Below are positions 1 to 33,475 of a stretch of 33,475 nucleotides of DNA, piece after piece; position 1 is the first letter of the stretch; each line of letters opens with the position of its first letter. The position numbers were made by a program, and so were the translations under genes. The DNA lies in assembly GCA_002923335.1 (NCBI GenBank), contig BEHZ01000002.1:1-33475 (forward strand), written 5' to 3'. The notes beneath the pieces were generated by a model. The model had not been told where the DNA came from. It saw only the letters and a program-made list of their open reading frames with translations, and ran no database searches. The DNA comes from a bacterium HR23. GTDB lineage: Bacteria > Chloroflexota > Dehalococcoidia > Lucifugimonadales > HRBIN23.

Positions 1-2
1 TC

Positions 3-3000
3 CTGCAAGCCACATGGGAGAAGACGTGGCCGGAGCGGGATGCCAACGGCCAGCCCGTGCGCCCCTATCGGGAGGACCTGGCGCGTCGCCTGGCGGCCGC
101 CCGCCTGGTTTTCTACAGCCGGGTGCGCCCCGGGGAGCCTCCCAGCCTGGAGAACGCCAACGCCGTTCTGGAGTCCCTTTTCTTCAACCCCCGGCGCTAT
201 GACCTGGGCCTGGCGGGGCGGTATAAACTCAACCGCCTGCTGCCCAAGCCCCTTCTGCCCGAAAGGGAATACCGCACCCTCACCCGGGAGGACATCGTAA
301 CAGCGGTGCGGTGTCTCATTCAGGTGAACACGGGGGCCTATCCGGAGGACGATATAGACGACCTGTCGAACCGGCGGGTGCGCACGGTGGGGGAGGCGGT
401 GCAGAACGCCCTGCGCCTGGGCTTCCTGCGCTTGGAGCGGGCCATCAAGGAGCGCATGAGCACGCAGGAGGAGAAGGAGGGGGCCAGCCCTACCGCCTTC
501 GTGAACTATCGCCCTGTGTATGCGGTTATCCGTGAGTTCTTCGGGAGTTCCCAACTGGCCCAGTTTATGGACCAGACCAACCCGCTGGCGGAACTGACCC
601 ACAAGCGCCGTCTCTCCGCTTTGGGGCCGGGGGGACTGTCCAGGGAGCGGGCAGGGTTTGAGGTGCGGGATGTGCACCATTCCCACTATGGGCGCATCTG
701 CCCTATTGAGACCCCCGAAGGCCCCAATGTGGGGCTGCTGGTGTCTCTGGCCACCTATGCCCGCATCAACCCCTATGGGTTCCTGGAGACTCCCTATCGG
801 AAGGTGCACCGAGAGGTCCCCAACGACGACCCGGACCTGGTGGGGCGTATCCTGCGCCAGGAGGTGCGAGACACGGACGGGAAGGTGCTGGCTTCTCCGG
901 GGCAGGTGGTTACCCCGACCCTCTTCCGGCGCCTGTCCGCTTTGCCCAAACAGCCCATCGCTGTGCGCCCCTTCGTTACCTCTCGCCCCGAGGACATCGT
1001 GTATCTCACGGCCGACCAAGAGCGGGAACTGGTTATTGCCCAGCCGAATGTGCCTGTGGACAGCAAGGGGCAACTCCTGGTAGACCGGGTAGAGGTGCGC
1101 CGAGGGGCGCACGTGACCCTGGAATCCGTTGAGCGGATTGACTATATGGATGTCTCCCCTATGCAGGTCTTCTCGGTCTCGGCGTCCCTCATCCCCTTCC
1201 TGGAGCACGACGACGCCAACCGGGCCTTGATGGGGTCCAACATGCAACGCCAGGCGGTTCCCCTTTTGGCGCCCGAAGCCCCTCTGGTGGGCACGGGGAT
1301 GGAACGGCACGTGGCTCTGGATTCCGGCCAGGTGGTGGAGGCCCAGGCGGATGGCGTGGTTACCTTCGTAGATGGCCGGCAGGTGCAGGTAACCCGCCCC
1401 GATGGGACGGTAGATACCTATCCACTGGTGAAGTTCCTGCGCACCAACCAGAGCACCTGCTTCAACCAGCGTCCTATCGTGCAGGTTGGCCAGAGGGTGC
1501 GGAAGGGCGATCCCCTGGCGGACTCCTCTTCAACCGACAGGGGATACCTGGCCCTGGGCCATAACGTGCTGGTGGCCTTTATGTCCTGGGAGGGCTACAA
1601 CTACGAGGATGCGGTCATCGTCTCTGAAGACCTGGTGCGGAAAGACAAGTTCACCTCGGTGCACATTGAGGAGTTTGAGTGTGAGGCCCGTCAGACCAAG
1701 CAGGGCGAAGAGGAGATTACCGCCGATATCCCCCAGGTGGGGGAGGAGGCACGGGCCAATCTGGATGAGAACGGGGTGGTGCGTGTGGGGGCGGAGGTGG
1801 GGCCCGGGGACATCCTGGTAGGCAAGGTAACGCCCAAAGGGGAGCAGGAGCCAACGGGGGAGGAGAAACTCTTGCGGGCCATCTTTGGGGAGAAAGCAGC
1901 GGATGTGAAGGACACCTCCCTCCGTTTGCGCCACGGGGAATGGGGCAAGGTGATCCACACCCTGGTGCTGGAGCGCAGTCAAAAGCACCCCCTGCCTCCG
2001 GGTGTGCAGAAGATGGTGAAGGTGTGGGTCGCCCAGGTGCGCAAACTTTCCGTGGGCGACAAAATGGCGGGACGCCACGGCAATAAGGGCGTGATCTCTA
2101 AAGTAACCCCCATGGAGGATATGCCCTTCCTGGACGACGGCACTCCGGTGGAGATCATCCTGAACCCCATCGGCGTGCCCAGCCGAATGAACTTGGGCCA
2201 GGTCATGGAAACCCACCTGGGGTGGGTGGCAGCCAACCTGGGCTTCCGTGCCCTGAGCCCCGTTTTCGACGGCGCCCGGGATATAGACATTGAGGACGGC
2301 TTGGCCCGGGTGTGGTTCATCCACGCTGCGGGCGCCCTGGACCAGCGCAACCTGGAGCGTCCGGTAGTGGACTGGGAGCGGGTGCGAGCCTGGCTAAAGG
2401 AGCGGGGTTACGATATGGAGCGCCTTTTCAGCGACCAGGTGCACGGCGAGGCCCGGGAGGCCTGCCTGCGCCTCTGGCTCAAGGAAGACCCTTACGCCCG
2501 GCGCTATACCACGGTAGACCCGGACAAGGCCGACTACGCCACCCTGTTGGATGAGGCGCGCCGTCTCAACCGGGAGCACCGCTTGGCACCTCCCATCCTG
2601 GGGAAAGTGCGCCTGCGGGACGGGCGCACCGGCGAATACTTTGACCAGCCCGTTACCGTGGGCTACATCTACATGATGAAACTCATCCACCTGGTGGAGG
2701 ACAAGATACACGCCCGCTCCACAGGACCCTATAGCCTTATTACCCAGCAACCCCTGGGGGGCAAGGCCCAGTTCGGAGGTCAGCGCTTCGGGGAGATGGA
2801 GGTCTGGGCCCTGGAGGCCTACAGCGCTGCCCACAATCTCCAAGAGATGCTCACCATCAAATCCGATGATGTGTCCGGCCGACAGAGGGCCTACGAGGCC
2901 ATTATCAAGGGCGAGGAGGTGGTTGAGCCGGGGGTGCCCGAATCCTTCCAGGTGCTGGTGAAGGAACTGCAGGCCTTGGGCCTGTCGGTGGAGTTGCTCA

Positions 3001-3074
3001 GTGAGGAGGAGGTGGTGCCCGCTGTGCCTGGAGGGGACGGCACTGGGGGGAAGCCCTCCCCCGTTGGCCCTTAG
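3..3074 (+). CDS. rpoB: DNA-directed RNA polymerase subunit beta, 5'-truncated by the window edge
   Basis: Frame 3 is open from the window edge, with no stop before the GTG at 57. The translation has beta-subunit hallmarks: [60 protein letters not shown] and [25 protein letters not shown]. It is followed by rpoC, the usual order. Confidence 0.97.
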
Positions 3075-3146
3075 CCCCCTCCAGCGAGGCTACCGCCTTC
3101 CCCTGGAAAAGCCGGTTCGTCGGCAGGCGCAGAGGAGAGCGTGCCT

Positions 3147-7258
<4,112 letters not shown>

Positions 7259-7262
<4 letters not shown>

Positions 7263-8260
7263 TCCAGGAGGGCGGACTGGAGGGCGGGCAGGTCGGCGTG
7301 CTGGGCCAGCAGGTCGGCGAAACGGCGCGCCTTTTCGGGCACCCGTGCGGTTGCTAGACCCGCTACCCCCTCCAACCGCTGGAGGGCCGCCAGAGTGCTC
7401 AGGCGGGTCCACACCAGGGGGGTGCCGGTCTGCTCTGCTTCGTAGACCGTATACTGCACCGGCTCCACTCCGCCTGTAAGGACAAGGCAGGTGGTAGAGG
7501 TGGCCAGGGCAGCCAGGTGCAGGTCGGGGCGGTCGGCACGCACGACCACTGCCTTCCGGGCGTGGCGAGAGAAGACATACTGCCCCTCGTCCAACGCCCA
7601 TCCCCCGACCATAATGGCCTCCACCAGGGCGTCTCCTTTCTCCGGGTAGAGGCGTATCTCCCCCTCCACACAGCGGGCCACCTCTGCCACCGTGGGGGCA
7701 GAGAGCACTCTGTCCTCCGGCACCAGGCCCAGCACCCGGAGGCCAGCCCGTTCCAGCGCTGGGGCTATCTGGGCATGTGCCCGATGGCCGTGGTAGCGCC
7801 ACACCCAGTTCACCAGCACCCCCAGCAACCGCTGGCCGAAGTGGGAGCGGGCCGACTCCAGGTCCTCGGCCCTCAGGTCGGGACGGTAGGGGACTACCAG
7901 CACCACCCGGGCCGAGGTGGCTTCCACCAGAGCAGTGGACGCCTGTCCCTGGGAGCCCAGGAGGACGCTATCCAATCCCTCTAGGAGCAAGGGGCGGCTC
8001 CCCTGGGCCAGGGCGCGCAGGGCCTCCGTTGCCCGAGCCGGGAGCACTCCATCGGCCGGTAGGGGGGTGGGGAGGCCGTCCAAGGCAGGCGGGTCGGCAA
8101 CCAGATGGCGGAAAAAGGCGTTGTCGGCGTCCTCGGCAGAGGCGACGGGTTTGAGGGCTATGGGGGCTTTCCCGTGTCTGTGCAAGGCCAGGGCCAGCCC
8201 CGCCACCAGGGCGGTCTTCCCGCAGTGGGGGCTTGTTCCGGCAATGTAGAGCACACCCAT
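7259..8260 (-). CDS. DRTGG domain / BioD-CobQ-like nucleotide-binding protein, resembling the N-terminal half of long phosphotransacetylases
   Basis: N-terminal P-loop-like [16 protein letters not shown] and a C-terminal DRTGG-like block ([17 protein letters not shown]). Its stop overlaps the rpoC stop within a single CTAG. Confidence 0.7.
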
Positions 8261-8279
8261 ACTACACCTCAGTAGTATA

Positions 8280-9242
8280 CTACGCCGGCGAGGGGGATTT
8301 CCCTAGGAAGGAGGCCAGCGCCTGCTGGGCGGTGTAGCGGGGCCTCCAGCCCGTTGCCTGTTCCAGACGGCGGGTGCTCACCACAAAGGACCAGCGGATG
8401 AACGCCAGCCCTACCCGGGGCGAATTGCTCTGGAGGCGCAGGCGCCAGGTGGCCTCGGTAACGGCCTCCAGGAGGACGGCGGGGAGGCGCACAAGGGGGC
8501 GTCCCGCCATGCGGGCCAGTGCGCTCCAGGGCACCGTCCCCTCGCCGGCCAGGTTGAAGGTGCCCGTTATCGGCTCCTGGAGCAGATGCAACAAGATGGA
8601 AACCTGGTCTTCCATATGGAGGAACTGCATGGGGGGGTCGTGGCCGAGATAGGCGGGGAGGATGGGCTTGGTCAAGGCCCGTGCCACGAAGTTATCGGCA
8701 CCTGGCCCCATCACAGGACACCCCCGCAGAACTGTGGTTCGGGCGTGGGGATGCTCCTGGATCCAACGGGCAAGCACGCCTTCAGCCGAGACCTTGTCCT
8801 CGGCATACTGGAAGCCTGGGTTGGGTCGTAGCGGGGCTTCCTCTGTCAGGGGAAAGGGGTTATCTGGATGCGCTCCGTAGACGGTGGAACTGCTCAGATA
8901 GAGGACATGCCACACGCCCGCCTGAGCGCACGCCTGCAGGGTTGCCTCCAGCCCTCCGACATTGATGCGTCGGACCGCTGAACGGTCGCGTCCTGGGCGC
9001 ATCACAAAGGCGAGGGGAACGATGGCTTGGATGCCGAAGGAACGCAGAGCGCCTTCTAGAGGCCAGAGGGGCGCTTCGGCCACATCGTGTTGCAGGGGAA
9101 TAACCTTCGGAGGCATGGGGGGAAGGGGGCGCACATCCACTGCCAAGACCGTCTCTACCCACTCCTGACGGACGAGGGCGGAGACCAGGTGCCGGCCAAT
9201 GTAGCCTCCCGCCCCGGTAACGGCGATGCGAGAGGGGCGCAT
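8280..9242 (-). CDS. NAD-dependent epimerase/dehydratase (SDR family)
   Basis: Rossmann motif IAVTGAGGYIGRHLVSAL and a later Y-x3-K region (YAEDK). I prefer ATG 9242 (MRPSRIAVTG), which lies 1 nt after the upstream gene's TAG, over the track start at 9284, which would overlap that gene by 41 nt. Confidence 0.85.
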   Translation of the reverse strand: MRPSRIAVTGAGGYIGRHLVSALVRQEWVETVLAVDVRPLPPMPPKVIPLQHDVAEAPLWPLEGALRSFGIQAIVPLAFVMRPGRDRSAVRRINVGGLEATLQACAQAGVWHVLYLSSSTVYGAHPDNPFPLTEEAPLRPNPGFQYAEDKVSAEGVLARWIQEHPHARTTVLRGCPVMGPGADNFVARALTKPILPAYLGHDPPMQFLHMEDQVSILLHLLQEPITGTFNLAGEGTVPWSALARMAGRPLVRLPAVLLEAVTEATWRLRLQSNSPRVGLAFIRWSFVVSTRRLEQATGWRPRYTAQQALASFLGKSPSPA

Positions 9243-9243
9243 G

Positions 9244-9609
9244 CTAGGAGACCACATCGGTGAAGTCAAAGGAGAGGGCGCCAAAGCCCTGCACGACGAA
9301 GCCCATGGCTACCTTATGGGTGCCCGGCTCCAGGGGGACGCCCCGCACCTTAACGATGGTGGTGCGGTTGAGGGCCAGGGTGAAGGGGCGCTCGGGTGTC
9401 ACGGCGGTGAAAGGCGTCTCCTGCCCGTCTACCGAGAAGGAGCATTGCTCCAGGGGCACCTCTTTGCCGTTGACCTTCAGGGGGAGCATCTGGCGGGCGT
9501 AGCCGGAGCCTAACTGGTTGCGCAGTTGGAACTCAAAGCCGTCGTCGGTTCGGCGCAGGCTCCCCTTGACATACAGGCGACGGAGGAGGAAGGGGGGGAT
9601 GCTCACCAT
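9244..9609 (-). CDS. Small hypothetical protein (about 121 aa, beta-rich), function unknown
   Basis: ORF sandwiched between the aldolase and the epimerase. SD AGGAGG lies 5 nt before ATG 9609, and the aldolase TAG stop overlaps that SD (TAGGAGGTG). Amino-acid composition looks protein-like. I do not confidently recognise any motif. Confidence 0.6.
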   Translation of the reverse strand: MVSIPPFLLRRLYVKGSLRRTDDGFEFQLRNQLGSGYARQMLPLKVNGKEVPLEQCSFSVDGQETPFTAVTPERPFTLALNRTTIVKVRGVPLEPGTHKVAMGFVVQGFGALSFDFTDVVS

Positions 9610-9618
9610 GCGCACCTC

Positions 9619-10290
9619 CTAGGTTTGACCGGGACGTTGGCGCATAATGTAGATGGCCCTTTCCGCCTCCACAGCCTCTGGGGGGAGGCAGGGGGCGTTG
9701 CCCAGCAGCCGCGCCAAGATGAATACCTGGGCGGCCCGCTCCACCAGCAGGCACACCTGCAACGCTTGCTCCAGGGAGCGACCCACTCCTACAACACCGT
9801 GGTGGCGCAAGAGCACCGCACAGCGGTCGCCCAGGGCATACACCGCCTTGTCCGCCAGGTCCTGGCTCCCGGGGAAGCCATAGGGGGCTACCTCCACCGT
9901 CCCGCCGGCATACACTACCAACTCGTCCAGGATGGGCGGTATGGCCAGTCCAGCGACGGCACAGGCACTGGCGTAGGGGGAGTGGGTGTGGACGATGGCG
10001 TGCACATCGGGGCGTGCCCGGTAGATGGCGATGTGCAGAAGGCTCTCACTGGAGGGGGGCAGGTCCCCCAATATCGCCTCCCCCTCCTCGTCAATGACGG
10101 GGATGTCTTCGGGGCGCAGAGTAAGGTAGGGGCGCTGGGTGGGGGTAATGGCCAGGAGGGTCCGGCCCTCCCGCTGGTTCACCCGCACGCTCACGTTGCC
10201 GGCGGTGCCTAGAACCAGGCCGGCCTGGAACATACTCTGGGCAGTGCGCAGCACCGCCTGGCGCTCTTCCAGCCACTCCATATCTGCCAT
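9619..10290 (-). CDS. Class II aldolase/adducin-family protein (L-fuculose-phosphate aldolase or methylthioribulose-1-phosphate dehydratase-like)
   Basis: The length, a metal-binding His cluster (AIVHTHSPYASACAV) and the GNVSVR motif are typical of the family. An alternative start is ATG 10281. Confidence 0.85.
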   Translation of the reverse strand: MADMEWLEERQAVLRTAQSMFQAGLVLGTAGNVSVRVNQREGRTLLAITPTQRPYLTLRPEDIPVIDEEGEAILGDLPPSSESLLHIAIYRARPDVHAIVHTHSPYASACAVAGLAIPPILDELVVYAGGTVEVAPYGFPGSQDLADKAVYALGDRCAVLLRHHGVVGVGRSLEQALQVCLLVERAAQVFILARLLGNAPCLPPEAVEAERAIYIMRQRPGQT

Positions 10291-10423
10291 CTCCCTATCC
10301 TAGCGTTGCCGGCGGGAGGATGCAACCTCTCGGGGGTGTTTGCCGTCCTCCGGCAAGCGTGCCCTTGGGCCTTTGGGCGTGCAGGGGTAAAAACGGCTTC
10401 GGCGGTTAGCCGAAGCGGTATGG

Positions 10424-10453
10424 TTAGACAAAAGGACGAGGCTTTGCTATACT
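10424..10453 (+). promoter_or_regulatory. Candidate sigma70-type promoter for alaS (TTAGAC-18 nt-TATACT)
   Basis: Hexamers read directly from the sequence. They lie about 140 nt upstream of the alaS ATG. There is no experimental support. Confidence 0.3.
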
Positions 10454-10490
10454 TCCAGTGGAAAGCGCAGGGAAGGGGTATCGTGTCTGT

Positions 10491-10573
10491 AGGTGCGGCG
10501 GCTACTCAGTAGGCTCCGGCACCTCGCCCCGGCACCCTCGTGGGCGGGCGCAGGTGCCCGCCCCTGCTTTTCT
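10491..10573 (+). promoter_or_regulatory. Structured alaS 5' leader: imperfect hairpin followed by a terminator-like hairpin with a U-tract (possible attenuator)
   Basis: Hairpin 1 is AGGTGC...CTACT/AGTAG...GCACCT (10491-10524). Hairpin 2 is GGGCGGGC-gcaggt-GCCCGCCC (10542-10563), followed by CTGCTTTTCT. The SD AAGGGGGA and ATG 10596 lie downstream. Confidence 0.45.
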
Positions 10574-10595
10574 AGGCCATCTCAAGGGGGACGGC

Positions 10596-13316
10596 ATGCG
10601 CACCAGCGACGAAATCCGACGAGGCTTCTTGGACTACTTTAAGGGGAAAGGCTCCCTGGAGGTGCCTAGTTCCTCCCTTATACCGGCGGGCGACCCCACC
10701 CTCCTCTTCACCACGGCGGGGATGGTGCAGTTCAAGCCCTACTTCCTGGGCCAGGCGACGCCCCCGGCTCGTCGCCTCACCTCCTGCCAGAAGTGCTTCC
10801 GCACCACCGATATTGACTCGGTGGGCGACTATAAGCACCTTACCTTCTTTGAGATGCTGGGCAACTTCAGCGTGGGCGACTACTTTAAGAAAGAGGCCAT
10901 CGCCTGGGCGTGGGAGTTCGTTACCCTGCATATGGGTTTGCCCCCGGAACGGCTGTGGATCACCATCTACCTGGAGGACGATGAGGCCTTCCGCCTCTGG
11001 AACGAGATGGTGGGGGTGCCGGCCCACCGTATCTACCGCTACGGCCGGAAGGATAACTTTTGGGGCCCGCCGGGCCTGGAAGGCCCCTGCGGGCCCTGTA
11101 GCGAAATCCACTTTGACTACGGGGCCCACCTGGGGTGCGGCCCTCTAGCCCCCCCCGAGGAGGTGGCCCGTGCCCAAAGGGAGGGGGCCACCGTTCAGGG
11201 GTGTCATCCCAACTGCGACCGCTGTGAGCGGTTCGTGGAACTGTGGAACCTAGTGTTCATGCAGTTTTTCCAGGACAAGGGGAAGCGTCTCTCGCCCCTG
11301 CCGGCCCCCAACATAGACACCGGCATGGGCCTGGAGCGGGCTACCGCCATTCTCCAGGGCAAGCGCACCGTCTACGACACCGACATCTTCCAGCCCATCC
11401 TCCAGCGGGTGGGCGACCTGTGCGGGAAGCCCTATGGCCGGGACGCTTCTACCGACTACGCTCTGCGGGTAGTGGCGGAGCACGCCCGTGGCGCTACCTT
11501 CCTTATCGCCGACGGTGTTGTGCCGGGCAACGAGGGGAGGGGGTATGTGCTCCGGCGGATCATCCGACGGGCCATCCGCTTCGGGCGAAAGGTGGGGCTG
11601 GAGGGCCCCTTCCTGGGGGGTGTGGCCCAGGCGGTGATAGAGCGCATGGGCGGGGTATATCCCGAGTTGGTGGCCCATCGGGGCTTCATTAGCCGTGTGC
11701 TGGGCATAGAGGAGGAGCGGTTTAGCCAGGTCTACGAGGCCGGGCGCAGAATGCTGGAGGAGGCGGTGGAGGGGCTTCTCCAGCAGGCTCGTCCGGGGGA
11801 GGCGCCCCGGCCTCTGCCCGCTTCCCTGGTTTTCACCCTCTACGACACCTACGGCTTTCCCCCGGAACTGACGGAGGAGGTGGCACGGGAGCGGGGACTG
11901 CCAGGGATAGACTGGGAGGGCTTCCAACGGGAGATGGAGGCCCAGCGGGAGCGGGCACGGGCATCGTCGCCCTTCGCCGGTGGCTCCCAGGCCCGGATCT
12001 TGCTCTATGAACAGTTGGGAATACGGGGCACCCGCTTCCTCGGCTACGAGACCCTGGCCCACACCTCGGTCGTGGTGGGCATCCTGCGGGGCGACCAGAC
12101 GGTCTCCGAGGCGACACCGGGCGAGGAGGTGGAAATCGTCCTGCGGGAGACGCCCTTCTACCCTGAAGGGGGTGGCCAGGTGGGCGACCGGGGCGTTCTC
12201 CAGGGGCCGTCGGGCAAGGTGGAGGTGGTGGATACCTTCTCTCCCATCGCCGACCTGATTGTCCATCGGGGGAAGGTAGTGGAGGGGCGTATCGTTCTGG
12301 GGGACCCGGTGCAGGCCCAGGTGGACCCCCAGCACCGCCGCGATACCGCCCGCAACCACACCGCCACCCATCTTCTCCACTCCGCCCTGCGCCGGGTGCT
12401 GGGAACCCATGTGCGCCAGGCGGGCTCCCTCGTGGCCCCCGACCGTTTGCGCTTTGACTTCACCCATGTGCAGGCCCTCACCAGAGAGGAACTCCAGGCG
12501 GTGGAGCGTTTGGTGAACGAGAAGGTGCGGGAGGACCTGCCGGTGCGCAAGCGGGAGACGGCCTACCTCCAGGCCATCCAGGAGGGGGCTTTGGCCTTCT
12601 TCGGCGACAAGTATGGAGAGCGGGTGCGGGTGGTAGAGGTGGCCAACGGCGAGCGTTTCAGTCTTGAGGTGTGTGGTGGGACCCATCTGGACCGCACGGG
12701 GGAGATCGGCCTGTTCCTGGTGGTCTCGGAGTCCTCCATTGGGGCCGGGGTGCGCCGTATTGAGGCGGTGACCGGGCGGTGGGCCGAGGCCCTGGTGCGC
12801 CAGCGCCTGGATACCCTGAGCCAGGTCGCTACCCTTCTGGAGACCACTCCCGCAGAGACGCCCCAGCGCCTCCAGAGTCTGCTGGACGCCCTGGAGCAGG
12901 AACGCAAGCGGAGCAGTGCTCTGGAGCGGGAACTGGCCCGCCACCGTGCTCTCTCCCTCCTTTCCCAGGTGCAGGAGGTGGACGGGTTGAAGGTGTTGGC
13001 CGGACGTGCCGAAGCCTCTTCCGCCGAGGCCTTGCGGGAGATGGGCGACTTCCTGAAGGAGAAGATGGGGGGTGGGTTGGTGGTGCTGGGGAGCATCGTC
13101 AACGGCCGACCGCTCCTGGTGGCCATGGCTACACCCGATGCCGTTGCGCGGGGCGCCGATGCCGTAGCCGTGGTGCGGGAGGCGGCCAAGGCTATTGACG
13201 GTGGGGGTGGGGGCCGTCCCGAGATGGCCCAGGCCGGGGGCCGCCGCCCCGAAGGCCTGGACCAGGCCCTGGGGCGGGTGCCCGCCCTGGTGCGCCGTCT
13301 GCTCGGCAAGGGGTAG
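10596..13316 (+). CDS. alaS: Alanine--tRNA ligase
   Basis: The N-terminus MRTSDEIRRGFLDYFKGKGS.. and the blocks FTTAGMVQFKPYF, NIDTGMGLERA, the HTATHLLH editing-domain motif and the C-terminal DHHA1-like GGGGGRPEMAQAGG are all characteristic. The 46-codon extension from 10458 in the ORF track lies in the leader and has no homology-like features. Confidence 0.96.
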   Translation: MRTSDEIRRGFLDYFKGKGSLEVPSSSLIPAGDPTLLFTTAGMVQFKPYFLGQATPPARRLTSCQKCFRTTDIDSVGDYKHLTFFEMLGNFSVGDYFKKEAIAWAWEFVTLHMGLPPERLWITIYLEDDEAFRLWNEMVGVPAHRIYRYGRKDNFWGPPGLEGPCGPCSEIHFDYGAHLGCGPLAPPEEVARAQREGATVQGCHPNCDRCERFVELWNLVFMQFFQDKGKRLSPLPAPNIDTGMGLERATAILQGKRTVYDTDIFQPILQRVGDLCGKPYGRDASTDYALRVVAEHARGATFLIADGVVPGNEGRGYVLRRIIRRAIRFGRKVGLEGPFLGGVAQAVIERMGGVYPELVAHRGFISRVLGIEEERFSQVYEAGRRMLEEAVEGLLQQARPGEAPRPLPASLVFTLYDTYGFPPELTEEVARERGLPGIDWEGFQREMEAQRERARASSPFAGGSQARILLYEQLGIRGTRFLGYETLAHTSVVVGILRGDQTVSEATPGEEVEIVLRETPFYPEGGGQVGDRGVLQGPSGKVEVVDTFSPIADLIVHRGKVVEGRIVLGDPVQAQVDPQHRRDTARNHTATHLLHSALRRVLGTHVRQAGSLVAPDRLRFDFTHVQALTREELQAVERLVNEKVREDLPVRKRETAYLQAIQEGALAFFGDKYGERVRVVEVANGERFSLEVCGGTHLDRTGEIGLFLVVSESSIGAGVRRIEAVTGRWAEALVRQRLDTLSQVATLLETTPAETPQRLQSLLDALEQERKRSSALERELARHRALSLLSQVQEVDGLKVLAGRAEASSAEALREMGDFLKEKMGGGLVVLGSIVNGRPLLVAMATPDAVARGADAVAVVREAAKAIDGGGGGRPEMAQAGGRRPEGLDQALGRVPALVRRLLGKG

Positions 13317-13380
13317 GGGCCTGTGCACGCTTGCAAGAACGCCCTGCTCGTGTTATCCCTACCCGGGAGGCGGTAACCTT

Positions 13381-13800
13381 ATGCGTATCCTGGCTTTGGA
13401 TGTGGGCGCCCGGCGTATTGGGTGCGCCCTCAGCGACCCGGAGGGGCGCATCGCCTTCCCCGCCGAGACCCTCCAACGGCGCACCCTGCTGGAGGATATC
13501 CAGGCAGTGCTGGCCCTGGCGCACCGCCAGGGGGTGCAGGCCATTGTGGTGGGCCTGCCCGTTTCCCTGAGTGGCGAAAAAGGTCCACAGGCCCGGGAGG
13601 TGCTGGCCTTTGTGGAAGCCCTGCGTCGGGCCAGCCCCCTGCCCGTGGAGACCTGGGATGAGCGCTTCACCACAGTGGAAGCGGAACGCCTCCTGCGGGA
13701 GGCGGGCCGTCAGCCCTCCCGTGAGAAGGCCCGGCGGGATGCGGCAGCCGCCGCCGTCCTCCTGCAGGCCTATCTGGATGGGCGGGTGCGGAGAGGATAG
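13381..13800 (+). CDS. ruvX: Holliday junction resolvase-like protein RuvX/YqgF (pre-16S rRNA nuclease)
   Basis: MRILALDVGARRIGCALSD start and about 139 aa, with conserved alaS-ruvX synteny. The SD GGGAGG lies upstream of ATG 13381. Confidence 0.9.
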   Translation: MRILALDVGARRIGCALSDPEGRIAFPAETLQRRTLLEDIQAVLALAHRQGVQAIVVGLPVSLSGEKGPQAREVLAFVEALRRASPLPVETWDERFTTVEAERLLREAGRQPSREKARRDAAAAAVLLQAYLDGRVRRG

Positions 13801-13832
13801 AGACGCGGCAAGCGAGGACAAAGAGGGATACT

Positions 13833-14681
13833 ATGGGCCGTGTGCGCCTGCCGGCGGTGGCCGGTCTCTTCTACCCCTGGGGCCGGCAAGCCTTGCAGGA
13901 GGAGATAGCCTGGTGCTACCGCCATCCCCTGGGGCCGGGTGCGCTTCCCGCTTTGACAGACACCCCCCTGGGAGATTCCCTCGGTCTTATCGCTCCTCAC
14001 GCCGGCTACCGCTATTCAGGGCCGATCAGCGCCCATGCCTATGCTTTCGTGGCCGCAGCGGGGCGTCCCCAGGGGGTGCTGGTCTTGGGGCCGGACCACT
14101 ACGGACTAGGTGCGTCCCTCTCCCTGTCCGACGCCGACACCTGGGAGACGCCTCTGGGCCAGACCCCTGTCTTCCACGCCTATGACGCCCACTTCCAAGA
14201 GCGCCTCCCTGAATTGCGTCCCAGCCCCGAAGGACACCGACGGGAGCACTCCCTGGAGGTGCACCTACCCTTCCTCCAGCATCTCCTGGGAGAGGCGTTC
14301 CCCTTTCTGCCCATCGCCATGCGAGACCAAGGGGTTGAGACTGCCTTACGGCTAGGGCAAGCGTTGGCCGAGGTGGTGCCCCGTCGTGGCTGGCTGGTCA
14401 TCGCCTCCACCGACCTCTCCCACTACTACCCCGAGGAGCGGGCACGCCCGCTGGACCGGCGTGTGCTCAAGGCCATCCTCACCGGAAGGCCGGGAGCGGT
14501 AGCGGAGGTGGCGGAGGAGGTGAATATGTGCGGACCCGGTCCGGTGATGGCGCTCTTGGCGTGCTTCGCCCAGTGGGGGCGTGCAGTGCCCAGCCTTCTG
14601 GCCTATGCCACCTCAGGAGACATCAGCGGGGAGCGGGAGGCGGTGGTGGGGTATGCGAGCCTTGCGCTGCGCAGGGGGTAA
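13833..14681 (+). CDS. Memo-like protein (AmmeMemoRadiSam system protein B family)
   Basis: Shows PAVAGLFYP near the N-terminus, [10 protein letters not shown], the [12 protein letters not shown] His motifs and a length of about 280 aa. No AMMECR1 or radical-SAM partner is visible in this window. Confidence 0.85.
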
Positions 14682-15428
14682 CGGAGTTTCGGGGGGGCCT
14701 TTGCCTGCTCTAGCGTCATCGGGCGGTGTGTGCTCATCGGCCGACGGCAGGAGGCCCTTGGCCCGCAGATATTGCATGACCACATATACTCGGGGGTGCA
14801 CCTCCTCGGGCAGCCCGCCCAGTTTGCTGTAGATACTGTTGATGTGGCGTTCCACCGTCTTCGGTTCCAGGAATAGGGCCTGGGCGATGCCGGCGTTGCT
14901 ATAGCCCTGGGCCATGTAGGCGAGGACCTCCTGCTCTCGGGGCGAGAGGCCGTTGAGAAGGGAGGGAGAGGTGGCCTCCCCCAGCATCCCTTCAAAGAGG
15001 AGCGGGTCAAGGATAATACGCCCTTCGGCTACGGCGAGGAGGATGTGGACGATGTCCTCTGGGGAGTTGAGCGTGTTCTTGTAGAGGACAGCACATCCCC
15101 AGGCGCTGGAGCGGGTGAAGGAGCGGAGGGGGGTCAGGGCCCGGGGGTCGTGGAGGGCCATCAACACTGCAAGAGCAGTGGTGGGTGAGTAGGCTCGCAC
15201 CCCCTGCAAGGCCTCCACCGTGGCGGGAGCGAGGCGTTTCACCCCTATCAGCATCACATCGGGCCTGAGGGAACCCGCCACCGAAGTGAGGGCGGGGGAG
15301 GAGGTGTCTCCAGCGACACCACACAGGGCGAAGCGGGGATGGGAGGCGAAAAAGGAACGGAAGGCCTCCCGGAAGAGGGCCTGCTCCTCGGCGATGTAAA
15401 GGCGGAGGGGTTTATGCGTTGTCTCCAT
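14613..15428 (-). CDS. LuxR/NarL-type transcriptional regulator with an atypical (pseudo-)receiver domain, paralogue 1
   Basis: C-terminal LuxR HTH ([44 protein letters not shown]). The N-terminal REC-like fold has EE in place of the acidic DD pair (YIAEEQ) and Gly at the phospho-acceptor position (PDVMLIG). I prefer the start at [11 protein letters not shown] (ATG 15428). The 3' tail overlaps the convergent Memo gene by 69 nt. Confidence 0.85.
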
Positions 15429-15528
15429 AGGAGTTCTCTCGCAGGATAGCCTTACGGACAGGGGCGGCACAAGCCCCAAAAGGGACTGCTCCTCTGGCCA
15501 AGGGTCATCAAGACCGCACTTACCATAA

Positions 15529-15540
15529 GATTGCGCAATC
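15529..15540. repeat. Perfect 12-bp palindrome GATTGCGCAATC in the divergent LuxR-1 / EF-G intergenic region
   Basis: Read directly from the sequence; the reverse complement is identical. Confidence 0.6.
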
Positions 15541-15664
15541 AGCGTCCCCCATTTGCGCCCTGTAGGGCGTGCCGGGTGTCTCAAGGGAAGTGCCCCTCGC
15601 CCCATTGTCATGAGGGGGGGTGCTCCTTTACCATGTAGCCAGGCGCGCCGAAAGGAGGCGTTGG

Positions 15665-17722
15665 ATGGCCACCTTCACCCCAGATCGCCTACGCAATGTT
15701 GCTTTGCTGGGCCACACCGGTTCGGGGAAGACCACCCTGGGGGAGGCCCTGCTGTTTGCTACAGGTGCCATCTCCCGCATGGGGCGTGTGGAGGACGGCA
15801 ACACGGTGGCCGACTATGAGCCGGAGGCAGTGAAGCGGCGGGGCAGTGTCCAGTTAGCCCTCTTGCCCTGCTTCTGGAAAGAGCACAAAATCACCTTCAT
15901 TGACACGCCCGGTTACTTCGACTTTACAGGGGAGGTGATTTCCGCCCTGCGGGCTGTGGACGCAGTGGTGTTGTGCGTCTCGGCCAATGCTGGCGTGGAA
16001 GTCATCACCGAACAGATGTGGGAGCGTGTCCAGGAGCAACACCTGCCCTGTCTGATCGTCATCACCAAGATGGACCGGGAGAACGCCGACTTCTCCCGCT
16101 GTCTGGCCAGTATCCAGCAGACCTTTGGACGGCAGTGTGTGGCCTACCAGATACCCATCGGTGCCGCCCAGACCTTTAGTGGCATCGTTCCCCTTCTGCC
16201 CCTGCCGGAGAGCATCCCCGCCGAGGTGAAGGCCCAGGTAGAGCAGGCACGGGAGCGCCTGGTAGAGGCCATCGCCGAGACCGACGACGCCCTGGCCACC
16301 AAATACCTGGAGGGGGAGGTTATTGCCGACCAGGACCTCCAGCACGCCCTCCGGGCAGGGGTCGTGCAGGGGAAAGTGGTGCCCGTGCTGGTAACCAGCG
16401 CCCTGCAGGGGAAGGGCGTTCCCCAACTGCTGGACGCGGTGCTGGCCCTTTTGCCCTCGCCTGCCGAGAGCCCCCCTGTGGAGGCCACCAACCCCGCCAC
16501 TGGCCAGAAGGAGGCTCTGCGGACCGACCCTTCCGGCCCCCTGGCCGCCCTGGTCTTCAAGACCACCGCCGACCCCTATGTGGGGAAACTCTCCCTCTTT
16601 CGGGTGGTCAGCGGGACCTTCACCCCGGGAGAGGTGTTCAACGCTACGAAAGGGCAAACGGAACGGGTGGGGCAGGTTTTTCTCCTGCGGGGCAAGACCC
16701 AGGAAGCGGTGCCCTCTCTCATGGCGGGGGACATTGGTGCAGTTACCAAACTCCAGGCTACCAGCACCGGCGACACCCTGTGCAACCGGGACCACCCCCT
16801 GGTGGTGCCCGGCCTCTCCTTCCCCGAGCCCCTCTACTCCCTGGCGGTGTATCCCAAGACCAAGGCCGACCTGGATAAACTCGGACCGGCCCTCGCCCGC
16901 CTAGTGGAGGAAGACCCCTCCCTCCGCTTCACCCGGGAGCCGGGGACGGGGGAGGCGCTTCTGCAGGGCCTGGGGGACGCCCACCTGGATGTCGCCCTGC
17001 AGCGGGCGCAGCGCAAGTTCGGCGTTGGCCTGGTGGTGCAGACCCCCAAGGTGCCTTATAAGGAAACGGTCTCCGCCCGTGCCGACCGTGTAGAGAGCAG
17101 GTATAAGAAGCAGACGGGTGGCCACGGCCACTACGCCCACATCGTGGTGCGCATTGAACCTTTGCCCCGAGGGTCGGGCCTGGAGTTCGCCGAGGAGGTG
17201 GTCGGGGGGGTGGTGCCCAAGGAATTCATCCCGGCGGTGGAGAAGGGGGTGAAGCGGGCAGCCGCCGAAGGGGTGGTGGCGGGCTATCCCGTTACCGATG
17301 TGCGGGTCGTCCTTTTTGACGGCTCCTCCCACCCGGTAGACTCGGCCAGCGGGGACTTTGAAATCGCCGGCTACGAGGGCCTGCGCAAGGGAGTTCTCCA
17401 GGCCAACCCGGTGCTCCTGGAGCCCATTATGCGCCTGGAGGTAACGGTGCCCGACCAGTTCAGCGGGGATGTGATAGGCGACCTGAACGGGAAGCGGGGG
17501 CGCATCCTGGGGATGACGCCCCTGGGCAACGGCAAGACGCAGATAGATGCCCTGGTGCCTTTGGTGGAGGTGCAGAGGTATGTGCTGGACCTGCGCTCCC
17601 TTACCCAGGGGCGGGGCACCTTCCGCATGACCTTTGACCACTACGAGGAATTGCCTCCCCATTTGGCCCAGAAGGTCATTGAACAGGTCAAGCAGGCGCG
17701 TGCCGAGGGAGGAGGGAGGTAG
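15665..17722 (+). CDS. Elongation factor G paralogue (EF-G2-like translational GTPase)
   Basis: G-domain motifs [17 protein letters not shown] and TKMD, plus EF-G domains II-V over about 685 aa. SD AAAGGAGG lies before ATG 15665. It is not in an rpsL-rpsG-fusA-tuf context and diverges from canonical AHIDAGKTT / DTPGHVDF. Confidence 0.9.
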
Positions 17723-17736
17723 GAAGTAGGAGCGGT

Positions 17737-18006
17737 ATGCGGGAAATACCCAGAGAGGAATACCTGGCCTTTAGGGCCACACACCCTTCTGTGGTCATTG
17801 AAGGGAAGTGCGTGCGCCTGCAGGACGGGGGGAAAATTCCCCTTTTGCAACCGGCCGAATTTCGCTTGGAAACCACGACGGTCTGGTCCTTTGAAAATAG
17901 GGGTAAGTGGGCAACGCACCGGGGGGACTACCGGGGGAACTGGGCACCAGAGATCCCCAGGAACCTCATCTTGCGCAAATTGCAGGAGTTGTGGCCGCAG
18001 GCATAG
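17737..18006 (+). pseudogene. N-terminal fragment of a DNA methyltransferase (N4/N6 methylase family), truncated before the SAM-binding motif
   Basis: The block TTVWSFENRGKWATHRGDYRGNWAPEIPRNLILR is one I recognise as immediately preceding the (D/V)LDPFxGSGTT motif in a subgroup of site-specific DNA methylases. Here the ORF stops about 10 codons later with no catalytic or SAM motifs. Confidence 0.55.
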
Positions 18007-18021
18007 CATGAGGTATAACCC

Positions 18022-18999
18022 ATGGCTAAACCGAACTACTTTCTCGTCTCGGTGTCAACTCGCCAACATCTGGACCTGTGCCTGAGGTATGCGCTGGCTG
18101 GGTTTACAAACAGCATCGCAGGGGTGTGGACTTTCGTTGAAATTCGTGAGGGCGATTTCGTTTCCTTCCTTTACGGCGCCCGCGCGTTCAACCTGTATCA
18201 GGTTGTCGCCAAGGAGGCAATACGGCGATTTGTCGGAATGCCCCCATGGCCACCTGTTTCGTTCAGGCAGTCTGGCAGGTCATACCATTTTCCGTTTCGG
18301 CTTCACTTGCGCCCGGTCCGCAAGTTTTGTGAGTCTTTGGTGCGCCGAGAATTTGCCTATGTAGCCGAGAATCTGCTCTTGCGGGCCGGCTACCGCAAAA
18401 CGCATTTCCAAGCAGACCAAACAACCTTGCAAAATGTCTCGCAAATGGGCGAGCTTTGGAACGACGTTGGTAAGCGCTTGGTAATGCGGCCCTACTGCAC
18501 CTTTGAGCCGCAGTTCACGCTTGCCGGAACGCACGAGGACATCCCTTTCGTTTTCCATTTGCACGAGACCATTTTGCAGGCTGCAATCAGGCAATATCTG
18601 TCCGGCGTGGCGAACCTCACTCGGTTCTTGTCAATGGCCGGCTTTAATGGTCTCTCGGCAAGCGCACTTGAAGCATTGGGCGAGAAGGCGCTATCGCAAG
18701 GGCATGTTGACATCCTGCTCAAGGACCGAGTTCCCATTGCACAAGCAAGGAAAATTGCTGTGGAAGTCAAACTGGGCACAGCGCAGCCAAGTCATTTGAA
18801 GCAGTTGAGGGGCTACATGGAGGAACTGGGAGACGAATGCATCGGAGGAGTTTTGATCGCCAAGGAGTTCTCCAAAACCATTGTGCGTCAGGCAGCGGGA
18901 CTGAAAATCGGCTTGGTTCGTTACGGACTCAACCTTGACAATAGTAGACATTACACTTTTGACGAAATTCTGTCCAAACTGCAGTTTTACTCAGTTTGA
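18022..18999 (+). CDS. EVE/PUA-like domain fused to a NucS/DUF91-like PD-(D/E)xK nuclease domain (candidate modification-dependent restriction endonuclease)
   Basis: N-terminal pattern NYFLVSVSTRQHLDLCLRYALAGF...EGDFVSFLYG...NLYQVV...YHFPFRLHLRPV is EVE/PUA-like. The C-terminal GHVDILLKD...KIAVEVKLGTAQPSHLKQLRGYMEEL...GGVLIAKEF shows the D..ExK core and NucS-type layout. GC content is clearly lower than in the flanks. Confidence 0.65.
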   Translation: MAKPNYFLVSVSTRQHLDLCLRYALAGFTNSIAGVWTFVEIREGDFVSFLYGARAFNLYQVVAKEAIRRFVGMPPWPPVSFRQSGRSYHFPFRLHLRPVRKFCESLVRREFAYVAENLLLRAGYRKTHFQADQTTLQNVSQMGELWNDVGKRLVMRPYCTFEPQFTLAGTHEDIPFVFHLHETILQAAIRQYLSGVANLTRFLSMAGFNGLSASALEALGEKALSQGHVDILLKDRVPIAQARKIAVEVKLGTAQPSHLKQLRGYMEELGDECIGGVLIAKEFSKTIVRQAAGLKIGLVRYGLNLDNSRHYTFDEILSKLQFYSV

Positions 19000-19004
19000 C
19001 TCCG

Positions 19005-19790
19005 TGCATCCTTCCAGCTGGAAGTCCGATCAACCCTCCAGCGGAAGCGGTAAGGTGAAAGGTCCGGCTTGCGGCCGCGGCGGTGTTGACGGCATCGGCG
19101 CGGGATGCAGGGTCGGATGCCTCGGCGCCACAAGGATTGCCGAAAGGCGTCGCTGTTGTAGCCTTTGTCGGTGACCGGCACCTGGGGCCGAGGGCGCGGC
19201 CGTCCGCGCCGTCGGGGAACCCGGACCGTCTGCACTGTCGCCTCTGTCCACCGAATCTCGGCCGGTTGCGCACCGGCCACCATGCCCCCAATGGGCAGGC
19301 CCTGGCCTTCTGTCACCAGCATCCACTTGCTCCCTTTGCCTCGTATAGTCACGTCCACCGCCTCGCCCCCCTTTTGGCCGGAACAAACGTGCCGTCCAGG
19401 AAGGCCTGGGTCCGTTGCCGTTGGCCTCGCTCCTCCAGGATGGCCAGACACGTCCGCCAAATGCGTTCCCAGACGCCTTCCTGCTGCCACCGCCGGGACC
19501 GCCACCAGTAGTCACCGGACTCCCATCCTCCGCGGCATGTCTTCCCACCGACACCCCGTGCGCAGCGAATACAGAATCCCGCTCAAGGTCCGCCGGTCAT
19601 CTGCCCTCGGCTTCCCCCGCCCCCCTGGGGTGGAAGCAACGGCCGGATGGCTATCCACTGCGCATCCTGAGATCCCTGACCGTGGCCAGCCTCCTTCCCA
19701 TAGGGCTGACCATAGTTAACCCCATCTTCGGGTGTTTTTGAAATGGCTTGTAGGACCTTTTTCCCCGTGCGAGGGAAGGGCTGTCCAACT
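19005..19790 (-). mobile_element. IS5-family (IS427/IS1031-like) insertion sequence remnant; transposase multiply frameshifted and 3'-truncated
   Basis: Minus-strand translation across three frames gives typical transposase blocks. These are SQDAQWIAIRPLLPP / GKPRADDRRTLSGILYSLRTGCRWEDMP / WRSRRWQQEGVWERIW..AFLDGTFVPAK / GGEAVDVTIRGKGSKWMLVTEGQGLPIGG..VTDKGYNSDAFRQSLWRRGIRPCIP..YRFRWRVDRTSSW. At least 4 frame changes are needed, and the similarity ends near 19010. The element ends are not defined. Confidence 0.75.
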
Positions 19791-19800
19791 TGGAACGCTG

Positions 19801-20460
19801 TCATTCCCGTAACTTCTCCAGTTTCTCGTCTTTCCCCGCCAGAATGAAGGTGTCATCGGGCTGAATGCGCTCGTCCTCGGCCGGGAGGAGGATCACGTCC
19901 TTCCCCCGGCGGATGGCCAGCACCGCTAGGCCATATTTATCCCTCGGCCCCGAAAGCCCCGCCTCCTTCAGGGTCATGCCGTGGAAGGCTTCCGGCAGGC
20001 GCACCTTGCTCAGGCCAAAGCCGGGGGCTACCTCCATATACTCCAGCACATCGGGGGTGAAGAGACTGCGGGCCACCCGCTCCCCCATCTCCTGCTCGGG
20101 GTAGACCACTCGATCGGCCCCCACCCGTGCCAGGGTGCGCCCGTGGAGGTCATCCCGTGCTCGTGCCACGATATAGGGCATGCCCATGCTCTTCAAGAGG
20201 ACGGTGCACATAATGCTGGCCTGCACATCGGAGCCGATGGCGATAACCGCGGCGTCAAAATTGGGGGCGCCCAGTTCCCGCAATACCGCCTCGCTGGTGG
20301 CGTCGGCCTTGACGGGGTAAGTAATCTGCCCCACCAGGGCCTGCACCAGTTGCTCGTTGGTGTCTATCCCAAGCACATCGTAGCCCATCTGGTAGAGGGT
20401 GCGGGCCACCCGTGCCCCGAAGCGTCCCAGTCCCACCACGATGACCTGTCGTTTCGGCAT
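19801..20460 (-). CDS. TrkA/KtrA-type K+ uptake regulatory subunit (RCK N+C domains)
   Basis: Rossmann motif VVGLGRFGARVARTL, about 219 aa, directly downstream of a TrkH/KtrB-family gene. Confidence 0.9.
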   Translation of the reverse strand: MPKRQVIVVGLGRFGARVARTLYQMGYDVLGIDTNEQLVQALVGQITYPVKADATSEAVLRELGAPNFDAAVIAIGSDVQASIMCTVLLKSMGMPYIVARARDDLHGRTLARVGADRVVYPEQEMGERVARSLFTPDVLEYMEVAPGFGLSKVRLPEAFHGMTLKEAGLSGPRDKYGLAVLAIRRGKDVILLPAEDERIQPDDTFILAGKDEKLEKLRE

Positions 20461-20467
20461 GGCTCAC

Positions 20468-21907
20468 CTACGCTATGCGCACTGGCTCTTGAGCGAAGCG
20501 GAGGACGGCGGGGCGCTCCCTGGGCATCAGGGCCAGCGCCAGGGTCAACGGCCCCAACCGCCCCAACAGCATGGTAAGGATAATTACCACCTTCCCCGCA
20601 ATAGACAGTTGGGGCGTTACCCCGGTGCTCAGCCCCACCGTCCCGAAGGCGGAGACAACCTCAAAAAGGAAACTCAAGAAGTTCCCCTGGCGCTCCACAA
20701 AGGTCATGAAGAAGGACGCCACGAAAACGATGGTCAGTCCCAGGAAGGCGACCGCCAGGGCACGGTGCACCACCTGGGCAGGGATCTCCCGTCCGAAGGC
20801 GTTTACATACTGCTGGCCCCGCAGGGAGGCCACCATGGTTGCCACCAGCACCCCCACGGTGTTGATACGGATACCGCCCCCGGTAGAGGCGGAGGCGGTG
20901 CCGATGAACATCAACGCGACGATGAAGAAGAAGGTGGCCTGATTCATCCCGCTGAAGTCCACGGTGGTGAAGCCGGCGGTGCGGGCGCTCACCGAGAAGA
21001 AGAGGGCATTCACTATCTTTCCCCACACGGGAAGGGCACCCAAAGTCGCCCGGTGGGCATATTCAAATCCCAGCACCACCAGGGTGCCCGCCGTCCACAG
21101 GGCGAGACTGGCGACCACCACCATCTTGGTGTCCAGGGCAAGGCGAGACCACCGGCGCGTCCGCACCAGGTCCGCCATTACAGGGTAACTGAGGCCGCCC
21201 AGGATAATAAGGAGCATCATCACCGCCAGGGAGGGCACATCTAGGGAGAGGAGGCTCAGGTTGCGGGAGCCGGGGAGGATGGCAAAGCCGGCGTTGTTGA
21301 AAGCACTGACCCCGTGGAAAACCCCCTGCCAGAGGGCTGTAGCCCAGGAGGCGTCTGGGAGCACGCTCTTCAACCGCCACGCCAGAAGGAGGCTCCCCAT
21401 GGCCTCAATGGCCAGGAAGGTCAGGACGGTGCCCCGCATCACCTGCACCACGTGCCCTACCTGGTGGAGGCCCAAAGGCTGTTGCATCACCAGTTGGTGC
21501 GCCAGAGAGAGGCGCTGACCCAAAACCAGGAGCAGGAAACTGGCCAGAGTCATCCACCCCAACCCTCCCACCAGGATAAGGGCCCAAATAATGCCCTGGC
21601 CCAGAGGCGTCCAGTAGGTAGCGGTGTCCACCACTACCAGCCCCGTTACCGTTGCCGCCGAGGTTGCGGTGAAGAAGGCGGTCATAAAGGGCGTCATTTT
21701 GCCCTCGGTGTTGGCCCAGGGCAAGAGGAGGAGCCCAGTGCCCACCAGCACTAGGAACAGGAAGCCATAGATAATGCTCAGGGGCGACGCCAGGCGCTGG
21801 GACGGTGGTTTGGGCAGGGCTAACTGAAAAACGATGGGGCGCAACTGGGCAAGCCGTGGGCGACGCACCACCACATCCCCGGGGCGGGGACGCCAGGCTT
21901 GGGACAC
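20468..21907 (-). CDS. TrkH/KtrB-family K+ transporter membrane subunit
   Basis: Polytopic membrane protein of 479 aa with repeated pore-loop-like segments (TAGFT, GGLS, STGGG, GTVGLSTG). It forms an operon with the RCK subunit, separated by a 7-nt gap. Confidence 0.88.
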   Translation of the reverse strand: MSQAWRPRPGDVVVRRPRLAQLRPIVFQLALPKPPSQRLASPLSIIYGFLFLVLVGTGLLLLPWANTEGKMTPFMTAFFTATSAATVTGLVVVDTATYWTPLGQGIIWALILVGGLGWMTLASFLLLVLGQRLSLAHQLVMQQPLGLHQVGHVVQVMRGTVLTFLAIEAMGSLLLAWRLKSVLPDASWATALWQGVFHGVSAFNNAGFAILPGSRNLSLLSLDVPSLAVMMLLIILGGLSYPVMADLVRTRRWSRLALDTKMVVVASLALWTAGTLVVLGFEYAHRATLGALPVWGKIVNALFFSVSARTAGFTTVDFSGMNQATFFFIVALMFIGTASASTGGGIRINTVGVLVATMVASLRGQQYVNAFGREIPAQVVHRALAVAFLGLTIVFVASFFMTFVERQGNFLSFLFEVVSAFGTVGLSTGVTPQLSIAGKVVIILTMLLGRLGPLTLALALMPRERPAVLRFAQEPVRIA

Positions 21908-22052
21908 CTTTCCTCCTGTGGGAGATACTCTTTAGTAATATACCAGCCCCTTCCCCTTCAATGCACACGGGGGAGCACCTCCCGGGCGAAGCGCCGGACA
22001 TTGGCCACTGCCTCGTCCAGGGTAGCGCCCCGGGGCCCCAACACCAGGTGGT

Positions 22053-22877
22053 CTACCCCGCCTCTCGGTAGGCTAGGACATCCTGGGCGATCTGCTCCGG
22101 CGTCCCCGTGCAGGGGGAGCGCGACGGTGGGAGGGGGTGGTCTGTTACCTCCAGGGTGCCCCGCAGGGAAAGGGTGAACCCCTGGGGCGTCCGCCCCTCC
22201 TGATGTAAGGCGTCCAGGAGGCTGGCACGGGTCTGGGCCACCTCCTGCGGGGTAAGGCGGATGCCGTGCCATCCGTCGCCTAGCCGTGCTGCACGGCGCA
22301 GGGCCGACGCCGAGGTGCCCCCAATCCAGATGGGGATGCTCCCCTGGGCGGGCCGTGGAACCGACCAGATGCCCTTCACCGTGTAGAAGCGCCCTTGAAA
22401 GGTGGTTTCCTGCCCTTTCCAGAGGGCTCGCATGAGGGTGAGGTATTCATCGGTAACCCCCGCACGACGACGGTAGTCGGCCCCCAGGGCAACGAACTCC
22501 TCCTCCATCCATCCGATGCCCGCCCCCAGGATGACCCGCCCTTCGGAGAAGACATCTATGGTGGCCAGGAGTTTGGCGGTGAGGACCGGGTTGCGGTAAG
22601 GGATGATGAGGACACTCACCCCCAGGCGCACCCGCCGGGTAAGACCGGCGGCATAGGCTAGGGTTGCGAGAGGCTCCAGCACCGGCTGGTCCGGGGCGAT
22701 AGGGAAGGCTCCGCCAGCACGGTAAGGGTAGCGGGGGGCACTGCGCGAGGGGAGGACCACATGGTCGCTCACCCAAAGGGAGGAGTAGCCCAAATCCTCC
22801 ACCTCCTGGGCCATGCGCTCCACCAGGGCTTTGCCGGCCAGAGGCCCCAGGTTGGGAATAACAATTCCGAACTCCAT
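22053..22877 (-). CDS. Luciferase-like monooxygenase (LLM) family oxidoreductase, probably F420-dependent; 3' end displaced by an apparent 1-nt frameshift (the family-typical C-terminus continues in another frame to 21958)
   Basis: MEFGIVIPNLGPLAG start and TIM-barrel LLM blocks. The sequence ..AYREAG* stops in a G-run, and the next frame reads VDHLVLGPRGATLDEAVANVRRFAREVLPRVH*, which is the usual LLM C-terminus. Confidence 0.8.
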   Translation of the reverse strand: MEFGIVIPNLGPLAGKALVERMAQEVEDLGYSSLWVSDHVVLPSRSAPRYPYRAGGAFPIAPDQPVLEPLATLAYAAGLTRRVRLGVSVLIIPYRNPVLTAKLLATIDVFSEGRVILGAGIGWMEEEFVALGADYRRRAGVTDEYLTLMRALWKGQETTFQGRFYTVKGIWSVPRPAQGSIPIWIGGTSASALRRAARLGDGWHGIRLTPQEVAQTRASLLDALHQEGRTPQGFTLSLRGTLEVTDHPLPPSRSPCTGTPEQIAQDVLAYREAG

Positions 22878-22986
22878 AGTGCCCTCCTTGTGTGTCCTGG
22901 TTACTTTACCACAAGGGCAGGGAATGCGCCCAGCCCATCTCCACCTTTACACCAGCGCCCTTTCGCCGTAGGATAGGGGGGAGGGG

Positions 22987-23346
22987 GTGGTCTGTATGCT
23001 GAAAGGGCGCCTGGAAGAGGAGTTGGAGGAAATTCTGCGCAAGGCAGAGATACGCCATCGTCTCAAGGCGCGGCGGGCGTGGCGGTGGCCTCGGGTGAGC
23101 CTCCGCCTTTCGCCCGGGTTTTTGCTGGTGGCCGGGGTGGTGGTGCTGTTGCTGGCCTTGGTGGCTCCTCGCCCCCTGACCGGTTGGCGGGTGTGGCTTT
23201 TCTGGGGCGGGCTGGGCCTTTTGGTGTTGGCGTATGGGGTGTATTGGCGTGGTCAGAGGCCGAAGGTGGAGAAACGCTGGCGGGGACGTCCCATTGATAC
23301 CCCTCCGGGTCGGTGGGAGCGCCGGCGCTGGCGGTTCCGCCGATAG
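22987..23346 (+). CDS. Small hypothetical membrane protein (two predicted TM helices, Arg/Trp-rich tail)
   Basis: The ORF has hydrophobic stretches FLLVAGVVVLLLALVA and LFWGGLGLLVLAYGVYW and is followed by a clean terminator. An alternative start is ATG 22996. Confidence 0.5.
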   Translation: MVCMLKGRLEEELEEILRKAEIRHRLKARRAWRWPRVSLRLSPGFLLVAGVVVLLLALVAPRPLTGWRVWLFWGGLGLLVLAYGVYWRGQRPKVEKRWRGRPIDTPPGRWERRRWRFRR

Positions 23347-23375
23347 CCCCCCATCTAGCGGTGCAGGTTGTTCTC

Positions 23376-23413
23376 TGCCCCAGGGTATTGCCCTGGGGCA
23401 CTTTCTCTTTTCC
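23376..23413 (+). terminator. Rho-independent terminator
   Basis: Perfect 10-bp stem TGCCCCAGGG-tattg-CCCTGGGGCA followed by CTTTCTCTTTTCC. Confidence 0.75.
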
Positions 23414-23454
23414 GACGCCTTTGGGTATCCTGGAATTGATGGGGAGGTGAGAGG

Positions 23455-25911
23455 ATGGTCTTCCGTGCCGATGAGTTTACCGAACAGGCCCGGGAGGTTC
23501 TAACCAACTCCCAGGAACTGGTGCGCCGTTACCGCCATCCCCAGTGGGATGTGGAGCACGTGCTCCTGGCCCTGCTGGAGATGGAGGAAGGGGTGGCCCG
23601 TGAGGTGTTGGCCGAACTGGGGGTGGATGTGGGTGCTCTGCGGTCCCGTGTCGCCCAGGCCCTGGAGCGTGCCCCCCGCCTGGCCTACGAGCCGACCCAA
23701 ATCTACCAGACCCCTCGCATCGTCCGCCTCCTGGAGAACGCCCGTGCCGAGGCCCAGCGCCTCCAGGATGAATACATCGGGGCAGAGCACTTACTCATAG
23801 CCATTACCCGAGAACCTACGGGTGAAGCCCCCCACATCCTGCAGGAGTTTGGTGTAGACCAGGAGCGCATCTACCAGGCTTTGGACAAGGTGCGGGGTGG
23901 GCAGAGGGTTACCAGCCCCACCGCCGAATCCCGCTACCGTGCCCTGGAGAAATACAGCGTGGATCTTACTGCCCTGGCCCGCCAGGGCAAACTGGACCCC
24001 GTGGTAGGCAGAGATGAGGAGATCAAGCAGGTCATGCAGACCCTCTCGCGGCGCACCAAGAACAACCCTGTGCTCATTGGCGGGGCAGGCGTGGGCAAAA
24101 CCGCCATCGTGGAGGGACTGGCTCAGCGCATCGTGGCGGGTGATGTGCCCGAGCCTTTGAAAAACCGCCGTGTCCTGGCCCTGGACATGGGGGCCCTAGT
24201 GGCCGGGTCCAAGTTCCGGGGGGAGTTTGAGGAGCGCCTGAAGGCTGTCCTAGATGAGGTGAGGCGGGCCAAGGGCGAAGTCATCCTTTTTATTGACGAA
24301 ATCCATACCGTTGTGGGGGCCGGCGCTGCCGAGGGGGCCATTGACGCCTCTAACCTGATGAAGCCGGCTCTGGCACGAGGCGAACTCCAGTGCATCGGCG
24401 CCACCACGCCCGACGACTACCGGAAGACGATAGAGAAAGACCCCGCCCTGGAGCGGCGTTTCCACCCCGTCTGGGTGGAGGAGCCTTCGGAGGAGGTGGC
24501 CCTGGCCATGCTCCGTGCCCTGCGCCCCCGCTATGAGGCCCACCACAAGGTGAAGATAGACGACTCGGCTCTGGAGGCGGCGGTGCGCCTGAGCAAGCGC
24601 TACATCACCCAGCGCCACCTCCCCGACAAGGCGGTGGACCTGATTGATGAAGCCGCTGCCCGCCTGCGTTTGGAGATGGCCTCCATGCCCTCCGACCTGA
24701 AAGGCATGGAGGAGCGGATTCAGCACCTGCAGCGGGAGGAGGAATCCGCCGCCGAGCGGGCGGACTACGAGCAGGCGGCACGCCTGCGGGCGGAGCGCCT
24801 GCGTCTGGAGCGGGAGTTTTCTGCCCAGCGGGACGCGTGGCTCCGCAACCGTAAGATAGACGATGTGGTGGACGCCGAGGACATCGCCCAACTGGTCTCC
24901 CGGTGGACGGGCATCCCCGTGGCTCGCCTCTTGGAGACCGAGGCGGAGAAACTCTTGCATATGGAGGAGCGCCTCCACGCCCGCATCATCAACCAGGATC
25001 AGGCGGTGCGGGCGGTCTCCGAAGCCATTCGCCGTGCCCGTGCCGGCCTGAAGGACCCCCGCCGGCCCATCGCCTCCTTCATCTTCCTGGGGCCTACCGG
25101 CGTGGGTAAAACGGAACTGGCCAAAGCCCTGGCTGCTTTCCTCTTTGACAGCGAGGATGCCCTGGTGCGCATCGACATGTCCGAGTATATGGAGAAGCAT
25201 ACTGTCTCCCGCCTTATCGGCGCACCGCCGGGCTATGTGGGCTATGAAGAGGGGGGGCAACTCACCGAGGCGGTTCGGCGACGCCCCTTCCGGGTCATCC
25301 TTTTTGATGAGATAGAGAAGGCCCACCCCGATGTGTGGAACATCCTCTTGCAGGTGCTGGACGATGGGCGGCTCACCGATGGCCAGGGGCGCACCGTGGA
25401 CTTCCGCAACACCGTTATCATCATGACCTCCAACCTGGGCACCTCCTCCTTCGGACGCCCTGCCAGCATCGGCTTCCGCACCGCCCAGGAGGCCCAAGAG
25501 GAGCGGGAGCGCTTGCGCAAGTCGGTAGAGGAGGCCCTGAAGAAGACCTTCCGCCCGGAGTTTCTCAACCGCATCGACGAGGTCATCGTCTTTGAGCCTC
25601 TCACCAAGGAGCACCTCCTGCAGATCGTTGACCTGCTGGTGGCCCAGGTGCAGGCCCGCTTGCAGGAGAGGCGCATTGCCTTGCGCCTTACTCCCCTGGC
25701 GCGCCAGTGGCTGGCCCAAGAGGGTTTTGACCCGCTCTATGGTGCCCGTCCTCTGCGCAGGGCCATCCAGCGCTATCTGGAGAACCCCCTGGCCGGACAG
25801 GTGTTGGCAGGCAAGGTGCGGGAGGGCGACGAGGTAGAGGTAGATGTGGCTCCCGACGGCAAAGGGCTCGCCTTTCAGGTGCTCCAGCCGGCCGGCCAGG
25901 CGCGTTTGTAG
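23455..25911 (+). CDS. clpC: ATP-dependent Clp protease ATP-binding subunit ClpC (class I AAA+)
   Basis: Clp_N repeats, two Walker A motifs ([16 protein letters not shown]), a short middle domain with a UVR-like segment ([17 protein letters not shown]) and an IGF-type ClpP loop (ASIGF). At 818 aa it is too short in the M-domain for ClpB. Confidence 0.9.
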
Positions 25912-25974
25912 CCTCCATACCCAGCCCCCTTCCCTTTGGCTATAATCTCAGCGGAGTTTGGGACGGGGGTTGAG

Positions 25975-26694
25975 GTGTTTCCTGACCGTCAGCGTATCGC
26001 CGCCGGCCTCCTGCAGGAGTTGAAGGAGTTGGGGGAGGCGGAGCCGCGTCTCCTCTATCGGCGGGTCGCCCGCTACTTCCCCCAACTGACCAACGAGGAC
26101 CTCTCCGCCCGCTCCCGGGACGGCCGGAGCGTGTGGAGGCGTCGGGTGCAGGACGCCAAGGCCCTGCTGATGGCCCGGGGCGAAGTGGAGAATCGGGGAC
26201 GGCGCTGGGCCATTACCGAGAAGGGGCGTCGGCGGGCCGAGGCGGAGGAGATGCCCATCCAACTGGTGCTCTCCGCCCTGCAGGAAGAGGGGCCAGCCCC
26301 TTCCCACGAGGAGTTGCAGAGGATGCTGGCCGAGATCGGGCGCTTGCTGGGAAAGCACGCCGAAGTGGAGGCCCAGCGCTACGATGTGGCGTGGAAAGAG
26401 AGCCCTCACGCCCCCCGCTACAGCCATGTCTTTGAGGTGCAGGTGCACGGACGGCTGGAGAGCGCTCTGGCTAAACTGAAGCAGGCCCACGACGCCCAGC
26501 GCTCCCGCCCTTTCCTGGTGATGGCGGATACACGGGGGGTGTGGCAGGTGCAGGAGGCCTTGGCTCCCTACCTGGCCGGGCCGTTCCACGAAATCGCCAG
26601 CGTAACTCAAGTCCTCACCGCCGAGGAGGTGGTGCGTCTCTACCGTGCCCTCTCCTCTGTGGCCGCCCTTCTGAAGCGTCTGCAGGACGGCTAA
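25975..26694 (+). CDS. Winged-helix (Mrr_N-like) domain protein with a C-terminal restriction-endonuclease-like domain
   Basis: N-terminal YRRVARYFPQLTNEDLSARSRDGRSVWRRRVQDAKALLMARGEVENRGRRWAITEKG resembles the Mrr N-terminal wHTH. C-terminal HEELQRMLAEIGRLLG..RYDVAWKE..HVFEVQVHGRLESALAKLKQA resembles a PD-(D/E)xK-like core (D..ExQ). GTG 25975 has an upstream [11 protein letters not shown]; the track start TTG 25936 lies inside a TATAAT box. Confidence 0.5.
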   Translation: MFPDRQRIAAGLLQELKELGEAEPRLLYRRVARYFPQLTNEDLSARSRDGRSVWRRRVQDAKALLMARGEVENRGRRWAITEKGRRRAEAEEMPIQLVLSALQEEGPAPSHEELQRMLAEIGRLLGKHAEVEAQRYDVAWKESPHAPRYSHVFEVQVHGRLESALAKLKQAHDAQRSRPFLVMADTRGVWQVQEALAPYLAGPFHEIASVTQVLTAEEVVRLYRALSSVAALLKRLQDG

Positions 26695-26788
26695 AAGGCG
26701 CTAGGCATCGTTCGCCGTCCCGTGCTAGCATGCACCCCAGGGTGTCTGCCAAGACGGCACGCCTGAGCATACCAACGAGGAGGCTCCG

Positions 26789-27559
26789 GTGCGTCCCAAC
26801 AAGGTGAAGGCCCTGTGGAAGCAAGGGAAACCCGCCATCTGCCTGTGGTTGGCCAGCGGAGACCCCTTCATCGCCGAGATCTTCGCCCATTCTGGCGTGG
26901 ATGCGGTAGTGGTGGACATGCAACACGGCATCGCTATTACCCCGGATAGGGCGGTGGAGTGCCTGCGGGCCATCTCCTCCTCTGATGCGGTGCCCATCGT
27001 GCGGGTGCCCTGGAACGACCCCGCCTACATTCAATATGTATTGGACGCCGGCGCTTACGGCGTTATCGTGCCCCTGGTGAACAGTTACGAGGACGCTGCC
27101 AAGGCGGGGGGGGCATGCCGTTATCCTCCCTTGGGGTATCGGAGCGTCGGCCCTAACCGTGCCCGCTTTTACGGGGGGAGCGACTACTTCCAGCACGCCA
27201 ACGAGGAGATCATCTGCCTGGTGATGATTGAGGATATCAAGGCCATCCCTCGCCTGGAGGAGATTGTGCAGGCGCCGGGGGTAGACGGTCTCTATATTGG
27301 CCCTTCGGACCTGGCGGTGAGCATGGGGTTGGGGCCAGGCTCGGACCAGCCCGACCCTCGTCACCAGGAGGCGTGCCGACGGGTGCTAGAGGTGGCCGGT
27401 GCCCACGGGAAGGTGGCGGGGCGCCACGCCTACGCCGGGGAGGAGGCGGCCAGGTATCTGGCTCAAGGTTTCCTCTTCTGCCCGGTGGGGAACGATGTGC
27501 GTTTCATTGAGGTGGGGGCACGGGAGGCGGTGAAGGCGGTGGCCGGGGTGCGCCGCTAA
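26789..27559 (+). CDS. HpcH/HpaI-family aldolase (2-keto-3-deoxy-acid aldolase)
   Basis: Family blocks GVDAVVVDMQHG, VRVPWNDPAYIQYVLDAGAYGVIVPLV, RYPPLGYRS, MIEDIKA and GPSDLA. SD GAGGAGG lies before GTG 26789. Confidence 0.85.
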   Translation: MRPNKVKALWKQGKPAICLWLASGDPFIAEIFAHSGVDAVVVDMQHGIAITPDRAVECLRAISSSDAVPIVRVPWNDPAYIQYVLDAGAYGVIVPLVNSYEDAAKAGGACRYPPLGYRSVGPNRARFYGGSDYFQHANEEIICLVMIEDIKAIPRLEEIVQAPGVDGLYIGPSDLAVSMGLGPGSDQPDPRHQEACRRVLEVAGAHGKVAGRHAYAGEEAARYLAQGFLFCPVGNDVRFIEVGAREAVKAVAGVRR

Positions 27560-27568
27560 CCGGGGGTC

Positions 27569-28351
27569 TTACCCGGCCCCCCACAGTAGGGTCAGATAGG
27601 TTCGCAGGACGTCTTCCCCCCAGAAGAGGGCAACAACAGCGCCCCCCACAAGAAACGGGCCATAGGGGAGGGTGTCCTGCAGACCTTTTCGGCGTAGCGC
27701 CAGGAGGGTCAGCGCCCCTATTCCCCCGCCCACAAAGGCGACCCCCAGGGCCACCAGGCTCATGGGGAAGCCCAGCATAGCCCCTATGAGGGTGGCCAGT
27801 TTTACATCGCCTGCCCCCATCCGCCCCCTGGCCAGAAGGTAAACCATGAGGAATACCCCCAGGGCGCTGCCGGCGCCTGCCAGGGCGTTCAGGTAGGATG
27901 ATGGCCCCAGCCAGTGGGAGCCGGGCGGTGCCAAGGGGGCCAGGGCGAGAACCAAAGGCAGGGCAGGGTAGACCAGGCGGTTGGGGATAAGGGTGCGCTC
28001 TATGTCGCACACCAGGGCAACGGCCAGGATACAAAGGAAGGCCAGAATGACCAGGGTCTCAAATGTTGCTCCCAGGTGCCAGACTGTTAGGGCGAAAACC
28101 GGAGGGGTGAGGGTTTCAACTGCCACGGGGCGCCAGGGGAAGGGAAAGTTGCACAGGCGACCATGCGCCCACACTCCGAACACGGGGATGCGGTGGCCGA
28201 GGGCCACTTCTCGGTGGCACCTTGGGCACACCGCCCATGGTGCGAGTAGACCCCTCCCCTCACGGGGGAGCCGGTCCATCGCCCGGTTGAGCAAAGGGCC
28301 AAGCAGGAGGCCGGCCAGCCCCCCGCCGATAGCCCAGGGTAGAGACACCAT
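27569..28351 (-). CDS. Type IV prepilin peptidase (A24 family, bacterial PilD-like)
   Basis: N-terminal CPRC..IPVFG..GRLC segment (A24 N-terminal domain with a degenerate second Cys pair) and the two catalytic Asp contexts VCDIERTLIP and GAGDVKL. Polytopic membrane protein. Confidence 0.85.
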   Translation of the reverse strand: MVSLPWAIGGGLAGLLLGPLLNRAMDRLPREGRGLLAPWAVCPRCHREVALGHRIPVFGVWAHGRLCNFPFPWRPVAVETLTPPVFALTVWHLGATFETLVILAFLCILAVALVCDIERTLIPNRLVYPALPLVLALAPLAPPGSHWLGPSSYLNALAGAGSALGVFLMVYLLARGRMGAGDVKLATLIGAMLGFPMSLVALGVAFVGGGIGALTLLALRRKGLQDTLPYGPFLVGGAVVALFWGEDVLRTYLTLLWGAG

Positions 28352-28385
28352 AAGGCCCCCGTTCCGCCTTGCGTTGAGGCGAGTG

Positions 28386-28401
28386 CTCTATTAGAATAGA
28401 G
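28386..28401. repeat. AT-rich palindrome CTCTATT-AG-AATAGAG in the divergent prepilin-peptidase / DUF5658 promoter region
   Basis: Read directly from the sequence. It stands out from the GC-rich surroundings. Confidence 0.55.
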
Positions 28402-28459
28402 GTAACACAAGGCCCGGTGGCGCTGTCCTACCAAAACGCTTCCCACCGGGCCGGAGGGT

Positions 28460-28768
28460 GTGGTGCTGATGCTCTTCGCCTCGGCGGGCACCTACCGCCG
28501 TGAGGCGGTTTTGAAGGTTGCCTTTGTGGCCCTGGGTTTTCTTGACCTCCTCCTTACCCTTTATGCCTTCTCCCAGGGTTTTGTGGAGTTGAACCCCTTC
28601 ATCCGTGCCCTGCTGGAGCGCCCCTGGGGCCTGGCGATGGTCAAGGGCGTCCTGCCCCTGGCTATCGCTTGGCTGGTGCCGGGGAGGTTGTTGGTGCCCT
28701 CTATCCTGGCGTTGGTGGCGGTCAATGGCTGGAACCTCGCCCAGTTGGTAGGGGGAGGTGGGGTTTAG
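28460..28768 (+). CDS. Small membrane protein, DUF5658-like
   Basis: About 100 aa with 3 hydrophobic helices. The LDLLLT..G..ELNPF motif is one I associate with DUF5658. The start is ambiguous (GTG 28460/28463 or ATG 28469). Confidence 0.5.
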   Translation: MVLMLFASAGTYRREAVLKVAFVALGFLDLLLTLYAFSQGFVELNPFIRALLERPWGLAMVKGVLPLAIAWLVPGRLLVPSILALVAVNGWNLAQLVGGGGV

Positions 28769-29495
28769 GGGCGGTGCCGGGCTGGCTTTCGCTTTCCGGC
28801 AGCTCAGGGACAATCCCCTTCGCCCGCAGATACATCATCACCGCGTAGACCCGTGGGTGCATATTCTCCGGGCACTCCCCCAGTTTGTTGTAGATGCTGT
28901 TGATGTGGCGCTCCACCGTCTTGGGGTCCAAGTAGAGGGCCTGGGCGATGCTGTCGTTCCGGTAGCCCCTGGCCATATAACTGAGCACCTCCTGTTCCCT
29001 AGGGGAGAGGTCGCTCAGGAAGGTGGCAGTCGCTTCTGCGCTGATAAGGCCCTCCATCACCAAGGGGTCCACGATAATGCGCCCCTCGGCCACCGAGCAC
29101 ACCACCTGAGAGAGTTGCTCCACCGAGTCCACGGTATGCTTGAGCAAGTAGGCGCACCCGGAGGAGACAGAGCGGGCGAACTCCCGTAGGGCTTTGAGGC
29201 CCTTGCTGTCGTAGGAGGCGGAGAGGAGGACGATGGCCACATCCGGGGCGTTCTGGCGCACCGTCTCCAGTTTGTGGACAACGGCGGGCTGGAGGACCTT
29301 GGTGCCCAATAGGAGGACGTCGGGCTTGAGGGCGCTAATGCCCGATACCAGCGCCTGGCTTCCGGTATCGTCGGCAACCTTGCAGAGGTCAATGCGAGGG
29401 TGGGAGGCGAAGAACCCCTGGAAAGCATCTCGGAAGATCTGTTGCTCCTCGGCGATGTAGAGGCGGATTTTTCGGCTCTTGCTATACATGGCCAT
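28722..29495 (-). CDS. LuxR/NarL-type transcriptional regulator with an atypical (pseudo-)receiver domain, paralogue 2
   Basis: Same architecture as 14613..15428: YIAEEQ, PDVLLLG (Gly at the phospho-acceptor position) and [45 protein letters not shown] prefer the start at MAMYSKSRKIRLY (ATG 29495). The 3' tail overlaps the convergent DUF5658 gene by 47 nt. Confidence 0.85.
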   Translation of the reverse strand: MAMYSKSRKIRLYIAEEQQIFRDAFQGFFASHPRIDLCKVADDTGSQALVSGISALKPDVLLLGTKVLQPAVVHKLETVRQNAPDVAIVLLSASYDSKGLKALREFARSVSSGCAYLLKHTVDSVEQLSQVVCSVAEGRIIVDPLVMEGLISAEATATFLSDLSPREQEVLSYMARGYRNDSIAQALYLDPKTVERHINSIYNKLGECPENMHPRVYAVMMYLRAKGIVPELPESESQPGTAPKPHLPLPTGRGSSH

Positions 29496-29755
29496 CACCC
29501 GCTTGTCAGTTGCTACTCCAAGTGTGGCACCCCCCGGGTGCTGGGGGTAACGGGGAAAACCTGCCCAGCCTGTGGCGTCTTCCCTCAAAGCCTCTGGGGG
29601 ATTCGGCTGAGGGGAACCCCCCAGTTGAATAGGGTCTTTTCCCCGCATGCCCGTCCTCCTTTATGCGCGGCCCGCTAGAGGAGACCCGAACCGTGTCGTC
29701 TCACTGCCGCACATTGTTTCCATAATGGCTTTACGGTCAAGTCCTCTCTTCGTGG

Positions 29756-29808
29756 TGTGTCGCCACAAGTGTGGCGGTTGGCGAGGCGCTCTGTCAAGAG
29801 GCGACACA
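29756..29808. repeat. Nested inverted repeats in the LuxR-2 / archaellin intergenic region
   Basis: TGTGTCGCC (29756-29764) pairs with GGCGACACA (29800-29808). An inner palindrome CGCCACA-AG-TGTGGCG lies at 29761-29776. A third GTGTCGCC copy sits at 30031-30038. Confidence 0.6.
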
Positions 29809-30124
29809 GGCGAACTGTGAGCAACCGGGGTGGGGACGACGCCTACAGGGAAACCCCGATGCGGGTTATGGGGATTTCCCCGTCGGTCTGCGTGGTAAGC
29901 CTGTGGGTAGGAGGTAGGGGGTAGGCTATCGTAGGGGCTGATGGCCTCCCCCACCGGCGCCCAAAGAAGGGCGGGCCAGCGTGGGCAAAGCGAAAGACAT
30001 GAAGTGCAGGGGAGCGCAGGCCGAAAGGAGGTGTCGCCTTGTGCGAGACGACTAACGGCGGCTAAAGTCGGTTGTCCAACCCATGGGGAAGACGCACAAC
30101 ACGCTAAACACGCAAGGAGGCAGT

Positions 30125-30715
30125 ATGCGGAAACTCATGACACACTGGAGGCAGGTGAGCCGGAGTCAGCGGGGCATCACCGGACTGGAGACCGCCATTA
30201 TCCTCATCGCCTTCGTGGTGGTCGCCTCGGTCTTTGCCTACACCGTCCTCTCCGCCGGCATCTTCTCCTCCGAGAAGGGCAAGGAGGCGGTGCATTCGGG
30301 TCTCAAGCAGGCACGGGGCTCTATGGAACTGGTGGGGGGTGTCGTTGCCATTGGCAACTCCACATCTAGCCCTTCCTCGGTGGCTAAAGTGCGCCTCACC
30401 GTTTCCAACGCCCTAGGCGGAGAGCCGATAGATTTCACGGCCAAGCCCAACAATGTGGTGGTGGTCGACTACATTGACCGGGACCAGCACCAGGCTAACC
30501 TGAACTGGACCAAGACCGCCCAGGGCAGGGATGATGGCGATGACCTGCTGGAGCAGGGGGAGAAGTTCCAGATAGAGGTAGACCTCTCCACGCTGAGTCC
30601 TGCCTTGGGGGCGAACCGCACCTTCACCATCCAGGTCAAGAGCCCCACCGGGGCCACCCTCGCCATTGAGCGCACCACCCCGGCACGCCTGGACTATGTG
30701 ATGGACCTGAACTAG
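30125..30715 (+). CDS. arlB: Archaellin (archaeal flagellin FlaB/ArlB-like) with a class III signal peptide
   Basis: SD AGGAGG precedes ATG 30125. The N-terminus MRKLMTHWRQVSRSQRG/ITGLETAIILIAFVVVASVFAYTVLSAGIFSSEKGKEAVHSGLKQA closely follows the pattern of Methanomicrobia-type archaellins (..GFTGLEAAIVLIAFVVVAAVF.Y.VL.AG.F...K..E.V..G..). The remainder is a beta-rich variable domain. Confidence 0.8.
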   Translation: MRKLMTHWRQVSRSQRGITGLETAIILIAFVVVASVFAYTVLSAGIFSSEKGKEAVHSGLKQARGSMELVGGVVAIGNSTSSPSSVAKVRLTVSNALGGEPIDFTAKPNNVVVVDYIDRDQHQANLNWTKTAQGRDDGDDLLEQGEKFQIEVDLSTLSPALGANRTFTIQVKSPTGATLAIERTTPARLDYVMDLN

Positions 30716-30734
30716 GCCACGCCGGCCCGCTTGC

Positions 30735-30766
30735 GGGGGGCCGTCTCTCCCCAGGGACGGCCCCCC
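30735..30766 (+). promoter_or_regulatory. Intercistronic GC stem-loop after the archaellin gene (no U-tract)
   Basis: Perfect 11-bp stem GGGGGGCCGTC-tctccccagg-GACGGCCCCCC, starting 20 nt after the archaellin stop. Confidence 0.55.
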
Positions 30767-30792
30767 GGCTACACCCTCGCAGGAGGCCCGCG

Positions 30793-31674
30793 ATGCCCAA
30801 GTCCCTGGAAGACCTGGAAAACGAGATGCGCATCCTGAAGAACGAGGTTCAGCAGGCTCTCCTGGACATCCGGGAGTTCCTGCTGACCTACGTGGAGAAC
30901 CCCTTCCCCACAGGGCTGGGCCGGGAGCGCCCACCTGGGTCGGGGGTGCTCTCTACCCTCTCCCAGGGCGCCAACGGCGCCTCGGCCGAGGAGAAGGGGA
31001 TGGGGGCCTCCCCCTCCGTGGGCGGGACGGGGGCAGCGCCCCCCCAGGGGATCGGCGGGGCGGGCGGGCCGGTAACCGTCTCCGTAGGGGGGGCGACCGC
31101 CTACGGGGGAGATGCCGCGTCTGAAAGTAAAGGGAGCCAGGGGGGCGCCCCACAATCGGCCGATGCCACCGATAGGGCCCCCCATACGCCCTTAGCGGGT
31201 AAGGGTGCGCCGGCCCCTCCCGGTCAACGAGAGAACCGGCCAGGGGAGAGGCAAGAGACAGGTGCGCAGGGTCCAGAAGACACCAGGGCAGCGCCGGCCC
31301 AAGAGGCCAACGGGGAGCGCCCACCATCTATAGGCAACGACCTGGCCACCGTTGCCCTTCTGGCGCCGTGGGTGGAGGCGGGCCTCAAGAGGGTGGGGAA
31401 GCAGGCGCTGGAGCGGGTTTTCGCCCTCTATGTGGACCTGGGAGGAGTATCCCCGGGGGTGCAGAAGGCCATGTCCCACCTCCTCGCCTTGTCGGGGGAG
31501 GGGGAGGAGACGCCGTCGGCACAGCCCACTCTGCGCCAGTGCCTGCGCCTGCTGGCCGACCTGGACGCCCTGCTCCTGCGGGCACGGCGGGACCTTACCA
31601 GCGCCGTCCTCCTCTCGGCGTTTCTGAGCGATGGTGCCCTCCTGGGCGCCCAGCCAGGGGACGGTGCAGTCTAA
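30793..31674 (+). CDS. Archaellum accessory protein, FlaC/FlaD/E-like fusion (ArlCDE-like)
   Basis: N-terminal coiled coil ending in NPF (LEDLENEMRILKNEVQQALLDIREFLLTYVENPFP), which is FlaC-like. A G/A/P-rich linker of about 150 aa follows. The C-terminal block LATVALLAPWVEAGLKRVGKQALERVFALYVDLGGVSPGVQKAMSHLL resembles the FlaD/E domain. SD AGGAGG precedes ATG 30793. Confidence 0.55.
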   Translation: MPKSLEDLENEMRILKNEVQQALLDIREFLLTYVENPFPTGLGRERPPGSGVLSTLSQGANGASAEEKGMGASPSVGGTGAAPPQGIGGAGGPVTVSVGGATAYGGDAASESKGSQGGAPQSADATDRAPHTPLAGKGAPAPPGQRENRPGERQETGAQGPEDTRAAPAQEANGERPPSIGNDLATVALLAPWVEAGLKRVGKQALERVFALYVDLGGVSPGVQKAMSHLLALSGEGEETPSAQPTLRQCLRLLADLDALLLRARRDLTSAVLLSAFLSDGALLGAQPGDGAV

Positions 31675-31695
31675 CGACACGCTACTCCCGATAAA

Positions 31696-31727
31696 GGCTG
31701 GGGAGCCATCCCCGGCCTTTTTGTTTG
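31696..31727 (+). terminator. Rho-independent terminator after the arlB / arlCDE-like transcription unit
   Basis: Stem GGCTGGGGA-gcca-TCCCCGGCC (one G-U pair) followed by TTTTTGTTTG. Confidence 0.7.
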
Positions 31728-31901
31728 CATGCGTCCTCGTCCGGTTTTTTTCTCCCCTCGCCTTCTGCCATGGAAACACCGGAGAGGGCAGAGGCCTTTT
31801 TACCCTGGAATGGGCAGGTTATTGACGCCCGCCTTCCCTGTAAAGGCACAAGGGGCCCCCGTCCCGCCCCGTGACGCGGGCTGGAGAGGCGAGGCTGAGG
31901 G

Positions 31902-32348
31902 CTATCGGCGCACCAAAGAGGCCACCTCTTGCGCCAGGCGCGCCAGTTGCTGAATGTCCACTTCCTCCAGGTCGGACGCCAGGCCTTGCAACTCCGGGTC
32001 CACCGTCGCCTCCGAGGCGAAGAGGGAGCGCAGGTCGTCGGACAGCCCGTTGCCGTTCTTCTGCGGGGGGTTCTCGGCAGGCGGGGGGGTATCCTGAGCA
32101 GGAGGGGGCTGGGTGGAGGGTTGTTCAGGCGGGAGCGGGGAAGCGTTTGCCTGGGGCTGAGGCGTAGGTGCCAGGTCTCCCAGAGAGGGGGAGGCCCCCA
32201 CATCTTGTAGCCAGGGCATAGGGCCGGTAGAGGGGTTCTCCCCAGGGGCGGTGGGAGATTGTGTCTCCCTCGCCTGGGGTTCCGGTGTCTCCTGGGGCGG
32301 AGATGCCTCCTTACTCTTCCCTGTTGTGCCACGAGAGAACAGGCCCAT
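31902..32348 (-). CDS. Hypothetical P/Q-rich, largely disordered protein with a conserved-looking acidic amphipathic C-terminus, located downstream of arlJ
   Basis: A strong SD GAAGGAGGTG lies 5 nt before ATG 32348. The 148-aa product has an N-terminal low-complexity region (PPQETPEPQARETQSPTAPGENP...) and the C-terminus LSDDLRSLFASEATVDPELQGLASDLEEVDIQQLARLAQEVASLVRR. I recognise no family. Confidence 0.5.
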   Translation of the reverse strand: MGLFSRGTTGKSKEASPPQETPEPQARETQSPTAPGENPSTGPMPWLQDVGASPSLGDLAPTPQPQANASPLPPEQPSTQPPPAQDTPPPAENPPQKNGNGLSDDLRSLFASEATVDPELQGLASDLEEVDIQQLARLAQEVASLVRR

Positions 32349-32408
32349 TGCGCACCTCCTTCTTCTTGTTGGCTTGGGTTGCCCTTTGGGCACCCTTGGC
32401 TGTGCCTC

Positions 32409-33475
32409 CTAAAAGCCGGGAATGGAACCCATAATAGCGTTGGCCAGCAGAGGGCTAACAATGAGGTTGACGCCCGAGGCGGCCAGGGTAATGGACAGGT
32501 GGAAGAAGATACGGTAGGGGTAACCCCCGTCGGCCAGTTGGGGGGCCAGGGCGTTTACTATCGCCAGAGCGACCACCACCGGCCCCATAAGCGTCTCCAG
32601 CAGGTGCATATTGTGGAAACTCAGGCTAAAGAAGGTGGTGAGGTTGATGTTGGACTGGCCGGCCATATCGGGCAGGCCGACCTTCTGTATGAGGTCGCCA
32701 AAGGCGGAAACGACGGCGATGACGAAGGTGAGAAGGAAGGTAACGGTAGCGTGGAGGGCGATGGTCAGCCAGGCAAAGGTGCGGGTAGTGAGTTTGCGTT
32801 TCTCCCGCAGGAAGTTGGTCTTCATGGCCAGCAGGGAGGCCCGTGCCCCCACCTCCTCGGGCTCGCCCCCCATGCGGACACCGTCCAGGAAGATGCGCAC
32901 ACTGCGCCGAATCAGTTCGCTTCCACACTCGGTAACGAGGCGGTCCCAACATAACTCGGGAGTGGCACCGGCTAGGAGGCGGAGGTGCAAGCGTCGGATA
33001 GCCGGGGCCAGGTTGGCCATGGAGCGCAGGTCTATCCGTCCCAGGGCCTCGGAGACGGTGGTGCCGATGGCGGTGGCGGTGGTTCCCACCACCCGCAGGA
33101 AAACCGCCAGGTCTCTGTCCAGTTTGGTAACGCGGGCGTCGTAACGGCTGGCCAGGAAGCCCGCCGGAAAAAAGGCCAGGGCGACCATCACCAGCACCCA
33201 TCCCAGGGGGAGGCCCACCAGACCCAGCACGGTGGCCCCCACAATGGCCCCCGGCACCAGGGTGAAGACCGCCAGACGGGGCACCCGCTGGCTGGGGAGG
33301 CCCTGGGGGCCGGGGATGAAGCGTATCTCCGCAGGGGTGGAGCGGAAGATGACCCACACCCCCAGGCCGCACAGGGCGACCGTCAGCGCCACCAGCCCCA
33401 GCACCACCCCCACCCCCAGGTCATAAATAATGGGGGAAATCACTGCAACGATAATGACCAGCACTGCGGAGACAA
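32409..33475 (-). CDS. arlJ: Archaellum/type IV filament platform protein, FlaJ/ArlJ-like (T2SS-F domain); 5' end lies beyond the window
   Basis: The frame is open to the window edge. The protein is polytopic, with a cytoplasmic T2SSF-like helical domain (DRDLAVFLRVVGTTATAIGTTVSEALGRI..AIRRLHLRLLAGATPELCWDRLVTECGSELIRRSVRIFLDGVRMGGEPEEVGARAS) followed by TM helices. It sits next to archaellin-type genes. Confidence 0.6.
   Translation of the reverse strand, partial: VSAVLVIIVAVISPIIYDLGVGVVLGLVALTVALCGLGVWVIFRSTPAEIRFIPGPQGLPSQRVPRLAVFTLVPGAIVGATVLGLVGLPLGWVLVMVALAFFPAGFLASRYDARVTKLDRDLAVFLRVVGTTATAIGTTVSEALGRIDLRSMANLAPAIRRLHLRLLAGATPELCWDRLVTECGSELIRRSVRIFLDGVRMGGEPEEVGARASLLAMKTNFLREKRKLTTRTFAWLTIALHATVTFLLTFVIAVVSAFGDLIQKVGLPDMAGQSNINLTTFFSLSFHNMHLLETLMGPVVVALAIVNALAPQLADGGYPYRIFFHLSITLAASGVNLIVSPLLANAIMGSIPGF

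Follow-up and report, generated by a model that had tools for sequence, protein, structure and literature searches.

The window, which is the whole stretch of 33,475 nucleotides that we analysed, contains an islet of low GC content bounded on the left by the end of an EF-G paralogue and on the right by a decayed transposase gene of the IS5 family (Table 1). The GC content of the islet is 0.535, compared with 0.649 elsewhere in the window (z = -6.2), and no other 1.3-kb stretch of the 33 kb has a lower one. Between positions ~17600 and 19100 the values range from 0.52 to 0.57 and in the flanks from 0.62 to 0.70, while individual 60-nt lines within the islet vary from 0.38 to 0.58. At third codon positions, the GC content is 0.61 in the ORF that concerns us here, an intact gene for a protein with a putative base reader and a putative nuclease domain (the reader-nuclease), and 0.81 in the EF-G paralogue. 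The original prediction for this DNA had described the fall in GC, the position between the EF-G paralogue and an IS remnant, and the intact ORF, all of which our analysis bears out; it had, however, taken this ORF for the only intact one and overlooked the 89-codon ORF upstream of it. Direct or inverted repeats, promoters, terminators, tRNA genes and Rfam elements were searched for at the islet, and none was found.

Table 1. Features of the low-GC islet and its edges, in positions of the window.
Feature	Position	Strand	Basis or remark
EF-G paralogue	15620-17722		left edge of islet
Low-GC islet with methyltransferase stub and nuclease gene	17723..19000		GC content against the rest of the window
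Type II DNA methyltransferase, N-terminal stub, 89 codons	17737..18006	+	PADLOC MTase_II PDLC03376, E = 9.6e-15
Junction and ribosome-binding region	18002..18021	+	cassette DNA homology starts here, at the stop codon of the stub
Reader-nuclease gene, 325 aa	18022..18999	+	ORF call; homologues; dN/dS
N-terminal domain, aa 1-145, predicted YTH-like/PUA-like, candidate base-reading pocket	18022..18456	+	Foldseek
Most conserved block of the family, aa 110-137, EFAYVAENLLLRxGYRKTHFQADQTTLQ	18349..18432	+	invariant or near-invariant columns, alignments A1 and A2
NucS/EndoMS-like PD-(D/E)xK domain, aa 216-325	18667..18996	+	profile against PDB 2vld and 5gke; Foldseek 2vld
Catalytic codon D230	18709-18711	+	alignment to NucS D
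Catalytic codon E248	18763-18765	+	alignment to NucS E
Catalytic codon K250	18769-18771	+	alignment to NucS K
Decayed IS5-family transposase gene	18987..19804	-	NCBIfam IS5_3, E = 2.9e-18; Pfam DDE_Tnp_1_2

The upstream ORF is the N-terminal stub of a methyltransferase of the class that we call type B, a permuted relative of PF01555. It covers positions 9-55 of the 249 of its PADLOC profile, and over 38-48 aa it is 62-66% identical to the corresponding part of the type B genes at three other loci (L091, L080 and L031). Aligned with full-length type B proteins (299-300 aa), the stub stops before the segments 'VLDYFCGAGTT' and 'HPPY'; ending ahead of the AdoMet-binding motif and lacking motifs I and IV, it is presumably inactive. 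Neither the C-terminal remainder of the methyltransferase nor a DpnII remnant was found 3' of the nuclease gene in the window, and an insertion, rather than a replacement, was rejected on this ground. No other methyltransferase, among the families listed, was found in the 33-kb window. On the other side of the nuclease gene, abutting its 3' end, the transposase gene matches positions 109-227 of the 258 of the IS5_3 profile. Three-frame translation revealed at least three frameshifts in it and the loss of its C-terminal end where it meets the nuclease ORF, and a search for its terminal inverted repeats found none.

In blastn searches, the DNA homology between the window and the loci of its closest relatives (L014-L018) is limited to positions 18002-18981, with 78-80% identity. 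The composition of the islet and this confinement of the homology support the horizontal acquisition of the reader-nuclease gene, as the original prediction had proposed. The same prediction had called the protein a self-contained nuclease for modified DNA; this could not be established, the gene lying amid the remains of an R-M operon and having relatives beside an intact DpnA-like methyltransferase or DpnII. One further locus (L013), a candidate for an 'empty site' related to the window, was rejected, given that it has no DNA similarity to the window and matched residues 1-33 only.

The AlphaFold model of the 325-aa protein is a confident one (pLDDT 91.7, pTM 0.90) and, together with Foldseek searches, it supports the anticipated architecture of two domains, a PUA-superfamily-like reader followed by a NucS-like PD-(D/E)xK nuclease. 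For the C-terminal domain, the family profile retrieves NucS/EndoMS from the PDB (2vld, 5gke) at E = 2e-3, over residues 219-298 only, with D230, E248 and K250 aligned with the D, E and K of NucS, while Foldseek matches the domain to 2vld with a probability of 1.0 and an rmsd of 4.2 over 107 columns. The catalytic core expected here is real but weak by sequence: the domain obtains 18.8 bits with Pfam NucS_C (E = 1.7e-3), below the gathering score of 24, and 25.2 bits with NCBIfam NucS (NF003270; E = 7.5e-6), far below the cut-off of 216. The N-terminal dimerisation and DNA-binding domain, which accompanies PF01939 in NucS/EndoMS, is absent. By these sequence criteria, the reader-nuclease is related to NucS/EndoMS and is not a member of it. 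Of the 93 copies aligned, 92 have the full set of residues E221, D230, E248, K250, Q261 and Y265, and the D, E and K are invariant across the 93 except for one D230N variant. The only PADLOC-DB v2 match of the nuclease is PDC-S01 (E = 0.012 over 54 residues), which is not significant.

For the N-terminal ~145 residues, the Foldseek matches of the model are YTH domains, those of Mmi1, YTHDC1 and CPSF30 (probability 1.0, target-normalised TM 0.5-0.62), and they support a resemblance to this branch of the PUA-like superfamily at the level of the fold only. Of the EVE/PUA-like N-terminus that had been predicted, the PUA-superfamily fold stands; the best match is YTH and not EVE, the EVE-HNH enzyme VcaM4I appearing only at rank 34, and no sequence signature accompanies it. 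Residues 1-150 have no Pfam match (E <= 10) or PDB profile match in 44 members, profiles of YTH, EVE and DCD do not retrieve the domain by sequence, and the probability from HHalign against the verified YTHDC1 sequence is 0.8%. Searches with each half thus give fold support for both and profile support, which is weak, for the nuclease half only. The limitation of the YTH similarity to the fold, as well as the lack of a PADLOC match to the protein, was counted against the reading that we favour below.

Five aromatic residues of the N-terminal domain (F28, W36, W76, Y88 and F90) vary hardly or not at all among the 93 copies; the sequence alignment to the YTHDC1 cage (W377, W428, L439) is unreliable, and a correspondence by sequence between the cage and the invariant aromatics is not usable. 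The most conserved block of the family, within which falls the sole low-confidence loop of the model (residues 122-124), possibly contacts DNA. When the whole chain was compared, the best Foldseek matches were MspJI and AspBHI, with E values of 1.3e-4 for 4f0p and 1.3e-3 for 4oc8; VcaM4I was also matched, and neither DpnI nor winged-helix proteins were among the fold matches listed.

The family is compact and strongly conserved. It comprises 1148 homologues at E <= 1e-3, nearly all of ~325 aa, with more than 50% identity across phyla. Values of dN/dS between 0.08 and 0.34 indicate purifying selection, and an in-frame stop occurs in only 4 of ~90 copies. The named matches and loci belong to Armatimonadota, Chloroflexota/Dehalococcoidia and Caldanaerobacter, and metagenomes of hot springs, hydrothermal vents and the subsurface are the source of many loci. 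Searches of IMG/VR, INPHARED and PLSDB found no copy on phages, viral contigs or plasmids, and a phage origin or plasmid carriage was rejected for this reason. Distant relatives bear a HARE-HTH domain or other PD-(D/E)xK modules, and some members score weakly against Mrr_cat (PF04471). The original prediction did not recognise the exact architecture as a named, characterised system, and our literature search agrees, having found no paper on the family. Bell et al. 2020 (PMC7641849) had already predicted the general class, in which a YTH-like domain is joined to a PD-(D/E)XK nuclease. The END nucleases (PMC12191111) were considered as the same family and rejected, since they combine a PLD nuclease with an inactivated EndoIII sensor.

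The genomic neighbourhoods of the family members are varied. At most loci no methyltransferase adjoins the gene, and most have none within 5 kb. Elsewhere, an endonuclease of the NmeDI_C family comes after the full-length type B methyltransferases (299-300 aa), and the nuclease gene takes exactly the slot of this NmeDI-like endonuclease in L091, in the order M.B(218)-gene-orf85, and in L097, in the order M.B(224)-gene-orf61-orf135; the ORFs 3' of the gene at these two loci are 71-85% identical to those after the endonuclease in L098, L101 and L099. The adjoining methyltransferase is shortened to 89 aa in the window, 127 aa in L031 and 218-224 aa in L080, L091 and L097. A type B form of 220 aa is also found with the NmeDI-like endonuclease, and therefore the truncation there is not tied to the nuclease gene, a point that weighs against the reading that we favour. 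Stubs of D12 (Dam-class) methyltransferases lie upstream of the gene in L006-9, L044, L068 and L073, and only these, directly upstream, were counted. There are at least eight distinct loci where the linked methyltransferase is a stub and the nuclease is intact. Judging from these gene orders, the gene occupies, across several phyla, the place of the endonuclease or of part of the methyltransferase, and the operons concerned belong to two or more R-M types that are unrelated.

Two other candidates were rejected in this context. D12 stubs as a widespread class of real truncated genes are probable artefacts: the search for them gave short proteins only, and the three that we inspected came from assemblies full of split genes and have a further D12 fragment after them in each case. 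A contrast in dS between L080 and L091, taken as proof of cassette movement, traces to a mosaic patch inside the stub, which points to recombination within the methyltransferase homology and not to movement of the nuclease gene.

In one whole clade, an intact methyltransferase resembling DpnA/LlaDCHI-M2 (53-58% identical to pSRQ700 M2) lies directly upstream of the gene, and the two form a cassette with no other nuclease nearby; no decayed endonuclease was detected in the ~500-nt gap between them (L054, L067 and L092). This cassette resembles a classical R-M pair, an observation that we count against our favoured reading. The closest relatives of the window protein are followed by an intact DpnII-family endonuclease, and their divergence broadly tracks that of the latter. 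Such a neighbour implies GATC-methylated hosts, which was counted in the same way. All parts of a DpnII-type GATC system, namely a D12 M1, a beta-class M2 and a DpnII-family endonuclease, adjoin the gene in different lineages. The reader and catalytic residues are identical in the DpnA-like and DpnII contexts, so a change of specificity is not evident, and this too was counted against the favoured reading. The sequence GATC is under-represented in every locus with the gene (observed/expected 0.09-0.57, with no control genomes compared), and it is the most depleted 4-bp palindrome in several of them.

One explanation of these neighbourhoods, which we regard as unlikely, is that the protein is a type II-like endonuclease, sensitive to methylation and with GATC as its probable site, whose N-terminal domain would inspect the adenine and whose cut would be blocked by N6-methylation. 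The DpnA-like methyltransferase would be the cognate partner in its clade, and elsewhere, in the window among other places, an unlinked Dam-type methyltransferase would provide protection. The conserved cassette, in which both genes have diverged to a comparable degree, speaks for such an enzyme; but an intact adjoining methyltransferase is found only in that clade, whereas the window copy has nothing but the stub and most loci have no methyltransferase in 5 kb. Type II systems usually decay by losing the endonuclease first, and the stub methyltransferases with an intact nuclease show the reverse order. The position in the endonuclease slot after type B methyltransferases would also fit, yet three unrelated methyltransferase families would then need an identical specificity. 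Although the recurrence of all three parts of the GATC system across lineages is suggestive, adjacency to DpnII would put two isoschizomers side by side. The depletion of GATC agrees with this explanation but stands without control genomes; no other methyltransferase of the families listed was found in the window; and the very high conservation of the N-terminal domain, which would suit one fixed recognition sequence, has to be set against a fold and an architecture that match modification-dependent enzymes and not type II ones.

The remaining neighbours of the gene include pyrB/pyrC, mutS/ybeY, ruvA, nrdJ and leuS, as well as toxin-antitoxin and other nuclease genes. Superficially, the homologues lie mainly in housekeeping neighbourhoods, a distribution that the original prediction had set against its own proposal of a defence role. 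However, at least the mutS/ybeY and pyrB/pyrC slots look like insertion hotspots, because in related genomes they hold R-M, toxin-antitoxin or DpnII genes. At the pyrB/pyrC hotspot, the nuclease alleles are 69-72% identical, while the flanking pyrB genes are 90-93% identical. Repair genes adjoin the nuclease gene in several lineages, among them mutS (divergent), fpg, ruvA and the series ruvC-ruvA...uvrB, and in the last context a Holliday-junction-resolvase-like gene lies directly upstream of it.

Such neighbours are among the observations that speak for a role in DNA repair or strand discrimination, with a nuclease of the NucS, Vsr or MutH kind that reads methylated or damaged adenine, for example in hemimethylated GATC, and nicks nearby. 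We consider this quite improbable. The nuclease domain is indeed NucS/EndoMS-like, but the N-terminal domain of NucS is absent and the equivalog score falls far short of its cut-off. The slots at mutS/ybeY and pyrB/pyrC appear to be hotspots rather than functional operons, and the alleles in them are much more divergent than the flanking core gene. Identity above 50% across phyla under purifying selection speaks for such a role, yet the distribution is patchy, some copies are pseudogenes and the window copy lies on a low-GC islet. A repair function would be compatible with GATC-methylating hosts, and in the known dcm-vsr pair the gene of a repair nuclease likewise comes after that of a methyltransferase; on the other hand, the HARE-HTH fusions among the relatives speak for restriction.

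Structurally, the N-terminal domain is matched best by readers of m6A in RNA. The protein might accordingly be thought to act on RNA, its YTH-like domain reading m6A and its nuclease degrading transcripts, or else to be regulatory and only bind, with an incidental link to R-M. For some type IV-related systems, RNA is the predicted target (PMC11090510). We hold this highly improbable, since the gene is placed recurrently, and on the same strand, in operons of DNA methyltransferases and restriction enzymes, its nuclease relatives (NucS, Mrr-like, HSDR_N) act on DNA, and an archaeal YTH-McrB fusion binds 6mA in DNA (PMC12707154, PMC7641849).

Most likely, the protein is a restriction-type defence nuclease. 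In the specific form that we favour, and to which we would give an even chance, it is a solitary restriction nuclease of a type IV-like kind, which recognises a modified base; this would probably be N6-methyladenine in a form that differs from the Dam-type G6mATC. Counted in its favour are the architecture with its intact catalytic residues, the purifying selection, the low-GC islet, the divergence of the alleles at the pyrB/pyrC hotspot, the toxin-antitoxin and nuclease neighbours, the HARE-HTH and PD-(D/E)xK modules of distant relatives, the solitary state of the gene at most loci, the replacement of R-M genes, and the precedents of Drg and Mrr. The YTH-like domain would flip a base out of the DNA and check it for modification in an aromatic pocket, the base being most likely an N6-modified adenine, and the NucS-type domain, through D230, E248 and K250, would then cut the DNA. 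The enzyme of the window would act alone and in a modification-dependent way, because the sole neighbouring methyltransferase is the 89-codon stub. The gene would have arrived horizontally as a one-gene cassette, of a kind that lodges in adenine-methyltransferase/restriction operons and replaces the endonuclease, part of the methyltransferase, or both. The family stands beside an intact DpnA-like methyltransferase and DpnII, and therefore the mark is probably not ordinary Dam-type G6mATC; the attacked mark could be another methylation pattern or a hypermodified base. With these neighbours, a simple G6mATC-dependent mode cannot, as far as genomic context tells, be that of the family.

The coexistence with intact GATC methyltransferases is atypical for a type IV enzyme, and it turns the direction of the methylation dependence into a sharp question that is cheap to settle experimentally. 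It could also be accounted for by an enzyme that belongs neither to type II nor to the classical type IV and that reads the methylation state at GATC-type sites, for which we see only a small chance. In this case, the YTH-like domain would bind the parental, methylated strand where DNA is hemimethylated, or DNA with non-host adenine methylation, and the NucS-like domain would cut the other strand. The protein would be either a MutH-like strand-discrimination nickase in bacteria without MutH or one of the two arms of a 'two-sided' GATC system, in which DpnII kills unmethylated DNA and the reader-nuclease kills wrongly methylated DNA. If true, this would explain the tolerance of the DpnA-like methyltransferase and DpnII, the recurrence in GATC cassettes and the occasional adjacency to mutS and ruv genes.

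If the solitary, modification-dependent nuclease that we favour is the true reading, the family would be a large and phylogenetically broad one of single-gene restriction enzymes, whose reader domain escapes current sequence profiles and defence-finding tools, and it might yield a thermostable reagent with which adenine modifications could be mapped. The pattern of replacement would extend the phenomenon of the 'dam-replacing gene' and of the DpnI/DpnII cassette swap well beyond Neisseria and Streptococcus.

Among the known systems, the MspJI family (MspJI, AspBHI, LpnPI) shares with the reader-nuclease a single chain with an N-terminal base-flipping reader of the PUA superfamily and a C-terminal PD-(D/E)xK-type nuclease, and its genes are usually solitary, like most loci here. 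The two families have no detectable sequence similarity, and their whole-chain TM of ~0.2 indicates that the arrangement of the domains differs. The MspJI reader is SRA-like and recognises 5mC/5hmC, whereas YTH is the nearest fold here; the nuclease is Mrr-like (D-QxK) in MspJI and NucS-like (D...ExK) in the present protein; and, unlike the MspJI family, reader-nuclease members coexist with an intact adjacent adenine methyltransferase. With NucS/EndoMS, the protein has in common a C-terminal RecB-like nuclease whose motifs come in the same order and whose catalytic D, E, K, Q and Y lie at the same positions; it differs in the missing N-terminal NucS domain and in a genomic behaviour that is that of a mobile cassette.

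E. coli Mrr spares its Dam+ host and attacks G6mANTC. It restricts some 6mA and 5mC contexts, for example M.HhaII-methylated DNA (PMC12707154). As a solitary methyl-dependent nuclease that tolerates the adenine methylation of its host while attacking other 6mA/5mC contexts, it resembles the enzyme that we propose, but its reader is a winged helix, its nuclease is of the D-QxK type, and it has no significant sequence relation to the window protein.

The DpnI/DpnII swap of pneumococci and the case of Drg/NmeBII, the 'dam-replacing gene' of Neisseria, also involve an endonuclease gene of foreign composition at an adenine-methyltransferase/R-M locus, with alternative cassettes at one site; the GC content of Neisseria drg is below that of its genome, the gene lies at the dam locus, and the dam+ and drg+ genotypes exclude each other (PMC516771, PMC4269198). 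DpnI and Drg differ in architecture, as a PD-(D/E)xK domain with a winged helix, and cut G6mATC. The coexistence of the reader-nuclease with the DpnA-like methyltransferase and DpnII argues against this target. Their mutual exclusion with GATC methylation would not extend to our family, where copies with identical residues adjoin both of these genes.

The N-terminal YTH-like domain of Thermococcus gammatolerans McrB binds 6mA in DNA (PMC7641849, PMC12707154). This McrB and the fusions of Bell et al. 2020 belong to the same predicted class of architecture as the window protein, a prokaryotic YTH-type reader on a restriction effector. In T. gammatolerans the domain serves the McrB GTPase and McrC, whereas here the effector is a fused NucS-type nuclease.

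The nuclease gene is an intact ORF within an islet that forms the lowest-GC 1.3-kb stretch of the window, with a GC content of 0.535 against 0.649 in the rest (sd 0.018, z = -6.2). Along the window, GC is 0.52-0.57 at about 17600-19100 compared with about 0.62-0.70 in the flanks; 60-nt lines within the ORF range from 0.38 to 0.58, and GC3 is 0.61 in the nuclease ORF and 0.81 in the neighbouring EF-G paralogue. Both the intact ORF and the sharp GC drop of the original prediction are present, and its "IS remnant" corresponds to an IS5-family transposase gene with at least three frameshifts, whose C-terminal end is missing where it meets or overlaps the last nuclease codons; no terminal inverted repeats were detected for this gene. 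The islet had been described as holding a single intact ORF, which overlooked the methyltransferase stub upstream. Since a DpnII-family gene occupies the position of the transposase junction in close relatives, this junction may mark a deletion. Repeats, tRNA genes, and Rfam elements were looked for in the islet flanks and none were found. Outside this region the window consists of core chromosome (rpoB, rpoC, alaS, Clp ATPase, trkA, and trkH), with no further methyltransferase or restriction genes among the family matches listed. One window ORF matches Arch_flagellin (PF01917, E = 9e-30) in a stretch that otherwise looks bacterial (bacterial-type rpoB/rpoC, EF-G, Clp ATPase).

Features of the window and of compared loci (L-numbers; coordinates within each locus). 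M.B(n), type B methyltransferase of n aa; R, NmeDI-like endonuclease; gene, nuclease gene.
Feature	Position	Strand	Remarks
EF-G paralogue, complete	window, 15620-17722		left neighbour of islet
Islet	window, 17723-19000		methyltransferase stub and nuclease gene
89-codon ORF, N-terminal stub of type II DNA methyltransferase	window, 17737-18006		PADLOC MTase_II, E = 9.6e-15, profile positions 9-55 of 249
Nuclease gene	window, 18022-18999	+	325 aa
IS5-family transposase gene, decayed	window, 18987-19804	-	right neighbour of islet
Nuclease gene, D230N	L010:843-1823		catalytic-motif variant
DpnII-family endonuclease, decayed	L021:5285-5698		three pieces: aa 2-53, 124-156, 208-290 of intact protein
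220-aa type B, then NmeDI_C-family endonuclease	L101:4001-5430; L102:1529-2958		endonuclease apparently intact
orf85	L091:2828-3085; L064:6056-6313; L098:5680-5937; L101:5436-5690
orf53/61 and orf134/135	L097:6998-7547; L099:5675-6230		orf53/61 with CxxC...CxC pattern
PF10107 protein, 160 aa	L033:51-530; L095:5509-5991		also L048, L049, L066
Short ORF upstream of nuclease gene	L014:4941-4997; L094:5894-6004		also L019, L001, L018; 36 aa in L094
L098 M.B(300)-R-orf85-orf156 versus L091 M.B(218)-gene-orf85			downstream ORF identity 71-77% (versus L098 and L101 copies)
L099 M.B(299)-R-orf53-orf134 versus L097 M.B(224)-gene-orf61-orf135			downstream ORF identity 85% and 80%

At the sequence level, the C-terminal third of the protein alone is recognised, and weakly: Pfam NucS_C gives E = 1.7e-3, below threshold, and NCBIfam NucS gives E = 7.5e-6, where the cut-off is 216 bits. 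A family profile compared with PDB sequences found NucS (2vld) and EndoMS (5gke) at E = 2e-3, aligning the catalytic D, E, and K of NucS to D230, E248, and K250. Residues 1-150 had no Pfam or PDB match, whether 44 sequences were searched one by one or a profile was used, and HHalign of this domain with the YTHDC1 sequence (checked against PDB entry 4R3H) returned a probability of 0.8%. All our structural statements come from a single predicted model of high confidence, obtained with AlphaFold2 from 42 homologues (pLDDT 91.7, pTM 0.90). In Foldseek searches of the PDB, the N-terminal ~145 residues of the model match YTH domains (Mmi1, YTHDC1, CPSF30; probability 1.0, target-normalised TM 0.5-0.62), the C-terminal domain matches NucS/EndoMS, and the whole chain matches the modification-dependent endonucleases MspJI, AspBHI, and VcaM4I (best E = 1.3e-4). 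The model and these matches support the reader-plus-NucS-like-nuclease architecture originally proposed, with a predicted reader that is closer to YTH than to the EVE fold suggested at first.

The family comprises 1148 homologues at E <= 1e-3, nearly all of about 325 aa, and is compact, forming 281 clusters at 50% identity among 1.8 billion representative proteins. Among the best matches listed, identity to the window protein is 53-77%, and the organisms named are Armatimonadota, Dehalococcoidia, and Caldanaerobacter; no members were found in IMG/VR viral contigs, GenBank phages, or PLSDB plasmids. Conservation is strongest at aa 110-137 (EFAYVAENLLLRxGYRKTHFQADQTTLQ), 91 of 93 copies keep all of E221, D230, E248, K250, Q261, and Y265 together with the aromatics F28, W36, W76, Y88, and F90, and dN/dS is 0.08-0.34. 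Copies are occasionally inactivated, as indicated by the D230N variant, by one in-frame stop in each of four of about 90 copies (L029, L055, L066, L075), and by W76R, which accompanies the stop in L029; in this they resemble the frameshifted alleles reported for Neisseria drg. Distant relatives retain the reader and middle part while other parts differ, one having an N-terminal HARE-HTH domain and others matching different PD-(D/E)xK modules weakly; such shuffling is typical of modification-dependent restriction enzymes. At least 12 representative clusters (P0162-P0219) contain ~185-aa proteins that match residues 142-325 only, their first residue being precisely the conserved Met142 (SQMG); these may come from erroneous gene calls on broken contigs or represent a form in which the nuclease half stands alone.

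Genomic context was surveyed in 107 loci, many of them short metagenomic contigs and some redundant. In Armatimonadota/Fervidibacter, pyrB and pyrC flank a variable slot that holds the nuclease gene by itself, together with a nucleotidyltransferase/HEPN toxin-antitoxin-like gene, or before a DpnII-family endonuclease. Genomes whose pyrB genes are 90-93% identical carry nuclease alleles only 69-72% identical, the pattern of hotspot alleles and unlike that of a core gene. In the closest relatives of the window protein (70-77% identity), the gene directly precedes an intact DpnII-family endonuclease, which in one locus (L021) has decayed into three pieces beside an intact nuclease gene. In other lineages the gene lies near mutS (which is divergent) with ybeY, or near fpg, ruvA, leuS, or a class II ribonucleotide-reductase-like gene; it also occurs in a ruvC-ruvA...uvrB neighbourhood, where a resolvase-like gene immediately precedes it. 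A NucS-, Vsr-, or MutH-like role in repair or strand discrimination would suit the nuclease type and some of these neighbours, but the case is weakened because the loci concerned are insertion hotspots, and we consider it improbable.

Two further upstream genes were observed. In one lineage, the nuclease gene directly follows a PF10107 gene ([quoted passage not shown]), preceded in L095 by yebC-ruvC-ruvA, a methyltransferase-domain gene, and a radical-SAM gene, with uvrB downstream in L096; the two genes possibly constitute a two-nuclease module. In Armatimonadota, the nuclease gene is immediately preceded, whatever neighbour comes before, by a conserved short ORF (MSQTTQLITMREVTWQGA is one example). 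Its motif M-R-E/K-V-T-W-Q...EY.A loosely resembles, over a very short match, the start of the window stub (MREIPREEYLAF), and the ORF may encode a leader peptide or be all that is left of that methyltransferase gene.

Methyltransferases beside the gene, whose specificities are assigned by homology, are of three kinds. In one clade the PF01555 methyltransferase immediately preceding the gene (type A) is complete; in L086 this pair makes up a cassette that has no further nuclease nearby. The second methyltransferase of pSRQ700, the plasmid that carries the DpnII-related GATC system LlaDCHI, shares 53-58% identity with type A, and its counterparts on Staphylococcus plasmids share 52-53%; on these plasmids a Dam-like methyltransferase, the type A-like one, and a DpnII-like endonuclease follow in order, and this homology points to a DpnA-like enzyme. 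In two separate clades (L006-9 with L044; L068 with L073), an upstream D12 (Dam-class) methyltransferase is reduced to its first 40-90 codons. The third kind, type B, also related to PF01555, is shortened to 89 codons in the window, 127 in L031, and 218-224 in L080, L091, and L097. All type B copies adjoining the nuclease gene lack the last ~80 residues, which by analogy with PF01555 enzymes would belong to the catalytic fold, and those of the window and L031 end even sooner, before motif I.

Full-length type B (299-300 aa) is followed by an NmeDI_C-family endonuclease in an ordinary type II pair, located in L098 between mutS and ybeY, where a solitary nuclease gene resides in L034, L053, L060, L070, and L074. 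The operon comparisons in the table indicate that the nuclease gene occupies the restriction gene's slot. The window shares DNA homology with its closest relatives only over 18002-18981, beginning at the stub's stop codon, and a mosaic patch inside the stub between L080 and L091 indicates that methyltransferase homology takes part in recombination. The small conserved ORFs downstream of either the NmeDI-like endonuclease or the reader-nuclease (orf85, orf53/61, orf134/135) have no Pfam matches and may be accessory or regulatory cassette parts. In L101 and L102, a type B enzyme also without its last ~80 residues precedes the NmeDI_C-family endonuclease, so that either the short form still functions or another enzyme protects the hosts. 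About 28 of the 120 relatives listed are 212-225 aa long, and dN/dS of the 220-aa form against full-length relatives is 0.07-0.08. This arrangement weakens the tie between truncation at that point and the nuclease gene.

There is good evidence that the reader-nuclease is a restriction-type defence nuclease inspecting a base, given its fold and intact active site, its tendency to stand alone, to move, and to occupy hotspots, and the domain shuffling of its relatives. We give about an even chance to a type IV-like, modification-dependent mode, which accords with the predicted reader fold and MspJI-like layout, with the majority of copies having no methyltransferase nearby, and with the usual destruction of the methyltransferase, where once present, while the nuclease survives, the opposite of the usual type II decay. 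Against a simple form of this mode, copies identical in reader and catalytic residues adjoin intact DpnA-like GATC methyltransferases and intact DpnII-family endonucleases, the latter requiring GATC methylation in the host; these two contexts make G6mATC a very unlikely target. The main rival, a methylation-sensitive, type II-like GATC endonuclease, would join in one account the D12, DpnA-like, and DpnII neighbours and the consistent depletion of GATC (observed/expected 0.09-0.57, measured in nuclease-bearing loci only); it is nonetheless unlikely, and most hosts, including that of the window, would need unlinked protective methyltransferases. An RNA-directed or binding-only function is highly improbable, and a share of the probability is assigned to none of these readings. 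If cleavage does depend on modification, the target is possibly adenine methylated in some other pattern, or else a hypermodified base; the 6mA sensitivity of E. coli Mrr is confined to certain contexts (PMC12707154).

Several palindromes of 4 bp are very strongly avoided in the window (1-33475; observed/expected by a Markov model: GTAC 0/64, AGCT 4/75, TCGA 12/62, CGCG 42/208, ACGT 19/67, GATC 37/103), and ACGT, GTAC, AGCT, TCGA, and GGCC are similarly near-absent from Armatimonadota loci, which suggests long exposure to many restriction systems.

PADLOC does not recognise the reader-nuclease, and we found no paper characterising its family. The window protein is not a member of NucS, scoring below thresholds and having a different N-domain, nor of the Pfam YTH and EVE families, whose profiles it does not match, nor of the DpnI/Drg family, from which it differs in architecture and in coexisting with GATC methylation. 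The likeliest functional likenesses are MspJI-type single-chain enzymes and the fusions of YTH-like and PD-(D/E)XK domains that Bell et al. 2020 predicted (PMC7641849). Its distinctive features are a predicted reader domain undetectable by sequence, a NucS-type nuclease, and a gene built in an unusual manner into GATC-type and NmeDI-type restriction-modification operons. For this occupation of a restriction-modification slot there are two close parallels: the Neisseria dam-replacing gene, a lower-GC endonuclease gene inserted at the dam locus, where dam+ and drg+ genotypes exclude each other and some drg alleles are frameshifted (PMC516771, PMC4269198), and the pneumococcal locus with DpnI, DpnII, and DpnIII as alternative cassettes (PMC12707154).
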